This document shows, one piece after another, positions 1-64,000 of a stretch of 64,000 nucleotides of DNA. The position numbers were made by a program, and so were the translations under genes. Position 1 is the first letter of the stretch; the number at the start of each line of letters is the position of its first letter. Source of the stretch: a virus; IMG/VR virus record IMGVR_UViG_3300017991_000075, positions 1 through 64,000 of that record; one strand, written 5' to 3'. The notes beneath the pieces are model-generated. The model saw nothing but the letters and a program-made list of their open reading frames with translations. It searched no databases and was not told the DNA's origin.

Positions 1-2753
1 CAGTCATCACCGATGTCACTAAGAGCTTCGCTCAAGGTGTCATAAGGGTCCCACGGAGAACCGTCAGCGCCACTACTGCCGCCTTCAGATATATGGACAT
101 GTCGCGTGACAGAAGGAGTCCAGGTGGCACCACTACCACCCGTTACCCAGGCATCGAGCTTTCCAGTGCCATCTGCCTTTGGAATGGCGTTTGCAGCCGG
201 TGTTGCTGTAGCGATTTCATCACTGCCTCCGTGCTGATGGGACGAAGAATGCGACAATGGTGTACGAGCATCTGACAGTCTCGAATCGCCGGTATCGATC
301 AAGGTTCCATCAGAGATCTTCGCATTCACCTGGGCGAGTGTAGATGTCGAATGCTCGGCCCCTGCAAGAGCATGCGAACTTGGCGTACGGGGATCACCCG
401 CGTCATCCAGGTTGGCGTCGGAGATCTTCGCGTTGAGCTGTGCGAGCGTAGCTGTACTATGTTCCGCCCCAGCCAAACCGTGCGCATTAGGATCGCGGGG
501 ATCACCCGCATCGTCCAGATTGGCATCAGATATCTTCGCATTGAGCTGTGCGAGCGTAGCTGTACTATGCTCGGCTCCCCCAAGGCCGTGCGCATTAGGA
601 TCGCGGGGATCTCCGGCATCGTCCAAGTTGGCATCGGAGATCTTCGCGTTGAGCTGTGCGAGCGTAGCTGTACTATGTTCCGCCCCAGCCAAACCATGCG
701 CATTTGGATCACGAGGATCTCCGGCATCGTCCAGGTTGGCATCGGAGATCTTCGCGTTGAGCTGTACCAAAGTTGAAGCCGAATGAGATGCCCCACCGAT
801 AGCATGGATGGTCATTCCCGTTACCCAGGCATCGAGCTTTCCAGTGCCATCTGCCTTTGGAATGGCGTTTGCTCCAGGAGTCGCAGTGGCAATCTCATCT
901 CCACCGCCGTGCTGGTGCGAGGAAGCATGGTTGTTTGGATCACGAGGATCACCTGCATCATCCAGGTTGGCATCAGAAACCTTAGCGTTCAATTGAGCAA
1001 GAGTTGCCGTACTATGTTCAGTCCCTGCCAACCCATGTGCGTTCGGATCTCTCGGATCACCTGCGTCATCCAGATTGGCATCAGAAACCTTAGCGTTGAG
1101 CTGAGCAAGAGTGGCCGTGCTATGTTCGGCCCCGGCCAACCCATGCGCATTTGGATCGCGAGGATCACCCGCGTCATCCATATTGGCATCACTAACCAAA
1201 GCATTCAATTGAGCAAGAGTAGAAGCCGTATGCTTCACACCACCGAGAGCATGCGCTACGGTGTTATCAACAACAGTACCATTCTCAACGTTATCGCCAA
1301 CTGTGCCGGTTGAGCCTGTCTTCAGCCACTGCGTCAGACCTGTCTCCAACACACTTGAATTCACGATCACATTGACAGTCGGGGCGGCCGTCACATCCTC
1401 TGCGATAACCGGCCAATCGGCAGCACCGCTGAAATGACAATCAGTGATTTGAACGATACAGTTATTGATGAGCGTGATGAATGGGTTCGTCGTACCACGC
1501 ACCAGGCGTACGTTGTGAAGAACCAGACGATTCGTGACATCGGCCTGTACTTCATTGTTGAAGGAACCCGTCACATTGACATCATCAAGAGTCAGGTTCG
1601 CGTAATGAGCAACTGGATCACCGGCCGTATCCACGGGGAACCAACCGAGCAACTGCTGCGTGATGGCTGCACCCGCCTGAAGATTCGGAGTACGGGCGAT
1701 GTACGCATTGTCAATCTGGTAGTCAGCCAAATCCTTGTCATCGAATAACTTGTAACGAGTCAACAACCCTGGCGAATAATAGTCGTGCAGGATCGTCAAC
1801 TGTGAAATGCTGACAGTTGCCCCATCGGGACAGGTCAGCAACGCCGTTGAAGCGCTGCTCCCATATACCTGTGCGCCTTTGATAACGATGACATTAGTTC
1901 TGCCGGCAGCAAGCTCGATAATGCCGTCATCTTCGTTGTTGACAGGCATCGTAATATCGTTGGCATTCATAAACATGCCAAGAGGAGCTGATAGCGGGTA
2001 ATTTAGCTGAGAAGTTGTAATCCCCTGTGATGTAACAATCGTCAAGCACTCCATCCGACGAGCACTCATACCTTGTCCGGCCGTCGAAGATGAAATGCCG
2101 CCGCCACGCAGCAAGAGACCCATACGGCCATCAAATGCCGCAGCAGGAGACCCGTCACTTTGATATGGCAGGATCTCATTGGGCATGAGGAGAACATCAT
2201 CGATAGACCACACGGCGAGTTCTTCATTCAACCGGACATCACACTTGCGGATGGTGAGCCGATCGTCCTCAACCGCTCTAAAGGTGACATGCTTGAACTG
2301 ATGCAGATCAAGAACCTTGTCACCGTAATTCGTGCCGATGTCAAGATACTGAGAAGTAGCGTCATCCCTCCGCTTGAAGTACACGATGACTGAAGCAGTG
2401 TTGACACTGTAAGCCGCAGCAAGATCCAGGTGGAACTTCGCTAGAGCAGCATCAACGTCAGCGATAACATCCTCGAAGTACATCTCAACAACAGGTGGAG
2501 TAGCTTCCACGCTGAAAAGCCCATAGTCGTGCATGAACTCTTCAGCCAGTCTGTTGATCGCATCCAGATCCGTAGGATCTTGCATCAGCGGAATATTACC
2601 CACGAAATCGCTGGTCAATCCCGCAGCAGCAAGTTTTGCTGCGAACTGAGAGGCGTATCCGCCAGAGGTGATGATACCGTGCCGCATCAGGACCGATTCA
2701 CGGAGCCGAACTGCCGGGTCCTTGCTGACTATACTGTTGTTGTCAATCGCCAT
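1..2753 (-). CDS. Tail-fibre/adhesin-like protein, partial (3' end runs off the window; >917 aa; not in ORF track)
   Basis: Hand translation from ATG at 2753 (MAIDNNSIVSKDPAVRL...) stays open to position 1. Contains 8 copies of a 36-aa repeat, two HxSSHQHGGxDEI motifs typical of phage fibres, and ends in ...ADGSPWDPYDTLSEALSDIG, resembling the GxGxxxxPYxTI start of beta-helix domains. Confidence 0.8.
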   Translation of the reverse strand, partial: MAIDNNSIVSKDPAVRLRESVLMRHGIITSGGYASQFAAKLAAAGLTSDFVGNIPLMQDPTDLDAINRLAEEFMHDYGLFSVEATPPVVEMYFEDVIADVDAALAKFHLDLAAAYSVNTASVIVYFKRRDDATSQYLDIGTNYGDKVLDLHQFKHVTFRAVEDDRLTIRKCDVRLNEELAVWSIDDVLLMPNEILPYQSDGSPAAAFDGRMGLLLRGGGISSSTAGQGMSARRMECLTIVTSQGITTSQLNYPLSAPLGMFMNANDITMPVNNEDDGIIELAAGRTNVIVIKGAQVYGSSASTALLTCPDGATVSISQLTILHDYYSPGLLTRYKLFDDKDLADYQIDNAYIARTPNLQAGAAITQQLLGWFPVDTAGDPVAHYANLTLDDVNVTGSFNNEVQADVTNRLVLHNVRLVRGTTNPFITLINNCIVQITDCHFSGAADWPVIAEDVTAAPTVNVIVNSSVLETGLTQWLKTGSTGTVGDNVENGTVVDNTVAHALGGVKHTASTLAQLNALVSDANMDDAGDPRDPNAHGLAGAEHSTATLAQLNAKVSDANLDDAGDPRDPNAHGLAGTEHSTATLAQLNAKVSDANLDDAGDPRDPNNHASSHQHGGGDEIATATPGANAIPKADGTGKLDAWVTGMTIHAIGGASHSASTLVQLNAKISDANLDDAGDPRDPNAHGLAGAEHSTATLAQLNAKISDANLDDAGDPRDPNAHGLGGAEHSTATLAQLNAKISDANLDDAGDPRDPNAHGLAGAEHSTATLAQLNAKISDANLDDAGDPRTPSSHALAGAEHSTSTLAQVNAKISDGTLIDTGDSRLSDARTPLSHSSSHQHGGSDEIATATPAANAIPKADGTGKLDAWVTGGSGATWTPSVTRHVHISEGGSSGADGSPWDPYDTLSEALSDIGDD
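140..1253 (-). repeat. Coding tandem repeat: 8 x 108 bp (HGLAGAEHSTATLAQLNAKISDANLDDAGDPRDPNA) arranged 3+5, each block followed by an HxSSHQHGG..KLDAWV unit
   Basis: Directly visible 108-bp periodicity with mostly synonymous differences; a ~55-bp block is identical at about 140-194 and 818-872. Confidence 0.9.
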
Positions 2754-2799
2754 GCCTTCACCCTTTATCATAAGGAAGAAAAGAACTCTCTCACCTTAC

Positions 2800-3174
2800 C
2801 TACGATTTGTCCTCGATCTTGTCCTGGCTAATCAGGACGGGTGGAGGCGGGTGCCTTCCTTTATGGGGGACCTTACACCAATACCCCTCAGAATTGATAG
2901 CAGGCTCCAATACCGTCAACACAGTCCCGGCGGGGATCGGTCTACCATCGACCACTACGCGATCGGAAAGCTTCACCTGCTTAGGCAGGGCCGTGAGAGG
3001 GTGAACGAAACGTCCTTCTTTGGGAGATACCTGGCCGCACAAGAAGTTATCGCCCTTGTATCGAAGGATAAGGCAGCCATCGCACTCTTCCCACGGTAAT
3101 TCCTCCGTAGGAAATCTACCGGCGATCTCGTACTCGCCGCGTAGACAATTACGCTGCCTCTTTCGTCTTGGCAT
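2800..3174 (-). CDS. Hypothetical protein
   Basis: 124-aa ORF tightly packed in the minus-strand gene run. Confidence 0.6.
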   Translation of the reverse strand: MPRRKRQRNCLRGEYEIAGRFPTEELPWEECDGCLILRYKGDNFLCGQVSPKEGRFVHPLTALPKQVKLSDRVVVDGRPIPAGTVLTVLEPAINSEGYWCKVPHKGRHPPPPVLISQDKIEDKS

Positions 3175-3437
3175 CAGAATCGGATCTCGTCATCGTTGAG
3201 GTCCCTATAGTAGACCCCACCCTCTTCATAAGCGTCTTCCACCCTGGAGCAGCATCTACCGAACTGATGCCCTTCAGGGAACTGCGGATGTTTGGATTTC
3301 ACCACACGAAATACTCTGTGGTTCTGACGAGATCCGTCAGAAATGCAGCGAGCCACCACATTCCGTGGTGGCTGCCATGGTTTGCAGTCCTGTCCGGGAA
3401 TATCCGGTGAAAACGCTACGAGGTCTCCTCCTTGCAT
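3174..3437 (-). CDS. Hypothetical protein (likely start MQGG at 3437)
   Basis: Fills the gap between neighbours; GAGG upstream of the ATG; stop overlaps the next start. Confidence 0.5.
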   Translation of the reverse strand: MQGGDLVAFSPDIPGQDCKPWQPPRNVVARCISDGSRQNHRVFRVVKSKHPQFPEGHQFGRCCSRVEDAYEEGGVYYRDLNDDEIRF

Positions 3438-4297
3438 ATGTGCCTCATCGTTACAGGATCGAAGAACGGTCTCAAGTCGAAGTACACCATAGGCCAACAA
3501 ATTGTGTTGTCCAGGTTCGACCTGTCAAAAAGCCATGATAGCAATTTCGAATCAGGATGCACCTGTTCGACTTCAAGAAACCCGGCGCTGTTCTTTTCAG
3601 TAGGATGTGAATCAGGAACATTCGCTGGCCGCAAGTGTTTTAGATCCTCGATGTCTTCGTTTTCCGTAGCGTCAGAACCAGCCCACAACATCTCAACCTT
3701 GTCGAGAGTCTCGAAACTGTCTTCCTCGACGACAACAAAACAACCACCAACAATACGAGCTTTACGTCGGCATAACATCAGAGAATCCGGATTAGTGATG
3801 GTGTTAGAGAACTTGAACTTGAGAGCCTCATCACCATCCTGAATAATCTCTTCCTCTTCCTTATCAATGAACGATCTCTTGACCGTCTTGTTGTGCTTCT
3901 TCAACTTGTCAGCAGACCATTGTCTCTCACCGCTAACTCGCACGAAACCACTACGAATGTAATAAAGCGATTCACACAGCGTGAACCCTTCGATCAACGA
4001 TACCACCATCCATAGCGGAAGAATCAACGGCCACTCATGCAGCTTGACGTTCTCAACGGCCTCAAGTAGTTTGACAACGCGATGACGCCGTTCACTATCA
4101 GGAGATAGCATGATGTCCATTTGACGTTCCGCTGTGAGAGCTTCTATCTGCTTTTCCTGGCAAACACTCTCCTCAAGAAGATCCGCAAGAAATTCCTGTA
4201 TGTCGGCTTCAGGCCCTACCAGCAAATGGAAACTCTCGTTTGAAAGAGTATCCGCAATACGGAGTGCCTGCTTTGCAAACTTTCTCATGTTCTTCAT
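3416..4297 (-). CDS. Hypothetical protein, possible degenerate S4-like RNA-binding segment
   Basis: 293-aa ORF with AGGAG RBS; ESLYYIRSGFVRVSGE resembles the S4 motif (..EA...I..G.V.V.G). Confidence 0.6.
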   Translation of the reverse strand: MKNMRKFAKQALRIADTLSNESFHLLVGPEADIQEFLADLLEESVCQEKQIEALTAERQMDIMLSPDSERRHRVVKLLEAVENVKLHEWPLILPLWMVVSLIEGFTLCESLYYIRSGFVRVSGERQWSADKLKKHNKTVKRSFIDKEEEEIIQDGDEALKFKFSNTITNPDSLMLCRRKARIVGGCFVVVEEDSFETLDKVEMLWAGSDATENEDIEDLKHLRPANVPDSHPTEKNSAGFLEVEQVHPDSKLLSWLFDRSNLDNTICWPMVYFDLRPFFDPVTMRHICKEETS

Positions 4298-4620
4298 GCC
4301 TGTACTCCTATAGCTGGCGGCGGCGGGAGCATGACTATCGGAGGCGGTGCCGGCAGCACCGGTTTCTTAGGCTTAGGCTTCGGATCTCGTAATGCTGATT
4401 GATCAGAAGCATCAAACTCGGCGAGCACCTCAATAGGCTTTTCAGAATCTGTAAGCCAATCAACAGCAGTCGGCTCCACATGGCCGCCACGAACAACATA
4501 ATTATTCGTCCTGAGAATCTGCTCAAGATGTCGAGCGATCTGTGATGGCTCCAGATCGGGCGGCAAATAACAGCCACCTCGAACGGAGAACAACACATAC
4601 TGTCCTTTTCTATCTGGCAT
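4294..4620 (-). CDS. Hypothetical protein with Pro-rich C-terminus
   Basis: GGAGG RBS; ATGA overlap with the downstream gene. Confidence 0.65.
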   Translation of the reverse strand: MPDRKGQYVLFSVRGGCYLPPDLEPSQIARHLEQILRTNNYVVRGGHVEPTAVDWLTDSEKPIEVLAEFDASDQSALRDPKPKPKKPVLPAPPPIVMLPPPPAIGVQA

Positions 4621-4822
4621 TTGAATCCTCCATCAACCATTCATGAAACTTGGTTTTCAAATCACGAAGCACGGCCACTTTCAAACCGTGCTTCTTTCGT
4701 ATCTGCCTGTCGGGCCTTCCTTCAAGCAGCTCACAAAAAATTGTTTTGAGGGTCAGGCTGTCAACGACAGTACCACGACCCTCATAACTCATTTCACTAC
4801 CCGTCTTCCTCCATCGGCTCAT
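4610..4822 (-). CDS. Small putative HTH DNA-binding protein
   Basis: LLEGRPDRQIRKKHGLKVAVLR has HTH spacing. Confidence 0.45.
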   Translation of the reverse strand: MSRWRKTGSEMSYEGRGTVVDSLTLKTIFCELLEGRPDRQIRKKHGLKVAVLRDLKTKFHEWLMEDSNAR

Positions 4823-5090
4823 TCACCGGCTCCACGAAGATCAGCACTGTTGGTTTCTCTTTCGAAACAACGAGATGACGATTAGTAACTTCAACGATAA
4901 CAATGTGATCTCGACCTTCAACATAAACGTAGATCTTATCACCAACAACAAGGTCACAGGACTGTATTGGTAAATGCGATGGACTCGACCGTATTGCTTC
5001 TTTCAGAAAAGTCTCTATCGCAAGATCTAATTCCTTGTCTCCAGATTGTGAATGAAATTCAACCGTAGCAAGTGGCATCAGCATTGTCAT
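4797..5090 (-). CDS. Hypothetical protein
   Basis: 97-aa ORF overlapping both neighbours, GGAG RBS. Confidence 0.6.
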   Translation of the reverse strand: MTMLMPLATVEFHSQSGDKELDLAIETFLKEAIRSSPSHLPIQSCDLVVGDKIYVYVEGRDHIVIVEVTNRHLVVSKEKPTVLIFVEPVNEPMEEDG

Positions 5091-5770
5091 TTCCGCTCTC
5101 CTTTCGCGGGATCAATTGACTTTGCCTCAGCATCAATGATAGCAGGATCAAGCTCGTTCACGTTCGGCTTAGCACGACTGGTAATCATCTCAAGCACCAC
5201 ATTGAGTACATTCGCAAGCTTCGGATGATCCGCGATATCAATCGACATCAACGGCTTGTTGCCTGCATTTACAGCAGCACTGATGAAACCACCGTTAGAA
5301 AGCTGATCGTAGATGTCCTTTTGGAATTTCAAGAACTCTTTGAATCTCTTATACGAGAAGTCACTTTCTTGATTACTTCCTTCTAACAAAGAAAGTGTCG
5401 CATCTTGATAATACAGTTCCGCCTGTTTTTGCAGTACGGCCTGTATACACCACATGCGTTTCATATAGTTGGTCTTGAAATCATGAACTTGAACGCTCGC
5501 CCACAACTTCTTACGCTCGGCTTCCCAGCCTTCTTTATCGGCCACTCTCCTTACAGAAGTACGATGCAATGAATAGATGCGACACAACGATGTGATATTG
5601 ATGTACTGATCAGAGAAATAATGCCCTTTGATAAGAGCTTGTTCTCCTTCCGGCAAAGTAACATAACCCCGTAAATCCGAGGCAGGCTCCGAAACAACAG
5701 GCGGCTGTGGTTGCGGCGCTGGTGGCACCGGCATCATATCAGCGGGTTTCGGAGTCTGCGCATCGGACAC
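5087..5770 (-). CDS. HTH protein resembling a terminase small subunit
   Basis: ITSLCRIYSLHRTSVRRVADKEGWEAERKK fits the HTH+W..R pattern of many TerS N-termini, followed by helical segments; GTG start with AGGAG. Confidence 0.45.
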   Translation of the reverse strand: MSDAQTPKPADMMPVPPAPQPQPPVVSEPASDLRGYVTLPEGEQALIKGHYFSDQYINITSLCRIYSLHRTSVRRVADKEGWEAERKKLWASVQVHDFKTNYMKRMWCIQAVLQKQAELYYQDATLSLLEGSNQESDFSYKRFKEFLKFQKDIYDQLSNGGFISAAVNAGNKPLMSIDIADHPKLANVLNVVLEMITSRAKPNVNELDPAIIDAEAKSIDPAKGERK

Positions 5771-5782
5771 GGTTGGCTCCTC

Positions 5783-7285
5783 TTAGTAAGGCGGCTGTTG
5801 AGGCGCTGGTGGCGCTGTTGGGGCGACGGGCGGCGGTGGCGGCGCTGCTGCCTGTTGAGCAACTTGCGCTGCTTGCTGTGGTGGCATTTGTGCCGCAGGT
5901 CCAGGTTGCGTCGGCTGTGGAGCTGCCGGTTGCTGCGGGACCTGTGGAGCAGGTGGTGCGCCTACAACGTTAGGCACTCCTTGTGGCGTAGTAGGAGCTG
6001 TTTGCCCAACGGGAGCCGAGAACGCAGGCGCTGCCCCAGGAACTGCAGGCCCTGCAGGCGGTGCAGGAGCTTGCGCCGGTCCCGGCTGTGGTCCCGGTAC
6101 AGGCGGTTGCATAGGCGGCTGTTGTGCCGGTGCAGCGGGCATTGCCGGTGCGGCCGTCTGCGGTTGCTGTGGCACCCCAGGCGCAGGCGGAGGCGGCGGT
6201 GATGCGGCCGGTTGCGCAGGCGGTACAGACGGCGATGCAACCTGCCCTGTCACAGGAGCCTGCGGCGGCATACCATATCCCGGCGTCGGGGCCGGTCCCG
6301 GTGCTGCAGCAGGAACACTTGCCTGACTTTGACCAAAACGCTGTTCAAGTTTCGGCATGAGTTCATCCATCGCGTTCTGGATCTCATCAGGCGTCGTCCA
6401 CTCGAACAGATTGACCCAAGGGACAACCTTGCCGAGCAACTTGTAGATCATCTCCATGTCGGGACTGCCATCAGCAAGCATCGACATAGGATACCCGAAG
6501 TCAGCTCCCGCCTGCTGATAGGGAGGCCCATAGATCGCGTGGATCGTACCGTAGCTTGTGTCGAACTGTCCTGTCCCTTCACGAGTGACTGACAAGTTCA
6601 CACCGTACCACAGAGGATCAAGCACATTGCGACGATGGCCGAAAGGTTCCTCGAAACAATAGTACCTCCAGCTCTGGTGAAAGTCACTGTCCCACACCAT
6701 GAGAGCCGACACGCCAAGGGTGTCATCCTTCGTGTGAAAAGCCTGCCCGTTTTTACCATAATTGACGACCTGCATCACGATGCGCCTTCTCACGAACAAC
6801 GCTGACCTGATAGCATTCTCCAACGGCGTACAAGCGGATTTTTTCTTGTACCGTATCTTCCCGTAGTTTGGATCTTCAAGAAACGCTTGAGCCGGGTCGA
6901 TCTGTGTTGCCGGTGCTCCCGGTATGCCATCAGTCGCGGGTGATACCTTGATCGCTCCGGGGAACAGTGTCATGCCTTTGCTGTCACTGTCATCCTTCGC
7001 GGGCAAGTACAGATCAAACGTCGCATAGGCGAAACCTTTCTCCCATGTGACATTCTGACCCTGCTGCAACAGTGGCAGATTCTCCTGAATCGCAGCATGA
7101 TCCGGCATTACTCTGAAGTGAGAAGCACCGACATCAAACTTGTTGAGAGGTAGAGCACAGCCATCAAGCTGAAGGCCGGACTCTTCTTTCTCGTGCTTCT
7201 CTTGGGATGCCCGTATGTTTTGCATGTACTCTGGCAGAGCCTGCTGCGCCTGCGGGCCGGGCGCTTGGTTTGGAATTCCTGACAT
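5783..7285 (-). CDS. Single-stranded DNA-binding protein (gp32-like) with ~180-aa Pro/Ala/Gln tail
   Basis: FRVMP near the N-terminus and LDPLWYGVNLSVTREGTGQFDTSY (DP..G.D..I.R.G.G..T.Y pattern); next to the polymerase. Confidence 0.7.
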   Translation of the reverse strand: MSGIPNQAPGPQAQQALPEYMQNIRASQEKHEKEESGLQLDGCALPLNKFDVGASHFRVMPDHAAIQENLPLLQQGQNVTWEKGFAYATFDLYLPAKDDSDSKGMTLFPGAIKVSPATDGIPGAPATQIDPAQAFLEDPNYGKIRYKKKSACTPLENAIRSALFVRRRIVMQVVNYGKNGQAFHTKDDTLGVSALMVWDSDFHQSWRYYCFEEPFGHRRNVLDPLWYGVNLSVTREGTGQFDTSYGTIHAIYGPPYQQAGADFGYPMSMLADGSPDMEMIYKLLGKVVPWVNLFEWTTPDEIQNAMDELMPKLEQRFGQSQASVPAAAPGPAPTPGYGMPPQAPVTGQVASPSVPPAQPAASPPPPPAPGVPQQPQTAAPAMPAAPAQQPPMQPPVPGPQPGPAQAPAPPAGPAVPGAAPAFSAPVGQTAPTTPQGVPNVVGAPPAPQVPQQPAAPQPTQPGPAAQMPPQQAAQVAQQAAAPPPPPVAPTAPPAPQQPPY

Positions 7286-7304
7286 TGTAAACGTTCTCCA
7301 TCGA

Positions 7305-7835
7305 TTATTGAAACTGCCCCGGCGGGGCTATACCTGACGCTGGCGGGGGCGGCATGTCACTTGCGGATGCCATGCTTCCATCGTATCGCCCCATGCCACT
7401 ACTATACTGTGACGGTGCTCTTTGTTCTCCTTCCTTTGCTGCTTCAGCCATGAAGCGTAAACGAGGCAAATACGTCCGCCTCAGATTCTCGATCATAGCC
7501 TGAATCTGGTCACGCTCAATACGTGTCCTGTTATAAGTCTCATCTGAAGCTTTCCAGATGTTCGCGAAATGCGTGTCTGTCCCTGGGTTCACCGGCCCAT
7601 TCTGAGGATTGGTGTTCTTGGGAATCTGTTTGAATCTTTGATAAGCGGCCGCCTTGTTCATGGCATGCCGCCTCTCGATATGCGGCAACGCTCTAGTGAG
7701 AGCCGCAAGCAGATCGCAACCGATTTCCCAGGCATTGTCAATACCGAAATTGCTGGCCTCGATGATCGGCGTGATGTCAAAGTTCTGTTGAACACCCCAC
7801 TCATCCATGTAACTGAATATACGGTGATTCGACAT
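7305..7835 (-). CDS. Putative UvsY-like recombination mediator
   Basis: All-helical 176 aa between Pol and SSB; TDTHFANIWKASDETY resembles the TE..I...I..D..Y pattern. Confidence 0.4.
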   Translation of the reverse strand: MSNHRIFSYMDEWGVQQNFDITPIIEASNFGIDNAWEIGCDLLAALTRALPHIERRHAMNKAAAYQRFKQIPKNTNPQNGPVNPGTDTHFANIWKASDETYNRTRIERDQIQAMIENLRRTYLPRLRFMAEAAKEGEQRAPSQYSSGMGRYDGSMASASDMPPPPASGIAPPGQFQ

Positions 7836-7844
7836 TTGTTCTCC

Positions 7845-10800
7845 TTAGATATATGGCGTGCTGCAGAACTCTTTCAAAGGATCAAGGTAACTGTGCTCAG
7901 AGAGACTCTGATACCAGTGCTCGTAAGGAACCACTCCGGTGTTTACATAAGGAAGCAAGTCAGATCCGATAACACTCAGATCCTCGATTCCCTTCTTCTC
8001 CTTCAGCGTAGTAGTATCATGAGCCTTGGACAAGTCAATCATCGAGCCCCAGGATGTACCCGCTTCGCCATCGGCCAGAATTGGCACAGGAGTCCCGACC
8101 AAGAACTGGAACGGAACATGCTCCATAACGTACTTGGTAGCGACTGCGACGATCGGCATTTCTCCTGGGGGGCAGTCCCATATGATCGAGTCATGGACTG
8201 AAATCACGACTCTCGATTTCAAACCCAGTCTCTTCGCCCAATTGTTCAACGTGAACCACGTCAACGTCATCATGTCACTGCCAGGACTTTGAATCTGAAA
8301 ATTGATTGCCTGACGTTTCGCCTGTGAAACGATATACTTCTCAGATGAAAAGAACGTAGGCAGATAACGCCGACGACCAGTTACTGTCCAAACGCAACAA
8401 GTATCGCGCAACGACTGCACGGTCTTCTGCTCGAACACTTTGTACTCAGGCATTCGAGCATACATCTTATCGAGGATGTCTTTGGTCTCATCCTCTGAAA
8501 TAATGAGGCCCTTCTTCGTAAGATCCTCAGCGATTCCCTTCGGAGATTCACCATAGAGAGGACCGAACCATATCGATTTGGTGTGTCCTCTGTACTCCCC
8601 GTTGTTAGCGAGGCATTCCTCGGAAGTCTTGTTCCATACTTCCATCGCAAGTTCAAGGTGAAGATCAGCACCTTCCTGATACCTCTCGATCATCCATGAG
8701 ATACCTGCAACGATTCCAAACAGACGCAGCTCCAACTGACTGAAGTCCCATTGCATCAAAGCGCCTGTCGGATCGATGTGTTTCGTGACAAACAGTTTCT
8801 TGATCGGCTTACTACCAGCACCCCTCGTCTTCATGGTTTGTATCGGCGGTTCTACTGCCGACTTACGGCCTGTCCTTGTACCCTTTCCTTTCTCCTTATT
8901 ACCTTGACCGCGATCGTTTCCTGTCATGATGAAGGAAGGATGGCACAAACCATCGTCCCTGATATACCCGATGCCGGTTTTCTTCTTTCCTTTAGTATCG
9001 ACGTACTCGTACTGTCCTTGCTGAAAAGGCAAGCAGTACGTACTGAGATTTTTCTGCCAGGTCCGCACATCGATGATTGCTTGACATACCGGGTCCTGCT
9101 CCTTCAGCTTGTTCATCGATTCCTTGTCAGTAGAAGCTCCACCGCTAGGCGTTGCCTTGACAGGATTGAGACCACAGTAACGTTTACCATACAAGAACTT
9201 CTGAAGATCTGGGTTGCTGTGAGGATTCAGCTCCAGCTCACTGACACGGTAGGTGCTGTTCTTCGCAAGAGAATCTCTTGTCTTGAGCATTACCTTCGCC
9301 ATACGTAGCTCATCAAAACCACCAGGCGCATACTCTCTCCCGGTCTGCCCATCCTCAGAAAACCATGCAACCGGCTTGTCGGCATGATGCATGCAGTGCT
9401 CGAAGTCTCTGTATATAAACCCTTCGTCACTCTGCAGATACTTGCCCTTGCCCTTCAAATCTTTTGATTTATCAACCATCCAAACCTTGTGTGCTGTCGT
9501 ATTCACTATAGGAATCTTGGCAGCATCAAGTTTTGTTTGGAAGTCAATCAACATCGAGTCTCGATGAGGTGTGTTGATAGCGACACCAGCAACCTGTGTC
9601 TCGATGACTGATCTCACATCAGGCATCGTCATCTTGTAAAAGTAATCGAGCATGTTGATGCTTCGAAGTTCTTCTTCGTACTTGACCCTCAACTGTTCTG
9701 TCGCATCCGCGTCAGCACAGCAGTAACGACCAAGCACATCGAGTGACACATGATTCTCATAGCAACGATTACCCGCCGTTACCTTCTTACCCTTCTCGTC
9801 ACGAAAACCATCGAGCAGCTCGTCATCATAGTAGCCCAGATCAGTATCCATCTCAGACAGGTACTTCAAACTATGAAACAGATTCTCATCAATCAGACCA
9901 TGAGCGAGCTGAGTGTCGAAATGGATGTTAGTTACCTCATACCCGTACTTGATTCTGAGGTAAGTTCCATCGTACGCGACGTTATGAGCGGTCTTCTCTG
10001 CAGGACTCTGCAAAGTCCCTTGCAGCGCCTGCAGAACATCGGCCAGACGATCCTTGTATGGGCAATCCTTGTGGTGCAGCGGAATGAAATAGGAGTTTCG
10101 ATGAACGTCAGCAAAACCAACACCAAGCACCTTCGACTTACTTGTGTAGGGGTCCAGAGCATACGGTGCCGGTCCCGCCTCGATATCGAACGCAAACCGA
10201 TCAAGACCCGCAAAGTATTGCAGTACCTGGATCGCAAAGTCGGCATCCTTTACGACATGATAATTCCTACCGGCAAATGTATCTGCGGCAGGATACGTGC
10301 CATCGAGAATACCCCTGATCTTCGTGAAATCGTGCATGATCTCTTTGAACACGAACGGTTCTCTGAAAGCCCATGCGATGTTCGATGTCTTCAACACATG
10401 ACATGGAAACTCACCACGATCCAACGAAGCCACAAAACGTTTCTTTTCCCCCACCAGAGGAGCTGATAGAGGGATCTGCCTGGGGACTTCCTGCACAAAT
10501 CCGCGTGTACGCTGAGGGAGTCCCAGAGCAGCGTACACATCTGTTTTCGCAGCACCACCTACACCGAATACAATGCGGGGTCTGTAGCGTGCGATCTCAA
10601 GAGCAAGCAAGTCAGCACAGTGCTTGTAGTGCTCCATAGTGGGTTTTGTCGCCCCTGATGGACAACGAACCAAAGACGCAAACCTAACATGCGGCACAGG
10701 ATCATCGATCTGCATCGCCTGAGCGATCTGTGCCATAATAAAGTTGCGTACCTGTTCGTCACCACAAACACCACCAGCCATTGAATCTTCATCCACGATA

Positions 10801-10976
10801 CGTGGCATGACGACAAACACTATGGGTGTTTCACTACCCCAACTAGAAAACTGTTTTGTGCAGACTGAAGCCGTACGATTCCAAAGACCGCAACGCTGAC
10901 ACATACCCTGAACGTCAACCTTTTCCATCTCGGTCAGAGGGAACGACTTTAGCTTTGATTGCTTGCCGGGCATCAT
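7845..10976 (-). CDS. polA: Family A DNA polymerase with N-terminal UDG-family-4-like domain and 3'-5' exonuclease
   Basis: Exo motifs FDIE, AHNVAYD, YCCADAD; pol motifs TRTGRKS, DFSQLELR (A), KSIWFGPLYG (B), VHDS (C); N-terminal CQRC...VRC...C...L..EI...RP..V..G is UDG-like. Confidence 0.95.
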   Translation of the reverse strand: MMPGKQSKLKSFPLTEMEKVDVQGMCQRCGLWNRTASVCTKQFSSWGSETPIVFVVMPRIVDEDSMAGGVCGDEQVRNFIMAQIAQAMQIDDPVPHVRFASLVRCPSGATKPTMEHYKHCADLLALEIARYRPRIVFGVGGAAKTDVYAALGLPQRTRGFVQEVPRQIPLSAPLVGEKKRFVASLDRGEFPCHVLKTSNIAWAFREPFVFKEIMHDFTKIRGILDGTYPAADTFAGRNYHVVKDADFAIQVLQYFAGLDRFAFDIEAGPAPYALDPYTSKSKVLGVGFADVHRNSYFIPLHHKDCPYKDRLADVLQALQGTLQSPAEKTAHNVAYDGTYLRIKYGYEVTNIHFDTQLAHGLIDENLFHSLKYLSEMDTDLGYYDDELLDGFRDEKGKKVTAGNRCYENHVSLDVLGRYCCADADATEQLRVKYEEELRSINMLDYFYKMTMPDVRSVIETQVAGVAINTPHRDSMLIDFQTKLDAAKIPIVNTTAHKVWMVDKSKDLKGKGKYLQSDEGFIYRDFEHCMHHADKPVAWFSEDGQTGREYAPGGFDELRMAKVMLKTRDSLAKNSTYRVSELELNPHSNPDLQKFLYGKRYCGLNPVKATPSGGASTDKESMNKLKEQDPVCQAIIDVRTWQKNLSTYCLPFQQGQYEYVDTKGKKKTGIGYIRDDGLCHPSFIMTGNDRGQGNKEKGKGTRTGRKSAVEPPIQTMKTRGAGSKPIKKLFVTKHIDPTGALMQWDFSQLELRLFGIVAGISWMIERYQEGADLHLELAMEVWNKTSEECLANNGEYRGHTKSIWFGPLYGESPKGIAEDLTKKGLIISEDETKDILDKMYARMPEYKVFEQKTVQSLRDTCCVWTVTGRRRYLPTFFSSEKYIVSQAKRQAINFQIQSPGSDMMTLTWFTLNNWAKRLGLKSRVVISVHDSIIWDCPPGEMPIVAVATKYVMEHVPFQFLVGTPVPILADGEAGTSWGSMIDLSKAHDTTTLKEKKGIEDLSVIGSDLLPYVNTGVVPYEHWYQSLSEHSYLDPLKEFCSTPYI

Positions 10977-11469
10977 CTACTCCAACTATGAACCAACGGA
11001 TGGCCTTGAACCAGATTACGAAGGTAGCGATCAGAAGGATCAGCAGCAGGCCGAACCACACCGTGCCCAACAAAAGGGACTGATCCTCTGTGAATGTCCG
11101 GATAAGGAGATGCAGCGCGAAGAAGGAGCATGCATTAGTAACAGCTCCCACGATGAAAAAAGCTATAAGGCCACGAAGACGGGTTTTGAGAGACTGATCA
11201 TTCGGCCCCTCAAGATACCCTCCAGCAGCGGTATACCCATCTTCGTAACCCTGTTCATAGCTCTTACTCGTTTCACGAACGGCTTCACGGCTCACTTGGC
11301 TTACAAGCCATTCGCCGAACGTGATCGGTGTTTCACCTTTCCAGCATCCAGACTCGATGTAGCCCTTATGAAAATCCCGAAGCTCAGGATCGTTTACCAC
11401 ATCGAATATGTCTCTGAGCTTCCTCAGATACCCTTCATCTGGTTCGGGTATCTTTGGATGCTCTGACAT
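10915..11469 (-). CDS. Hypothetical membrane protein
   Basis: Two hydrophobic segments near the C-terminus; YEQGYEDGY motif. Confidence 0.65.
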   Translation of the reverse strand: MSEHPKIPEPDEGYLRKLRDIFDVVNDPELRDFHKGYIESGCWKGETPITFGEWLVSQVSREAVRETSKSYEQGYEDGYTAAGGYLEGPNDQSLKTRLRGLIAFFIVGAVTNACSFFALHLLIRTFTEDQSLLLGTVWFGLLLILLIATFVIWFKAIRWFIVGVDDARQAIKAKVVPSDRDGKG

Positions 11470-11472
11470 ATG

Positions 11473-13041
11473 CTACCTCTTCTTGCGACGAATCGCTTTC
11501 TTGCTGCCAGCTTTCTTCCTGACAACTTTCTTCTTGGTAGAACGCTTCTTTGAAGCAGCCTTCTTGCGCGGCGTTTTCTTGGCTACCTTCTTACGAGCAG
11601 CCTTTTTCTTGCTAGTACGTCCCTTGGACGACTGGCGGCTGCTGGTATTGCTGCTGCGGCTGTTGCCCGACTTGTTGCCCGCCCGCCGCGTGGAGGTTGT
11701 CGGTGATGATTTTCCCAGGCGTGCGGCCTCCAACAATGCAGTGGTGTTCGCTTCAATCGCAGCAGTCAGACGATCAATCTGGTCTGGTGTGACCGAAGGC
11801 ACTAGAACACCCGCAACTTCCTGCAACTCTCCGATATCAACGGGCTCTGGAGGTGCCCCTGGAGGAGCCGCTTCCATCGGAGCGACCTGAACCTGATTCG
11901 CTGTTGTAGCAGTGTTAGGCCCAGGAGCCTCGATAGTGGTCGTTGACTGTGCAGGAGCTGCAGGAGGACCTGCGGCAACTACCTCATGATAACCATCAGG
12001 CATTGGTACTTCGGCAGGCCAGAACTCTGCCTTGATCTTGCTGGCGACTTTACCGCCATCGGTCATAACATCAGGGCCGCCCTCAGCGGGGATACGAGCT
12101 GCCTTACCAACAAGCTTCTTTTTGAATTCCTTATAGACGGCATCCGGATTCTTGGTGAGCTTCGGAGACCCAGCTTCCCATGAGCGTTTCTTGAATCCGC
12201 TGAGAGAGGTGTCTGACAATCCCTTCGGGCCATGCTTCCGTATCACGAGTACGAGAGCAGCAAGCTCCATTTCCTGTTCCTTGGTTGTTGAATCAAAGAA
12301 GTAGTGCTGAGAGCTGTAAGGGATGTTGACATCCGGACCAACCCACTTCTCCTTCACCCATTCCTCACTGCCAACCGCCTCAATTGCGGCTGTAGCTGCT
12401 GCCGGTGGAGCCGCAGGAGCTGCCGCCGCCGGAGCTGCCTGTTGCGGTACTGGTGGGGCAGCGGGCTGAGCAGGCGGTGTCGGTGCCGCTGCTTGAGGTG
12501 CGGGTGGAGCAGCCGGTGTAGCTGGGGGCACCGGAGCTGCCTGTGGTGCAGGTTGAGCTGCCGCCGGAAGTGCCCATTCAAGATTGGCATCTTGGAAGTG
12601 CTGCTTGATGAGCGAAGTCACCCCCTCGACAACACCTGGGATCTGAACGAACATCGCGTTTGCCTGATCATCTGTAGACGGTGCCTGAATCTGGAAGACT
12701 CGGCAGAACGTCGCGATAATAGCACACGCCTGAACATCAACACCTGATGCCGGATTGAACGGCGCAACAGCCCCCATATCTGCGGCTGACGCAGCATAAG
12801 CAGCCATCGTACCGTCAAGGTGCGCAACCTCGTTGTTGCTTGAAAGATGTGTAGCAACCTGTCCCGCGAACTGAACCGTACGATTACCGTTCGCATCAAC
12901 ATACTGGTTGATAACGGAAGCCATGCCTTCAATAGCATAGGCACACTGACGAAGCCAATCCACGATCTGTGGATTGTTCAACGCCTGGGACCAGCTCTCA
13001 ATGCCTCTGAGCTGGGAATAAATCTGAACAGTTGAACTCAT
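11473..13041 (-). CDS. Multidomain protein with Pro/Ala linkers and histone H1-like Lys-rich tail
   Basis: C-terminus KKKAARKKVAKKTPRKKAASKKRSTKKKVVRKKAGSKKAIRRKKR; GGAG RBS before ATG 13041. Confidence 0.75.
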   Translation of the reverse strand: MSSTVQIYSQLRGIESWSQALNNPQIVDWLRQCAYAIEGMASVINQYVDANGNRTVQFAGQVATHLSSNNEVAHLDGTMAAYAASAADMGAVAPFNPASGVDVQACAIIATFCRVFQIQAPSTDDQANAMFVQIPGVVEGVTSLIKQHFQDANLEWALPAAAQPAPQAAPVPPATPAAPPAPQAAAPTPPAQPAAPPVPQQAAPAAAAPAAPPAAATAAIEAVGSEEWVKEKWVGPDVNIPYSSQHYFFDSTTKEQEMELAALVLVIRKHGPKGLSDTSLSGFKKRSWEAGSPKLTKNPDAVYKEFKKKLVGKAARIPAEGGPDVMTDGGKVASKIKAEFWPAEVPMPDGYHEVVAAGPPAAPAQSTTTIEAPGPNTATTANQVQVAPMEAAPPGAPPEPVDIGELQEVAGVLVPSVTPDQIDRLTAAIEANTTALLEAARLGKSSPTTSTRRAGNKSGNSRSSNTSSRQSSKGRTSKKKAARKKVAKKTPRKKAASKKRSTKKKVVRKKAGSKKAIRRKKR

Positions 13042-13114
13042 TTCAAATTTCTCCATCGAAGTTGTGGTTAGAACCACGAGTTAGAACTATGAATGTTTGC
13101 TTTTACCTTCTCCG

Positions 13115-13507
13115 CTAATCGAGCGGAAGATCAAATTCACCATCGGCAACCAGACCGACAGCGACTGTCACGACACCGTTGATACCGATGTCTTTGGGTC
13201 TCCTGTACTTTGAGACCTTACTCTTGAGAAGTTTCCACAACGCCCTGTTGATCTGCAACCTCTTTGCTGCATCAACCGTACTGATGCTCAGGTAGACGAA
13301 CTTCGCACTTGCTGGAACGATGTAAGTCCCGGTCGCCTCAGCGATCGCATCCTGGAACTCCTCGTCATTCATGATGACATCAAAAAGCGTCTCGTAGATA
13401 TACGTCAACCGAATATGTTTTGGCTGACGGTCCTTGAAACGCTCAAAGGTTTCAGCGTTCACCCGGTACGCCACGGACGCTGAACCTTTCTCCCTTACCT
13501 TCGGCAT
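13115..13507 (-). CDS. Putative tandem ribbon-helix-helix regulator
   Basis: Two beta-alpha-alpha-like units (SVAYRVNAETFERFK; KRLQINRALWKLLK); AAGGAG RBS before ATG 13507. Confidence 0.45.
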   Translation of the reverse strand: MPKVREKGSASVAYRVNAETFERFKDRQPKHIRLTYIYETLFDVIMNDEEFQDAIAEATGTYIVPASAKFVYLSISTVDAAKRLQINRALWKLLKSKVSKYRRPKDIGINGVVTVAVGLVADGEFDLPLD

Positions 13508-13545
13508 GATGTTACTCCTTTGCTCACCTCCTTTGAGATGTTCTC

Positions 13546-14331
13546 CTACACATGGGGCCACTCAATCACTGTTCGCCAACCATTGGCAAAAAACTCACGT
13601 ATCTTGTTCAAGAACGACGCCAACTTCTGGAACTGTTCCAGAGCAAACGCAATTCGCATGGCCGAATGAAATTCTTTTGTTTTGTCATCGGCGACACTGT
13701 AGTGGATATCAACGACATCTGCTGAGGACGCCAGCATAGCCAGCTCCGTTCTCAACCATATTAGTGTCGTACCAACATGACTGCCTTCGTGTACCACGGA
13801 CAAATAGAACTTGACCTCGAATTGCTGTGCCGGAAGAAATCCATCTGACCCAACAGACAGAGACGCCTCTATCAACTTGGTGACGAATTCTTCACACGAC
13901 GATTCGTTGTATGACCAATTCTCTCTCGTCTGAACCATCTTGTAATGATAGCCCGCTTCCATCCAGTACATCGGGTTGAAGATCACAGCCGGAAAGATTC
14001 TACCCAGGCGTTTGAGCTGCAACATTTTGATCAAACCGAATGGCTCGTCAGGATTGAAGAATGGCACCAACTCTTTGTCATTGAAGACAGGATGCTCATT
14101 GTTACCTGCGGCCATGCTGTTTTCAATCTGCCGCAATCTGCGGTATCGGAATTCAAGGTCTGGTGGAATCTCCATGTCCGCATCAGCGTACTCGCCGACA
14201 ACCTCATCGAGAAGCTTGCGCAACTCGGAGGCAAGCTGGCCCCGCATGCCCGAAAGACGAGCGTGCGAGTCGGTTAGACTCTCGTATATACAGAATGGAT
14301 TGACGACTTGCGGTGCTGTACCCAAAGTCAT
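13546..14331 (-). CDS. Hypothetical protein
   Basis: Long ORF; AAGGAG RBS before MTLG at 14331. Confidence 0.7.
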   Translation of the reverse strand: MTLGTAPQVVNPFCIYESLTDSHARLSGMRGQLASELRKLLDEVVGEYADADMEIPPDLEFRYRRLRQIENSMAAGNNEHPVFNDKELVPFFNPDEPFGLIKMLQLKRLGRIFPAVIFNPMYWMEAGYHYKMVQTRENWSYNESSCEEFVTKLIEASLSVGSDGFLPAQQFEVKFYLSVVHEGSHVGTTLIWLRTELAMLASSADVVDIHYSVADDKTKEFHSAMRIAFALEQFQKLASFLNKIREFFANGWRTVIEWPHV

Positions 14332-14359
14332 ACGGTGCTCCTTTCTCCATCGAGCTGTC

Positions 14360-14387
14360 AGCATAGCAGCCGACAACTCGGAATCAA
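14360..14387 (-). promoter_or_regulatory. Sigma70-like promoter TTGATT-N16-TATGCT (extended -10)
   Basis: Intergenic, oriented toward the 14331 gene, T-rich upstream. Confidence 0.55.
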
Positions 14388-14412
14388 GTTTCGTTTACTG
14401 GAAAAACAAAAT

Positions 14413-15177
14413 TTATTGGGACGTTTTCGTGGCAGACTTTTCCTGCGTAGCAGTTATTGCGACCACATTATCGGACTTTCGAACTTTTTCAAAAGCAGCA
14501 GCCTGATCTTCAAAAGATACATCGTCCTGCCCGTAAGTAGCGATCTCTTTCACGAGCTTGTGTAGATCGAGATTAGAATCGACAGACGCCTGAGTGACGC
14601 TCGGCACTTCACCTTGCTTTATCTCATCCCAATCAATGACCGCCAAACTTGCCGGTACATTTGAAACAATTTCTTCAACAACACCACCACGAACAACGAC
14701 CTTAAAATTAGCCCTCTGTAACTGCGCCCTAATCTTGTAATCAGATTTCCACTTGAGCAATTCTTTTGCCAGATTACCCTCGGTGGTATCCTGCCGCATA
14801 CGATAACCCGTGACGTCACGATCGAGAATTGCTCGAATGATGTCTGTCAAATCCTGTTCGTTATCTCCAGCAAACAAATTTGACAACACTTCGAATAGAC
14901 CTTGCTTTGTCAAGAACGCCCTGTCCTCAGCTCGTGCATCTGTACCTTCATCCACCTTGGGTACGATCTCGAAACACTCTTTGTAGTCCTCATGACCGCA
15001 CGCTTTACAGCTACAACTCCCGCCCTCAGCATCCCAATCAGGGCTCTCATAATGCTGGATTCCATCATCATGAACCTCGAAAAGAGTTGTACCGAGAATC
15101 AAGAATGGCCCAAACGAACCACACGCCGGGCACCTCATCCCATCCAAACTATTCTCGTTCAATTTTACTTCACTCAT
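14413..15177 (-). CDS. Hypothetical protein with N-terminal Zn ribbon
   Basis: CPAC...CKAC; AGGAG RBS. Confidence 0.7.
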   Translation of the reverse strand: MSEVKLNENSLDGMRCPACGSFGPFLILGTTLFEVHDDGIQHYESPDWDAEGGSCSCKACGHEDYKECFEIVPKVDEGTDARAEDRAFLTKQGLFEVLSNLFAGDNEQDLTDIIRAILDRDVTGYRMRQDTTEGNLAKELLKWKSDYKIRAQLQRANFKVVVRGGVVEEIVSNVPASLAVIDWDEIKQGEVPSVTQASVDSNLDLHKLVKEIATYGQDDVSFEDQAAAFEKVRKSDNVVAITATQEKSATKTSQ

Positions 15178-15205
15178 TTGTTTCTCCTATGCAACAAAAG
15201 TTAGT

Positions 15206-15553
15206 TCACAGTTCAAAATTAGTATAGTCACTCAAAGGGATCACTAAAAATGACTCGATATTATCACGAGTCTTTTCAAACTCCGAAGGCAACTGCCTGA
15301 CTAAACGACGGGCACGACGTTTCGCCAACCCAGCCCGGTGCCTCTGTAACACCCCCATGCATGTACCCGCATACAAAAAGTCGTACAGCTTGATGACTTT
15401 CTTTATCACTTGGATTACCTGGTCCAATCGAGCATGCCCGTAGTGCATCATGTCGAACGTGAGATCGCGGCTCATCTCATCGAGCCAATCGGTATCAAAG
15501 AACCCAAACGGAGTTTCTCGCTTGAACTCCATGACAAGTGTCGCTTCTCCCAT
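15206..15553 (-). CDS. Hypothetical protein
   Basis: 115-aa ORF with GGAG RBS in the operon. Confidence 0.6.
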   Translation of the reverse strand: MGEATLVMEFKRETPFGFFDTDWLDEMSRDLTFDMMHYGHARLDQVIQVIKKVIKLYDFLYAGTCMGVLQRHRAGLAKRRARRLVRQLPSEFEKTRDNIESFLVIPLSDYTNFEL

Positions 15554-15555
15554 CG

Positions 15556-16509
15556 TTACTCTCCCCCATCTTCAATGTCACCGAAGTATTCGTCTAATTC
15601 CTCTTCCCAACGCTCCTCTATCAGCTCCTCGATCTCTGTCCAATTGTCGGTCATGAGTTCAATCTGACGACGCATCTTTCCCTCTTCACGCTTTAGTTTG
15701 TCGAACTTCACATCATCTCTAAAGTCGGCGACCGTATCTGCGATCAACCCGTTGATAACTTTCGGCTCAAGAGCATCAAGCTCCCAACTCTCATCACCGA
15801 ACTGAGCGACGTAATCCTTAGCACGAGGGTCCGTCATCTTCGCCGGGTTCGGTGGCGGCCCATATTCCACAACCTGTTCCATGTTCAACGCCAAACGCAC
15901 GACATGCAAATGACCGACAAACATCGCCATGCGATCGAGAATGTCTCTCGTCATATCGATCCCGCTAGAGTCATGATCACCGAGGTGCAGGATGACGGGC
16001 TGCTGACCACGCCCTATCAACTCTCTCATGCGACGAGCTGAACGCCACATTGCGCTTTGACTGTTGTACCCCTTACACGCAAAGTAAGGCACTCGTAAAT
16101 CCTCGCAAGTATTTTCGATGACCCCTTTGAGGGCCTCCTTTTCAATCCAAACTTCAGGTCGATAATCCTGACCCGACCAGAGATCGAGTTTGAACTGCTC
16201 AGCACACGCCGACAGTATGTTGGGCACACCGTTCCACGTCACGGGTTCTTCCACTTCGCGAGTACGATCGACAATCGTATCCCAATCAACGTACCCGGCC
16301 AGTCTGGCGTCATTGATGATGTTACCCAATCTGTTATAACTGGCTGTTGTGTTCGGCAACAGGTCACGACTGACAAACTGATAGTAGAGCTGCCTGAGCG
16401 TCAGGTCGAAACCTTGGGCAGCGTATTCGGCGATTATTCCGTTTGCCTGTTCAATGATCCTTAGAGTTTCAGGACGAAACTTCTTAGTGATATATTCAAT
16501 ACACGGCAT
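15556..16509 (-). CDS. Spo11/topoisomerase VI-A-like protein (winged helix + TOPRIM; Mini-A-like)
   Basis: LTLRQLYY (catalytic Tyr region), EVWIEKEAL (TOPRIM Glu), HLGDHDSSGIDM (DxD), SWELDAL. Confidence 0.8.
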   Translation of the reverse strand: MPCIEYITKKFRPETLRIIEQANGIIAEYAAQGFDLTLRQLYYQFVSRDLLPNTTASYNRLGNIINDARLAGYVDWDTIVDRTREVEEPVTWNGVPNILSACAEQFKLDLWSGQDYRPEVWIEKEALKGVIENTCEDLRVPYFACKGYNSQSAMWRSARRMRELIGRGQQPVILHLGDHDSSGIDMTRDILDRMAMFVGHLHVVRLALNMEQVVEYGPPPNPAKMTDPRAKDYVAQFGDESWELDALEPKVINGLIADTVADFRDDVKFDKLKREEGKMRRQIELMTDNWTEIEELIEERWEEELDEYFGDIEDGGE

Positions 16510-16511
16510 AA

Positions 16512-17090
16512 TTATCTCCCTCTAATCCGTGACGGCATGACCTTGATACCCTTGTACCTGTTATGCCGCATCTCTAACTCGTCTTTCGCGGAGTCGATAA
16601 CCGCCAACAGGTCCAGATGCCAATGCGGTTCGTGTACATTGATCTGCCACCATGAAACATGGTCATCTGTATCTATCGTGTTAGATATAACCCCATCAAT
16701 AAACACGATCTGTTTCACATTAGTCACAGGGTCACAGCGTATCTGAGCGCGAAGCTGGTATTCGGCATCTTCAACGCCAGGAACCGAGTAGCAATGATCG
16801 GAGCCGACATCGATGTCCTCACATTCTGGAACAGCGTGATCCTTGAACGCTATAAACATCATATCGACAGCAATCTTAGCTAGTTCCAAAACTCCTGACT
16901 GAACGTCCATAACAAAACCACCGTAATCATCATGTGCTTCGACTTCTTCAGTCCATCCCTGTGTAGCGCAAAAACACATCCACGCCAAAAAAGCGTGAGC
17001 GTCATCCGTCAGCACATAATCGGGTGTCGCAGCATTTGCGGCGCAGTAATAGTGGAGAGGGTTTTTCAGAAGTTCGAGATTCCCCTTCAT
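16512..17090 (-). CDS. Hypothetical protein
   Basis: 192 aa, AAGGAG RBS, ATGA overlap. Confidence 0.7.
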   Translation of the reverse strand: MKGNLELLKNPLHYYCAANAATPDYVLTDDAHAFLAWMCFCATQGWTEEVEAHDDYGGFVMDVQSGVLELAKIAVDMMFIAFKDHAVPECEDIDVGSDHCYSVPGVEDAEYQLRAQIRCDPVTNVKQIVFIDGVISNTIDTDDHVSWWQINVHEPHWHLDLLAVIDSAKDELEMRHNRYKGIKVMPSRIRGR

Positions 17091-17416
17091 AGGTTTGCTC
17101 CTTTAGCCGTTTCAATGGCCGCTGCGATATCGCTGTACTCGTTACTCACATCCATGTCATACTTTTCCAACGACTTCAGAAAATCGAGAACAGGGCAGCA
17201 TGCCGCATAGAGTTCCTGAGCAGCTCTTTTGATACGAGGAAGATCGTGCAAAGAACTTCTCGCAACTTCGAGAGCGTCCTCGATCTCTTTAGCGTAACGC
17301 ATGCTGTCGTTGTAATCTTCACAGCCCTCAACAAGACCTTCGGCCTCGTCGAGATAGTCACGCTGCTGATCTTCAGCAGCTTCAATAATTTTGTCTATCG
17401 CATCTGATAGTTTCAT
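17087..17416 (-). CDS. Hypothetical acidic helical protein
   Basis: 109-aa ORF in the early operon. Confidence 0.65.
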   Translation of the reverse strand: MKLSDAIDKIIEAAEDQQRDYLDEAEGLVEGCEDYNDSMRYAKEIEDALEVARSSLHDLPRIKRAAQELYAACCPVLDFLKSLEKYDMDVSNEYSDIAAAIETAKGANL

Positions 17417-17423
17417 GGTTCAC

Positions 17424-18632
17424 CTACTCCTTTCCAACCGAACACAACGCGAGTCGAACCTCTGCGAACTTCGGTTCAAGAATCTCAGCTAGCTGTGTCT
17501 TGGTTAGTTCTAAGCTGAAAAACGCTAGCGGAGCTGGCACCCACCTTTGCCACGCCTTCGTGAAGGACTGTTGCGTACATTCTTCACCAACATCTCTCAC
17601 AGGTTCTGCCTTATTATACTCGTGCGCACCCTCGTCATCCGCCGAGCACTCTTCCCACTGACCAGCATCCTTGAACTTTCGTTTGTGCTGGGGCCATGAC
17701 ACGATTGCCAGCCCGGAGCGCATCTCAATGTCACAATCATCGAAATCGAACAGTTCAAAGCGTTCGTTATCAACATGGCACCGAAGCCAATCGAGCGACT
17801 TACCTTGGAGGTTGTCGATGCGATACCTCATACACGCCTTGACGAACTCAACCCATTTCGTCGCTGACTCAAAGAAATCAGCCAGCCCGTTATAAGCGTC
17901 CCACAACGTATCAGCATCCTCTTCAGGATTATCGGCCTCAACATTCTCCCACGCCTCAATACAGCTCAGGATGTCACCAGCCTCAGTTGTGTGATGACCA
18001 CTCCATGTTCCTTCACGAGTGTACTCCTTCAATGTGTCAGCGGCTGTGTTCGTATCCCTGAACGTCAAGTGACCGCCGCCACGACCTTCGCCATACACCT
18101 CTGGAAATTTGTGCTCACCGAAGTAACCATCGCTGTTATGGCACTCGTCGGCCATATCGAAACGCCAGAAGTCATCGCGCTCCCACTCTTCAAGCTGCTC
18201 CATGACTTCTTCTTTGAGTTCAGGAACACCCATACTCTCATAACACTTGACATTGACTGACAACGAACCGTTGTAGATTTCTCCACCGGCTGACATGAAT
18301 GCGTTGATAGCCTCTTCAGCTCTGTCCATGACTCCCTGCACCTTGAGGCGTATTCGCTTCAACAGATAGGCTTTGAGGCTGCCGGCACAGCTATCAGCGG
18401 TAAAACCTAGAACTTCTACATCGGAAACGGAAACCTTGTCCTCATCAAATAACTCATCATGAACGCAACTGATCATAGCGTCTTCATCGAGCAACTCCTG
18501 CACTTCAAATATTTCCATGTCATCAAGCACAGGAGTCAGATCGAATCCAGGGTAAGCACACACCCCTTCCTGATGAAGCTCGTCGTTTACTTTCACCCTC
18601 ACGATTACTCTAAGCTCTTTTGTTTCTGACAT
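17424..18632 (-). CDS. Hypothetical acidic protein
   Basis: 402-aa ORF rich in D/E. Confidence 0.75.
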   Translation of the reverse strand: MSETKELRVIVRVKVNDELHQEGVCAYPGFDLTPVLDDMEIFEVQELLDEDAMISCVHDELFDEDKVSVSDVEVLGFTADSCAGSLKAYLLKRIRLKVQGVMDRAEEAINAFMSAGGEIYNGSLSVNVKCYESMGVPELKEEVMEQLEEWERDDFWRFDMADECHNSDGYFGEHKFPEVYGEGRGGGHLTFRDTNTAADTLKEYTREGTWSGHHTTEAGDILSCIEAWENVEADNPEEDADTLWDAYNGLADFFESATKWVEFVKACMRYRIDNLQGKSLDWLRCHVDNERFELFDFDDCDIEMRSGLAIVSWPQHKRKFKDAGQWEECSADDEGAHEYNKAEPVRDVGEECTQQSFTKAWQRWVPAPLAFFSLELTKTQLAEILEPKFAEVRLALCSVGKE

Positions 18633-18673
18633 AACACTTTCCTTCCTTCAACGGATTTGAAAAAGTTGTTTAC

Positions 18674-19072
18674 TTACTCCACAATAAAAACGGTCATATC
18701 TCCATAACGAATGCCCATGCAGATGTAAACACCGTCTTCCTGATCAAACTCAACTTCGACAGCATCTGCGGCATAATCACCAAGATCGTCCGGAACCTCA
18801 TGCCCGAACGCTTTGTCGGCCTTATACGCAGCAATGACATGCTTGAACAACATCCGCACATGACTACGATACGTATCGTGGACCCACTCTAACGGCCCGA
18901 ACACTGGGCCGTTAGCCCCCCACCGACCGTGCTCGTCGTGATCCTCCTCGCTAATGAATCCATGAAACAGAGCCATATACATGCCCGGTAGCAGCTTGCC
19001 TTGATGACTCCCATAAACAACAAAACCTGCATCACGCAGGTCCTGTTCGATCTCTTCAATTGATTTTTTCAT
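18674..19072 (-). CDS. Hypothetical protein
   Basis: 132 aa, GGAGG RBS, TAATG coupling. Confidence 0.7.
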   Translation of the reverse strand: MKKSIEEIEQDLRDAGFVVYGSHQGKLLPGMYMALFHGFISEEDHDEHGRWGANGPVFGPLEWVHDTYRSHVRMLFKHVIAAYKADKAFGHEVPDDLGDYAADAVEVEFDQEDGVYICMGIRYGDMTVFIVE

Positions 19073-19350
19073 TAGATGTCAACCTCCCAACCTTCATCAA
19101 AATCGATGTCCGGGTGCAGGGCCTTCGCCAGTTTCGTAAGCTTATCCTCAATATTGTCAAGCCGCCTACGAATCTCGGTCAACGGGTCAACAGCTTCAGG
19201 GTTGTAAGGGTCGTTGCTTTCGACTTCACGAAGATCAACCATCCCACCACCGCCACACACGGGACAGATATGGATTATGTCATGGAACGCCGGACCACCC
19301 GGCATAGGTAACTTACCTGCGCCATCGCAGTTTTTACACATCACTTTCAT
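19072..19350 (-). CDS. Small protein with DnaJ-type CxxCxGxG zinc finger
   Basis: CKNCDGAG...CPVCGGGG; likely start MKVMC at 19350. Confidence 0.65.
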   Translation of the reverse strand: MKVMCKNCDGAGKLPMPGGPAFHDIIHICPVCGGGGMVDLREVESNDPYNPEAVDPLTEIRRRLDNIEDKLTKLAKALHPDIDFDEGWEVDI

Positions 19351-20506
19351 TGAACATCCTTTGCTGTCCGGGAGAATCCCAAACGAACTCAATCACTTCG
19401 AGTTCAAGCTCCTCAAGCCACTCAAGATACTCGGACGTTCCTACATCAGGACCATCGTAACGCTGGTATCCGTCCGTTGACCACTGAATCAGCGTTGGTT
19501 TCCACGGTGTGGCAGTCAGACCTGTAGACGGTACGAGTTCTCCAATCACCGTGCCTTGAGGCTGAAAATTCCAGTCAGTCCCGTAGCTGAAGCAATCATG
19601 TATTTTACTGATACCATAAGCAGCACCATGACCGCCGTCATCCCATAATTGTACGCGGTACGTTTGACGCTGCTCATCGTACTCAAAGTTCTTTCTCAGG
19701 TCCTCCCACGACTTAGGATAAAACTCGATCTCATCGCCGTAGTTATCGCAGCCTTTGTCCTTCAAGTATTGCTCGATCGGAAACCCCAAAGGAATCTCGA
19801 CGGTTATTCCCGGCAGATAACTTGAATAGAGCAGGTCTATGATCGCGCTCTCACCACTGCCATCACCCTGCCAGTTTTCGCCGTTATGCCACTCGCCTTC
19901 GGGGACACAACGGGCATCACCGCCACGATGAACCTGCACATAAGCCAGATAGCATTCACCGTATACGTAGTCTTCTGACGTTGACAACCACGTCATTTGA
20001 ATGTCGTGATTACCCGTGTAGCTGTCAGGATCGTTGTACGTGTATTCGGTGTGCCAAGCTACTCCGAACTTATCCGTGGTGGCGACAATCGCGGCACACA
20101 CCGCTTGAGCATACTGGAGTCCGTTTATGAATCTCGTGCTCTCGTAATATTCGGTATCGAGGTACTGCCAAAACCACGCCAAGTGTTCAGGTTCAATAGC
20201 TTCAAATTCAGCTTTGTACTTCTGCAACAGCTCTGTCAGCATGTTCTCATAATGCCCAGCACCATGAAACTCATCCCCTTCGTGAAACTTCACGATCGCC
20301 GGGAACAGCTTAGGCGTGACAGCACGCACCGCCTTTTCAATCTCACCATCATCGTCGTCAGGAACTCCACCGAGAAGTTTATGATCGACGTTAGCAACGG
20401 GAATTCCATCACAGATGTAGAGGAACTGTTCCTCTTCGAGAAGCTTACGAGCTTCCTCAGTTTTCGGTTCGACCACTTTCAGTTCAACCTGTTCTGTAGT
20501 CATCAT
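19334..20506 (-). CDS. Hypothetical highly acidic protein
   Basis: 390 aa, AAGGAG RBS. Confidence 0.75.
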   Translation of the reverse strand: MMTTEQVELKVVEPKTEEARKLLEEEQFLYICDGIPVANVDHKLLGGVPDDDDGEIEKAVRAVTPKLFPAIVKFHEGDEFHGAGHYENMLTELLQKYKAEFEAIEPEHLAWFWQYLDTEYYESTRFINGLQYAQAVCAAIVATTDKFGVAWHTEYTYNDPDSYTGNHDIQMTWLSTSEDYVYGECYLAYVQVHRGGDARCVPEGEWHNGENWQGDGSGESAIIDLLYSSYLPGITVEIPLGFPIEQYLKDKGCDNYGDEIEFYPKSWEDLRKNFEYDEQRQTYRVQLWDDGGHGAAYGISKIHDCFSYGTDWNFQPQGTVIGELVPSTGLTATPWKPTLIQWSTDGYQRYDGPDVGTSEYLEWLEELELEVIEFVWDSPGQQRMFNESDV

Positions 20507-20519
20507 TGATTACTCCTTT

Positions 20520-20711
20520 TCAAACAGCAGTAATAACAACAGCCGCCTGCACTCGCGGCTGTTCCAAATCGAGGTCCATAACCCAAATCCGTTTACAAGA
20601 AGCAGACACGTCTGCCTTAGTGACCGCAGCAGATGCCTGCATTCGTGTCCCTCTGACTATGACCGATTCTCCTTTCTTGAGTTTTTTCAAAACGCTAATC
20701 TTTGCCGCCAT
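20520..20711 (-). CDS. Small hypothetical protein
   Basis: Fills the gap; likely start MAAK. Confidence 0.5.
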   Translation of the reverse strand: MAAKISVLKKLKKGESVIVRGTRMQASAAVTKADVSASCKRIWVMDLDLEQPRVQAAVVITAV

Positions 20712-20724
20712 GAGTTTCAAACCC

Positions 20725-21360
20725 CTAGTCATCATCAACCTCACTGGCCGCTTCAACTTCCTTTTCTTCTACCCATGAACCCCATGAGCACACCATGTAC
20801 TCTTCCTCTTCATGATCATACAACAACGTCGTGTCGTAAGTATCTCCGAGATTGACAAACGATGCTTTACCGTAATCCCATTCACCGTTGATACCAATCG
20901 ACTCAACGCCGTGTCCGCCGATGATCTCATTGGCGGCGCACATCACCAACTCTTCAGTCCACGGCTTGTTATAGCACTGCTTGATCCACGCTTTCGCCGA
21001 TGGAAACTCATCAGGTTCTAGGACATTTTCAATCAAGCATGCCAGCACGTAAGCGTGCCACGGCTCGACACCTTTGATGTCGAGGAGCTGTTCTTCAATA
21101 TCGCGTTCATCCTCTTCCATTTCATCTTCCTCTTCAGGTTCCTCTTCTTCAGGCTCGTTTGGATCAGGCCACCCGTTATAAGCAGCACAGCACGAATCAT
21201 CGCAGCACTCCTGATGCGGTGATTCTGGTCTGAACGTCCGCCCACACCACTTGCACTCGCGTGGTCTTCCCAGACCGTCAGCGTCCTTCCACGATTCAGG
21301 ACATCCTATTTCATGGCAGTAGACACCATTGATCATTGCAGCATTACATGAATCACACAT
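20725..21360 (-). CDS. Hypothetical protein with Cys-rich N-terminus and acidic linker
   Basis: MCDSC...CHEIGC...CKWC...CCDDSC; GGAG RBS. Confidence 0.7.
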   Translation of the reverse strand: MCDSCNAAMINGVYCHEIGCPESWKDADGLGRPRECKWCGRTFRPESPHQECCDDSCCAAYNGWPDPNEPEEEEPEEEDEMEEDERDIEEQLLDIKGVEPWHAYVLACLIENVLEPDEFPSAKAWIKQCYNKPWTEELVMCAANEIIGGHGVESIGINGEWDYGKASFVNLGDTYDTTLLYDHEEEEYMVCSWGSWVEEKEVEAASEVDDD

Positions 21361-21366
21361 TATTTG

Positions 21367-21558
21367 TTACTCCCTGTTATCTGGAAGGTCTTGCAAACCT
21401 TCTAACGTCGCATAAGCGAAATATTCGCCATCCTGTGTCCAGAACTCATGCCACTCATCATCCTCATCGAGATAACGAATAATGTGTCCTAGACCTAACG
21501 TAAATTGTTCTAATTGCTCCCGTGTAAAATGTTCAAGTCCTGTTTTCTTTTTAGTCAT
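21367..21558 (-). CDS. Small hypothetical protein
   Basis: 63-aa ORF filling the gap. Confidence 0.5.
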   Translation of the reverse strand: MTKKKTGLEHFTREQLEQFTLGLGHIIRYLDEDDEWHEFWTQDGEYFAYATLEGLQDLPDNRE

Positions 21559-21567
21559 AGCGTCGGC

Positions 21568-21891
21568 CTATTCAAGATTCGCGGCACTGATAATCAGCAC
21601 ATGCGGTTTCAACGATGGATCACCATGTAGTTTCTCATAAGCACCGCCTACCCATCCTAGATAGGTCGCAGAGTCACCCCAGCATGCCTGGGGTATGCGG
21701 TTAGCAACGTAAGCAACGATAGCCCCAATCTTCTTGAAGTTCGTATCGTCAGCTCGCGTCAACGCTTTCAAAAGATTGTTTTCAAGAACTGCCGTCAAGA
21801 AACCTCCGACACGTCGTCCGTGTACCACATAATGAGCTAAGGCAATCCTGATGTCTTCAGGACATTGATCAGCATCAAATATTTGCGGCAT
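21568..21891 (-). CDS. Hypothetical phage protein (GGFLTAVLENNL...PQACWG type)
   Basis: AAGGAG RBS before MPQIF at 21891. Confidence 0.7.
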   Translation of the reverse strand: MPQIFDADQCPEDIRIALAHYVVHGRRVGGFLTAVLENNLLKALTRADDTNFKKIGAIVAYVANRIPQACWGDSATYLGWVGGAYEKLHGDPSLKPHVLIISAANLE

Positions 21892-22156
21892 CTTTATTCT
21901 CCTTCTCAAGACGTGCTTCATACATTTCTTTAGCAACCTTTACATCCGTGCTCAGACCACAACCTTCCGTATCATGAACCGTGTAATGGCTCAGGTGTTG
22001 TGCTTGAAGAACGTACTTCGTTAGCTTCTCAATATCATCCGGGACCTCAACCAACTTCTTAGCGCAGATTCTCACTATTTCCTTTGCACGAGAATCAATC
22101 TCTGCCAAATGTTGACCGATTTGATCGTACACATTATCAGTTTGCTGTTGCGGCAT
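21875..22156 (-). CDS. Hypothetical protein
   Basis: AAGGAG RBS before MPQQQ at 22156. Confidence 0.6.
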   Translation of the reverse strand: MPQQQTDNVYDQIGQHLAEIDSRAKEIVRICAKKLVEVPDDIEKLTKYVLQAQHLSHYTVHDTEGCGLSTDVKVAKEMYEARLEKENKDAANI

Positions 22157-22601
22157 CTTTATTCTCCTTAGCAATCTGCTCACGTTCATAGGCGTAGGGA
22201 TCGACATTTTCACTCAGTGCAACATCATACACCTCATACAAGTAATCCTTGATCTGGTTTCGATCCTTACCAGAAATCGTCATCGTAATCCCGTGAATCA
22301 GCGAAGGTTTCACACAGATGATATGCTCAGTCCAGCCGTCATAATACCCGACATCATTCATGTGGTGAAAACTGGTTATCAGAACCAGTTTTTCACCCGT
22401 GCTCGCATCAACGTCGATCTGCGTCCCATTATCAATACCAGCACCACTTGGCAGCAAGCTCTCCATATGCCTGATACCTTCGAGATGCTTTTCCTCCCAC
22501 AACGTGTTGTGGGTTTCAATACAACGCTTATAGGCGTCGATCCGACTGGCGATCGCCCTGTACAGCGGCTGCTTTATGATCGTTGTTTCCTGTTCTGACA
22601 T
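22137..22601 (-). CDS. Hypothetical phage protein (LPSGAGID...FHHMN.GYYDGWT type)
   Basis: 154 aa, AAGGAG RBS. Confidence 0.7.
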   Translation of the reverse strand: MSEQETTIIKQPLYRAIASRIDAYKRCIETHNTLWEEKHLEGIRHMESLLPSGAGIDNGTQIDVDASTGEKLVLITSFHHMNDVGYYDGWTEHIICVKPSLIHGITMTISGKDRNQIKDYLYEVYDVALSENVDPYAYEREQIAKENKDAATAN

Positions 22602-22612
22602 GATCGTTCTCC

Positions 22613-22810
22613 TTAGTATTCGATGTCTGAAAGCTTATAAATGTCCGTCCACGTTCTCGCACATGTAGCGCAATGAACGTTCTGGCGCACTGCATCCGGT
22701 TCAAGTGCATTCTTTAGACCGAGTGCTTCTATCTCGTTTGATCCACAAAACGGACAGACAAGTCCACGCTTGTTGAGATATTCCTCAACAAATTCTTCTT
22801 GTTCCGCCAT
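22613..22810 (-). CDS. Small Zn-ribbon protein
   Basis: CPFC...CATC; AAGGAG RBS. Confidence 0.7.
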   Translation of the reverse strand: MAEQEEFVEEYLNKRGLVCPFCGSNEIEALGLKNALEPDAVRQNVHCATCARTWTDIYKLSDIEY

Positions 22811-22898
22811 GATCTGTTCTCCTTTGACTTCAAAGCTCCAGCCTGTTTACGCTGGAGCTTCCGTTCCTGTCGTCTTACGTAACGACTCCACAAATCTT

Positions 22899-23243
22899 TT
22901 ACAGCACTTCGAGATATTTGTATCCCCATGATTCAAATGACTCCTTAGCACGACCGGCGTCGATCTGTGAGCACTCTTCATAGCTCTTACCGAATTGTGA
23001 CATCGCCTCACATAACGCCGATGCGAATTTATCGTAACCGGAACCACCAGCGCGAGTGGTTGCGGAATTGGAGTTACCATCCTTACACAACGGACCCTTC
23101 CAAACAGAAACCGTAAGCGTGCAAGTGTAACCGCCACGACCGTCACCCCAATTGGCAACGATCTTACCGGCGAACTTGCCTTTGAACGTCAACGCCACAG
23201 CACTGACGCTCTTTACATGACTGAGATCGAAAGCCGTTCTCAT
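22899..23243 (-). CDS. Hypothetical phage protein (AGGSGYDK motif)
   Basis: 114 aa, AAGGAG RBS. Confidence 0.7.
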   Translation of the reverse strand: MRTAFDLSHVKSVSAVALTFKGKFAGKIVANWGDGRGGYTCTLTVSVWKGPLCKDGNSNSATTRAGGSGYDKFASALCEAMSQFGKSYEECSQIDAGRAKESFESWGYKYLEVL

Positions 23244-23389
23244 GATTTGTTCTCCTTTTTAGGTTCTACGCAGACGATATCTTTCACCCCTTTAGCATTG
23301 AGTCGTTTCCACGTTCTACGCCACGCCTCACGAATCCGATAACGGACGCTTTCTGCTTCAGGGTCTTTACGGGCTGCTTTACTTTTCAC
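23240..23389 (-). CDS. Small basic protein, 49 aa (below ORF-track cutoff)
   Basis: GTG-KSKAARKDPEAESVRYRIREAWRRTWKRLNAKG...; its stop overlaps the next ATG (ATGA). Confidence 0.45.
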   Translation of the reverse strand: MKSKAARKDPEAESVRYRIREAWRRTWKRLNAKGVKDIVCVEPKKENKS

Positions 23390-23391
23390 GA

Positions 23392-24030
23392 TCAGTCATC
23401 CCTGTGCATCGACAAGGCGATGCCGTTGGTGTAATGGCACGACACATCCTGACCTTCAGGAACGTCACCGGGCATTATCAGACGCATGGCACAACCACGC
23501 GGATCACGCTGATGGTACACGGTGCCGCCGAGCTTCTTAGCAATCTCTTCGGCATGATCGCGGAGTTTATCAATCGTCTTTTCCATGCTCTGCTCATAGT
23601 ACCCGTTACACTCCCGCGTATAGTACCCTCGCAGCTTTTCACTGATCTCGCAGAGCTTGTACACAGTGTCCCTGATTTCCCTAACAGGTAGATCAGGAAT
23701 CATGTCACGCTGGGCTAACCCTGCGAACACATGCCCGATCTTCTTACGCTTATCATACCGCATGCCCTTGAGCAACGGCCTCAAAAGCCTACCGCTCTCA
23801 CGCCACGCCTCGTACTTCGAAGCAGGTTCCACCTGAAGCGTCACCTTATCGCCGACGTTGTTGATCTTGTTTGAGATGTGAACATTACGCATCTCATCAC
23901 GACAAACCGCCGAAGCATAGATACATTCAGCGGTTTCCCTATCCGGGCACTCGATCGCGAGCACATTGGTTTTATCCCTAGCCTCTCCCCAACCGCTCAT
24001 GAAATCGTCAACCATTTGAACTATCAACAT
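23392..24030 (-). CDS. Hypothetical phage protein (DDFMSGWG N-terminus, HQRDPRG C-terminus)
   Basis: 212 aa, AGGAG RBS. Confidence 0.7.
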   Translation of the reverse strand: MLIVQMVDDFMSGWGEARDKTNVLAIECPDRETAECIYASAVCRDEMRNVHISNKINNVGDKVTLQVEPASKYEAWRESGRLLRPLLKGMRYDKRKKIGHVFAGLAQRDMIPDLPVREIRDTVYKLCEISEKLRGYYTRECNGYYEQSMEKTIDKLRDHAEEIAKKLGGTVYHQRDPRGCAMRLIMPGDVPEGQDVSCHYTNGIALSMHRDD

Positions 24031-24247
24031 TTTGTTCTCCTAAGATAAGATGCTTATACAGAATCCGCCCCTCTTCAGTGGGTTTCCACACTTTGACTGA
24101 ACCCCATTTAGTATTTTCTTTTTTGACAAATTCACAATAAGCCACGAAACTCCACTGGTTACTCCAATGGTATCTATCAAATAACGCTAGAAGCACAGTC
24201 TTGTCTGCGTCATCTGCGTATAACTCGATTTCCTTTCGAACCTTCAT
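24008..24247 (-). CDS. Hypothetical protein
   Basis: 79-aa ORF in the early operon. Confidence 0.55.
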   Translation of the reverse strand: MKVRKEIELYADDADKTVLLALFDRYHWSNQWSFVAYCEFVKKENTKWGSVKVWKPTEEGRILYKHLILGEQNVDSSNG

Positions 24248-24256
24248 CTTGTTCCC

Positions 24257-24463
24257 CTATTCAGGATCGCTCATATTGCGATATGGTTTACCTTCAGCAA
24301 GTTCGCTCACCCGCACACCGCTGTGCGGATAATCATCCGGATAACACTTCTGAGCTTCTATTGACGCTTCAGTTCTAGTGTTCCACGCATAAGGCGGATT
24401 GTTTCCACTCAGCTTTACCGGCTTCCATACGCCGGGAGATACTTCGACTTCGATTACAAACAT
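24257..24463 (-). CDS. Hypothetical protein
   Basis: 68 aa, AGGAGG RBS. Confidence 0.6.
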   Translation of the reverse strand: MFVIEVEVSPGVWKPVKLSGNNPPYAWNTRTEASIEAQKCYPDDYPHSGVRVSELAEGKPYRNMSDPE

Positions 24464-24717
24464 GTTTTGAAACCTCCTTTATGGAGATGAGCATTAGGAC
24501 ACTCGATCTCTTCAGCACCTTCAGGCGGTGCAATCTTCATAGGATCGTGCTGTGGTTTTTCCTCTGTTTCAGTGACAAACATCTTACAGCATGTCGGTAA
24601 AAATGTTTCGATCCACTCATCACGTTCCTTTTTAGACGCGAATATGTCATACCACCACGGCCCACCCGGACGCATGCCGGGCGCATTTATTACCCACCGG
24701 TATACGGTGTAATACAT
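24454..24717 (-). CDS. Hypothetical protein
   Basis: 87 aa, AGGAGG RBS, TAATG coupling. Confidence 0.6.
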   Translation of the reverse strand: MYYTVYRWVINAPGMRPGGPWWYDIFASKKERDEWIETFLPTCCKMFVTETEEKPQHDPMKIAPPEGAEEIECPNAHLHKGGFKTCL

Positions 24718-25043
24718 TAGGGTCCTCCTGTCTTTTCGCGTTCACGCAAGCGATACCAGTAAAGCTCATCGCTTGAACAAATCTCAACAGTAACAAGACC
24801 GGCGCTGTACATTACGAACGCATACTCATCCGGATTTACCCAAACCGTATGAGACGTATCCCAACGCCAGTCCTGTCGTTCTATAAAGCCCGCAGGCAAC
24901 TCTCTAAACATTTCCTCCCGTGTATGATAACGACGCGGCCCTGAAAGGTGCGTCGTGATTGTTCCAGTCGGAGTCTTGCGTGTGAGAACTCCGTTGCAGT
25001 GCTTCTCGATGAAGCTATCGAATTCCGGCGTCAATCGCGGCAT
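24717..25043 (-). CDS. Hypothetical protein
   Basis: About 108 aa; likely start MPRLT. Confidence 0.6.
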   Translation of the reverse strand: MPRLTPEFDSFIEKHCNGVLTRKTPTGTITTHLSGPRRYHTREEMFRELPAGFIERQDWRWDTSHTVWVNPDEYAFVMYSAGLVTVEICSSDELYWYRLREREKTGGP

Positions 25044-25302
25044 CCTTAGCAACCCATTCCCTCAACTGCCGGACTTCACGCTTGGCTTTATCGGCCTTGC
25101 GCTGCTCACGAAGCTCGATTGCAACCCGTGCAGCCTTTTCATAGGGAACGCCAGTAACACGTTCCGTAAGCAATCCGGTGCCCTTAGCGAGATCACGCAA
25201 ACGGCGATTACTCATGTTGTTACGCAGGAACAGCTTTGCGAGAACATCAATCTGGTCAATGTTTTCTACCAGTGCCCTCACGAGTGTGTGCATCTTAGCC
25301 AT
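25015..25302 (-). CDS. Hypothetical basic protein, first gene of the early operon
   Basis: 95 aa, GAAAGG RBS. Confidence 0.6.
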   Translation of the reverse strand: MAKMHTLVRALVENIDQIDVLAKLFLRNNMSNRRLRDLAKGTGLLTERVTGVPYEKAARVAIELREQRKADKAKREVRQLREWVAKDAAIDAGIR

Positions 25303-25329
25303 GATTCAAACCTTTCTTGTTAGAACAAA

Positions 25330-25860
25330 AACACTTGGTTTATTAGTCAGGACTGCCCCGACTTCCTTATCGTCCGCAGGTACGGGCGATAAGAGAGTCG
25401 GGGCACTGTGTCTACACAGTGCCCCTCTCACGGATTGCTTTCCGTTCAACACAGTTTTTGATTGTGGTTATATTACTTCCACGCTCTTAGCGTTCAGTTC
25501 CTCATCGTACTAGGTTCACCGTATAACCGCGTCTGAGTCTTCACATTCATTACCTTGGGCGTACTCTGGACCCTCCGTAATATAGCTCGCTGATTCCCCG
25601 TCTCCCATAAGGGGCAAGCTGGTCACACTATCCACGCTGCACTTCTAACAGCGCAACGCTTTTTAGGAATCCGTTTTCATGCCTCTAAGAGTCCGTCCTG
25701 AACGAATCAGCGATACCTCTATAGCGCATTTTCACAAATTTTGATTAGAACCGCGTACCTACACTGTACGGTATACCGTTCCGATGTCTGTCACCAGCAA
25801 CACGGAACCATGATTATTAGAGAGTATTTCCCTAACACGATACGCATTATCTAAAGGAGT
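25330..25860 (-). ncRNA. Candidate large structured non-coding RNA or leader
   Basis: About 530 nt with no credible ORF, dense in hairpins, plus a long-range 10-bp helix (25587-25596 with 25704-25713); TTGACA lies upstream at 25881-25886 on the minus strand. Confidence 0.4.
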
Positions 25861-26082
25861 TTTGCGTAAACGGATGATGATGTCAAATAGCGTAGACATA
25901 CCGCGACTAGCGATTATGACGTCTCCTTATACGTACTACGTCACAAACGTTTTTACGTTATGTCCGCAACAATCCGCGCAACATTTCCGCAATCGTACTA
26001 TGTTGCGCACAACCCGAAATATGTGGCGGGTTGTGTCCGTTACGGGTTGTTACTTGCTATAATTGCCAAAAAACGGAGTGTA

Positions 26083-26158
26083 AACGGTTTTACCGTTACT
26101 TATGCCCCTTGAACGTTCAAGGGGCATAAGTAACGGCACTACAAATTGTAGTGCCGTT
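26083..26158. repeat. Perfect 44-bp palindrome (26093-26136) chained to two overlapping inverted repeats
   Basis: CCGTTACTTATGCCCCTTGAAC|GTTCAAGGGGCATAAGTAACGG; AACGGCACTACAA-A-TTGTAGTGCCGTT (26132-26158); AACGG-TTTTA-CCGTT (26083-26097). Confidence 0.95.
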
Positions 26159-26185
26159 TCAAGGTTTCCGGGTTGTGTTCGTTGC

Positions 26186-26674
26186 TTATGCCTTATTGAA
26201 AGCATCCGCTATCGCGTCCGTTACTGCCGTTTTTACGGCATCCGCTATAGCGTCCGCGATCGGTAGCATTGCAGAAGCTTCTGCCGTTGCTTCCTTAGTT
26301 GCTTCCTTGGTTGCTTCCTTGGTTGCTTCCTTGGTTGCTTCCTTGGTTGCCTTGCGTTTCGGTGCAAACGTTTCAAGCTTCATTCTGCTATGCGTTACTG
26401 TCAATCCCGCGAAACGTTTTGTTAGTCCAGAAACACGGGTTTTCGCTTCCTTCATCGCTTCCCGTAACGCGGTTTTCGGCAGTCCCGTTAGTGGGAGAAA
26501 ACAAGCTTTCCGCGTTTCCGTATTGCGTTTTGCCTTCGTTGCTCTGAATCCCCAAGCTTGCAAAGTGTTCGTTACTGCTTGGCGTAGTTCGTTGCTTTCC
26601 GATTGAACAAAACACCACAAAAAAGCACGTTCAACAATCGTAGTAACCTTGATACGAGTAACCTTGTTAGCCAT
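26186..26674 (-). CDS. Basic protein with (ATKE)5 repeat; isolated gene with its own promoter
   Basis: 162 aa, AGGAG RBS, strong promoter upstream, hairpins downstream. Confidence 0.7.
   Translation of the reverse strand: MANKVTRIKVTTIVERAFLWCFVQSESNELRQAVTNTLQAWGFRATKAKRNTETRKACFLPLTGLPKTALREAMKEAKTRVSGLTKRFAGLTVTHSRMKLETFAPKRKATKEATKEATKEATKEATKEATAEASAMLPIADAIADAVKTAVTDAIADAFNKA
26286..26350 (-). repeat. 12-bp tandem repeat x5 (GTTGCTTCCTTR)
   Basis: Directly visible; encodes KEAT repeats. Confidence 0.9.
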
Positions 26675-26779
26675 TGTAATACACTCCTATGTAAAAGATC
26701 GTTTCCGCATAGGTAGCAAGGCATACCGTATGCCTTGCGTTTTAACCTTGCTAGCGGAAATGTAAAAGAACCTGTACGG

Positions 26780-26807
26780 AATATAGCTTTATTTGTTGCT
26801 ATGTAAA
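26780..26807 (-). promoter_or_regulatory. Sigma70-like promoter TTTACA-N16-TATATT with AT-rich upstream element
   Basis: About 100 nt upstream of ATG 26674; T-tracts upstream. Confidence 0.6.
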
Positions 26808-26952
26808 AACAAAACTTGATAGATACGCCAAAAAAAACTTTTTAGATAACACAAAAAACACTTGAAACCCCCATATATAGGGGTTTTTAGGCATTTTCTT
26901 GGCAGATTATTTTGTATAAAATATCGTATTTTGTGGTAATTTTCTGGCCAAA

Positions 26953-27058
26953 AAACGGCAAGAAAACCGCCACGAACACAACCCGAAACGGCAAGAAAAC
27001 CGCCACGAACACAACCCGAAACGGCAAGAAAACCGCCACGAACACAACCCGAAACGGC
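26953..27058. repeat. 33-bp tandem repeat x3.2 (AAACGGCAAGAAAACCGCCACGAACACAACCCG)
   Basis: Three identical units with no spacers; internal 11-bp sub-periodicity. Confidence 0.95.
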
Positions 27059-27193
27059 GCACTACCGAACATCTGTATGCACAAACACTGGCCAGAAAAA
27101 CAGCAGGGGCGGACCAAAATCAGGCCGCCTAAAATCTGCCAGAAAAGTCAGGAAACCCACGCCACAGAAAAGCCCCAAGAAACCGGCTCGTAT

Positions 27194-28186
27194 CTACTCC
27201 CATAGCCAATCAGGCTCTGACGCCGATGCAAGCACCCTTTGACGGTCTCCCACAGACAGGTCGTTCCAGTCTTTTTCAACGGGTGTTCGTGCCAGGATTG
27301 CCCGTTTTCCGTGCCCAAGAAAAGCCCTGCATACGGCAGCGCTCTCAGAACGGGCGTCCGGATCGAACCCAAGAATGATTTGACGGGCTGGATGCTGCAA
27401 CAACAGACCGAATTGAGCAAGGCTAATGCTCTTACCGAAACAACTGATCGCCGGATAACCTGCCTGCTCCACAGCCCATGCATTGAAAACACCTTCTACC
27501 ACCACAACCGTATCAGCCTGCTCCCACCGATCATAGTTGTACAGGAACTGCGACTTACTGAGAGGTACATCCTTGTTGCTGGGGTTCAGATACTTGAGCT
27601 TCGGATTGAAACGTTTACCGTGATCCCACGCCTGAAAGTAGACGAAGGCCCCGCCGACATAAACCGGCAGACAGGTCCTCTCTCGATACTTACCTGTCAC
27701 GAAATACCCAGCACGCATGCCAAGAAAAAGATCAGGATCGAAACCACGATCAATGATCTCCTGAGCACTCTCGATCGCCGTATCAAGAGCCGCTTCATAT
27801 GGTGGAGTCTGCCCATGCCACATCAGACCTTCAACCTCAAGGTGCTGCAGGTAATCCGGGTCGGCCATTTCCGTAGCCTGGTTATTCCTGAACTCCTCGA
27901 ACATCTCTGCGATAAGATGCGGGTAACGAACATGATCGTCATCAGCAGCGTTGAACATCCGCCTGGCGCTGGCGTAGGTGATGTCCTCGTACTCGGCAAC
28001 AAGTGTTATACCGGTGCCGCCCATACCGCAGCGATAACAGATGAAACGATTCTTTCTAGCGTTGAACCAGAGCTTGAGTTCACGGCCGCAGAAGGGGCAA
28101 TCGAACTTGTACTCCTCGTCATCGCTGCCACGGAACGCAAGGTTGCGCTGTGCCCACTCAAGGATTTTATGGCCGATTTCAGACAT
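27194..28186 (-). CDS. DNA primase (Zn finger + TOPRIM)
   Basis: CPFC...CYRC; KYLNP; VVVEGVFNA; GFDPDA; KDWND. Confidence 0.9.
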   Translation of the reverse strand: MSEIGHKILEWAQRNLAFRGSDDEEYKFDCPFCGRELKLWFNARKNRFICYRCGMGGTGITLVAEYEDITYASARRMFNAADDDHVRYPHLIAEMFEEFRNNQATEMADPDYLQHLEVEGLMWHGQTPPYEAALDTAIESAQEIIDRGFDPDLFLGMRAGYFVTGKYRERTCLPVYVGGAFVYFQAWDHGKRFNPKLKYLNPSNKDVPLSKSQFLYNYDRWEQADTVVVVEGVFNAWAVEQAGYPAISCFGKSISLAQFGLLLQHPARQIILGFDPDARSESAAVCRAFLGHGKRAILARTPVEKDWNDLSVGDRQRVLASASEPDWLWE

Positions 28187-28746
28187 TAGAACGGTGTCCA
28201 GTCATCAGGGCAGGCAGGAACAACACCCCATATGCGATTCGGCATCTGATCGTTCACAAGAATGCAATCAGGCAAACCGTATTTTTCTTCAAGATAATCC
28301 CGGATCGCTTTCCATTTGACATGCCAAAAACTATCCGGCTGATTGTAGGTCTGCGACTCAACAAAACGAGCGTCCGTTTTTTCGATTATTTCACGCAGCT
28401 CCTGAGACCGGATGAAGAAAAACTTCACTTGCCGCTCAAACGCTTCTGCAATCGACAGCTTGAACCAACACTTGCGTTTACCGTCGCCATTCATGCTGCT
28501 GGTACGATGCCGCTGATACACGACCACGCAGTAAACCTTATCCTCCTTGAGGCACTCGTTGAACTGAGGAGCTTTGATCACGACACGATAGTATTCATGA
28601 CAACAGGCTTTGACCTCGATAAACGGCTCCTGAAGATCAAACCGCTCACGCACGACTTTCTCAGCCAAGGACCCGGAGGTAGCGGTTCCCTTATGCTGCT
28701 GCTGCCAATACTCAGGCGTGAAAATCTTTTTCCTACGCTTGGCCAC
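28186..28746 (-). CDS. Hypothetical protein
   Basis: 186 aa, translationally coupled (TAATG) between helicase and primase. Confidence 0.65.
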   Translation of the reverse strand: MAKRRKKIFTPEYWQQQHKGTATSGSLAEKVVRERFDLQEPFIEVKACCHEYYRVVIKAPQFNECLKEDKVYCVVVYQRHRTSSMNGDGKRKCWFKLSIAEAFERQVKFFFIRSQELREIIEKTDARFVESQTYNQPDSFWHVKWKAIRDYLEEKYGLPDCILVNDQMPNRIWGVVPACPDDWTPF

Positions 28747-30145
28747 TTTGTTGCCCGTTCAAAAATCCAAGCATCTGATCCTTACCCGGCAAAGGATAAG
28801 CACCCGCATTACCCTTTCTCTCTTTCTCTTCGAGACGTGCCAGGTTGAAATCGATGTTGAACATCAGTTCGTGATATTTAGGGCCAACACGATTCTTTGC
28901 CACGAACAACCGCATCTGGCCCATGTTGTACTCGACATCCGTCTGACAGATCGCAAGAATCACATCAGCTATCGCAGCCTTCTCAAAACACGCTGCAAGA
29001 TCCTGAAGCGTAACACGTTCCTTTTTCGATCCCTCACGATTTGTCTGCGTAGCTGTCACCAACGCCGCATCGAACTCAACAGCGATGCCACGGAGCTGCG
29101 TGTATAGATCAGCCAGCGCATCGTACTTGCTATCCCGTTTCGGCAGCTTCATGAGATCAGGGTAATCAAGCACGATGGCATCGATCTTGTGACCCCAATG
29201 AGCCTGCACTGTATTCAGAAACCCGTAGAGATCCTCGATTGCCAGCTTTCCTGTTGCAAACTCACCGAGAAAAAGCCTGGCTGTAGTGTTGTCTCTGAGG
29301 AAATGCACCCAATTCCAAACATCCTGAAAACGAGCCCGAAACTCCTGCGGGGGAATGCCAGTCAAACAGGCGAGCACCTTCTGCAGAATCAGCGCCTGAC
29401 TTTGTTCGAGCGTAACATGAACGACTTTCTTTCCCTGCTTCAGCATCGCCGCCGCACATGCCGCGAGCACTGTGCTCTTGCCTCTGTTCGGGGGACCTTC
29501 AAACAACAGCATCTCTTTACGGCCAGGACCGCCTGCGATACAGGAATCTATCGAGTTGATACCAAGCGGCACCGGATAACGAGGATCTTGAATGACAGCA
29601 GCCTGATATGTGAAATCGGCATCCCTGAACAGATCCATCCCCACCTGAAGACCGCCGCCGATGCTACTGATGTCCTTGAGTTTGTCAGCAAAACGAATCA
29701 CATCGATCTCACGACCTTGATCGATGTTCTCCTTCATCTCGACAACCATGCCGCGACACGCCTGTTCTTTCGCCCACTCATACACCTGGGTACGAACGTA
29801 ATCTGCATCGAGCATCGGAGCGTCAAACAGCGCCTGTTCGATCATCTGCATCTGAGCTTCGGCCTGCGGCTGCTCCGCCTCCATTCGAGCGGCAACATAC
29901 CTTTGCCGCTCAAGCTCAAACACGGAACGTACACACGGTGATCGGTACTTGTCGTAATAGCTATAGATGATCTCGACGGCTTGAACCAGGTAGATCCCAC
30001 CGAGCCCGGTACTGAAGAACTCAGGAGGCACGCAGCCTCTAACAACACTGAGAAAGTGAACATCTCTCGCCAACAACTTCACAACCGACTGAGAGAACGT
30101 TGGCGGAAACCGTTCAGCTCTTAGAAATTCTTCTGAGCTGCTCAT
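28733..30145 (-). CDS. dnaB: Replicative DnaB-like (SF4) helicase
   Basis: GPPNRGKS (Walker A), VTLEQ, VLDYPDLM, TATQTNR, AKNRVG; likely start MSSSEE at 30145. Confidence 0.9.
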   Translation of the reverse strand: MSSSEEFLRAERFPPTFSQSVVKLLARDVHFLSVVRGCVPPEFFSTGLGGIYLVQAVEIIYSYYDKYRSPCVRSVFELERQRYVAARMEAEQPQAEAQMQMIEQALFDAPMLDADYVRTQVYEWAKEQACRGMVVEMKENIDQGREIDVIRFADKLKDISSIGGGLQVGMDLFRDADFTYQAAVIQDPRYPVPLGINSIDSCIAGGPGRKEMLLFEGPPNRGKSTVLAACAAAMLKQGKKVVHVTLEQSQALILQKVLACLTGIPPQEFRARFQDVWNWVHFLRDNTTARLFLGEFATGKLAIEDLYGFLNTVQAHWGHKIDAIVLDYPDLMKLPKRDSKYDALADLYTQLRGIAVEFDAALVTATQTNREGSKKERVTLQDLAACFEKAAIADVILAICQTDVEYNMGQMRLFVAKNRVGPKYHELMFNIDFNLARLEEKERKGNAGAYPLPGKDQMLGFLNGQQSGQA

Positions 30146-30746
30146 TACGAATCCTTCTGACCATTTCAGTAAACTCGGTATCGGCGGCGAACTGCTCGCA
30201 GACTTGTCGCACACCATCCAGGTAACTTCCCTGGAGCTGCCCTTCGTTCAGCAGCTTGATAAACGTTTCATCTGTCGCCAGAAAATAGGGCGACATCCCG
30301 CCAGCACTCATGCGCATCAACAATTCATAGTCGCTACCGAACAGCGCCTGATTCTGTTCAATCAACTGTAGAGTGCAAGTAATATCATTCCGGATCAAGT
30401 CCGCGTAGGTGTCGTTCATCGGGTGGCACTTGTTCAGCGGCTTGTAAGCCCGGTACTGCAAATACTTCGATCTGCAGTCCTGTGTGTTCAGATACTTCGG
30501 GCCTCTGAAGCGGGGCTTCAACCAAGGCACGCAGACTTGCAGGTAATCTTTCGACCAGATCCCCATCGTCAGGCACCACTGAAACATATTGTAAAACGTC
30601 GCGTAGTTCTTGCGCTGTTCGACAGATTTACCGGAACGACGATTGAAGATGTAGACAACGATGCCGTGTGCCTCGTGATACCGGCGCTCGTACAAGTCGA
30701 AGAGAGACCTGATAATCCTGTTCAACTCTTGCTGATCGTACTGCAT
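30114..30746 (-). CDS. Hypothetical protein upstream of the helicase (possible loader)
   Basis: Likely start MQYDQQ at 30746; the longer ORF-track start runs through a terminator and promoter. Confidence 0.6.
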   Translation of the reverse strand: MQYDQQELNRIIRSLFDLYERRYHEAHGIVVYIFNRRSGKSVEQRKNYATFYNMFQWCLTMGIWSKDYLQVCVPWLKPRFRGPKYLNTQDCRSKYLQYRAYKPLNKCHPMNDTYADLIRNDITCTLQLIEQNQALFGSDYELLMRMSAGGMSPYFLATDETFIKLLNEGQLQGSYLDGVRQVCEQFAADTEFTEMVRRIRNEQLRRISKS

Positions 30747-30758
30747 CACAATCTCAAG

Positions 30759-30798
30759 AAAAAACCTCTGGCAGATGCTGTGACCCATCTGCCAGAGG
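30759..30798 (-). terminator. Intrinsic terminator/attenuator in the leader of the helicase-primase operon
   Basis: CCTCTGGCAGATG-GGTCACAG-CATCTGCCAGAGG-TTTTTT (13-bp perfect stem + U6). Confidence 0.8.
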
Positions 30799-30866
30799 CA
30801 CCCCCGTGCGCTAAATGACACGAGTTTATAGCTTCTTGCGCCGGTCACAGGCGGCTTAGATGAAGG

Positions 30867-30933
30867 AAGATACTTTGACACGATAACATGTCAAGAATTT
30901 TTCTGTTGACAGGCCCCGATTTCGTTCTACCTT
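30867..30933. promoter_or_regulatory. Back-to-back promoters: leftward TTGACA-N16-TATCTT (30894-30867), rightward TTGACA-N16-TACCTT (30906-30933)
   Basis: Perfect -35 boxes at the strand switch; an inverted TTGACA-N8-TGTCAA (30875-30894) overlaps the leftward one. Confidence 0.7.
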
Positions 30934-31072
30934 TAGTGCAGCTACAGTGCTGCAGTGTACGAGGTTTTTTGATTGAACAGAATTCGGTCGCCCCATCCCT
31001 CGAAGCACTGTAGCTAGTCCTTCCTTGAGCCTCGGCACAAGAGGATGGGGTGGCCTCCGTGACAGGGCCGGG

Positions 31073-31438
31073 ATGCAGTACGACTCTGCGAGTAATGTAC
31101 CGTCAGGACCTCGGACATATTTTCCGAAGGAGATCCCGGCCCATTGTCACATACCTCAATACATCCTCCAGGATCAACGTCTAACTGATTTCGAAAAAAT
31201 CCTATTCGGAAGACTCCGAGGATACGCTGGCGAAAAGCATTACTGCTTCGTCAAAGTCACGACCCTGATGGAGGAACTCTGCAAGTCAAGACGAGTCATC
31301 TATCGTGCGGTCGAATCGCTCGTAAAATTCGGCTACCTTTATAAATACCGCGCACACCCTCGTGCAACTACCAACTACTATTTCATCATCACACCGGAGA
31401 TAGACCTCTGGTTGAATGCAACGTCAAAAAGGGTTTGA
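31073..31438 (+). CDS. Winged-HTH (HTH_36-like) replication initiator/origin-binding protein
   Basis: IPQYILQDQRLTDFEKILFGRL...CFVKVTTLMEELCKSRRVIYRAVESLVKFGYL...TNYY; iterons follow immediately. Confidence 0.75.
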   Translation: MQYDSASNVPSGPRTYFPKEIPAHCHIPQYILQDQRLTDFEKILFGRLRGYAGEKHYCFVKVTTLMEELCKSRRVIYRAVESLVKFGYLYKYRAHPRATTNYYFIITPEIDLWLNATSKRV

Positions 31439-31660
31439 GGTGCCAAAAATGACACCCTTACAAATGCTCTCATCGCAATTTGAGGTGCCAAAAATGGCAC
31501 CTGCCCTTGTGCCAAAAATGGCACCTGTTAGTGTCAAAAATGGCACCTCAAAAGTGTCAAAAATGGCACCTCCTAAAACAAGGACTTATAAACAGGGATT
31601 TCAAACAGGGAGTCTTTTATTCTAAAGAATAAAAGAGCAGCTCGCCTTGCGGCTCGCTGT
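31439..31660. other. Putative replication origin: 5 palindromic iterons GTGYCAAAAATGRCACC plus an AT-rich palindrome
   Basis: Units start at 31440, 31485, 31509, 31531, 31554; TCTTTTATTCT-AA-AGAATAAAAGA at 31613-31636; small GC hairpin after it. Confidence 0.7.
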
Positions 31661-31682
31661 CATGAGATTTGAATTTTGAAAT

Positions 31683-33059
31683 ATGAGAGAGACGATCAAA
31701 ATAATCGAACACGGTCCCGTCACAAGAATCGTTCTTCCTGTGTCGGCATCCATCTATGACCGCTCCTCAATTTCCCTGGCGGCTAAACAAGCTGTCACCG
31801 CATGGAACAACGAAGGACGTGCGTTCGATTATTTCGACTCGATGAACATGACGCTGCTACGCGGACATACTCCTCGTGTAGTTCGTGCGTTAGAAGCACA
31901 CGGCTACAGCGTGTCATGGGAGATGACGACGCCGGCCCAGGAGAAGTTCATCTTCGGAGATCCGGTTGGCGAGTTACGGAATCTCCAGGAGTGGGGTGTG
32001 GGTGAAATGCTGAAGCACTACTACGGCATCATCTCTTTCGGGTGTCGTTTCGGTAAGAGCTACACCTACGCCGGGTGGTGGTGCGCTCGTGGTAGGCCCA
32101 GGACGATTATCTTCGCGCACACCGAGAAGATCTGCTCGCAGATGCATGAGGAGCTTTCGGAATGGCTCGGTGAGCCTGTGGGGGTTGTTGCACGGACTAC
32201 GGGGATCAAGGACAACTGGCAAAGACTTACCATCGCATGCGACAAATCATTTTTTGACAAAGAGCGCCAGCTCCTTCCGGACCACAAACCGTATCTGCTG
32301 AACACCGAAGCGATCATCCGTGATGAGTGCCACCAGTTCGGAGAACTCGGCGGTCTGATTTACGACCACTGTCCGAATCTGATTTACTCGTGGGGAGGTT
32401 CGGCAACTCCGTTCAAGAAACAGCCTGAAAAGGATCTTCTCATCGAAGGGTACTGCGGGCCGCTACGGGCCGAAGCCCCGGCAAAGATTTTAGCCGACCA
32501 CGGAATCGTGGCAATGCTTGTATGTCGGTGGAAACGAATATACCATCGGCCGATCATATGGGACACCTGGAACGTGTTGCGTGATAACGCGATCGTACAC
32601 AACTTCGAACGCAACAATGAGATCGCGAAGATATGCCATCACCACCGCGACCAGGGGCTGCGTGGGATCGTATTCGTCGATCGCGTGCCCCACGGGCAAA
32701 ACCTGGAGGCTTTACTGCCTGGCTCGGTGTTCGTAAGTTCGACGACAATGAGTAAGGCACAACGGGACGACTCTCTCAAAAAATTCAATCGCGGAGAGCT
32801 GCATACTGTTGTGACTACAAAAGTTTGGCGAGAAGGAGTCACGTTTTACGCGGACTATGCAATCAACGCAGAAGGTGGTCGAGCCGATCATGTCAACATA
32901 CAAAAAGCGGGGCGTCCATTGATGCCACGGACTGACGGAACCGCTGTTGCTTGGTATGACTTCATCGATCACGGGATCGATAAGCTGTACGATCACTCAG
33001 TAGACCGATATGACTGCATGACAAACGAGGGCTGGGAACAGGAGATACTCGATGGCTAA
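31683..33059 (+). CDS. Superfamily 2 helicase (UvsW/XPB-like)
   Basis: CRFGKS, IIRDECH, GGSATP, IVFVDRV, WREG, IQKAGR. Confidence 0.85.
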   Translation: MRETIKIIEHGPVTRIVLPVSASIYDRSSISLAAKQAVTAWNNEGRAFDYFDSMNMTLLRGHTPRVVRALEAHGYSVSWEMTTPAQEKFIFGDPVGELRNLQEWGVGEMLKHYYGIISFGCRFGKSYTYAGWWCARGRPRTIIFAHTEKICSQMHEELSEWLGEPVGVVARTTGIKDNWQRLTIACDKSFFDKERQLLPDHKPYLLNTEAIIRDECHQFGELGGLIYDHCPNLIYSWGGSATPFKKQPEKDLLIEGYCGPLRAEAPAKILADHGIVAMLVCRWKRIYHRPIIWDTWNVLRDNAIVHNFERNNEIAKICHHHRDQGLRGIVFVDRVPHGQNLEALLPGSVFVSSTTMSKAQRDDSLKKFNRGELHTVVTTKVWREGVTFYADYAINAEGGRADHVNIQKAGRPLMPRTDGTAVAWYDFIDHGIDKLYDHSVDRYDCMTNEGWEQEILDG

Positions 33060-34410
33060 GAAAAAATATACACCACAATCGATGAAAATGCTGCTCGCCC
33101 AACACGCAGGTGTTAGAGAACACAAACAGCAGTACACGATACCATTTCGCAGCGACATCTTGAACCTGCTACTCGGCGGTGTTTCAACGAGCATGTTCAC
33201 GGAGATCTCCGGAGATCCGAACATGTTCAAATCAACGATCGCTGCTGAGATCATCATCAACGCTTTGATGATGAACGCGGTATGCATCGTTCACGACAAG
33301 GAGCGCAAGCTCATCGAGTCCAGGTTCACGACACTCGGCACCAACGCTTTCGCGTCACCTAACTTTCACTACATCGAAGATGAGTTCCCCGAATATCGTT
33401 TGACGATCGAACAATACTTCACGGACATGCTGCGGTTTGTCGAAGCAACTCGTTACGAAGATCTCGATCGCATCCGGAAACAGTTCAGCAACGACAAGAA
33501 AAATCCCAGCACAGCGAACGACGGGCTGTATGATTACTACCGCCGTTACCTGCCACTTGCCGATCGCGATCACAAACGTACTGAGGCCCGCTGCAACAAA
33601 ATCGCCGATCAGCTCAAAACACCGAACCTGTTACGTCCGGAAGATAAAACCCTGATCCTCACGGTGCTTGATTCAACAACGGCCGTACCGTCGAAAGAAG
33701 AGGCGTATGACCCAAAGACCGGCGAAGTCCCAGACCCGAACCCTGCGCTACAGGCACGGGTGTGGTCGCAGTTCCTGCGCACATGCTTGTGGATGGATGA
33801 TCGTGTTGCAGCTCTGCATCTCTCACAGAAACGTCTCAAATTGAACTTCACAGGTAACAGCTACGAGAGGGCAGCCGTAACAAGATCTCAGGAGTATTAC
33901 TACACGACCAGGATCATGCTTGCGATGGCCGCGAACGGGAAGCTCTACCGGCATCCGACAACTGGTGAGATCGTCATTGGCGACAGCGGGCACGCTCTCG
34001 ATCAGAAGATCAACCAAATTGGTCAGATCACGCGAGCACGTATCATGAAGAGTTTGACCGGCATCAAGACCGAAATCCCGTTATTCATGCTCGGCCAGAC
34101 CGGCACTGATCGCATCAACTCGATGTGGGAGTTTCTGCTGCAACGTAACTTGATCAAGCATTACCACGGCGGTCGTTGGCATTTCAACCACCCATTGTTT
34201 GACGCCATCTGGGACCCGAACACAGTCAAGTTCAAACGAACTGAGTTCATCGATCTGTATGTCCAGGACGGTGCCAAGCTTGGTCGCGTGTTGGAGCAAT
34301 ACAAGAATCTACTTCTCACCGGCCGCGAGGAAGAACCAGAAGAATCGACTAATGAGATGCCGCTTCCACCAACGGCATCACAAATGCCTCCACCGCCTGC
34401 AATGGAGTGA
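33052..34410 (+). CDS. uvsX: RecA/UvsX-like recombinase
   Basis: FTEISGDPNMFKST (FK Walker A as in T4 UvsX), HDKE, VLDSTTA, ALQARVWSQFLR, LSQKR. Confidence 0.75.
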   Translation: MAKKKYTPQSMKMLLAQHAGVREHKQQYTIPFRSDILNLLLGGVSTSMFTEISGDPNMFKSTIAAEIIINALMMNAVCIVHDKERKLIESRFTTLGTNAFASPNFHYIEDEFPEYRLTIEQYFTDMLRFVEATRYEDLDRIRKQFSNDKKNPSTANDGLYDYYRRYLPLADRDHKRTEARCNKIADQLKTPNLLRPEDKTLILTVLDSTTAVPSKEEAYDPKTGEVPDPNPALQARVWSQFLRTCLWMDDRVAALHLSQKRLKLNFTGNSYERAAVTRSQEYYYTTRIMLAMAANGKLYRHPTTGEIVIGDSGHALDQKINQIGQITRARIMKSLTGIKTEIPLFMLGQTGTDRINSMWEFLLQRNLIKHYHGGRWHFNHPLFDAIWDPNTVKFKRTEFIDLYVQDGAKLGRVLEQYKNLLLTGREEEPEESTNEMPLPPTASQMPPPPAME

Positions 34411-35411
34411 CCATGGAACGAACGCTGATACTCGATCTTCACAACCTGGCACATCGTGCTGCTTACGCCTTCAGGAACCTGTGGGCGGGAGATACCTTCA
34501 CAGGTCTTTATCACGGGGTGTTTACGATGATCGAGTCGTACATGAAACAGATGCAACCAACCCACGTTGCATTTGTCAGCGACCGTATTATGCGCCCCGA
34601 AGACGCGAAGGGCATGAGGAACTCTTGGCGCATCTCTATAAACGAGTCTTACAAGAATCGAGCTTCGAAACGAAACAAGGAACAGGAGAAGCAGTACCAA
34701 GCGATCCAGCGTCAGCTCCCCGTGCTCAGAGCGGCGCTGCAGTGCCTGCCCTGCTACTGGTTCGAGCAGGACATGATGGAGGCCGACGATCTGATCGCCT
34801 GGCTGGTTACGGAATTTTTCAAGACAACCGAGAACATCATCGTATCCACGGATAAGGATCTCATTCAGCTCGTAGGTCCTGGTACGACGATGTACTACCC
34901 CGGTGCCAAAGTGCAGGTATGGATCACGGCAACAGATTTCCCACAACAGACATCGAGGTTCATCGAGAGCAACAAAAAGGCTCACCCGTCAGAGCATTGG
35001 CACCCGCCGACACCGGCAGCGTGGCTTGACTACAAATGCTGCCTCGGTGACACCAGCGATAACATCGAGGGACTGAAAGGCATCGGCCCCAAGTGGGCGT
35101 GGAACATCGCCAGAGCTGGCGGCTTCACGATGGCGAGGATGCTATGGGCCGATAAGAAGGGCGGGAAGTACGAGTACATTTGTTCTGATGAAGCACTGAG
35201 AGATTACGATCTATCAAAGCAGTTATCGGAACTACCTAGCCGCTGGATGACGGACATGATTCATCGCACGCAGCACTATCACGGTCAGTACCCAGGTAAC
35301 TACGATGAGTTCGTACGCTGGTGCGAATCGTTGAGTCTGCAGAAGATCCAGCACGGGGTTTTACAAGAAAGGGCTCGCAATGGCGTTACAGTTGATCAGA
35401 TGCCCGGATAA
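34407..35411 (+). CDS. 5'-3' exonuclease / flap endonuclease (T4 RNase H, T5 D15 type)
   Basis: LILDLHNLAHR, YKNR, MEADDLIA, STDKDLIQL, GDTSDNIEGLKGIGPK. Confidence 0.92.
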   Translation: MTMERTLILDLHNLAHRAAYAFRNLWAGDTFTGLYHGVFTMIESYMKQMQPTHVAFVSDRIMRPEDAKGMRNSWRISINESYKNRASKRNKEQEKQYQAIQRQLPVLRAALQCLPCYWFEQDMMEADDLIAWLVTEFFKTTENIIVSTDKDLIQLVGPGTTMYYPGAKVQVWITATDFPQQTSRFIESNKKAHPSEHWHPPTPAAWLDYKCCLGDTSDNIEGLKGIGPKWAWNIARAGGFTMARMLWADKKGGKYEYICSDEALRDYDLSKQLSELPSRWMTDMIHRTQHYHGQYPGNYDEFVRWCESLSLQKIQHGVLQERARNGVTVDQMPG

Positions 35412-36432
35412 AGTCTGGGCGGTGGGTGGTGGAGATCACCACATGCATGATCATGGGCAGTTCAACGACCCCAGCGTCAGGCCATACGGATCGCGCATCG
35501 AACGTAGCGTGACATCGCTGCGTTTCGGGTTCGACCAGGCAAGGTTCTACAAGGTGCCACTGATTCACAACGGCGATCTGATGCACCTCAAGAACTCAAT
35601 CAGCCCTTTAGTGCTTTGTGCGCTATACCAGATCTGCATAGACAACGCTGATGTTCTGTTTTGGGTCAATACCGGCAACCATGAACGACCCGACAAGCAC
35701 TCCAACATGACGACACTGACGGCTCTTGGGATGTTTCAGCATATCACAGTCATCCCGGCCGCCTGGGTGTTCGCTACCGAAGAATGTGTCTTCTGTTTCC
35801 TGCCGTTTTACTCGACGCAGGGACAGCGTGAAGCAGATCTCGAAGCGATCTGTGACATGACCAAAGAGATCACGGACAAACCAAAGATCCTGTTCACACA
35901 CTACCCGCTTGGCGGTGCCGCGATCGGGCGAGGGTTGAAGCTGACTGGAGGGCTGAAGTTCGATGACTTTGCTCCCGCATACTTTGACCTGATATTGTTC
36001 AACGACATCCACAAGCACCAGCCCGTAGGCACGCACGGGTATCATCTTGGTGCAACTCATGGTAATTCATTCAACGAGGCCGATTATGAATGTGGCTGGT
36101 GGTTGATTGGTAAAGACAGCCAAGGGCTTTGCATCTGGCCGGTACGTCAGGGAGATCTTCCGGAGTTCAAGATCGCAACTACTGAAGAAGAGGCGAAAGC
36201 TCTACAAGAACAAGGACACTTCGTTCGTCTCAATTTGGAAAAGCGTATCGCTGACGAACTTGAGATGAGTGAGGCACCCCGTATCACAACATCCGAACTC
36301 AACGAGCTGGTCAACGGATGGATTGAACACAAACTCGATAGCCGCAAGGAGCTGAACGAGGTTCAGATTCAATGCATTCGCGACCGCATTAGCTGGTGCC
36401 TTCAGCAGGGAGCAATCGAATGCGGCTCGTAG
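35380..36432 (+). CDS. Mre11/SbcD-like nuclease (gp47-like)
   Basis: GDHH, NGDLMH, GNHE, FTHY, DIHKHQ. Confidence 0.88.
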   Translation: MALQLIRCPDKVWAVGGGDHHMHDHGQFNDPSVRPYGSRIERSVTSLRFGFDQARFYKVPLIHNGDLMHLKNSISPLVLCALYQICIDNADVLFWVNTGNHERPDKHSNMTTLTALGMFQHITVIPAAWVFATEECVFCFLPFYSTQGQREADLEAICDMTKEITDKPKILFTHYPLGGAAIGRGLKLTGGLKFDDFAPAYFDLILFNDIHKHQPVGTHGYHLGATHGNSFNEADYECGWWLIGKDSQGLCIWPVRQGDLPEFKIATTEEEAKALQEQGHFVRLNLEKRIADELEMSEAPRITTSELNELVNGWIEHKLDSRKELNEVQIQCIRDRISWCLQQGAIECGS

Positions 36433-38270
36433 CAAAGAACTTCAGGTCCTACGAATACTTCGACCTTCACTTCGTAGAAGGCACGAACAACCTGGTGCTC
36501 GGTGACAGTGGCAGCAACTCCGATTACGCTACCACCAACGCATCAGGAAAAAGCTCGATCATGTACGCAGTGATGTGGGCGCTGTTCGGTAAGTGGCCCG
36601 ACATGCAGAGCGCTAACAGCCCTGTGAATATCGTCGCTGAAAAAGAATGTGAAGTCTATTACGAGTTCAAGAATACCCAGGGCCAGGCGTGCGCTGTAAA
36701 ACGCTGCCGTAAACCCAATAGTCTTGAGTTCTGGTGTAACAGCGAACCCGTGACCGGCGACATGGCGGTCGTTCAGAATGCGATCAACGAAGCGATCGGT
36801 TGCACTTACGATTTCTATCTCAAGGTGTTTGTATACAGCGGAGATAAAGATACCAAGTTCTCAAGACTGACTGATGCGAAACAGAAAGAGATCCTCGATA
36901 CGATCCTGCCGATGGACTTTGAGGCCGCAAAGGAATTGGCTGTCAAACAGGGTCTTCAGATCAAATCAAAGATCGCCGAGAACAAACATCAGATAGATAC
37001 TTGGACAAATCAGGTTGAGACCCTGAAACTGAAGAGAGATCTCGCAAAGACCAATGCCGCTACTTTCGATCAACAGGCAACCCGTGATCGCACCCCTCTG
37101 GAACAGGATATCAGAGAAACGAAACGACGTATCACGGAGTACGAGGCGGTCATCGAACAGAACAGGGCGGCCATCATAAAGGCCCAGGAAGATCTGAGCG
37201 CAGCCAAACTAGCCACAGCCCGATTGAACGATAAACGCAACGAACGACAGCGTCTCCAGACTGCGATGCTGGAAGCAAATACTGCGCTTCATGGGCACTC
37301 TGAAAAACTTGACAAGATCCGAAACGAGGAGACTAAAGACTGCCCCATGTGCGGGCAGATCCTCGGTGCCCCGTATTCTAAACAGCAAGTCATCGCTACG
37401 ATGGATAAAGAGTGCGTTGAGCTGATTGCTAAAGCAGCCACAGCTACCAACGAGTACAACGCTGTCACTGAAGAGTTGAATCTGATGCCTGTTCCACCAT
37501 TAGACGTTTTCGAGCAGCGATACAGCGCCATTACTGCGGTGGAATCTGAACACAGAACGTATATTCAGCGAGCGCAGGATAGAATCAGTCGATTACAGAA
37601 AGAGATCGAAGCAATACCAGCTCCTGGAACTGAGAATCCGTACCACACCGAAGCACGAGTGTATGGACAGCAGATCGTAGATCTCGAAAGCGAGATCTGC
37701 ACCACAGATCAGCAGATCATCGGTTACGAGCTGGATCTTGACCTGTGGAACCATGTTATCGACGCCTTCAGCACCAAGGGCGTCAAGCACTATGCATTCG
37801 AAACGTTGTGCCCGGAAATGACAGCGATCGCACAGGCGTTCATGCACCATCTGTCCGCTGATCAGCTCAAATTGAAGTTCCGTTCTCACAAGGCATCCGG
37901 AAAAAAGATCATCGAAGGATTCCATGTCGAAGTCACACGTAAAATCGGTGGCAAAATCAAAGAAGGTTATGGCGATATGTCGGGCGGTGAGAAATCTCGC
38001 GTAGATCTCGTCGTTTTTCTGACGCTATATCTCATGGCACAAAAGCATGTCAACAACACAGGCTTACTGTTCCTCGATGAGATCGCAGATACGCTTGATC
38101 CGGCCGGTAAAGCGGCGGTTGTGGAGCTGCTTGACTTTTTCACCAAAGAATACGGCGTTACGTCACTCATCTTGACCAACGATGAGCGTGTAGCGTCATA
38201 CATTACTCAAGGATACCGTTGCAGACTGCTTGATGGTCGGGGACGTATCGAAGAACTGTCAGCAGCGTAG
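36420..38270 (+). CDS. Rad50/SbcC-like ATPase (gp46-like)
   Basis: KNFRSY, NASGKSS, CPMC zinc hook within coiled coil, MSGGEKSR, LFLDE; start MRLV at 36420. Confidence 0.92.
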   Translation: MRLVAKNFRSYEYFDLHFVEGTNNLVLGDSGSNSDYATTNASGKSSIMYAVMWALFGKWPDMQSANSPVNIVAEKECEVYYEFKNTQGQACAVKRCRKPNSLEFWCNSEPVTGDMAVVQNAINEAIGCTYDFYLKVFVYSGDKDTKFSRLTDAKQKEILDTILPMDFEAAKELAVKQGLQIKSKIAENKHQIDTWTNQVETLKLKRDLAKTNAATFDQQATRDRTPLEQDIRETKRRITEYEAVIEQNRAAIIKAQEDLSAAKLATARLNDKRNERQRLQTAMLEANTALHGHSEKLDKIRNEETKDCPMCGQILGAPYSKQQVIATMDKECVELIAKAATATNEYNAVTEELNLMPVPPLDVFEQRYSAITAVESEHRTYIQRAQDRISRLQKEIEAIPAPGTENPYHTEARVYGQQIVDLESEICTTDQQIIGYELDLDLWNHVIDAFSTKGVKHYAFETLCPEMTAIAQAFMHHLSADQLKLKFRSHKASGKKIIEGFHVEVTRKIGGKIKEGYGDMSGGEKSRVDLVVFLTLYLMAQKHVNNTGLLFLDEIADTLDPAGKAAVVELLDFFTKEYGVTSLILTNDERVASYITQGYRCRLLDGRGRIEELSAA

Positions 38271-38282
38271 CGAGAAACACTC

Positions 38283-38804
38283 ATGGCTAAAGAACCAAAA
38301 ATCGCGCTGTTTCAATTCGGCTATCTGATCAACGTTCCACCGCTCAAACAGGAGCTGTTCATCGATAACGATGACATTCTGCTCAAATGGGTGTCTCTTG
38401 GATGGCATACGATGCCCGATCAGATGCACAACGACAACACGGCACAGGGCGGTTTCTTCATTGTCCCTGGTTTGACCATCAAGATTGAAGATTTCGTCTA
38501 TATGCACCGATGGATCAACATCCAAGCTCCGGGAGCGGGACCGTGGCTTGAGCAGCACGAGTGGAATTACGACCGCACCGTGATCGGCTATGTTCACAAG
38601 ATTGTATTCAAGAACGGATGGCAATTAGAAACAGCCTCCCAACACAAGTTCGACGATGTGTGGTCGCCGAGGATCGCTGACAACCGCATAGCGCTGCTTG
38701 AGAACTCAGCCGTCAACCTGGAGTACGTATCAAAGGTAACGAGCTTCAGGACCAACCTGGCTGATTACGTACAGTTTCTGACTGAACGCAAGGAACAAGA
38801 ATGA
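38283..38804 (+). CDS. Hypothetical protein
   Basis: 173 aa, ATGA overlap with the next gene. Confidence 0.7.
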   Translation: MAKEPKIALFQFGYLINVPPLKQELFIDNDDILLKWVSLGWHTMPDQMHNDNTAQGGFFIVPGLTIKIEDFVYMHRWINIQAPGAGPWLEQHEWNYDRTVIGYVHKIVFKNGWQLETASQHKFDDVWSPRIADNRIALLENSAVNLEYVSKVTSFRTNLADYVQFLTERKEQE

Positions 38805-39589
38805 GATACGACTTCATCATCGGTATAGACCCCGGCTATGCGACACTCGGCCTCGCCATAATCGACCTGCGTAACGGTCGTCCTCAATTCGTTCACATGA
38901 GTTCAGCTCTTACCGTAAAAACGGTAAAGGCCCCCACCTCTAAAGAAAAGAAACAACTCAAGATCAAATTTCCGATTGAAGAATTTCAAGAACGCGAAGA
39001 GACCTTTCAACGAATCAATTTACTCGCTGACTATGTTCGAGGGGCTATACGCCACGTATGTAACCCAATATTCAAACTGAATGCTCTTATAGTCATTGAA
39101 GAATGGACCGCCAGTCCGAACGCTAGGTACGTAAAAACGATCTACTATCGTGGTGCGGCTGATGCGGCTGTTCGCCAGGTAGTCAACATGTACGGCGCAC
39201 AGACTCTAACGGTTGACAATATCTGGGTGAATCAGTTCTCCAACGTACAGGGCAAGAAAACAATCGACAAAGACAATCCGACACCTATGGAGATCCTGTT
39301 GTGCATACAAATGTTGTGTCCTTGGCTCAACGGATTTGACGTACAACAATGGCTCGAACATCGTGGCACCGCGCATACATTGAATGGTTCAAGACAGCAA
39401 AAGGGGGTTCCCGAAAAGGCCAAACTACACTATGCTGATGCTGCGGTGATGGCCACCATGGGAGTCCTGGCAATCGATCCAGATCTCGCAGGCCAACGCC
39501 CGCCAAATCAGATGGAGAAACTATCGTACCTGTGGGAGCGCCTGCGTGAAGTCCAAGACCATGATCTTCGACAACGAAGCGGCAACTGA
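38801..39589 (+). CDS. RuvC-like Holliday junction resolvase
   Basis: IIGIDPGYATLG, IVIEE, HYADA. Confidence 0.75.
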   Translation: MRYDFIIGIDPGYATLGLAIIDLRNGRPQFVHMSSALTVKTVKAPTSKEKKQLKIKFPIEEFQEREETFQRINLLADYVRGAIRHVCNPIFKLNALIVIEEWTASPNARYVKTIYYRGAADAAVRQVVNMYGAQTLTVDNIWVNQFSNVQGKKTIDKDNPTPMEILLCIQMLCPWLNGFDVQQWLEHRGTAHTLNGSRQQKGVPEKAKLHYADAAVMATMGVLAIDPDLAGQRPPNQMEKLSYLWERLREVQDHDLRQRSGN

Positions 39590-40445
39590 GCTGGTACTCC
39601 AGATCAAAGAGCGTAATGCTCAAATCGCTTCCTTCTCAAAACAACGTGATCAAGCACCCCATATCCTGCAGGAGCTGCACGGTGAATTCTACGACCACTG
39701 TCAGCCGTTCCTGAGATCTGCTGTCCGTGAATTCGCTAAGGGTGCCAACATTCAGGATCACGAAGATCTTGCGCAGGATGCCTTCCTGAAGATCCTTCGA
39801 ATGATCGATCGCTACAGTCCGAAAAAGGGTCGCCTCCACAACTGGATGACCAAGATCACCAGAAACTTGTGCTGGGATTGGCTCCGGAAGAAAAAACCGC
39901 AGCTCCTGGCAGAGGGACTGCCCAAGGACACTCTCTCGATCGAACTAAAACTCGACGGCGAGTATAACTTTCCTCTGAACTTCGATCGCAAACCGAGTCC
40001 GGAGAACTTGATCGAGGATCGCAAGAAAGTCGATAACTACCTTGACAAAGAAGACTACGATATCATCAAAGATTCGTTTCCGTTCTACGTCAGCGATCGC
40101 CTGATGTTCGATCTACTAACCACCGTCGAACGACACCGCTTCACAGCCTGCCCGGCCTGCGTCGAAGACGTGCTTGCGCTACTTGAAGAAGAAGAAATCG
40201 ATTACACCGAGTATGGCAAGCCCGTAGAGATGGTGAACGCGACCATCATCCTGCTACGAGGGTTATTGATGCGAGTGATCAATCGAGCTGACATCATCAA
40301 GATGGCTCTGATCAAAAACCCGGAATTCAACGAACTCCGGGTCTTGACGAGATTCCTGGGTCTGGAAACAACGGAAAAACTGATCCTGCTACTGGGGGGA
40401 CTCAGGATACAACTCCCAGCCCCAAGACAATTCTACCGAGATTAG
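39561..40445 (+). CDS. Phage sigma factor (region 2) with C-terminal Mor-like motif
   Basis: DHEDLAQDAFLKILRMIDRYSPKKGRLHNWMTKITRNLCWDWLRK; C-terminal LGLETTEKLILLLGGLRIQLP. Confidence 0.8.
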   Translation: MIFDNEAATELVLQIKERNAQIASFSKQRDQAPHILQELHGEFYDHCQPFLRSAVREFAKGANIQDHEDLAQDAFLKILRMIDRYSPKKGRLHNWMTKITRNLCWDWLRKKKPQLLAEGLPKDTLSIELKLDGEYNFPLNFDRKPSPENLIEDRKKVDNYLDKEDYDIIKDSFPFYVSDRLMFDLLTTVERHRFTACPACVEDVLALLEEEEIDYTEYGKPVEMVNATIILLRGLLMRVINRADIIKMALIKNPEFNELRVLTRFLGLETTEKLILLLGGLRIQLPAPRQFYRD

Positions 40446-41806
40446 GTGAACAATGGCGGGAAGTTATTGATAGCTTCTGCCATCCCCGCAGATGGACAAC
40501 ACGGTATCAGTTTCCTGATGTCAGTCGCATCTGTCACATAGTAGAAATACACTTCCCAGCCGACAGCCGCATACCATTGACGCATGTCTTCATCGAGGGT
40601 CGGGTTGTACGCACCGGGATCTGAAACCGAATGCAGTCTAGGACGCACCGATACAGCAGCCGTGTTATTGACTCGATGCCAAAGATCGTGGAGAGCTGTT
40701 ATACCCGGTACTGGGCTTATTACGGTGGGCCACAGCAGCACCTCTTTACTGTAAGTCTCAGCCAACGGCCATAGATCCGGATCATCAAAATACTTCATGG
40801 CGAAGATTGGAGTGGTCTCTCCAGGTGCCAGCATTTGCTGGTTGTGGAGGAACGGCATGATGTCCTGGATCTGTGCGCCGGTATCAACGATTACTGTCGG
40901 GTTCACGAGGAAACTGCCGACTGTCCTGACAGCACTGTACTGCCCGTAGTACCGCTGACCCATGCAAACCTGCTGAGCCAACATCGACGCAGACTTTTCA
41001 CCGCCCGCGTAACGATTCGGGTTGTCTGTGAGAATGAAATACTCGATGTCCAGTGTAAATGCGTTCGTCGTTTGAACGTCGATCCCAAACTCGAAGTAAA
41101 GGGCATCGTCATCAGGCTGGATACCTAGTTCGATCGTTCTCCAAGCCCCTCCCGTGTCTTCAAGATACTGTGTCCCTGAATCCTCCTTCTGCCAGCCGTT
41201 AGCACCACCAGACCAAGTTCCGTACAGCTTGGCTGCCTGGCTGGCGTTACAACGGTATTTGAGTTTCATAGTGAGAGCCTTACCCGCCCAACGATGTCGA
41301 GGCAAGTGATAGCTGACCGGCTGGTAAAACACCGGGAGATCTTCAGTGACAGGATTACGATACCGCGTGCCAGCATCGAAGTAGAGCGTGAAGATATCTT
41401 CATCGGTTCCTGTGAAATCGCCGAAGTGCGTCGAGCCCAAAAGCAGCTCATACGCGATGTACCATCCGAGAGCTTGTGTCGGATGATAGGTATAATTGGT
41501 GCCTGCATAACCGAGCGTGTTACCGTCTTCCAGATTGAAGAAGTTCGTTGACCACACTCGATCTGTTGCGGCCGGGCTGATGTACTGTGGCAGTTTGTTT
41601 AGGATACGGGTCAATTGGAAATGCCCATTCACCTCTAAGATGCCAGCACCGAATAACGAGCTGTCCGGAGTTCCACTCTGAATGGCTGCGTACAGATTGA
41701 GGATCTCTGTTCTTGTGAGAGAAAAGTTACCCTCAATGTCATTGACATAATTACTAGGCGTAATCGGCAGGATGTAATCTTGTCCTGAAAATGGTGGGCT
41801 CGCCAT
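40442..41806 (-). CDS. Tail fibre/receptor-binding protein with CBM-like domain
   Basis: NGHFQL...GKALTM...AWRTIEL...CMGQRYY pattern; last gene of the tail module. Confidence 0.6.
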   Translation of the reverse strand: MASPPFSGQDYILPITPSNYVNDIEGNFSLTRTEILNLYAAIQSGTPDSSLFGAGILEVNGHFQLTRILNKLPQYISPAATDRVWSTNFFNLEDGNTLGYAGTNYTYHPTQALGWYIAYELLLGSTHFGDFTGTDEDIFTLYFDAGTRYRNPVTEDLPVFYQPVSYHLPRHRWAGKALTMKLKYRCNASQAAKLYGTWSGGANGWQKEDSGTQYLEDTGGAWRTIELGIQPDDDALYFEFGIDVQTTNAFTLDIEYFILTDNPNRYAGGEKSASMLAQQVCMGQRYYGQYSAVRTVGSFLVNPTVIVDTGAQIQDIMPFLHNQQMLAPGETTPIFAMKYFDDPDLWPLAETYSKEVLLWPTVISPVPGITALHDLWHRVNNTAAVSVRPRLHSVSDPGAYNPTLDEDMRQWYAAVGWEVYFYYVTDATDIRKLIPCCPSAGMAEAINNFPPLFT

Positions 41807-41808
41807 GA

Positions 41809-42075
41809 TTATTCCTCTTCAAGCTCGTAGTACACGGCCATGAACTTATTCCAGTATTCGAAGTTACCCACGTTGCAGCTCACCAGAACCGCCTTCGGGT
41901 GCTTCTTCTGAAAGGTGTCCAAGAATTCTTTTACAGCACTCTCGTGCATAATCTCGTATTTCAACTTCGCTTGCAGAGCGAAGGCAAACAGTGTCCCGTC
42001 AGCGAGAGTCTTCAAAGCTCCCAGCTTAGCGATTTCCGGTATATCGCCGATGTTTGGAAAAGGCATCCCCGACAT
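41809..42075 (-). CDS. Hypothetical protein
   Basis: 88 aa, AGGAG RBS. Confidence 0.6.
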   Translation of the reverse strand: MSGMPFPNIGDIPEIAKLGALKTLADGTLFAFALQAKLKYEIMHESAVKEFLDTFQKKHPKAVLVSCNVGNFEYWNKFMAVYYELEEE

Positions 42076-42082
42076 AGCACTC

Positions 42083-43360
42083 CTACGGTGTTGAATTACA
42101 TATTGTTATTGTTTCCTTCAGCCCCCATGAAGATGTTCCGGCCGGCCAACCCGTGGGGGCGCTCCCCCACTGCCAACGAGGATCATTCCACGGCACGATC
42201 ACAGTTTCCTGCCTACAGGTCAAGGTTCCGCCTGTAGATCCGCGAGGACCGCCATCAGTTGGGATGTACCCGGGCATGTAATCTTCACCGAGAACGTACA
42301 CGACGGGATCTACATAAACGGCATCACCATCCGCCGAGTAATCAACCTCGTACATAAGATCGGCTAACATACCGAGGAACCCGCCGAATGGCGGCGCTCT
42401 TTCGACGAGCGTGTTCGTCGATGGAGAAACCGTAAACTCAAGATGAACGGTGATGTAATCGGTCGCGGAGACAGGAAGGTCAGATCGAATCTCGATCCAA
42501 TAAAGATTATCGACCAGAGCCAGTGGAATCGGAGCTGCAGGAGTGCTCGTATGCCATCCTGGAGATCCCGGCAGTGTTGCTGCATCGAATATCTCGATCT
42601 CTTCGATGACAGCACCGAGGTCCTGCGGCTGTGCTGTGTCGTATTCACGAAGACGAACGCGGATATTCCCTGATGGCGATCCGACTTTATTCAGGTACAA
42701 CCGGATCTCGTCAAGATATCCGTTGAACGCCGGGAACGTCGCGTAAACAGCGATGTTGGTCGCAGGTGTTCTGCTCAGATGAACTGTAGCTGTAGGAGCT
42801 GTCCCGCCGTACACAGTCCCGCTCACAGGAACGTACAGCGGTGGCAGTCCCAGAGTCGCACGATAAGCATTGATCTGTGTACGAAGATCAACACTGAGAT
42901 CGGCGAACTGCACATAATCAAGACCGAACAAGAAATCGAGGTTGTTACCATCGATATCGTGGATCGGCACGTACTTGACAACGTAATCATCGTTGTCATC
43001 AAAGTTCACTGCTGCACGGCCAATAACCTGCATGTTGCCGGTCTTGTCAATCTTCAGCAAAACAGGAGTGCCAATAGCATCAGCCACCCATTGCCGGGCT
43101 TGGTTGGCGACAAGACAATCACGAACAACAGGACGCCCGGATACTTCGATGAGCTTCACGTTAGCAACGAAAGCCACCTCTGTCGGTTGTCCCGGAGCAG
43201 CATCTTCAGGAAATTCTTTGGTACGAACATCCTCAAGCAGAATGCCGGTTGTGAATTCACGGCCGGCGGCAACTTCTTTACCGGCCCAGCCACGGATCGT
43301 ATCACGAACCCGCTGCCATTCAGCTTCTGTCTGCGCACCAAATCTTGTGTCAGTTGCCAT
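42083..43360 (-). CDS. Minor tail/tip protein with an internal beta-sandwich domain
   Basis: 425 aa, TAATG-coupled to the hub-like gene. Confidence 0.6.
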   Translation of the reverse strand: MATDTRFGAQTEAEWQRVRDTIRGWAGKEVAAGREFTTGILLEDVRTKEFPEDAAPGQPTEVAFVANVKLIEVSGRPVVRDCLVANQARQWVADAIGTPVLLKIDKTGNMQVIGRAAVNFDDNDDYVVKYVPIHDIDGNNLDFLFGLDYVQFADLSVDLRTQINAYRATLGLPPLYVPVSGTVYGGTAPTATVHLSRTPATNIAVYATFPAFNGYLDEIRLYLNKVGSPSGNIRVRLREYDTAQPQDLGAVIEEIEIFDAATLPGSPGWHTSTPAAPIPLALVDNLYWIEIRSDLPVSATDYITVHLEFTVSPSTNTLVERAPPFGGFLGMLADLMYEVDYSADGDAVYVDPVVYVLGEDYMPGYIPTDGGPRGSTGGTLTCRQETVIVPWNDPRWQWGSAPTGWPAGTSSWGLKETITICNSTP

Positions 43361-45183
43361 TATGCTATCCTGAACACGTTCGCCGACATCATCGGAGCGA
43401 TACCACGGCCGATTTCTCGGTTGATTGCTTTCACCTTGTACTTGAAGCCCGTGTCCTCATCGAGAAACAAATCACCAGGCTCCAATAAAATATCCCTCTT
43501 CAATTGAATACTGCGCACGATCTGTTCTGACATCCGGATCGATAACTCGCGTTCAGCGAACGTAAGAAGACCGGGATTCGTAACTTCCGGCTGACCCGCG
43601 TTTGGCCCTGCTGCAACAACAGAGTCGTCCTTCGAAGAGAAGATGTAGTTTTTGATCTCGACTTCGCGACGCTCATACTGTCGAAAAGGTTGCCCGGCGA
43701 ATTTAGAGCCAAAGTGTTCAAGAACAACTTCGGTCTTCAGCTCCTTATAAACGGGTTCATACGGTATTGCCCAAATGTCGAACGAAAAGTTACCGACCTG
43801 TTGCAGCAGCCAGATCGCTGCCAACAACGCCGTAGAAGCCAGCAGATCGTAAACCATCGCCTGAGCGGTAGCAGTTATGTTGTCTGGGGAAGGTGCCCCT
43901 GGCGGGTGTACGTGGGCTGATGCCTGCTGCTTGATGTAAGAAGCAATCCCGATATTTATCGTGTAGGTCAGGAACAACGCAACCAATGTCACGTACACAA
44001 GATCAGTATTGTTTCTAACAGTGATCTTGTAACCGTATTGATCGTAGCTCAAGAACTCAGGATCTTCGATGAAGAATGTAGAACCCCCACCGAACACCCG
44101 AAATTCTCGACGCATGTTTCTAATAGCCGGACTTTCCGGAATAACGTTGCCGTTACCATCTTCAACATTAGTTCCGGTCAGAACCAGATAGGACCTTTGA
44201 TTGTCGTCACTCCAAGTATCTTCAAATTCAACACTAGGATCAAAGAACCCGCAGGTGCCATTACCCGTGGCCATCTTCTGGAAAGGTTTGATGACCTTCG
44301 AGATCTCTTTATCAAGACCAACGGCCGTAATACAGTTGACAGTATTGAAAGCCGTCGCCGACATCGCTGCGTTCGCTATCTGCAGTCCCGAATAAGATCT
44401 ACTCACGGTGCCATCGATTCGACGCGATACGAAACGCAGCTTACCTTCACCGTTGAACTGCGGAGCCAGGTGCAGGACCTCTCCGAGTGTCTTGAGAGCC
44501 TCAAACGGATTGACCTGAACGAATTGAAGTTGTTTCTCGATACGATAAGGGAGAGGGCCGATCAGAACTTCATCGTTCTCAAGGCCCATGCCCCATTCTG
44601 TGTTAGTAGCCAGTTCACGAGCGATGCTTCCGATATCGTCATAGCTGTCTCGATATGTGAAGTTTGGATCATCGTTATTTTTGACATTCGGATACCAAGA
44701 ACCGTCGCTCGTGATCTCACGTTCAGTGAACTGAGCCTCCCTACTTACAAATGAAAGATTCACCGTAGGAAGAGTCCCCCGCTCAGTCTGGCTTTCCTCG
44801 ATGTTGATCACTTTATCCTGGAGTCCTTCAGTTGCCCCAGGTTGACCAACGTGCCACCCTGTAAACGTATTCGGCCAATCATCTTCATCGACCCGCGAAT
44901 CGCCTTCGTAGATCTTGATGATGCAGTTATAGAACATACCTAATGACAGTTTTTTCAGAGCAATGGTAAGCGAGGCCGAACTGGCGTCACTCTTGCTGTC
45001 AAGATTCAAACTGCCGGTAAGAACATAGTCAGTGATGTTGACCGGCGTCTGTTTGTACGTTCCACGAACGATATCGCTATCGTTGTCCTGCCAACGAGAA
45101 AACCACATCACCTTGAAGGCGGGGATGTGGTCATGAGCTTGAGCCTTATCGTCAAGCTCGGTGCCTACTAGAGAGTTCAACAT
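43360..45183 (-). CDS. Tail-tip hub-like (Tal/central tip) protein
   Basis: PVNITDYVL, FTGW.VG, ALKTLGE..PQFNGEGKLRF, C-terminal LEPGD...YKVKAINREI architecture; one hydrophobic hairpin. Confidence 0.6.
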   Translation of the reverse strand: MLNSLVGTELDDKAQAHDHIPAFKVMWFSRWQDNDSDIVRGTYKQTPVNITDYVLTGSLNLDSKSDASSASLTIALKKLSLGMFYNCIIKIYEGDSRVDEDDWPNTFTGWHVGQPGATEGLQDKVINIEESQTERGTLPTVNLSFVSREAQFTEREITSDGSWYPNVKNNDDPNFTYRDSYDDIGSIARELATNTEWGMGLENDEVLIGPLPYRIEKQLQFVQVNPFEALKTLGEVLHLAPQFNGEGKLRFVSRRIDGTVSRSYSGLQIANAAMSATAFNTVNCITAVGLDKEISKVIKPFQKMATGNGTCGFFDPSVEFEDTWSDDNQRSYLVLTGTNVEDGNGNVIPESPAIRNMRREFRVFGGGSTFFIEDPEFLSYDQYGYKITVRNNTDLVYVTLVALFLTYTINIGIASYIKQQASAHVHPPGAPSPDNITATAQAMVYDLLASTALLAAIWLLQQVGNFSFDIWAIPYEPVYKELKTEVVLEHFGSKFAGQPFRQYERREVEIKNYIFSSKDDSVVAAGPNAGQPEVTNPGLLTFAERELSIRMSEQIVRSIQLKRDILLEPGDLFLDEDTGFKYKVKAINREIGRGIAPMMSANVFRIA

Positions 45184-48100
45184 TACAGATAGCCTTCTGG
45201 TGTCACCTTCAATGCCGCGCTGTAATCCTCTGTCAGCTTGTACATCACTGTCGTAGTATAGCCGTTCCTATGAGCAGCCGATACCACGATGAAATCTCCT
45301 ACAGCCAGCCCGCGTCCGGCGTCACCGAGCTGGTACGCGGTGCCTAACACGAGCGTGCCTATAATCTGCTGTCGTACTCCTGTAGATCCATTGATAAACA
45401 TCACTTGGGCTGTCTGGTAGGTCGCGTTAGACCCATCGTTCTCAAACTCAATCTCCGCCGTTTCAGACAGGAACTTCATACGCGGCATCGAGAATGCGTA
45501 CGCGAGTCCCTTGAGCCCCATCGTCGAAGGACCGCCTCTATTGGCCAGGGCCAGTGTCCCGTTCGAGCGACCCTGCTCGCGGAAATCGTAGAACGTGTTT
45601 GCGACACGAACGGCTGAACGATCGGTTGTCCCATCAAAGTGAATGTCCAAATGCGGGGTAGCTGGATTCGCGAACAGCCGAGATCCTTTACCCCACAGAC
45701 CAAGACGATAGATGACGCCTTCAGCAACATCGTAAAGCGGTATAGACCCAACATCGCCTTTCAGAATGATGTTCTTCACGCCTCCGGATGCCTGTACTTC
45801 AGAAAGTCCGCCGATCGGGAACATGATCGTATTGCCATCAAAGAAAGCTCGCACCTGGTTGCTACCGACAAGCTGTTGCGTGACCGCTGTTGTCGGTACA
45901 TGAAGTGCTATCGTATTGCCGCCGTTCGACCACTGCACCAGCACATAATCGGCTTCGCGAGACATGATCGTACCGGCGAGATCATAATCCTGCGTTGTAC
46001 CTGCGCCTTGAACGAGGAACACCTGGCTGCTGACATCTCCGATGATCGTAAAGCCGGAACCATTCCACGGATTCGGTGTCGTGATCGACAGCACGCCCCA
46101 CTCATTGAATTCGAACGAAGGCATCTCTTCAATGACATCGAGATCCGGACGCTCCCACATCAGGGATTCGCCGTCTACATTCAAAGGGAACGTACTTCTG
46201 ATCGTGTAGTCGTTAGTACCTGTGGCATCGACGATCACATCGTACTCAAGAATGTAGAATGAATCAGTCGAAGACAACCACGACCTGATATCGAGCACAG
46301 GAATCGAGGTCCCTTGATCGGGCAGCCGCATAGAGACCATAGCATTCCACAGCGTTACATCATCGGCCCAGGTCTGCTGGGTTACACCGTTCTGGTCGAT
46401 CAGCTTTATGTTTTCGAGATCAGGATACGTATGGGGAGCGGTAGGCGCTGGGTCAAAGAAATCAAGGAAGTTTGGAAAAGCTAGGAAGGGCCACAGCGGG
46501 ACCCTTGAGTTGAAAAGATAAGTAGGCGGGGCATCGAGATCCGCTATGGCCTGCTGCCCCCCAACAGAGTACAGACTTACTGCACGATCCCATAATGGGA
46601 TCTGTCTTACGACAATCTGTGTATCCGTAATCCCAATGAGCATGACGTGCTGCTCGTCAAGCCCATACCGGCGTAGAAAACGCTGATCTGTAAAATCGAC
46701 TATGGAAGAAATGTCAAGTGTGCCGCCGATCTGAATCATCTTTGGCGGTACATCAAGAAAGCCATTCGGCCCTGCAACGACGGCCGATTCAAAACGAGGA
46801 CCTACCCCGTACAAATTTTTGACGAAACGAAGTTCTGCTGCGGCCATTGACAGCTTATAGAAATTAGGATCTGCTGTCGTGTCAGCTCCGGCGTAGAACA
46901 CATCGAGATCTTCGCGGAAACAAAGACCCTCAAGATCTGCTCCATAAATTCCACTCGGATCGAACAGTTCAATCTGTGAGGCGTCATCACGATCGACTAT
47001 CCAGAATTTCTCCGGGTTCGCATCGTTGGTTCCGATGAGACGATTGCGCAGTGTATCGAACGTCAGCCCTACGAACGAAGTACCCATGTTGCCAACCAGC
47101 GTTGCGGAGAATCCCGCACTGATATCGATCTCGTACAACGGGTAGGGTGCTGTGCTGGAGCAACAGTAGATTACGTCACGTTCAGTGTCATATGCCAGAC
47201 CACGAACAAGATAGGCCCCGATAGTCCCTATCTCGGAAGCAGCGCCGGTTGACTTGTTGACCTCATAAATCTTACCGTCAGGAGTGCTGTTGAACCCACC
47301 AGCGATGAGTCGATCACCGACAGGATCAAAAGCCAATGCCTGACAATGCAGCGTGCCAGGTATGACGGACCCGCCGATCAACGTCATAACGCCTGTTTCA
47401 ACATCGACGGTATAGAGCGAGTCTGTACCGCCTCCGTCTTCCATCAAGTACATGGTGTTAGTGCTGTTATCGTATGCAAGACCGCCAGGGTATTTACCAA
47501 CGGTCAGATATGTGAACTGACCAACGACCTCAAATTCAGGTTCTCCTGTCGCAGAGATATACGCTACAGCGACACCGAAATCTGTTCCGCTGTACTGACC
47601 CCAATCCGGATAATCCTTACGACGGTACTTCGTGATTGTGTAATCACTGCCTGTCCACTTATAGGCGTAAGCTACTCGTGCAGTAGCTTCAACAGCTCCG
47701 CTCTTGAGAAAGTCAACCACAAACACGCCGTCACGTTGCCGCTGCAGATGCCCCAGCAGCCACGCTGTGGCTTCGGGGCTGAACGGTGCCATTGACACAG
47801 GTAGAATGATGCCATCGCCATCAGAACGAAGACGGATCTCTGTAGATGGCGGAACCGATGTGAAATTGAACTGTGACAAGCCTTGATCAAAATTTATTTG
47901 TGGCAGAGCGCTATCATCGTACGTTTCAAATTGAATGGGCACCTGCAACGGCGACACCACTCTAAACGTAATCACAAAGTCCTTGTAGTTAGGGTCACTC
48001 TGAGTCGAACGCAGTCTGATACGGATCGCGTAGATCTTCTGAGGGTCCGGATCTACGAGAGTGAATGTGCCAACTTGTTCAATCGGCTGTTGAACGATTG

Positions 48101-48335
48101 CCAGTACGCTGTCTGTCGAAGTTCCTTCAGTAACTCCGTCTTCAAATATCGAGACAAACTTCGCACCGCCATAGCTGCGAATACCGCCGTCATTACGCCA
48201 GAAAGGAAGCACCGACAAGGGGATGCTGACGTTACCTGTGATGCTCGGCACGTTTATGGTGTGCGGTTCGGCGGGATCAGTAAGATCCGCGAAACCTTCG
48301 GGGTTATTGACACCACTTCCCGGCAATCCGGCCAT
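45183..48335 (-). CDS. Large tail protein with a beta-propeller
   Basis: Repeats GLAYD/ALAFD/GLAYD/GLTFD...LYxVD in 1050 aa. Confidence 0.7.
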   Translation of the reverse strand: MAGLPGSGVNNPEGFADLTDPAEPHTINVPSITGNVSIPLSVLPFWRNDGGIRSYGGAKFVSIFEDGVTEGTSTDSVLAIVQQPIEQVGTFTLVDPDPQKIYAIRIRLRSTQSDPNYKDFVITFRVVSPLQVPIQFETYDDSALPQINFDQGLSQFNFTSVPPSTEIRLRSDGDGIILPVSMAPFSPEATAWLLGHLQRQRDGVFVVDFLKSGAVEATARVAYAYKWTGSDYTITKYRRKDYPDWGQYSGTDFGVAVAYISATGEPEFEVVGQFTYLTVGKYPGGLAYDNSTNTMYLMEDGGGTDSLYTVDVETGVMTLIGGSVIPGTLHCQALAFDPVGDRLIAGGFNSTPDGKIYEVNKSTGAASEIGTIGAYLVRGLAYDTERDVIYCCSSTAPYPLYEIDISAGFSATLVGNMGTSFVGLTFDTLRNRLIGTNDANPEKFWIVDRDDASQIELFDPSGIYGADLEGLCFREDLDVFYAGADTTADPNFYKLSMAAAELRFVKNLYGVGPRFESAVVAGPNGFLDVPPKMIQIGGTLDISSIVDFTDQRFLRRYGLDEQHVMLIGITDTQIVVRQIPLWDRAVSLYSVGGQQAIADLDAPPTYLFNSRVPLWPFLAFPNFLDFFDPAPTAPHTYPDLENIKLIDQNGVTQQTWADDVTLWNAMVSMRLPDQGTSIPVLDIRSWLSSTDSFYILEYDVIVDATGTNDYTIRSTFPLNVDGESLMWERPDLDVIEEMPSFEFNEWGVLSITTPNPWNGSGFTIIGDVSSQVFLVQGAGTTQDYDLAGTIMSREADYVLVQWSNGGNTIALHVPTTAVTQQLVGSNQVRAFFDGNTIMFPIGGLSEVQASGGVKNIILKGDVGSIPLYDVAEGVIYRLGLWGKGSRLFANPATPHLDIHFDGTTDRSAVRVANTFYDFREQGRSNGTLALANRGGPSTMGLKGLAYAFSMPRMKFLSETAEIEFENDGSNATYQTAQVMFINGSTGVRQQIIGTLVLGTAYQLGDAGRGLAVGDFIVVSAAHRNGYTTTVMYKLTEDYSAALKVTPEGYL

Positions 48336-48344
48336 GAGTCGCTC

Positions 48345-49763
48345 CTAGACTACATCCATCTTATAAACGTTCGATGCCTGCGTATTGTCAGGAATCAAGT
48401 ATCCGAATGGGACAGCAGGCTGCCCCGTCAAAATATTACCAGAGGATACTATCAGCACCTGTACCGCCATCACATCGCCAGGTACTAACCCAGGAAAGAT
48501 CGGAAATGAAATCGGGATAGGTCCGGCAGCTACTGCGGCCACTCCCTGTGCTCCGGGGTTCGTTGACCAGGTTCCGAGTATCCAATTGAAAATTCGAGGA
48601 GGCGAGAACGAAGGAGTAACAAGTAAATCCGCAAACGTAGCAGGCGGAGCATAAGCAAAGTTTTGTCCATTGAGAGCACCCCCATTCCATGTCGCGTCCT
48701 TACCCCCAACAAGGACGATCTCAGAAGCTCCCTTGATCCATGACGGAGGAGTCATCAGACAAAATACAGTTTGCCCGATAGTAACCGTGTAATCCGCAGG
48801 ACTCTGCGGATCGAGACGCCAGAAATCGTCAAGTATCGGAAGACCGACATTCGCCGGTCCCGGAATGAGGCTAGGTCCATCAGCATAGTCGATCGGAATG
48901 TTATTAGGAGTCCCTCCCGGTACAGCGGCCGCCACGGATGGGGCCAGATGCTGAATCATATACGCATGCCAACGGCCCGTATCCCCTATGACATGAAACC
49001 ACGCTGGTACAAAACCATTGGTGAACATTTCATCGTCGGATGTCTTAGCAGGAATTGCAGGCTCGTCATACCACGGCTCTAAAGGAGTCGGGGCGTTAGG
49101 CTGGTGGTAGATGGGGTCGTACGTGCCAGGCACGTAAACACCTTCATCAGGATCTCGATTAGTTGCTGTGAAAACGCCTTCAGGCTCACAGTCAACCGCA
49201 GACGCTCCTACGGAACCAGGACTGAACACCGCACCGGCAGGATCTGCTTCAGCAGCAGCCGGGGTCCAGTTAGGTTCCTTGTAAAGACAACACGCAAATG
49301 GAGCCATGCCGCTCTCGACACGCTCATCGAGTTCGGCGATCGAGCCTGACGGCCCTGATGCCAGCCAGAAATAGTAGACCTGGCTAACCTCGCGACGGAT
49401 GTTGCTGGAGATCAATTCCATCCGGAAGCACTGTGGCACACCATAATTCGGCTGAGGATCTTGCGGGAACCCAAGCTTCATTCCGCCAAGGGCTCCCTCG
49501 ATCGCCCACTGCTTGTTAGCGACTTCAACGAAACGACGTTCGGCCGCATCTGTGATGTCACCATCAACGACACGGCTAAGTTTATAACGGACGTTGATCG
49601 TGTCATTGTTGCCGAATACAACGAAGCGAACACCCAAGCCAATAAGCATAGGATTATATGACGACATACCGGCGTCACCGTCACCGAGCGTCAAGAAACG
49701 TTTGTCCCCAAACCCTCGACGCTCTTTGAGCAGTGAATACCGTAATGTTGTCGGACTTCCCAT
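48345..49763 (-). CDS. Putative minor tail protein
   Basis: 472 aa, Pro/Gly-rich, within the tail operon. Confidence 0.6.
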   Translation of the reverse strand: MGSPTTLRYSLLKERRGFGDKRFLTLGDGDAGMSSYNPMLIGLGVRFVVFGNNDTINVRYKLSRVVDGDITDAAERRFVEVANKQWAIEGALGGMKLGFPQDPQPNYGVPQCFRMELISSNIRREVSQVYYFWLASGPSGSIAELDERVESGMAPFACCLYKEPNWTPAAAEADPAGAVFSPGSVGASAVDCEPEGVFTATNRDPDEGVYVPGTYDPIYHQPNAPTPLEPWYDEPAIPAKTSDDEMFTNGFVPAWFHVIGDTGRWHAYMIQHLAPSVAAAVPGGTPNNIPIDYADGPSLIPGPANVGLPILDDFWRLDPQSPADYTVTIGQTVFCLMTPPSWIKGASEIVLVGGKDATWNGGALNGQNFAYAPPATFADLLVTPSFSPPRIFNWILGTWSTNPGAQGVAAVAAGPIPISFPIFPGLVPGDVMAVQVLIVSSGNILTGQPAVPFGYLIPDNTQASNVYKMDVV

Positions 49764-49772
49764 GTATGTTTC

Positions 49773-50519
49773 CTAGCACAACGGATTCCCGTCGTTTGGT
49801 GCAAAACCAGGTCCTATGCCATCACCATCAGCGTCTCTCGTAAACACAACACCAGTATGATGCCCGGCCTGCCAATTCAAGGCCGTGATCATAGAGGCTG
49901 TCAAGAACGCACTTATATCGGGAACGAACATTGTCAATCTCTGACCGCTCGCAAAGTCGTACGTCGGATCACTGACGTGCTTCCAGAACCTGAAGCCTTC
50001 CCGCTGGAAGAGTTCGAACATCTCGAAGTCTTCAGTTTCTTCAGTTACCGGGCATCTGGCGGGTTCTGACTCGTCAGCGATGTCAAGTTGATACTCAACT
50101 CGACTTGTGCGTGTAATGTTTGTAAAGGTGAGGGCAAGTGTGAAGTGTACCCCCTGTGCGTAATCATTGTCAGTGATAACCGAAAAGCCGAGTCCGTCAG
50201 GGTCGCCTGCATATGTTCGCATTTCATACCGCCTGCTCCCGCGAGACTGGAACAGAGGTTTGAGATTTCTTGTATAAGTCGTGGTTCCATCATTGTAGCG
50301 AAGCTCTATTTCAAAGTTGCGGGTGTACTGGTTGAGTTCAAGGATGACAGTCATCCCCAAGCCTCGCAGGATCGGATTATGGCCGCCCTCCGGATCTCCG
50401 TGACCGGCATCAAACATCGTAAGGTTCAGGATATCCGAACGTGCGCGATTACGGGGCGGTCGTTCCAACCAATGCCCGTTTCCGTAACCAAGAACTGTTG
50501 TCCCGTACTTATACGGCAC
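49773..50519 (-). CDS. Putative minor tail protein
   Basis: 248 aa, GTG start, within the tail operon. Confidence 0.6.
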   Translation of the reverse strand: MPYKYGTTVLGYGNGHWLERPPRNRARSDILNLTMFDAGHGDPEGGHNPILRGLGMTVILELNQYTRNFEIELRYNDGTTTYTRNLKPLFQSRGSRRYEMRTYAGDPDGLGFSVITDNDYAQGVHFTLALTFTNITRTSRVEYQLDIADESEPARCPVTEETEDFEMFELFQREGFRFWKHVSDPTYDFASGQRLTMFVPDISAFLTASMITALNWQAGHHTGVVFTRDADGDGIGPGFAPNDGNPLC

Positions 50520-50522
50520 CTG

Positions 50523-51230
50523 CTACACCTCGTTGATGTTGAAGAAACCTGCTTCTTGCGTATCACTACCGCCGATCGACACCAGCGTGCCTTGTGGCAT
50601 CGCCTCAGCCCTAACACGATAATGAATTTCAAACTGATTGATGGTCCATCTCTCGTACGACTTCACTATACGGAGGTGCTCCGCGTCATTGGCACTCTCA
50701 TCGACACAACTTACTTGAGAAAGAATATAGTCAGTACGACCTCTGTATTCGGGTTTCCACTCCTCGCTTTCAATCATGATCTTCAGAATATCAACCGCGT
50801 ACGCTTTGTGAGTGCGATCAAACGGTCTCCATATGATGTATTCACCGGCATCCCAATCAGGATCATTCAGCCACATCTGTTCGACACGATGAATAAATCC
50901 CCATGTCACAGCCAGGCCGCCCTCTGGGCGGAAGATCTCTTTGATGATCGTATCGTCAGTTACCTGCGGGAATTTGGCAAAGACATTCGAACGTAACGTC
51001 TTAGCCGTAGCGAGATCTCGATCCGCTTTCACATCGAGTGTGAAGAACACTGTTTCATCGGGAAGAAACGGATAGATGATCTGCCTGGCGACAAGCCCAT
51101 CAAGAGCACTGTGATACAGAATGCGAGATCCGTTGACGCTACCAGCGGTCGGATCATAGTACGCTGCCGGGTTTTGCCCGAACATGTACGGCCCGAAACG
51201 ATGTCCTGTGCGTGCGAACGTCAACGACAT
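50523..51230 (-). CDS. Putative distal-tail-like protein
   Basis: 235 aa; size and position downstream of the tape measure gene. Confidence 0.5.
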   Translation of the reverse strand: MSLTFARTGHRFGPYMFGQNPAAYYDPTAGSVNGSRILYHSALDGLVARQIIYPFLPDETVFFTLDVKADRDLATAKTLRSNVFAKFPQVTDDTIIKEIFRPEGGLAVTWGFIHRVEQMWLNDPDWDAGEYIIWRPFDRTHKAYAVDILKIMIESEEWKPEYRGRTDYILSQVSCVDESANDAEHLRIVKSYERWTINQFEIHYRVRAEAMPQGTLVSIGGSDTQEAGFFNINEV

Positions 51231-51233
51231 GGA

Positions 51234-52574
51234 TTATTCTCCTCCGACTTCTCGAATCGTATCCCCGTTCGAGTCGATAGCCGTTGTGAACTCAAGTTTT
51301 TCAGCAAGACCAGTATCGTCATCAAGATTGTCCGGATCGATCGACATATCGACGATACCCGGATTGAACATGGCAACCTCATGTTCTGATGGCTGACCGG
51401 CCAGCATGTTGAGCAATCTGTACTTGGCGTTATGACCCGCCAAGCCGAGTGCCCGCTCAAGCATGTCGAGATCTACTTGAGCAGAAGTAGAGTCAAAGAT
51501 GTCGAGGTTGGCCTTGTCACGATGAAGGATCGAAAAATCAAGCGTACGACTGTCGCTGACACGAAAGACGCCGATGATGTAATACTCCTCTTGATAAGGA
51601 AGTATCGTCGAATCAAAGATCACCGTAGCGACACCACCGTTATCGATAAAGTTTGGGTTGCCGTCGATGTACAGCGCCGTATCCCATGAAGAGATATTCC
51701 ATTCGGCTGTTGCCGGTGGAAAGTCGAAACGATACAGACTTGTGCTGGAGTTGTTATAGAACAGCTTGTCGTCGTCAGTGTCGTAAGCCATCCCAAAAGG
51801 AGCTACGCCGACTGTTGCTCCCTTCAACGTAGCGATCGCCGTGTCTGGGTCTACCTCGTACAGATTGTGCGTGCCGCCAGAACTGGAAGTCATCCAAAGG
51901 ACTCTACGACGAGTGTCAAACGCCAGACCCGCCGCGATGCTGCCGATGCCTGTCGAGGCGATGAGTTGACAGGTCGCATCACTGGTATCGACGAGATAGA
52001 TCTCATCACTAGAGACCAACAGGTACAACCGGCCAGTGACAGGATCTCGTGCTAGGCTCTGTGGAGTCGTAATCGGTGTACCGCCAACAGTCAATGCTCC
52101 GATCAACGTTGCCACCGCTGTTGATGGGTTGATGCTGTACAGCGAGTTAGTCGTATCGCTGACACCCCAAATAACGCCTTCACCCGGTGAGTATTCGAGT
52201 CCTTCCATAGATGTAACAAGAGGGCCGATCGTGGCCACTGTTACCCCGGTGGTCTTATTGATCTTGACCAGGTTATTTGCGGATGAGGACGCGAACAGAT
52301 GCCCATCACCCGGATCATAGCTGTAGGCGTCGATCGCGATCGTAGTCGCAACAAACACATCAGGGAACGTCGGATCATTCAGCGAAGCTACCTGCGGCAT
52401 ACTAAAAGTGAAAGGCGTTCCGTCTGGAGTCGCGACAGGATCAATTCGCTTGATTCCGACGCCATGTGTCGCCACTGGCACAAACTGTGATGGTGAAAAT
52501 GGCGACATGAGCCGAAGGGCATCGCCCTCTCTCACCGGGATCACATGAAGATCTGGTATATTATTCCAGGGCAT
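51234..52574 (-). CDS. Virion protein with an inserted beta-propeller
   Basis: YSYDP/LEYSP/LARDP/LAFDT/MAYDT blades with LYxINP/VDP...AT..G. Confidence 0.7.
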   Translation of the reverse strand: MPWNNIPDLHVIPVREGDALRLMSPFSPSQFVPVATHGVGIKRIDPVATPDGTPFTFSMPQVASLNDPTFPDVFVATTIAIDAYSYDPGDGHLFASSSANNLVKINKTTGVTVATIGPLVTSMEGLEYSPGEGVIWGVSDTTNSLYSINPSTAVATLIGALTVGGTPITTPQSLARDPVTGRLYLLVSSDEIYLVDTSDATCQLIASTGIGSIAAGLAFDTRRRVLWMTSSSGGTHNLYEVDPDTAIATLKGATVGVAPFGMAYDTDDDKLFYNNSSTSLYRFDFPPATAEWNISSWDTALYIDGNPNFIDNGGVATVIFDSTILPYQEEYYIIGVFRVSDSRTLDFSILHRDKANLDIFDSTSAQVDLDMLERALGLAGHNAKYRLLNMLAGQPSEHEVAMFNPGIVDMSIDPDNLDDDTGLAEKLEFTTAIDSNGDTIREVGGE

Positions 52575-52583
52575 CGTAGCTCC

Positions 52584-53159
52584 TTACTGCACGCGAGCAG
52601 AAATCTCACCAACCACACGGTGAGTCTCATCCACAATCTTACGCTGGCTGTATTGGTAGATGACACTAGAACCCGGATCATCCGGATTGCCGTCATAGAT
52701 CGTTATTGTTGTCAGGCCAGGAACACCCATCGAAACTTCGTCATGTTCGATGACGGTATTCCACCCAAGCAGCCCGGCGATTCGTTTGACGTACTCGTTG
52801 ATCACCGCTGTGTTGATCGGACCGACAGTGCTGAAAGCAACATCAAATGGTATGAAGTGCCACTCATCAACGAGAGCAACCAAGCTATTGAAGATCCTCA
52901 CGCGATAGGTTTCACCCGTGGAATACTTCGTAGGATCAAGATGTATCTTGATGGCATTGCCCTGTGCCGGCCAGTTCACCGTACCGCTGTCTTTGATGGT
53001 CAGCGTTGACATCTCGGTGACTTCATAGCTCCAGGTCGTACTACCGCCAGCCCCGAAAGTCGGGTCTGGCAGAAACACCAGCACGTTTTTATCGAGCTGG
53101 TACTTAGGCAGCGTTGCCACCTCAAGACTGCCACCGTAACTAGGCGCACGTAAAGGCAT
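52584..53159 (-). CDS. Virion protein, apparent paralog of 51234-52574 without the propeller
   Basis: KRIAGLLGWN versus ERALGLAGHN and similar C-termini. Confidence 0.6.
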   Translation of the reverse strand: MPLRAPSYGGSLEVATLPKYQLDKNVLVFLPDPTFGAGGSTTWSYEVTEMSTLTIKDSGTVNWPAQGNAIKIHLDPTKYSTGETYRVRIFNSLVALVDEWHFIPFDVAFSTVGPINTAVINEYVKRIAGLLGWNTVIEHDEVSMGVPGLTTITIYDGNPDDPGSSVIYQYSQRKIVDETHRVVGEISARVQ

Positions 53160-53169
53160 CTAAGTCCTC

Positions 53170-56100
53170 CTAGATCGTAGTTCCTCCAGTCGCACCTAAC
53201 GGATTACCCGCTGACATAGGCGCTCCAGAACGCATGAGTTCAATGATCGTATCCAGGCGCTTCTCAGTTCCACGCATTGAAGCCCTGAACGCTTCCTCGG
53301 TTTCCTTGATGGCGACCGTCGTGGTCCCAGAGATTACACCACGGATCTCTTCAGTGGAAGCCACTGCATCATCAACCGTGTCCTTGATGATTTCTGCGCT
53401 GCCCTGCAGGTTAGAGAGGAAGCCCGTCGCTATAGCGAGAAGACCCATAGCCGCAGCGGCTAGAGTCTTGTCAAAAACTTTGGTCAACAGGGCAGATAGC
53501 CCGCTCTCAGCAGCGTTCACCAGATAAGCGATAGCCTTGTCCGTCAGATCGTCGAAGATCTTCTTGGCGAACATACTGATCCTGTACAACGTCGCATTGA
53601 ATGAATTACCTGTCTCCTCAGCGGCTTTTCTAGCTGCATCGACAGCTTTGTTCGCCGAACCATCGATGACTCCGGTTATGGTGTCACCAAGAGCGGCACC
53701 GATCGGTGCTGCAATATTGCTATGTATGAACGGGTAGACCTCGACCTGACGCATTGCATCTTCGATGGTCTCCTTGACTTCCGCCGATATATCGCCGGCA
53801 GTAGCTGTTGAAAAATCGAAATCAGAATCGAGAGTAATGCCTTCCTTGGCAAGCTGGAATTCCAATCTACGACGTACTGAAGCAGCCTCTAACTTGGCGG
53901 CTTCACCTTCTTTACGACCCTTGAACAGCACTGCAACACGCTCAAGCTCATTCAGTTTTCTAACAGCCTCGGCAGTTGCAATTTCTGCCGTGCGCATCTC
54001 ACGCTTCAGATCTTTGGCTTCCTTCACGCCAAAGCCAGCCGCCTCGAAACTGAAGGCATCCGGACCCGCACCGGATAGTTCTTTGATCCGGGTTTGCAGC
54101 AGTTTGTTCTGCTTTTCTTCCTCTTGCGTCGTTTCCTGCTCGGCCTGTTTACGGTACTGAGCAAGATCTACAAGAGCATGGAGACGTTCTTCAATACGTG
54201 CTTCAAGATTGTGCTGCGCTCCGGATATCTGTAACTGCTCAGCAGCATACTGAAGCCGTTTACGAACCTCTTCCGTGCTGCCCGTGAGGAGCTGCTGCAT
54301 TGTCTCGAAGACATGTACCAGACGTTCGTCTTCTGGCAGCATCGCATCAAAGATCTCGAAGCCGAGATCAGATGCGGCATCCTTTAGAATGGCACGCAGA
54401 GCTTCACGTACAGCTAAGAATTGACGACGTTCGATGCTCTTTAGATTTTCTACGATACCCGCCGTGAATGGGGCTTTCTTGACGAGAGACTCACGAATCG
54501 ATTCAGGGAGGGTTTCTCCGAATAAACCCTTGAGCATTTCTGCCATTTTATCTTCAACGTCTTCTAAAACGCTGGCAGCAACTTCGAGCCCAAACATGTC
54601 ACCTTTGACCGCACTCTTTCTGGCGTCCTGCATTACTGCGGAAATCAAGTAGAGCTGATGCCTAATCTTGTTGAGACGCTCCTCGTCACCAACACCGATT
54701 GTCTTGGCGATGTCGCTAATGGCTTTGAATCGTTCTTCTGCGGCGTCGAATCCAATTTCGGCCTCGCTGCCTATCGTGGCTTCGAGGATCTTAGAGCGTT
54801 CGGCCTGCATGCTCGCGATGGCCTGTCCAACTTTATCATAATTACCACCGAGTTCTGCAACCTTGGTGTTGTACTCTGATTGCTTCGATACAATCTCAAC
54901 AAGGCGTGTGAGAATCGCATCGAACTTATGAACGTTCTTATCTAGCTCCTTACCGAGGTTCTCCTGAATCTCGACCTGTTTCTGGACTTCAGCGGATGCA
55001 TCCTGCAGTCGCTGATCCATGTCGGCCATTTCCTGCTCGTACACGGACCCGATCTGCTGGCCGAGCCGTACCAGCTCAGGAGCATCCTTCTTGAATCCCT
55101 CAAGAGCTGCAGCACCAGCTTCTTTGAACCCTTCGTTGATTTCACCCATCATGCCGGAAGCTTGCTTACGCAACTCGCGCTGAGCTTCGACTTGTCCGGC
55201 AGTAATCGCTCCAGGATCTACCAGGCCAAGCTCCTGCATCATCCGCAGATGCTTGACCAACTCCTGTGCGGAAACCTTTTCCTTCTTGTGCAGTTCGATA
55301 TTCTTGAGAATCGTGTCACGCTGTTTTTCAAGAGCTGCCACCTGGTCCCAATAACCTTCGGTCATAGGATCGAGTAGCCGTAACTGTTCTGCTTGGGCAT
55401 CCCACACATCACGAGAAGTAACACCGAGATCACCGATGACATCCCGCAGCTCATCAACATTATTACCAATTACCTTGATGGCGTTCTCAACATTTTCAGC
55501 GGAGATACCTTCATCAACAGCGGCTTTCAATTTCTTTTGAATCCCGCCGTAGAAACTCTCGATACGTGCGGCGTCCTTTTCCTGGCGATCTATTGTGTTA
55601 CCCCAGATGTCTGCAGTTTCTGCTGCTTCTTCCTTGAGTGTGTCGATGGCATACTGTAACCCGCTAGTCAGATCACCCTCATCGACACCGATGAACGGGA
55701 TCTCTACCAGAATCGATTCCAACCCTGAAGCGATGCTCTCGATAATAACAGCAACACCAAGTTTGATCTTGTTCCACAACCATTCACCGAGAGATAGGGC
55801 GAAGTTCTTGGCAAAACTAACTGCCTTGGCAGCGAACTTGATGAACTCTGCAAGAGCGTCAATACCAGCCTTAGCCAAAGTCGATTTGATCTTCGGTGGT
55901 ATTGCCGCAAAGATCATCTCCAGCCACGTCAGCACCAGACCGCCGCCGTGTTTCAGTAACGTGTTTATAGCGCCGCCAATGAACGTGAAGAAGGCATTGG
56001 CAACGGCACTGACATCGCTCCAGAATTTCTGACTGCCATCCTTGGCCTTGATCCAATTTTCCTTGACGTAATCGAAGATCAGTCCCAAAGATCTAAATGC

Positions 56101-59100
56101 GATACGTGTGAATGCACGAACGTGTTCAAGAATCGTCGTAACCAGACTGATACCATCCGTTTCAAGGTTGCTCATCAAATTCGCGAGGAAGGGCGCTAGT
56201 TCTTCAAATATAATGATCTTGATGCGCTCGAATATCTGCTTAGAAGTCTCGATGCTGGCTTTGAATTTTTCTGCGGCCTCAATACCCTTCTTACCGATCG
56301 GCGGGATCTTTGATGCGGCAATAATGGACCCGCTGATATCAGCAGTCGCATCCATGACCGCACCACGAAGTGTGCCGAATTGAGCACCCATCGCCTGCAG
56401 AAGACGTTCTTGGTCCCTCATGCTTAGAGTGCCACTACGGAGAGCTGTAACCATCCGCATGAACATCTCGTCAGGCTTCATTTTCTGTAGATCGTTGAAT
56501 GTGATGCCCACCTTAGCGAAAATCGATGACATCTCACCGACACCGCCCTCACTAATCACCTGGGTGACTGTAGATCTCAGTGTCAGGAACGCTTGTTGCA
56601 CTTCGCTGGCATTCACGCCGAGCATCTCGAAAGCACGAGTCAAACGATCGTACTGTTCGAGATCTACATCAACAGCAACGGCCTGGCGCTGTAGCTGAAC
56701 GAGTTTGTTTGCTGTTTCATCAATAAATTTGAACAACTCATTGATGCTACTCTGAATCATGCCGGTAACAGCGCCGATCACCTTACCGACAATACCAGTG
56801 AAAACACTTACCAGACGTAATGGCAACACAGCAACAAAACCTATGAACCCGGTTAGTGCTTTTACGACCATTCCAATTGTACCGAGGATCAACCCAAGCA
56901 CGCCTTTGGTCATGCTGGACATCTTCATCAAAAGAGTGCCCGGTAAAGAGATGACTTTCTCGAAGGTGTTCGCCAACCAATTTAGTGACGATGATATTCC
57001 AGCGGTAACACCTTGAACGACCTTACCAAGACTTCCGAGCACTGTTGAAAAAGCGCCAACTATTCCCTCATTGAAAACTCTCCCTACCAGTTCTTTTAGG
57101 TAGCCGACACCTTTCAACATCTGTTCACCGACAAGAGGTCCAAACTCACGCATCTTGATAATGCCATCACGGAGTGGACCATACTTCGGCAAAGAACTCG
57201 GCATCTGATCTCTGATAGCCGCCTTTAGAATGCCGGCTGTCGCTGCCTTCAGTTTATTACCGCCAGCGACGATGCCTTTGCCGAGTTCCTGCATCATCGA
57301 AATACCGGCTTTTGATGCACCGCTGACAAATTTATTTGTTGCCGTGCCGAGATCAGCGGTCCCTTTCATCATCTGATTACCGATGATGCTGCCGAACTGC
57401 CCCATTGCCACGAAGGTTCTACGGAGGGGTCCTTTCTTTGGCATCGACGACATGAAGTAATCGGCGACTGTCTGAGCTGCATTTGCGGAAGGCTTTTCGA
57501 GACTGCGAACACCTTTCTGCATTTCAGCAGCGATAGCCTCCAGCGTGTTATGTCCGGTAGCGACGATCTTTTTAGACTTGGCAATTCCGGAGAGACTATT
57601 CTCGATCTGTTTGACAACATTCTTCATCTCTGTCGCACGGATCTTGATTTTACCGAGACCCTTCATCGACAGAGCTTCTTGAATCTTCTTGACGATATTC
57701 TCACCAGATAAACCTTCTCCAATACCCTGCAGGAAGGTCTTCATTATGAGATCTTTGATCGCCTGAGACTGTTCTCCGAACTTATCAATGCCTCTTGTCA
57801 AACCGCCAGATAGTTTCTTCTCCAGGCCGTACATAGCATCGGCAACATTGGAGAACTGCCGTAAAGTTTCGATACCGAAGTTATCAACAGCCTGGGTCGC
57901 CAAACGGCTGTTGGAGCGCATATTGTTATAAAATGCTTTGATACCTTCCGACATCTCGGCAAGCTTTGCCGGGACATCACGCTGCATCGTCGCAACAGAA
58001 CGTTGAAACGCTAGGAAAGGGTCCCCTGTGCGAGCAAGTTCCTCAGAAAACTGGAATATCTTACTGCCTCGTAGATTACTTTCGATCTTGGAACTGACGC
58101 CCTTCACAGCCTGAGCAACAGCAGCCTGGTCCTTGCCGACAGCAAGCACGCCGGCCAGCAGCTTTTGCAAGCTGAGCCCCGTCTTCTGCATATCCTTAGA
58201 AGATGTTGCCAGACCTCCGCTGAGAGCTGCGGCTTTTGTTGTCACCTCAACAGCACGACCAGCCTGTACCTCGGATACTTTACGAAGATGAGAAGCGGCT
58301 CGTTGACTTTCAGCCATATATGCTTTAGCGGCTGCTGTAGATCCCTCGACAGCCGTTGTTTTTTCAGCTAGGGCTGCTGCTGTAGTCTGTTGCTGTTTCG
58401 TAAGTGCGATCGTTGCTTCAGTATCTGAAATAGCGATCTGCTCGTTGATGTCACCACGCTGTCTTTCGAGTGTCTTCTGCACCGCATTCAGCTCGGCAGA
58501 CATTGCCTTGAGCTGCTCATCGACGGCACCGAAAGTCAATTCTCCGGATTTGAATGCTTCTGATACAGCTTCTAACTGCGTCTTCGTGAGACCTGTGGCC
58601 TGTATCAGCTCGTCGGTAACTTTCAGCTCGCCCTGTCGAAGCTGCGTCTCCATCGCCAGGATACGCTCGCCCTTATCGATCTCTGCTGCAAGAGCATCCC
58701 GTTTGGCACGCATTTCCTTGAGCGTGACAAGCTCTTGGTTACGCTCATCAATTTCAGCATTGATAGAATCGATGACAGCTTGAGAGGCCCCTTCAATCCG
58801 GGCTCTACCAACACGTTCGACACGCTCCTGCTCGTTACGAGACTGAATCGTCTTACCGAGCCGCTCGTTTAGTTTATCGGCGAGCGTATTGCCAGCAGCA
58901 ACCTCAGCGACGTTGGTATCGAGCACCTTGAACATACGCTCAAAGTTTCCACGAATCTTACCGAGCATCCTCTGGTTATCGCCGTAAGCTGTGGAGATAC
59001 GGTCGATCTCCTTGTTGAGTTCAAGGACCCTGTTGAGTTGAGCGTTGTATTGCTCGGCAAGTTTCGGCTGCACCTTACCTGTGCGCTCAATGCTGGTGTC

Positions 59101-62100
59101 GATTGCCTTCATCGTTTCTTTCAACGATGTTTGAGCTTCCTCAAATTCGGCAACTGTCGGCTCTGCTGTCTTCAGAAGATCTCGTAGAGTCACCAATTCC
59201 ACACGGGCGTCATGCAGCGCATCACGGAATACTCGCATTCCGCCTTCAGGAACGAGACCTTCGAGTTCTTCAAATGCAAAAGCAGCCTGACGTAACGCCT
59301 CATTATTCTGTTTGAGTGTTTCCTCCATTTCACCGACAAGAGCTGTCTCATCCAGCTTGCCTGACAATGATAGGATATTCTTCTTGTAGAGTTCGTTGGC
59401 GGCTTTCAAATCTGGGAATGAGCGCTCGACCTCTGACATCACTGATGTCAGACGTTCCTGCAGTTTGATAGCTTGTTTTGACTTCGCATCCCGATCCTTT
59501 TCACGGGACTCGATCATCTTGGCGCGGCCCTCTTCCAACAAAGCCAACTCGGCCTCTGCATGCAGCAGTTTGTCGAGAGCTTTATCACTGTGCTCGGCGG
59601 GCTCCTGCAGATTCTTGATCTTCTGTTTAGTAGCCTGGATCTCGGCATTGAGTTCACGAATTGTCTTAGGAACCTGAGCTGAGGCTGTACCCTTCTTCAG
59701 GAAACTAATTTCCTTTGTGAGGTTCTTACTCTCCGCATCGAGCTTCATGAAATCGGCACTGAGTTTCTTTGCCTCCTTCGCAGCAGGACCAAGATCCTCC
59801 ATCAACATAGCGTACATCATGCCGAGCTTCTTACCGGCCTTAGTATTGTCCGCCAGGTTGAGAACCATCCCCTTTGTAGCAGCCTCAAGTTTTTCAGCCG
59901 CTTTTGTTATATCGATCTGAAACTCGGTCTCTTCAGCAAGTTCTGTTTCAGCTTTAGCGAACTCAGCCTTGAGTGAAGCGCTGATCTGTTTCTGACGAGA
60001 TGCCATCTGCGTGACGACATCCTGCACAACCTTCGCAGCGAATGCCCGATCAACTTCACCGGCCAGACGTTCTTCCTTGGCTCCTGCGGTTTCACGCCGA
60101 ACACGACCACCACGAGCCATCCGTTCGATCGGTTTTTCGATGACGACGCCAAGGGTCTTACCGAACCATGTGATAAACGGACCCATGATCGTTTTGAAAT
60201 CAGCGCCGACATCTTCCCAGGTCTGCACCATGCGCTGTTCAAAATTCTTAGCAAACTCTTCGGCACGATCGATACGGGCCTTCTGATCCTTATCAGAAGC
60301 AAAAGACCCCATCGTGAGAAGACCGCTCGCGAACGTACGAGCGAAACCAACCAGTTTGCCAAACCCTTTGAACAATGTTCCACCAACCCACTTGCCGACA
60401 GCAGCCAGGCCCTGGAACGATTTTTTGATGCTTTGGATAGACAGATCGACCGTCTTGATCGCTGTAGAGAACGAACGGGCAAACAGCCTGCCAAGCTGTG
60501 CGCCCATATTGATCATGACCTTCTTTGCGGCGGCTTTGCTGAATGGGGCAACCAACGCTAGTAATATCGCATTCTTAGCGAGACCTACGCCATCACCGAT
60601 GTGCTCACCGATATCACGCCCGACTCTCGCGAGAGCCCCTATAAATCCCGGTTGTTTCGCAGCTTCACGAATCGTGTCACCGAGACTACGAGCAAGATCT
60701 ACAGGAACGCCGAACACCTCAGCAATTTTTACACGGGCTGCAACGAACGCCCGCTTGAAAGCAAGCCCAAGAGGTTCGGTGATGTGTTTGCTGATAAGAG
60801 CACCGATATACACACCAACGCGGACAATACCCGGCTTCACCGTGTCGAATGCTGATTTCAAAAGCGCGGGGATGCCTTTGACAATATTGAAGATGCCACG
60901 AATGACGAGAGGACCAAGAGAAGCGCCGAGGGCGATCCCTATAATATCCATGTTCTCGGTGACGACAGATAACAAAGAATTGAACGCCTGTTCAGCGTAT
61001 ACCGGTACGGATGCGCTGATGATGCCTAGTTGTGAGAGAGACCAGTCCCAAAAGTAAGAAAGCCACTGCCGAGCTTCAGATATCTTGATGCGGAGGGTGT
61101 TCATAACCCCTCCCATCCAGATACTTGCATCACGGTTGGCGTCATTTAGGAAGTTCTCAAGCTTCGTTTTCTGCGCAGCATCTGTACCAAAAACAAGTGC
61201 TCCGAAGACTCCGCCTGCTGCCATAGCAGCCATGGTCGTTGTCGTTCGGAGCAGCACTCTGCCGATCTTCATTACGGTGGACTTTGCTTTACCGACCGCG
61301 CTAGTAGTATCGACAGTCTTGAAACTGAATGCAGAGCCGATCGTTTTTCCGAGTTGCTTGAATCGGCCCTCTACCTTGTCTGCGCCGTCTATCGCATCCC
61401 GCGCCCCCTTTCGACCGATACGCTCGAATGTCGATACACCGACATCGCGCACGCCGAGGATCGCCTTGACAATGCGGTCCATTCCCTTTTCCATGCGTTT
61501 CACCAGATCATCGATTTGTCTACCGAGCATCTGTACGACCCGCATACCATCCATGATAGTCGTCTGTACCTGTTTCACCTTCTTGATGAAACCACCCTTG
61601 GCGAACTCCCGGATTAGCTTCGCAATCGGCTTTGCGTTGTCAGCAATCGCCCCCATGATCGGGAACATCTGACGAATGGCTCTCAAGAACAATGTCGTTG
61701 CAGCACGGCCATCACCGGCTGCAGCTCGAAGTCTTAGTATAAAAGCACTGATTCTTGTAGCGAACAAACGAACAGCGAACATCACCGTTGTAAACACGCC
61801 TACCATCGGCGTAATAACACCAGTAAATCCAACGACCTGAGCCGTCAACAATTTCATGCTGACGGTTGCTGTCGTTAGTAATGACGTTATCAAACCAAAA
61901 CGTTCAACGAAAATCTTCGTCCTGTATAACAACCCAATCAAACCGTCGTTCAATGCCGCGATAAGGGAGGCAAATCGTGCCAAAGTGCTTTCTGGTTTAC
62001 GCCCGAGGAACCGCAAAAACAGACTCGTTAGACCCTTCATACCGCCAAAGATCAGTCCTGTCGTTGCTACGATACCGAGCAAACTCTGTGATATGTTGGT

Positions 62101-62670
62101 CAAGAAACCAAGCAGCCCCTTGAAGTCGAGCGTTATGATGGCTGTAACAATGTTCTTCAGTATCTCTGCAAGAGAACCACCACCTTCAATTGCAGAACGG
62201 AGGACACCGGGTATCAATGCTCTAATATCAAATCCCGCTTTTACCAGCCGTTCAACAAGAGCTGTAACACCGAGGATGCTACCTAGCACCAACGGGCTCA
62301 CACGACGAGCACCTTCAGTGATTATTCTGAATACTTTCGTAACGCCATCCTCAGCATCCTGTCCAACATCCTTGACCTGTTTGCCGAGCCCTTTAGTGAT
62401 CTGAGTTTGAACGTTGCCGAGTTTGCCGTCGAGCATGTCAAAGAAATTTGTTGTGATCTTGGCGAACTTCTCAGCGAGATCCGACATGACCGTGATCTTA
62501 TCAGCGATCTGATCGAGAGCCGTGATGGCCTTGTCATCGATCTTGACTTGAATCGGTTTACGGCCGGTGAGAACCTTGTCAAGGCGTTCACCGATTTTGT
62601 CCAGTTGCTTGAAAACCTGATCGAGGTTCGATTGGAATTCGATTGCAACCTGTCCGATATTGATCGCCAT
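53170..62670 (-). CDS. Tail tape measure protein (3166 aa)
   Basis: MAINIGQVAIEF start; long helical Ala/Gly/Ile-rich and coiled-coil regions; directly after the frameshifted chaperone pair. Confidence 0.92.
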   Translation of the reverse strand: MAINIGQVAIEFQSNLDQVFKQLDKIGERLDKVLTGRKPIQVKIDDKAITALDQIADKITVMSDLAEKFAKITTNFFDMLDGKLGNVQTQITKGLGKQVKDVGQDAEDGVTKVFRIITEGARRVSPLVLGSILGVTALVERLVKAGFDIRALIPGVLRSAIEGGGSLAEILKNIVTAIITLDFKGLLGFLTNISQSLLGIVATTGLIFGGMKGLTSLFLRFLGRKPESTLARFASLIAALNDGLIGLLYRTKIFVERFGLITSLLTTATVSMKLLTAQVVGFTGVITPMVGVFTTVMFAVRLFATRISAFILRLRAAAGDGRAATTLFLRAIRQMFPIMGAIADNAKPIAKLIREFAKGGFIKKVKQVQTTIMDGMRVVQMLGRQIDDLVKRMEKGMDRIVKAILGVRDVGVSTFERIGRKGARDAIDGADKVEGRFKQLGKTIGSAFSFKTVDTTSAVGKAKSTVMKIGRVLLRTTTTMAAMAAGGVFGALVFGTDAAQKTKLENFLNDANRDASIWMGGVMNTLRIKISEARQWLSYFWDWSLSQLGIISASVPVYAEQAFNSLLSVVTENMDIIGIALGASLGPLVIRGIFNIVKGIPALLKSAFDTVKPGIVRVGVYIGALISKHITEPLGLAFKRAFVAARVKIAEVFGVPVDLARSLGDTIREAAKQPGFIGALARVGRDIGEHIGDGVGLAKNAILLALVAPFSKAAAKKVMINMGAQLGRLFARSFSTAIKTVDLSIQSIKKSFQGLAAVGKWVGGTLFKGFGKLVGFARTFASGLLTMGSFASDKDQKARIDRAEEFAKNFEQRMVQTWEDVGADFKTIMGPFITWFGKTLGVVIEKPIERMARGGRVRRETAGAKEERLAGEVDRAFAAKVVQDVVTQMASRQKQISASLKAEFAKAETELAEETEFQIDITKAAEKLEAATKGMVLNLADNTKAGKKLGMMYAMLMEDLGPAAKEAKKLSADFMKLDAESKNLTKEISFLKKGTASAQVPKTIRELNAEIQATKQKIKNLQEPAEHSDKALDKLLHAEAELALLEEGRAKMIESREKDRDAKSKQAIKLQERLTSVMSEVERSFPDLKAANELYKKNILSLSGKLDETALVGEMEETLKQNNEALRQAAFAFEELEGLVPEGGMRVFRDALHDARVELVTLRDLLKTAEPTVAEFEEAQTSLKETMKAIDTSIERTGKVQPKLAEQYNAQLNRVLELNKEIDRISTAYGDNQRMLGKIRGNFERMFKVLDTNVAEVAAGNTLADKLNERLGKTIQSRNEQERVERVGRARIEGASQAVIDSINAEIDERNQELVTLKEMRAKRDALAAEIDKGERILAMETQLRQGELKVTDELIQATGLTKTQLEAVSEAFKSGELTFGAVDEQLKAMSAELNAVQKTLERQRGDINEQIAISDTEATIALTKQQQTTAAALAEKTTAVEGSTAAAKAYMAESQRAASHLRKVSEVQAGRAVEVTTKAAALSGGLATSSKDMQKTGLSLQKLLAGVLAVGKDQAAVAQAVKGVSSKIESNLRGSKIFQFSEELARTGDPFLAFQRSVATMQRDVPAKLAEMSEGIKAFYNNMRSNSRLATQAVDNFGIETLRQFSNVADAMYGLEKKLSGGLTRGIDKFGEQSQAIKDLIMKTFLQGIGEGLSGENIVKKIQEALSMKGLGKIKIRATEMKNVVKQIENSLSGIAKSKKIVATGHNTLEAIAAEMQKGVRSLEKPSANAAQTVADYFMSSMPKKGPLRRTFVAMGQFGSIIGNQMMKGTADLGTATNKFVSGASKAGISMMQELGKGIVAGGNKLKAATAGILKAAIRDQMPSSLPKYGPLRDGIIKMREFGPLVGEQMLKGVGYLKELVGRVFNEGIVGAFSTVLGSLGKVVQGVTAGISSSLNWLANTFEKVISLPGTLLMKMSSMTKGVLGLILGTIGMVVKALTGFIGFVAVLPLRLVSVFTGIVGKVIGAVTGMIQSSINELFKFIDETANKLVQLQRQAVAVDVDLEQYDRLTRAFEMLGVNASEVQQAFLTLRSTVTQVISEGGVGEMSSIFAKVGITFNDLQKMKPDEMFMRMVTALRSGTLSMRDQERLLQAMGAQFGTLRGAVMDATADISGSIIAASKIPPIGKKGIEAAEKFKASIETSKQIFERIKIIIFEELAPFLANLMSNLETDGISLVTTILEHVRAFTRIAFRSLGLIFDYVKENWIKAKDGSQKFWSDVSAVANAFFTFIGGAINTLLKHGGGLVLTWLEMIFAAIPPKIKSTLAKAGIDALAEFIKFAAKAVSFAKNFALSLGEWLWNKIKLGVAVIIESIASGLESILVEIPFIGVDEGDLTSGLQYAIDTLKEEAAETADIWGNTIDRQEKDAARIESFYGGIQKKLKAAVDEGISAENVENAIKVIGNNVDELRDVIGDLGVTSRDVWDAQAEQLRLLDPMTEGYWDQVAALEKQRDTILKNIELHKKEKVSAQELVKHLRMMQELGLVDPGAITAGQVEAQRELRKQASGMMGEINEGFKEAGAAALEGFKKDAPELVRLGQQIGSVYEQEMADMDQRLQDASAEVQKQVEIQENLGKELDKNVHKFDAILTRLVEIVSKQSEYNTKVAELGGNYDKVGQAIASMQAERSKILEATIGSEAEIGFDAAEERFKAISDIAKTIGVGDEERLNKIRHQLYLISAVMQDARKSAVKGDMFGLEVAASVLEDVEDKMAEMLKGLFGETLPESIRESLVKKAPFTAGIVENLKSIERRQFLAVREALRAILKDAASDLGFEIFDAMLPEDERLVHVFETMQQLLTGSTEEVRKRLQYAAEQLQISGAQHNLEARIEERLHALVDLAQYRKQAEQETTQEEEKQNKLLQTRIKELSGAGPDAFSFEAAGFGVKEAKDLKREMRTAEIATAEAVRKLNELERVAVLFKGRKEGEAAKLEAASVRRRLEFQLAKEGITLDSDFDFSTATAGDISAEVKETIEDAMRQVEVYPFIHSNIAAPIGAALGDTITGVIDGSANKAVDAARKAAEETGNSFNATLYRISMFAKKIFDDLTDKAIAYLVNAAESGLSALLTKVFDKTLAAAAMGLLAIATGFLSNLQGSAEIIKDTVDDAVASTEEIRGVISGTTTVAIKETEEAFRASMRGTEKRLDTIIELMRSGAPMSAGNPLGATGGTTI

Positions 62671-62678
62671 TTCAGCTC

Positions 62679-63362
62679 CTACACGCTGATGCCACGCCTC
62701 TTCAACTGCTCACGAAGTCCGCCACGCCCTCTGTCGATATCCCTCTTGATATCATCGAACTTCGACGTACTCAGGTTCGCTCTGTTATATGTAGCCCATG
62801 GGGCGTTTGTTGGCTTTCCTGTCATCTTCGCAAATCCGGCGTCAAGCTTCTGCAGTATCTTCCACGTCTTCTCAGCTTTCTTGAACTCCGCATCCTCCTC
62901 CGGAGGGGGTGGTTGTCGCTCTCGTGGAGCTGAATCACCCTTTTCTATACCTACGTCCCGCTCAGCAAACCCAGCTCCATAGAGACCCTTGTATTCACGA
63001 TCAAGAGTATTCACCTGGTCTGAAATCTTGGTATTCAGCTCGCTGGCGGTCTTACCGGCCTCCTCTGAAATGACTGAGGAGATCGCCAGGCTCATTCCAA
63101 GGGACTGAGCCTGTTGCGCCTCCAGTTTTTGCTTCAAGGTGAGATAGATGAACGCTTTGAAGTCCCTAAGCGTCATGCCTTCGCGGATTTCTTCGAGACG
63201 GAATCCGGCTCCTATGAGAAGATGCTCGGCCGAAGTCAACCCGATGAGTTCTCCATCAGGACCTTCAATCCGCTCACCCTCTTCGACTTGAGCGGCTAGT
63301 CTTCGGAGTCCTTCTGGTCCTCCGTCGTCTCCTCCGTCAGGAACTTCTTGGCGTATTTTTTT
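62679..63362 (-). CDS. Tail assembly chaperone GT extension (-1 frame)
   Basis: The -1 frame is open from the A7 run (63356-63362) through the ORF-track 62679-63239 ORF, which has only a TTG start. Confidence 0.8.
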   Translation of the reverse strand, partial: KKIRQEVPDGGDDGGPEGLRRLAAQVEEGERIEGPDGELIGLTSAEHLLIGAGFRLEEIREGMTLRDFKAFIYLTLKQKLEAQQAQSLGMSLAISSVISEEAGKTASELNTKISDQVNTLDREYKGLYGAGFAERDVGIEKGDSAPRERQPPPPEEDAEFKKAEKTWKILQKLDAGFAKMTGKPTNAPWATYNRANLSTSKFDDIKRDIDRGRGGLREQLKRRGISV

Positions 63363-63766
63363 AGCGATCCCTCAACGAAATTCACGCGATAGAGAGCTTG
63401 GATCAGCATGATAACGTCATCCAGAAGAACCTCTTCAAGATCAGCTCGTGAAAGAACGGTGTCACCTGAGTCATTCACCTGACCGGCCACAACCAATCCG
63501 AGGATCTCTTCGTAATTGCTTTCTACGAGTTCAGCTCCTACCGCCATCCAGTCAACCAGATTGCTGATGTTGGTGGATGAGCCTTCAAAGGCCGTGAAGT
63601 CCTTGCCTTTTACGGCGTTGAGGATCTTCTTGATAAATCCAAGAACACCGATGACGTTGCGCACGCCGAATTCCTGGACCATGATCTTCTGGCCCGTGGA
63701 GATCTCTACGATCTCATTGGCGGCATTCTTGTTTTGTTTGCTTCCAGCAGCAGTTTCCTTACCCAT
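63296..63766 (-). CDS. Tail assembly chaperone (gpG analogue)
   Basis: 156 aa, GGAGG RBS, slippery CTA AAA AAA TAC near the 3' end, upstream of the TMP. Confidence 0.85.
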   Translation of the reverse strand: MGKETAAGSKQNKNAANEIVEISTGQKIMVQEFGVRNVIGVLGFIKKILNAVKGKDFTAFEGSSTNISNLVDWMAVGAELVESNYEEILGLVVAGQVNDSGDTVLSRADLEEVLLDDVIMLIQALYRVNFVEGSLKKYAKKFLTEETTEDQKDSED

Positions 63767-63832
63767 TTTTCCTCCAAAAGTAACACCTCAAAAATAGCAG
63801 CAAATGTCTGTGTCAGCATACATCCTATGTGT

Positions 63833-63869
63833 GAAAAAGAAACAGGCAGGGAATAAATCCCTGCCTGTT
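63833..63869 (-). terminator. Intrinsic terminator after the putative major tail gene
   Basis: AACAGGCAGGGA-TTTAT-TCCCTGCCTGTT followed by TCTTTTT on the minus strand. Confidence 0.8.
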
Positions 63870-63892
63870 CAAACACCGCTGCTGGAGGTGTT

Positions 63893-64000
63893 TTATGCGC
63901 AAGCTCCAGTAGGACTGACAAAGAAGTCGGTCCATTTCTTGAGCAGCACAAAGCGGCCACGCCGGCCACGACCATCATTCAGGATGGTCGCCATCATGGA
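63893..64000 (-). CDS. C-terminus of the upstream gene, probably the major tail (tube) protein
   Basis: Open frame SMMATILNDGRGRRGRFVLLKKWTDFFVSPTGACA*; the product is inferred from synteny only. Confidence 0.5.
   Translation of the reverse strand, partial: SMMATILNDGRGRRGRFVLLKKWTDFFVSPTGACA

Follow-up and report, generated by a model that had tools for sequence, protein, structure and literature searches.

The intergenic gap at positions 25303-26185, which is 883 nt long and located between the minus-strand genes 26186-26674 and 25015-25302, raises the question of what a phage maintains in a stretch of its genome that is largely devoid of open reading frames (ORFs). For positions 25330-25860 within this gap, a sequence-only reading had proposed a new large structured non-coding RNA (ncRNA), or a processive antiterminator, at the head of an early operon.

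The gap and its phage context

The window, i.e., the whole stretch of DNA that was analysed, comprises the first 64 kb of a 99,054-base IMG/VR virus contig that is classed as linear and about 82% complete. Its source is a tailed phage, encoding a tape measure protein of 3166 aa, a family A DNA polymerase, a DnaB-like helicase together with a primase, and a sigma-70 region-2 protein. N4-like hairpin promoters were considered for the gap and discarded, given that the 3166-aa protein is a tape measure protein and not a virion RNA polymerase. Close cultured relatives were sought by blastn of the region against GenBank phages, yielding no match, and by tblastn with the primase, yielding only matches at ≤28% identity.

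The minus strand carries genes from about 30881 down to the window start. The RNA discussed here occupies a fixed position in the transcription programme, between the helicase-primase operon and the next gene block, with the primase and helicase genes about 1 kb upstream. Scored in any frame at thresholds of 50 and 70 aa, an ORF-free run including 25514-25861 (or 25514-26150) is the longest in the whole 99,054-base contig, so that the earlier claim of the longest ORF-free stretch is borne out at both thresholds. The two flanking genes are the following:

26186-26674, minus strand: upstream gene, 162 aa, with conserved synteny with the RNA
25015-25302, minus strand: first downstream gene, 95 aa, with the ribosome-binding site GAAAGG preceding the start codon (25302)

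For the 95-aa downstream protein, no homologue was found in the related phages described below nor in 5.8 billion proteins. Downstream of the RNA, only one intergenic terminator-like site was seen (20563-20538). This minus-strand hairpin lies in a 218-nt gap between the genes 20725-21360 and 19334-20506 and could end the RNA-headed gene block, which would then measure about 4.7 kb rather than the 11 kb assumed before. Near the upstream limit of the minus-strand genes, back-to-back sigma-70-like promoters are present at 30867-30935, with TTGACA as the -35 element and an unusual -10 hexamer in each direction, TATCTT for the leftward and TACCTT for the rightward promoter. Further on, at 31430-31575 and just upstream of a helicase-like gene at 31683, five or six direct copies of a unit of about 17 nt (GGTGCCAAAAATGNCAC; variants GTGTCAAAAATGGCAC) resemble the iterons of replication origins.

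Comparative evidence for a structured RNA

For the primase, five relatives with 46-56% identity were found, and an alignment of primase relatives used as a query led to three independent phage contigs: L008 (77 kb, equivalent to L035, L036, and L055; primase 51% identical), L034 (13.9 kb; primase 56% identical), and L009 (94 kb; primase 40% identical). The last of these ends 200 nt past the primase, and its 94 kb gave no match to covariance model R1. In L008 and L034, the gene order is that of the window—primase, small genes, a weak homologue of the 162-aa protein, and a non-coding stretch—and the homologous non-coding stretch lies directly downstream of the same small gene. With nhmmer, the window gap aligned with L008 at an E-value of 3.6e-6 (positions 12-665) and with its near-identical copy L035 at 3.5e-6, while the genes past the gap show no detectable relation between the window and the relatives. 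Since the primases are merely 51-56% identical and the downstream genes are not detectably related, neutral DNA should not align here; conservation is, thus, higher in the RNA region than in the adjoining protein genes.

Additional homologues were found neither in IMG/VR, nor in 185,579 GTDB genomes, nor in a JGI metagenome scan, and the flanking proteins, used as queries in IMG/VR, returned no usable homologues. With the best conserved island as an exact pattern, IMG/VR yielded four matches, including the known L055, the remainder of which looked like chance matches in coding sequence; a second search of this kind gave 34 matches, none of which (0/34) matched the gap in nhmmer. In GTDB, the stricter pattern gave 0 matches and the looser one 83, at chance level and in coding sequence. 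In the collections covered, the RNA family comprises three sequences (window, L008, and L034), which are too few for R-scape-grade statistics.

A protein-coding gene or small ORF was rejected as the conserved feature because frame-specific similarity is absent and no open frame is conserved in the relatives. Translated similarity among the three gaps occurs in several frames and on both strands, and only around the nucleotide island. There, a 39-aa ORF (25516-25635) looked conserved in comparison with L008, but is interrupted by in-frame TAA codons in L034, and a 46-aa ORF at 25759-25899 falls in a different frame in L008.

The earlier reading had noted no tRNA, tmRNA, RNase P, hammerhead, or group I signature, and this holds. 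Rfam 15 covariance models, among them those for ROOL, GOLLD, riboswitches, ribozymes, RNase P, group I and II introns, and tmRNA, gave 0 matches at the gathering threshold over the 64-kb window; even at E≤10, nothing was detected in 25300-25900 nor in the cores of the two homologues. ARAGORN reported 0 tRNA or tmRNA genes in the window. In the homologous regions, Rfam returned only spurious matches of the miRNA and leader type, located on the upstream terminator palindromes. Matching no Rfam family, the RNA would represent a previously undescribed family.

Compensatory changes delimit a core of about 340 nt (25862-25520), which is followed by two conserved 3' hairpins; the extent of 530 nt that had been proposed is not established. 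The core is built of a 5' multi-helix domain, a long-range helix enclosing a variable central domain, and a pseudoknot domain, with the following elements:

25716-25862, minus strand: 5' multi-helix domain, with closing helices round a junction with hairpin H1 and a GUGA-capped hairpin
25817-25835, minus strand: hairpin H1, UUAGGGA/UCUCUAA with a 5-nt loop
25778-25808, minus strand: GUGA-capped hairpin (GUUCCG...CGGAAC), GNRA-type tetraloop at 25794-25791
25713-25704 / 25596-25587, minus strand: long-range helix UCGCUGAUUC/GAAUCAGCGA, a 10-bp perfect inverted repeat
25597-25703, minus strand: variable central domain, enclosed by the long-range helix
25614-25596, minus strand: small hairpin Hp, beside the 3' strand of the long-range helix
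25534-25582, minus strand: pseudoknot domain (H-type), present in all three sequences
25582-25577 / 25553-25548, minus strand: pseudoknot outer helix
25573-25569 / 25561-25557, minus strand: pseudoknot inner helix
25567-25563 with 25538-25534, minus strand: pseudoknot loop-to-3' pairing, spanning a purine-rich linker of 10-11 nt

The pseudoknot domain is the best conserved island, with 19 of 22 positions identical to L008. Its outer helix reads AUUAC/GUAAU in the window, ACCGU/GCGGU in L008, and ACCGC/GCGGU in L034, and its inner helix GGGUC..CGCCC, GGGUG..CGCCC, and AGGUG..CGCCU, respectively. The loop, of 7 nt, is paired to a strand located 20 nt further downstream (GAGU/ACUC in the window, GGAGU/ACUCC in L008, GAAGU/ACUUC in L034), a G-C pair of this loop-to-3'-strand pairing being replaced by A-U in L034. 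Two U-G pairs of the domain are invariant. In the MAFFT alignment A4 (n=3), 16 pairs are 95.8% paired and five of them are changed on both sides, a number of double-sided changes that was matched by 2/500 shuffles; in controls with the partners slid by 1-3 columns, 31-52% remained paired, with 0-1 double-sided changes. A homemade structure-aware pairwise alignment (SCI 0.37) was too rough for use.

Further upstream in the core, the unconstrained minimum free energy (MFE) structure of the 147-nt 5' piece includes both H1 and the GUGA-capped hairpin. A covariance model (R2) made from the window sequence and its MFE structure alone found, in a search of 93.5 kb, a sole non-self match in L008 at 12239-12354, i.e., at the syntenic site, with an E-value of 0.11. 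In the resulting alignment of window and L008 (n=2), 94% of the cells are paired and 15/46 pairs are changed on both sides, compared to 35-49% in slid controls; because the covariance model itself imposed the structure on this alignment, these figures are somewhat inflated. With R2, the 5' domain was not detected in L034. H1 is UUUCGGC/GCCGGGA in L008, where 7 bp and the 5-nt loop are kept and three pairs are changed on both sides. Of the second hairpin, the GUGA cap is kept while the stems differ, with CUG-GUGA-CAG on UGU/ACA in the window versus CUA-GUGA-UAG on CAU/AUG in L008; L034 carries a GUGA-containing loop on an unrelated ACACG/CGUGU stem (13346-13364) in a different place of the RNA. 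The 8-mer TGTAGGTA is common to window positions 25763-25756, inside the 5' domain, and L008 12041-12048.

The long-range helix had been described before and is present, enclosing 107 nt, and it also appears in the MFE structure of the isolated 145-nt piece. Its counterparts, at comparable positions but of uncertain register, are GAUUUC/GGAAUC in L008, enclosing 66 nt, and CGCUC/GAGCG in L034, enclosing 113 nt. A window-only model of the central domain (R3) found nothing significant in L008 or L034. The stem of Hp is CCCC/GGGG in the window, CCUG/CAGG in L008, and CAUC/GAUG in L034, and is paired at 4/4 positions in each. The remaining hairpins listed earlier for the minus strand (CGUAC/GUACG, GCGCUG/CAGCGU, ACGCU/AGCGU, and ACGGA/UCCGU) were also confirmed, every one on that list being present.

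Folding energy is less informative. For the minus strand of 25330-25860 (531 nt), it amounts to -176.8 kcal/mol (z -3.8; 0/100 shuffles as good). The core 25500-25860 alone, however, reaches a z-score of only -1.3 and, over the three sequences, the cores (-1.3, -1.8, -0.5) are not better than shuffles; most of the energy signal is held by the tandem hairpins at the 3' end (25340-25470, 131 nt, z -7.2). Energy alone cannot choose the strand either, because the plus strand scores -4.4 compared to -3.8 for the minus strand. With both strands scoring and the signal coming mainly from the two 3' hairpins, folding energy neither makes nor breaks the RNA case, which is founded on conservation and compensatory changes in two distant relatives. 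As for the strand, the gene-sense (minus) strand is favoured by the invariant G-U pairs and by the consensus energies, which are -30.9 kcal/mol in sense versus -11.0 kcal/mol in antisense for A7 and -16.3 versus -11.1 kcal/mol for A4.

Double-sided changes in diverged genomes, the mark of a conserved structured RNA, were found among n=3 and n=2 sequences, and we conclude from this comparison that the gap very probably encodes a real, conserved structured RNA. Of the proposal of a new large structured RNA, the compensatory changes and the lack of an Rfam match uphold the novelty and the structure, over at least about 340 nt.

Two rival explanations have to be weighed here. According to the first, the gap would serve only as promoter, operator, and terminator, its hairpins being due to chance, or be what is left of a decayed gene or of short peptide genes. 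The core energies at shuffle level would fit this, as would the small ORFs of 37-48 aa in the gap and the presence of a TTGACA box and operator-like repeats. However, chance hairpins would hardly account for 5 + 15 compensatory pairs with low slid controls, nor for a window-only model that retrieves the syntenic L008 site as its sole match; a gene remnant is at odds with similarity that is independent of the reading frame and with candidate ORFs that lie in other frames in L008 or are interrupted in L034. We regard this explanation as most unlikely. The second places the function in the DNA, with hairpins in single-stranded DNA that signal priming or primosome assembly or belong to an origin, or with the islands being protein-binding sites. 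It draws on the proximity of the primase and helicase genes, which lie about 1 kb upstream of the element, on both strands folding better than shuffles, and on TTGCG-type repeats and inverted repeats just upstream; nonetheless, it is very unlikely. Invariant U-G pairs, a GNRA tetraloop, and a loop-to-3' pseudoknot over a purine-rich linker are features of RNA, the antisense strand performs much worse in consensus folding, and duplex protein-binding sites are not expected to show double-sided compensatory changes. An origin of replication, in particular, was rejected for the gap, as the clear iteron array 5.5 kb away (about 31430-31575) is the better candidate.

Flanking signals and the mode of action

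Two very stable hairpins (25425-25354) come about 95 nt past the core, some 50 nt ahead of the first gene's ribosome-binding site:

25400-25425, minus strand: hairpin A, terminator-like, 12 bp with the GC-rich base GGGGCAC/GUGCCCC
25354-25405, minus strand: hairpin B, 23-nt arms that are 87% complementary, overlapping hairpin A by 6 nt

For UGCCCC, hairpin A has a competitor in the outer 6 nt of hairpin B. Hairpin A of the window, with a U-poor tail and no U-tract, is not called by the terminator scan. Its counterpart in L008 (12606-12629), a 10-bp stem followed by TTCTTTCG, is called terminator-like. The same two-hairpin arrangement is present in L008 (12624-12671; z -4.05), where the architecture of the A/B pair is conserved but not its sequence; the L034 contig ends before this position.

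Upstream of the core, the start site should lie beyond about 25859, because the compensatory helices begin there. In this region, one short element stands out:

25879-25887, minus strand: conserved box TTTGACATC, just upstream of the RNA core

The box is possibly a -35-like element or a protein site; its relative position is shared by a copy in L008 (12213), and L034 has two copies (12948, 13187). A 17-nt spacer past it reaches only a poor -10 element (AAAACT, 9/12) and, as a promoter motif, the box is not repeated elsewhere in the genome; a conserved sigma-70-like promoter for the RNA was not found. Seen more broadly, a TWTTTGAMATC-like box is present in two copies per genome, 180-240 nt apart and both upstream of the RNA core (window 26066-26071, TTGGCA, and 25879-25887; L008 about 12012 and 12213; L034 12948 and 13187). 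A spacer of 17 nt and TACCTG follow the first copy in L008 alone; this hexamer is similar to the -10 element TAYCTT of the divergent promoters in the window. At 25960-26011, in the interval that separates the RNA core from the upstream terminators, TTGCGG/TTGCGC repeats are clustered together with inverted copies (GCGCAACAT / ATGTTGCGC, TGTCCGCAACA / TGTTGCGCACA). The cluster resembles an operator array and may contain the promoter of the RNA. The segment 26083-26164, past the 162-aa gene, includes a perfect palindrome of 44 bp (26093-26136) to which an inverted repeat of 13 bp and a run of T are joined, and these are probably the terminators of the helicase-primase operon; large palindromes are located at the same place in L034 and L008.

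The placement of the RNA is that of a leader, with strong terminator palindromes upstream and hairpins A and B, a ribosome-binding site, and a start codon downstream. We propose that the RNA would be the 5' leader of the leftward operon and act in cis. By itself or in complex with a protein of the phage or its host, the folded core would set whether the polymerase or the transcript passes hairpin A into the genes beyond, the outcome at this hairpin being antitermination or attenuation in a broad sense. We infer this mechanism tentatively, and for the statement as a whole—a structured RNA family together with the cis-leader mechanism—a probability of roughly 0.4 seems appropriate. Several observations speak against it: conservation is lacking in the central domain, the search for a promoter gave no convincing candidate, hairpin A in the window has no U-tract, and known cis-acting antiterminator RNAs are far simpler than a core of 340 nt that includes a pseudoknot and a GNRA loop. 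Neither does anti-terminator pairing exceed shuffle level, the best duplexes (-15.0 and -10.7 kcal/mol) being equalled by 37/200 and 137/200 shuffles, respectively. An attenuator or riboswitch expression platform was rejected on the same account, with no pairing of a terminator arm better than chance. Of the processive antiterminator envisaged in the sequence-only reading, there remains a terminator-like hairpin following the RNA, clear in L008, whereas put- or nut-like features and a significant anti-terminator pairing were not found.

Alternatively, the RNA could be a free-standing, trans-acting ncRNA that ends at hairpin A and works as a ribonucleoprotein (RNP) or ribozyme, possibly together with the small protein encoded upstream. 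A multi-way junction, a GNRA tetraloop, a pseudoknot, and a long-range helix are typical of large stand-alone RNAs, and hairpin A is a good intrinsic terminator in L008; lacking a U-tract in the window, however, it would let many transcripts continue into the operon. The 162-aa gene is conserved in the three phages whereas the downstream genes are not, and its protein family is as rare as the RNA: weak homologues are encoded directly upstream of the RNA in L008 (11455-11922) and L034 (12308-12781), and a profile search of 1.84 billion representatives returned only two proteins. This family has a conserved N-terminal region of about 60 aa (W, F, KR..T.TRKA.F) and a Lys/Ala/Thr-rich tail, with ATKE repeats in the window member. 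On the other hand, nothing links the protein to RNA binding, with no Pfam or PHROG matches, a low-confidence model (pLDDT 56) of predicted strand-strand-helix, strand-strand-helix topology, and only weak look-alikes in the Atlas (TM ≤0.44); moreover, strong terminators separate the protein gene from the RNA. Taken for itself, a free-standing ncRNA is rather doubtful, if nearly as likely as a cis leader.

Relation to known RNAs and significance

The cis-leader reading invites comparison with several known systems. The put RNAs of the lambdoid phage HK022 are cis-acting processive antiterminators of about 70 nt, composed of two stem-loops without a pseudoknot. Like put, the RNA described here would, on the cis-leader reading, belong to the leader of a long operon, with a promoter region on one side and a terminator-like hairpin on the other, and act on the polymerase making it; unlike put, its core of about 340 nt contains a multi-way junction, a GNRA loop, and a pseudoknot, and no likeness in sequence or structure could be shown. 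The nut site of phage lambda consists of a short boxA and a 15-nt boxB hairpin and functions with the N protein, while the 6S leader at pR' works with Q. Common to these and the present locus is a leader RNA followed by a terminator, heading a phage operon, with a small phage protein nearby. A lambda-type nut site was, nevertheless, rejected: in place of a conserved boxA of consensus CGCUCUUA with a boxB, the window holds only the weak boxA look-alike ACUCUUAG (25693-25686), which is lost in L008, where UCUCUAG is found instead, and which in L034 occurs as an 8-mer at a non-homologous place. Unlike N, the 162-aa upstream protein is predicted to be folded.

A folded domain upstream of a terminator-like hairpin and a gene is also reminiscent of riboswitch and T-box leaders; these differ from the RNA of the window, for which neither a known Rfam aptamer nor a significant alternative pairing of the anti-terminator type was found. 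Furthermore, its downstream genes vary among the relatives, in contrast to a metabolite-sensing switch linked to one pathway. The leader pseudoknot of T4 gene 32 is a small translational operator that nucleates binding of the gene's own product. Here, too, an H-type pseudoknot would be part of a phage gene's 5' leader, but the RNA around it is much larger, the pseudoknot forming a single domain at a distance of 230 nt from the start codon, and the gene that follows does not encode a single-stranded DNA-binding protein.

With regard to elaboration, the RNA resembles ROOL and GOLLD. These large ornate RNAs are frequent in phages and prophages, constitute Rfam families, and have been studied by cryo-EM (bioRxiv 10.1101/2024.12.08.627333). 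Similar to them, the window RNA is a large structured phage ncRNA with a pseudoknot and conserved loops; by contrast, it is smaller, known from three sequences, and fixed in a leader position, and neither covariance model matches any of the three homologues, even at E≤10. Large screens for viral structured RNAs exist, including candidates for phage cis-regulation (PMC10690425). In summary, the position of the RNA resembles that of HK022 put, lambda nut/N, and the pR' leader, and its elaboration that of ROOL and GOLLD, while no membership test assigned it to any of them.

The present value of the finding is limited by a family of three sequences. Within this family, the RNA is better kept than the surrounding protein genes, in a phage lineage without cultured relatives. 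To our knowledge, large structured RNAs of unknown function are rare, with several of them being carried by phages, and each new class of large RNA has tended to uncover new biochemistry. A new class of large, tertiary-folded phage RNA—be it an antitermination device larger than put, or a stand-alone RNP or ribozyme with the upstream protein—is conceivable, though we would not count on it. Should the RNA govern read-through, phages would offer a second case of transcription control by RNA only, and a much more elaborate one; if the RNA acts in trans, it would constitute a new class of ncRNA.

Follow-up and report, generated by a model that had tools for sequence, protein, structure and literature searches.

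In the helicase-primase operon of an uncultured, large tailed phage, a strong intrinsic terminator stands immediately ahead of the first gene, and the loop of this terminator is fully complementary to a sequence in a small 5′ hairpin of the same leader. We read this leader, with a rough probability of 0.45, as a promoter-proximal attenuator for the helicase-primase operon that would release an RNA of ~102 nt. Computation shows the presence of the elements, their folding energies and the likeness of one leader site to the origin iterons, on which this reading draws. The window covers the initial 64 kb of a viral contig that is 99,054 nt long and judged ~82% complete; the phage is a singleton without a close relative and looks lytic. 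Within the window the leader sits in a 326-bp control region between divergent gene sets, which comprise the following genes and origin elements.

27194..28186, minus strand: DnaG-type primase with zinc ribbon and Toprim, the last gene of the operon (phrog_47, E = 3.9e-36)
28186-28746, minus strand: gp186, a 186-aa ORF between helicase and primase
28733..30217, minus strand: DnaB-like replicative helicase (phrog_19, E = 1.4e-62)
30114..30746, minus strand: gp210, the first gene downstream of the leader, with its ATG at 30746 and no function assigned
31073..31438, plus strand: divergent HTH_36 protein of 121 aa, the likely replication initiator
31434..31572, plus strand: five palindromic iterons GTG[CT]CAAAAATG[GA]CAC, the likely origin
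39546-40445, plus strand: sigma-70-family gene, the last of the rightward replication/recombination operon (Sigma70_r2, E = 6.5e-16)

Leftward, the four genes of the operon are thus ordered gp210, DnaB, gp186 and primase, and rightward the HTH_36 gene is followed by the five iterons, recombination and repair genes and the sigma-70-family gene. For gp210, neither Pfam nor PHROG gave a match and a search of 5.8 billion proteins returned no homologue; the protein bears a faint resemblance to helicase loaders of the T4 gp59 type. The iterons lie directly after the stop of the HTH_36 gene, and an A/T-rich palindrome (31613-31636) lies beyond them (31434-31640); the iteron region adjoining the HTH_36 gene is likely the replication origin. 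The sigma-70-family gene likely encodes the late sigma factor of the phage. Because the phage carries this gene of its own, and neither a T7-type polymerase (a weak negative, as control genomes gave no match either) nor a Q-type antiterminator (PF06530 and PF03589, both absent from the ~82% complete 99-kb record) was detected, the control region is most likely transcribed by the host core RNA polymerase, which obeys intrinsic terminators. Both divergent first genes open with the same 12 nt, GATGCAGTACGA (30736-30747, minus strand; 31072-31083, plus strand), which has only these two copies in the genome, and both proteins start with MQYD. Downstream of the primase gene, terminator-like sites at 27140-27102 precede a non-coding island. 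Also 3′ of this gene, a 40-nt terminator-like segment occurs twice, in overlapping copies 33 nt apart (26968-27040, minus strand), and more terminator-like hairpins reach up to 27215. A perfect 44-bp palindrome with 19-bp arms around AACGTT (26093-26136) lies inside a 1.9-kb gene-poor island. Elsewhere in the window, a 3166-aa ORF (53170-62670, minus strand) has a tape-measure-like match only in its center and is unusually long for a tail protein.

The leader itself, with its promoter, contains the following elements.

30895..30905, no strand: 11 A/T-rich bp separating the divergent −35 hexamers, UP-element-like in sequence and possibly in function
30889..30894, minus strand: −35 hexamer TTGACA of the leftward promoter
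30867..30872, minus strand: −10 hexamer TATCTT of the leftward promoter, with a 16-nt spacer from the −35
30840..30855, minus strand: hairpin 1, GCCG/CGGC, with loop CCUGUGAC, containing CUGUGACC (30850-30843); −4.3 kcal/mol
30803..30824, minus strand: hairpin 2, 7 bp; −7.4 kcal/mol
30764..30799, minus strand: intrinsic terminator hairpin; −25.2 to −27.2 kcal/mol
30778..30785, minus strand: terminator loop GGUCACAG, 8 nt, exact complement of 30850-30843
30759..30764, minus strand: U6 tract, the expected 3′ end of a ~102-nt RNA
30744..30751, minus strand: UUGUGAUG over the gp210 start codon, a weak second partner for the terminator loop; −6.9 kcal/mol

The first-pass annotation had placed a leftward promoter, and about 65 nt after it a 13-bp terminator with U6, ahead of the first gene, within a structured leader of the helicase-primase operon. 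A sigma-70-type promoter, a structured leader of ~100 nt and a strong terminator do directly precede the first gene; the stem has 13 Watson-Crick pairs and one G-U, and the distance was about right, since it measures 61-68 nt according to the points between which it is counted. The promoter, which is of the sigma-70 type by its hexamers and by a spacing within 16-18 bp, matches 10 of the 12 sigma-70 positions, with a perfect −35 and a weak −10 (4/6), and the start is predicted near 30861-30860 (A30861). We regard the promoter as credible. The pattern TTGACA-N16-TAYCTT occurs only twice in 99 kb, both occurrences forming a back-to-back pair here, and the 16-nt spacing agrees with that of the other TTGACA promoters in this phage. 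No second sigma-70-like promoter was seen by eye inside or 3′ of the terminator hairpin. A 60-aa minus-strand ORF over the promoter region (30856-31038) had no family match and was judged non-coding. As for the terminator, its 8 G-C pairs, 8-nt loop and U6 tract are those of an intrinsic (Rho-independent) terminator; with −25.2 kcal/mol it ranks first in stability among 65 candidates in the 99-kb genome, and 17 nt separate the end of its U6 tract from the gp210 ATG. Its loop of 8 nt is large, the other strong terminators of this phage having mostly 3-6 nt. The fold of the leader was also better than that of shuffled sequences (z = −3.6, 0/200 shuffles as good).

The same annotation had claimed that the whole terminator loop is the exact complement of 30843-30850, and this was confirmed base for base. 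It had further placed the partner, CUGUGACC, in a 5′ hairpin GCCG...CGGC, where it does lie, but not all of it is loop: since CUGUGACC consists of 7 loop bases and the first base of the 3′ arm of hairpin 1, a pure loop-loop kiss would be 7 bp. The match between GGUCACAG and CUGUGACC is bounded exactly by the edges of the terminator loop, because the flanking bases give C-C and G-G mismatches. The terminator-loop bases are unpaired with a probability of 0.98-1.0, and the loop duplex has an energy of −12.3 kcal/mol for 8 bp and −9.0 kcal/mol for 7 bp. Upon shuffling of the 62-nt upstream leader, an 8-mer complement was obtained with P = 0.0010 and a 7-mer or longer one with P = 0.0068. Genome-wide, 0.26 cases of full-loop complement were expected and one was seen (57 perfect hairpins with 8-nt loops); for loops of at least 8 nt, 3 cases were seen versus 0.34 expected, and the two 9-nt cases elsewhere look accidental. 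Because 0.26 such cases are expected in the genome, the 8-nt match, although uncommon, is not significant genome-wide by itself and is only suggestive.

These genome-wide counts weigh against the attenuator, as does the weakness of hairpin 1 (−4.3 kcal/mol, pair probability only 0.33), and they fit a plain promoter-proximal terminator, which would serve as a constitutive damper or simply yield a short RNA and whose loop complementarity would be coincidental and without function. We consider such a coincidence rather unlikely. The nominal P for the terminator of this leader is 0.001, and the match is not only bounded exactly by one loop but also falls in the loop of another hairpin. Moreover, the only other T-run hairpin of the region (30930-30970, plus strand) likewise has a perfect 12-nt loop complement, 52 nt away, and full-loop complements were absent both from the 54 strong terminators examined in 29 distant DnaB loci and from 16 candidates in 15 further ones (44 distant DnaB loci in all).

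Nascent folding bears on both readings. In an 84-nt intermediate, in which the terminator loop has been made and the 3′ arm has not, the 8-mer helix is present in both the minimum-energy and the centroid fold (−29.1 kcal/mol), and it extends via nine interrupted pairs onto the 5′ arm of the terminator, enclosing hairpin 2. Nine of the 14 bases of this arm are thereby paired, anchored by the 8-mer helix, with the extension itself being weak. The antiterminator potential, −10.6 kcal/mol, ranks fourth of 84 terminators. Compared with shuffled sequences, however, the alternative fold is not unusual (z = −1.2), which suits coincidence and counts against the attenuator; and as the terminator fold exceeds it in stability by 14 kcal/mol, it should not alone prevent termination. 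By these fold energies the RNA should terminate by default. A further point against the attenuator is that the 8-mer pairing has no overlap with the terminator stem. The pairing does not look like a classical antiterminator, touching the terminator loop only and extending weakly onto the 5′ arm. A ribosome-mediated attenuator was rejected: neither a separate leader-peptide ORF with its own stop nor a ribosome-binding site was recognized, and the only open frame runs into gp210.

The attenuator that we favor would work as follows. Host RNA polymerase with sigma-70 would start near 30861, and the nascent RNA would fold the small 5′ hairpin and then the second hairpin. The polymerase would next reach an intrinsic terminator that no other candidate in the genome exceeds in strength, 17 nt ahead of the first start codon, where most transcripts would stop in the U-tract (~30759-30764) and free the ~102-nt RNA; gp210, DnaB, gp186 and primase would then be expressed from read-through transcripts only. 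The loop pairing would have an early and a late stage. Before the 3′ arm is transcribed, the loop bases and CUGUGACC would anchor a long-range helix that loosely holds the 5′ arm of the terminator; once the terminator has folded, a kissing contact of 7-8 bp would tie the 5′ hairpin to the terminator tip. This contact may set or gate the fraction of read-through, and it may also stabilize the released RNA. That the pairing occurs in vivo, and in which direction it acts, is our inference. The weak −10 hexamer speaks against the attenuator, as does the fact that the start and end of the RNA are so far predictions. If the loop-loop contact is functional, it would be a compact way of tuning an intrinsic terminator via its loop rather than its stem, and it would control the timing of helicase and primase production by the phage through an element that matched no known RNA family. 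By prediction, this ~100-nt element depends on a promoter of the host type (sigma-70) and on intrinsic termination.

The middle of the three hairpins had been listed by the first-pass annotation as a further RNA structure. It is present, but it is better explained, at least partly, as an iteron-like DNA site, and two elements related to the origin iterons were located in the region.

30806..30821, no strand: iteron-like palindrome GTGCGCTAAATGACAC, found with the iteron matrix, a candidate operator for the HTH_36 initiator
30874..30881, minus strand: half-iteron GTGTCAAA in the spacer of the leftward promoter

With a matrix built from the five iterons, GTGCGCTAAATGACAC was the top match outside the origin in the 99-kb genome, scoring 14.3 versus 12.0 for the next. 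It agrees with an iteron at 13 of 16 positions, is in register with the iteron dyad and coincides with hairpin 2. TGACACGA is repeated, 60 bp apart, and GTG[CT]CA[AT][AT] outside the origin has two occurrences in this region (P = 0.003, a post hoc count). On account of this match to the iterons of the neighboring origin, the middle hairpin is likely an initiator operator, and the neighboring HTH_36 initiator probably binds the leader DNA at this site. From the iteron-like sites that coincide with the middle hairpin and lie within the promoter spacer, the initiator would probably feed back on the operon, and this candidate site would couple the levels of the origin protein to the supply of helicase and primase.

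The palindrome also lies midway between the two 8-mers (center 30813.5 versus 30814.0 for the 8-mer pair), and this symmetry, which fits a DNA-level arrangement as well as an RNA one, tells against the attenuator. The inverted 8-mers and the central iteron-like palindrome might thus be protein sites that control the divergent promoters or an origin-linked complex, with the initiator in the center and flanking sites 32.5 bp (~3 helical turns) on each side; the RNA complementarity would then be a by-product, and the terminator loop would be the only free place for a site. Besides the coincident centers, such an arrangement draws on the half-iterons in the promoter spacer, on the G-Y-Y-ACAG common to all four inverted-repeat arms (G[CT]NACAG is densest genome-wide here, a post hoc observation) and on the similar center-to-center spacing of both inverted-repeat pairs, 65 and 64 bp. 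Yet the 8-mers are unlike iterons, the core common to both pairs (5/7 identical) is expected by chance in about one third of cases by our estimate, CTGTGACC is not enriched elsewhere, and no candidate protein for the 8-mers is known. In addition, two of the seven pairs of hairpin 2 are G-U pairs, which hold only in the minus-strand RNA. We regard a purely DNA-level role as improbable.

Promoter, structured leader, terminator and dependence on the host polymerase together make the choice proposed at the outset, between an attenuator and a released small RNA, the right frame, whereas nothing points to the riboswitch-like gate that had been mentioned with it. The ~102-nt terminated RNA could itself be the product, namely a trans-acting small RNA whose loops pair with other copies or with nascent or read-through leaders. 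It would come from a promoter-to-terminator unit whose 5′-proximal hairpin, U6 tail and AAGAAG stretch are in keeping with an RNA that is stable and possibly bound by Hfq. The weak second partner of the terminator loop over the start codon also favors this proposal, but the pairing with UUGUGAU there comprises 6-7 bp and falls short of significance (any random 44-mer: P = 0.16-0.23). With other transcripts of the phage the RNA showed no complementarity above chance, as the search for trans targets in the phage gave only chance-level 10-12-mers, and in cis each loop would be taken up by the other. The literature offers precedents (PMC4825925, PMC11979758): the RNA could act like IsrK on its own read-through form, or like the P4 CI RNA on seqA/seqC. 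Rfam gave no C4 or IsrK match, which is a point against this proposal, and overall we think that a trans-acting product has little chance of being the main role of the leader.

It also counts against the attenuator that no relative close enough for comparison was found. Searched with blastn against phage records, the phage DNA had no match. DnaB searches of viral, metagenome and genome contigs with a single sequence and with an alignment gave only matches that were 21-42% identical and had unrelated gene order; the nearest DnaB relatives were P0003 at 41% and P0004 at 35% identity. A search of viral contigs for the iteron pattern found nothing. The annotation had not recognized the leader as a known RNA family, and Rfam agrees: over 30000-31800, cmscan at E ≤ 10 returned two weak and irrelevant matches only, neither of them in the leader. 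By this criterion the leader falls outside the C4/CI, IsrK and guanidine-IV families. In the literature searched, no description was found of a 5′ hairpin that kisses its own terminator loop in phage leaders. In the leader, the loop of the 5′ hairpin does complement that of a terminator hairpin immediately ahead of the first gene. We propose tentatively, as something that may well be so but at less than even odds, that the leader exemplifies a widespread group of phage RNA gates, which was not found in the literature searched and in which the loop of a 5′ hairpin makes a kissing contact with that of a promoter-proximal terminator before replication genes. Here the gate would be combined with a built-in initiator operator, and the supply of helicase and primase would be set jointly by the RNA contact and by origin-protein occupancy.

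Among known systems, the PR′-6S RNA-tR′ unit of lambda is the closest in layout: closely behind a constitutive promoter of the host type comes a strong intrinsic terminator that yields a short RNA, and a long operon behind the terminator is expressed only via read-through, which in lambda is released by Q. In the phage studied here, by contrast, no Q-family gene was found and no qut or pause element was recognized, the operon consists of replication genes rather than late genes, and the loop-loop complementarity has no lambda counterpart. Lambda oop RNA is a short leftward RNA with a strong terminator that starts just upstream of, and divergent from, the gene of an iteron-binding initiator, a layout which the leader RNA resembles; oop, however, is antisense to cII, whereas the RNA here is antisense to no gene and lies in the sense leader of the operon. 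In guanidine-IV (the mepA motif) and other kissing-loop riboswitches, two hairpin loops pair beside an intrinsic terminator. Here the terminator loop is itself a partner, and neither a conserved ligand pocket nor related sequences nor an Rfam match was found. In the autoregulation of plasmid iteron initiators (F RepE, pSC101 RepA), a degenerate or half iteron lies at a promoter away from the origin. The candidate site of this phage, known from the sequence only, shares this position but lies in the leader of the helicase-primase operon and not at the initiator's own promoter.

Premature termination ahead of replication genes is also known for the CI RNA of P4, in whose immunity system (seqB, seqA and seqC) short complementary words in the untranslated leader of a primase-helicase operon are coupled to termination (PMC4825925). 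The leader studied here differs in that one partner is the terminator's own loop and in that it shows no sign of processing; and since the phage looks lytic, there is no immunity context. The prophage leader RNA IsrK of Gifsy-1 has a terminated form and a read-through mRNA with a common 5′ part, and pairing between these forms decides downstream gene expression (PMC4825925); the leader here would likewise have two such forms but has no sequence or model match to IsrK. A terminator loop that engages in a kissing complex has been described for OxyS (PMC11979758), which, like the P4 and IsrK leaders, is a precedent in favor of the attenuator.

Perfect TTGACA-N16/17 promoter-like sites also occur at four other places, all in promoter-terminator modules of the 84-92-kb region. 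These sites (84.6-91.5 kb, outside the window) read TTGACA-N16/17-TAnnAT and stand next to strong terminators (n = 4). Two of them, near 88.97 and 91.43 kb, have a −10 hexamer that shares bases with the terminator hairpin; the other two, near 84.63 and 86.02 kb, have the terminator just upstream of the promoter-like site, and three of the four sites have an AGGAG-type ribosome-binding site and an ATG downstream. A tRNA transcribed from the promoter near 86.0 kb was rejected, as ARAGORN finds none.

On the plus strand, the control region holds a mirror unit with TTGACA (30906-30911), 16 nt and TACCTT (30928-30933). The plus-strand T-run hairpin (30930-30970) overlaps this −10, so the predicted start near 30940 falls inside the hairpin. 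The plus-strand transcript would begin with 12 nt (30940-30951) to which 31004-31015 is perfectly complementary (−20 kcal/mol), and 30947-30954 can pair instead with the start-codon region at 31075-31082 (−14.3 kcal/mol). The mirror unit is possibly a translational switch for the initiator gene.

Follow-up and report, generated by a model that had tools for sequence, protein, structure and literature searches.

A probable structured RNA leader with crossing helices ahead of a putative phage replication initiator gene

The window analyzed here is a 64-kb stretch of DNA that forms part of a 99-kb IMG/VR virus record from an uncultivated phage. Near its center, two replication operons diverge from a short intergenic region. 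The main features of this locus are as follows.

30747-31072: intergenic region of 326 bp separating the divergent replication operons.
Leftward operon, minus strand: a 210-aa protein of no known family (ATG at 30746), a DnaB-like helicase, and a DnaG-like primase.
30867-30894, minus strand: leftward promoter-like site TTGACA-N16-TATCTT, back to back with the rightward site.
30906-30933, plus strand: rightward promoter-like site TTGACA-N16-TACCTT.
30940-31072, plus strand: predicted untranslated leader of about 133 nt ahead of the initiator AUG at 31073.
31073-31438, plus strand: first gene of the rightward operon, encoding a 121-aa HTH_36 protein.
Remainder of the rightward operon, plus strand: an SF2 helicase, a UvsX-like recombinase, a 5'-3' exonuclease, and an SbcD-like nuclease.
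About 31434-31570: five 16-bp palindromic iterons (GTGYCAAAAATGRCAC) directly after the HTH_36 gene, spaced 45, 24, 22, and 23 bp apart.

For the product of the first rightward gene, Pfam returned HTH_36 only, and PHROGs returned phage replication-initiation and DnaD-like families. The protein is probably an origin-binding replication initiator, as judged from these family matches, and the iteron array, which is placed outside the initiator gene and adjoins an AT-rich stretch on its far side, is probably the origin. The label “replication initiator” is reasonable because it combines the PHROG assignment with the presence of iterons directly after the gene. The initial annotation had proposed that the intergenic DNA encodes a plus-strand RNA leader for a replication initiator, and these gene assignments agree with that proposal. 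A second contig carries an identical initiator.

Sites of the form TTGACA-N15-18-TAYCTT occur twice in the 64 kb, compared with 0.09 expected, and both are in this intergenic region. Based on the promoter consensus, the predicted transcription start site (TSS) of the rightward operon is A30940, the 7th base past the -10 hexamer. The leader as originally drawn presupposed a TSS no farther downstream than 30951, and the predicted position is compatible with it. The leader transcript would continue into the iterons.

Within the leader, the initial annotation had described two crossing helices, a short upstream open reading frame (uORF), and a competing hairpin. We located the following elements, all on the plus strand.

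30940-30951: 5' arm of helix 1, AGCUACAGUGCU (= AGCTACAGTGCT), the first 12 nt of the predicted transcript.
31004-31015: 3' arm of helix 1, AGCACUGUAGCU, located in the helix 2 loop, 5 nt past the 5' arm of helix 2.
30986-30998: 5' arm of helix 2, GGUCGCCCCAUCC (= GGTCGCCCCATCC).
31043-31055: 3' arm of helix 2, GGAUGGGGUGGCC (= GGATGGGGTGGCC), ending 17 nt before the AUG.
30965-30970: run of six U residues within loop 1.
31045-31062: uORF of 5 codons (ATG GGG TGG CCT CCG TGA, encoding MGWPP), ending 10 nt before the AUG.
31052-31069: competing hairpin GGCCU/GGGCC.

Both helices were confirmed by direct inspection of the sequence and were recovered independently by an inverted-repeat search of the window. 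Helix 1 comprises 12 bp and is a perfect reverse complement, and helix 2 comprises 13 bp with two internal G-U pairs, no mismatches, and a 44-nt loop. Because the order of the strands is helix 1 5' arm, helix 2 5' arm, helix 1 3' arm, and helix 2 3' arm, the two helices cross. The uORF and the initiator ATG are also present where the initial annotation had placed them. The competing hairpin exists as well, but it is weak, with 5 bp that include one G-U pair and an 8-nt loop.

These helices are unusual for the DNA in which they reside. In the window, seven inverted repeats are perfect over at least 12 bp and have a loop of up to 100 nt, compared with 0.27 expected, and helix 1 is one of them. 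The other six correspond to palindromes near 26.1 kb, the terminator of the left leader, the iterons, and a hairpin at 63.8 kb. The palindromes are chained (26093-26158), and the hairpin has a short loop (63841-63869). No other copy of any helix arm is found anywhere in the window. When the window leader was subjected to 1,000 dinucleotide shuffles, a stem matching helix 2 arose in one shuffle and a stem matching helix 1 in none.

Nested folding with RNAfold predicts either helix 1 or helix 2, according to the ends chosen for the folded sequence. The two nested states are nearly iso-energetic in the window, at -58.4 kcal/mol with helix 1 versus -57.8 kcal/mol with helix 2, and summing both helices and subtracting a typical pseudoknot penalty gives an energy range similar to that of the nested states. 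Because these values fall in the same range, co-existence of the helices and switching between them are both plausible. The minimum free energy z-score of the region is modest (-2.0). The sense strand folds better than the antisense strand by 0.2-7 kcal/mol, a difference that discriminates only weakly between the strands, and z-scores do not settle the strand either.

Relatives of this phage proved to be distant. A nucleotide search of 50,697 phage records gave no match, no close relatives emerged when the HTH, SF2, and DnaB proteins were each used singly to search phage, viral, and genome collections, and a scan of genome contigs found no relatives. Alignment-based searches yielded the records L002 to L005 and L008, which represent four further lineages. 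Additional scans with alignments of the 210-aa protein, the HTH protein, and the UvsX-like protein returned only previously recovered records. The relatives compare with the window as follows.

L005 (metagenome contig): SF2 helicase 54% identical; iteron array at 3777-3816.
L008: SF2 helicase 53% and DnaB 47% identical; iteron array at 2602-2676.
L004: SF2 helicase 46% identical; iteron array at 3756-3795.
L002/L003: SF2 helicase 40% identical.

Gene order in L005, L008, and L004 is the same as in the window, with DnaB and the unknown protein encoded leftward and the HTH gene rightward, followed by the iteron array. Initiators across the compared phages are 22-36% identical. In every one of the four phages (these three and the window), the HTH_36 gene is immediately followed by an iteron array that has its own repeat sequence and a spacing of about 20-23 bp. 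L005, L008, and L004 also carry back-to-back TTGACA-N16-18-TAnnnT promoters. In three phages, the two -35 boxes form a palindrome, TGTCAA...TTGACA (window, 30875-30911; L008, 3250-3215; L004, 3113-3126), which is a perfect 13-bp inverted repeat in L008 and has the boxes 2 bp apart in L004. This palindrome may be a shared operator for both promoters.

The L002/L003 lineage, the most distant one, is arranged differently. Here the HTH gene is separated from the rightward promoter by an HNH endonuclease gene (3054-3391), which stands in place of a long structured leader. The leader element is therefore dispensable in this lineage. A hairpin followed by a U-rich run lies just upstream of the rightward promoter in these two records.

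The four remaining leaders span about 131-165 nt between the predicted +1 and the AUG. They do not align with one another, and TTGACA alone is invariant. Regardless, a long-range stem is the strongest one in each of the four leaders and occupies an equivalent place, ending 15-21 nt before the AUG. The helices equivalent to helix 2, and the number of dinucleotide shuffles per 1,000 that yield a stem as good, are as follows.

Window: GGUCGCCCCAUCC / GGAUGGGGUGGCC, 13 bp, loop of 44 nt; 1 shuffle.
L005: CCGGGCCUCU / AGAGGCCCGG, 10 bp, loop of 37 nt; 1 shuffle.
L004: UGCACCGCAGCCAC / GUGGCUGCGGUGUG, 14 bp, loop of 39 nt; 0 shuffles.
L008: AACCCGCCUGCC / GGCAGGCGGGUU, 12 bp, loop of 47 nt; 0 shuffles.

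Helix 1 has counterparts in two relatives, so that three of the four leaders carry it. In each of the three, the helix starts 5-6 nt past the -10 hexamer and pairs inside the helix 2 loop.

Window: 12 bp, as listed above; 0 shuffles as good per 1,000.
L008: UUGCGACUCC / GGAGUCGCAA, 10 bp, perfect; 5 shuffles as good per 1,000.
L005: UGGCUGAUC / GGUCAGCCA, 9 bp; 16 shuffles as good per 1,000.

An inner helix lengthens the helix 1 pairing by 11 bp in L008 and by 8 bp in L005, to a total of about 17-21 bp. The 3' arms of helices 1 and 2 abut without a spacer in L005, which makes a quasi-continuous 19-bp helix. As in the window, the nested states of L008 are close in energy, at -71.2 kcal/mol with helix 1 versus -69.9 kcal/mol with helix 2. 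No significant helix 1 was found in L004, where the best candidate is a 6-bp pairing of UUCCGG with the CCGGAA apical loop of a hairpin located inside the helix 2 loop.

Two further controls point the same way. First, in a cross-phage matrix of duplexes between 5' ends and loops, the cognate combination had the best energy in its row and column for the window, L008, and L005. Second, the roughly 350 kb of phage DNA retrieved contain 29 promoter-like sites, and when these are ranked for a 5'-terminal long-range helix, the three phages take places 1, 2, and 4.

The initial annotation had proposed covariation in homologues as a check, and both helices are kept as structure in the relatives, with helix 2 in four of four and helix 1 in three of four leaders whose sequences are unalignable. 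This is the pattern generally expected of a conserved RNA, although structural conservation here rests on four lineages. As far as these comparisons reach, it is structure rather than sequence that appears to be under selection, and we are confident that the leader harbors a genuine, selected RNA structure. The loop lengths in the three phages with helix 1 vary widely (L2 of 5/28/21 nt and L3 of 27/0/16 nt), so no common three-dimensional geometry can be claimed. This variability also disfavors a precise ligand-binding or catalytic fold and favors a function that depends on pairing. An HDV-like ribozyme, which has a similar strand order, was considered and rejected because the 5-nt L2 is too short for P3, there are no conserved core nucleotides, and there is no Rfam hit.

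It is extremely improbable that the helices arose by chance or are a neutral remnant of the inverted duplication that also gave both divergent genes the same first 12 nt. Relics of duplication are indeed present in the intergenic region. Both divergent first genes open with the identical 12 nt GATGCAGTACGA (MQYD), at 30736-30747 and 31072-31083, and this shared start was not found in the relatives. In addition, positions 30961-30984 of the right leader are a shortened inverted copy of the GAGGTTTTTT...TTGAACAG segment of the left leader (30714-30768), and the GAGGTTTTTT at the U6 run of the right leader is an inverted copy of the terminator tail of the left leader. The identical gene starts and the inverted copy are probably inverted-duplication relics. 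However, neutral origins do not account for the shuffle statistics or for a topology that is kept with unrelated sequences in independent lineages.

The same relics bear on the U6 run at 30965-30970. Together with a hairpin, at 30930-30970, it was considered as an early terminator, but such a hairpin requires bases upstream of the predicted TSS, and no stable hairpin precedes the run in the predicted transcript. Because of this requirement and the inverted copy, the run is better read as a relic of inverted duplication.

The repeats might instead act as DNA, either as operators for looping regulators or as single-stranded hairpins near the origin that serve as priming or loading signals. The site, flanked by divergent replication operons and with the iteron origin 370 bp away, would suit such elements, as would the palindrome formed by the -35 boxes. 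We nevertheless regard a DNA-level role as highly unlikely. There are two crossing repeat pairs, and their internal G-U pairs become A-C mismatches on the other strand; on the sense strand, the nine helices examined across the phages total 99 bp with 6 G-U pairs and no mismatches. The helix arms are also unlike the iterons of the same phage, the spacing of the helix 1 arms varies (64, 96, and 111 bp), and the 5' arm falls at the predicted transcript start in three phages.

The features near the start codon speak to a mechanism that the initial annotation had suggested by analogy with plasmids of the IncI/IncB type. For IncI-alpha and IncB replicons (ColIb-P9 repZ and pMU720 repA), PMC8053102 describes rep control by a leader peptide, an activating pseudoknot, and an antisense RNA, and refers these findings to Asano & Mizobuchi 1998 and Praszkier & Pittard 2002. 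In the phage, translation of the uORF would open helix 2 or the small hairpin, and a pseudoknot would activate initiator translation, with an antisense RNA perhaps working against it. Copy-number-like replication control is conjecture here. The resemblance lies in the long-range pseudoknot of crossing helices within an untranslated leader before a replication initiator, in a uORF that begins within the 3' arm of helix 2 and stops shortly before the AUG, and in a 6-codon, GUG-started frame at the equivalent place in L004.

Several observations count against this mechanism, which we consider very unlikely. The only Shine-Dalgarno (SD)-like sequence for the uORF, AGAGG, abuts its AUG with zero spacing, there is no equivalent uORF in L005 or L008, and the L004 frame has no SD. 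A conserved, coupled leader peptide is thus missing. The 3' arm of helix 1 and helix 2 end 57 and 17 nt from the initiator AUG, respectively, with both the SD and the AUG outside them, so the helices make no contact with the ribosome-binding site (RBS) and the pseudoknot partner is not adjacent to it. Consensus scans of the four phages found no minus-strand promoter-like site within the leader, although a weak or non-sigma-70 promoter would escape such scans. A toggle between the 5' domain and the start region was also considered: complementarity between these regions does not exceed that of shuffles in three of the four phages (the window, L008, and L004), and only L005 is borderline (a 9-bp match, with 32-72 of 1,000 shuffles as good), so the start-codon toggle model was rejected as a general feature.

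Further differences from the IncI/IncB systems extend beyond the start region. The initiator is of the HTH_36 rather than the RepZ/RepA type, the iteron origin is external, and the phage is of a lytic type. The helices are much longer (9-14 bp), and the pairing takes the extreme 5' terminus of the transcript as its upstream partner. Three of the four defining features of IncI/IncB control are therefore absent here (the coupled leader peptide, the RBS-adjacent partner, and the initiator family). A search of the 64 kb against Rfam, with its self-cleaving ribozyme and riboswitch families, gave no hit at the gathering score and only two chance hits to miRNA models at E<=10. Given an unconserved uORF, promoter scans that revealed no antisense promoter, and the lack of a match in Rfam, the analogy is only a loose one.

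On balance, and with modest conviction, we favor the view that the leader is a new cis-acting RNA that sequesters its own 5' end and acts on the initiator operon by attenuation or gating. In the predicted transcript, the initial 12 nt could pair inside the loop of the 13-bp helix 2, which stops 17 nt short of the AUG. Nearly the whole leader would thereby be tied up, either as a long-range pseudoknot or as two alternative nested folds of nearly equal energy. During transcription, helix 1 would form first. Helix 2 would serve as a leader attenuator or clamp. Capture of the loop by the transcript 5' end may hide that end from 5'-end-dependent decay and may also modulate formation of helix 2. Together, both effects would set the flux of full-length transcripts into the initiator gene and onward across the iteron origin.

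The relatives supply a hint of attenuation. A U-rich run follows helix 2 immediately in L005 (UUCUUUUA), L004 (UGUUUUUG), and L008 (UUUGUCAUUUUU), and is itself followed by a weak SD and the AUG, such that helix 2 and the U tract would resemble an intrinsic terminator with a large structured loop. Intrinsic terminators consist of a GC-rich stem that closes a loop of about 3-10 nt, with a U tract directly on its 3' side. Helix 2 departs from this definition in every leader: in the window it has a 44-nt loop and the tail UCCGUGAC, which contains no U tract, and in the relatives the tails are U-rich but the loops measure 37-47 nt, far outside the range of normal intrinsic terminators. These loop sizes and the tail of the window copy count against the attenuator reading. 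Because no U tract follows helix 2 in the window, an attenuator role may be weak or absent there, and a role in stability or organization may dominate. The window copy may have lost its U tract or never had one.

These points also bear on whether the leader is purely a stability or processing element, in which 5' pairing would protect the transcript from 5'-end-dependent RNases or the stacked helices (19-25 bp) would form an RNase III site. RNase III cleavage matures the early mRNAs of T7 and the N leader of lambda. Such a role would fit a helix 1 that begins at the predicted +1 in three phages and the quasi-continuous helix of L005, and termination cannot be the universal role because the window lacks the U tract. 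However, a local 5' hairpin would suffice for protection, the capture of the helix 2 loop and the U tracts of the relatives would go unexplained, and the variable junction geometry speaks against a defined RNase III substrate. A purely protective or processing function is unlikely in our estimation.

Returning to the gating reading, the opposite leader has a comparable design. The leftward leader (about 30758-30861, minus strand) contains a terminator-like hairpin of 14 bp (30799-30764) followed by U6. This hairpin ends 17 nt before the leftward AUG and conforms to the definition of an intrinsic terminator. Its 8-nt loop, GGUCACAG, is exactly complementary to CUGUGACC (30850-30843), which is near the 5' end of the leader. 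Likewise, the leftward leader of L008 (about 3245-3424, plus strand) has an 11-bp hairpin with a U-rich tail, and 8 nt of the hairpin loop are complementary to a downstream segment of the leader. A strong start-proximal helix whose loop is complementary to a distal leader segment is found in five of eight leaders.

These observations raise the tentative idea of “loop capture,” a new form of attenuation by RNA only, in which the 5' end (right leader) or a distal segment (left leader) pairs with the loop of a terminator or clamp helix and decides whether that helix forms. We rate this generalization as rather doubtful. If it operated on both divergent operons, loop capture would gate the initiator, the helicase and primase, and transcription into the iteron origin, and an early phage factor might intervene by releasing the 5' segment or by blocking it.

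Other sequences in and around the leftward leaders deserve mention. An iteron-like palindrome, GTGCGCTAAATGACAC (30806-30821), forms the middle hairpin of the leftward leader in the window; the initiator may bind it, which would tie helicase and primase expression to origin binding. One 13-nt sequence, TGATCGTAGATAG, occurs in the otherwise unalignable leftward leaders of both L005 and L008 (about 3060-3075 and about 3370-3385, respectively) and is absent from the window. Elsewhere, positions 26186-26674 (minus strand) encode a Lys/Arg-rich protein of 162 aa that contains a (KEAT)5 repeat and has no assigned family. To propose that this protein is an RNA-binding early regulator of structured leaders would be pure speculation.

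Overall, the sequence comparisons indicate that the leader is very probably a real regulatory RNA of an uncatalogued kind. Structured leaders that control replication initiators are textbook examples of plasmid regulation, and to our knowledge they have hardly been described for phages. The architecture is unusual in that the 5' end of an mRNA would be locked into the loop of a start-proximal helix, with a similar loop-capture design in the opposite replication operon. If functional, the element would link gene expression to the firing of the adjacent iteron origin, and it would offer a compact and easily mutable model for the effects of long-range pseudoknots on termination, decay, or translation.

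Several well-studied systems beyond IncI/IncB invite comparison. The rep leaders of pT181, pIP501, and pAMbeta1 undergo transcription attenuation driven by antisense RNA. In pT181 and pIP501, a pre-emptor pairs with the 5' arm of the terminator, and the countertranscript frees the terminator. The relatives of our phage likewise place a terminator-like helix and a U tract upstream of the initiator gene, and an upstream leader segment is present whose pairing could decide whether the helix forms. In contrast to the plasmid leaders, the 5' segment here pairs with the loop rather than with the 5' arm of the terminator, consensus scans found no promoter for a countertranscript, and the window copy has no U tract.

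Among phages, HK022 putL/putR and lambda nutL/nutR are cis-acting antitermination RNAs or sites that serve both divergent early operons. Each put site consists of two adjacent stem-loops, whereas nut includes a small boxB hairpin. Both divergent operons here also begin with structured leaders and terminator-like hairpins, but there is no similarity in sequence or fold to put or nut, no obvious boxA or boxB was seen on inspection of the window sequence by eye, and an antiterminator protein was not identified.

Two additional systems involve the extreme 5' end of the mRNA. The T4 gene 32 mRNA carries a compact H-type 5' pseudoknot operator that is recognized by gp32. Like it, the phage leader belongs to a replication gene and has its pseudoknot right at the 5' terminus, and in the relatives a U-rich stretch runs to the RBS; it differs in having long helices and large, variable loops, and nothing in it implies a binding protein. 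mRNA stabilizers of the E. coli ompA type are 5'-terminal stem-loops. Pairing in the phage leaders similarly starts at the 5' end, or 1-2 nt from it, but the partner is located 52-100 nt downstream inside another helix rather than in a local hairpin. The element described here thus has one or two traits of each of these systems and is a member of none.
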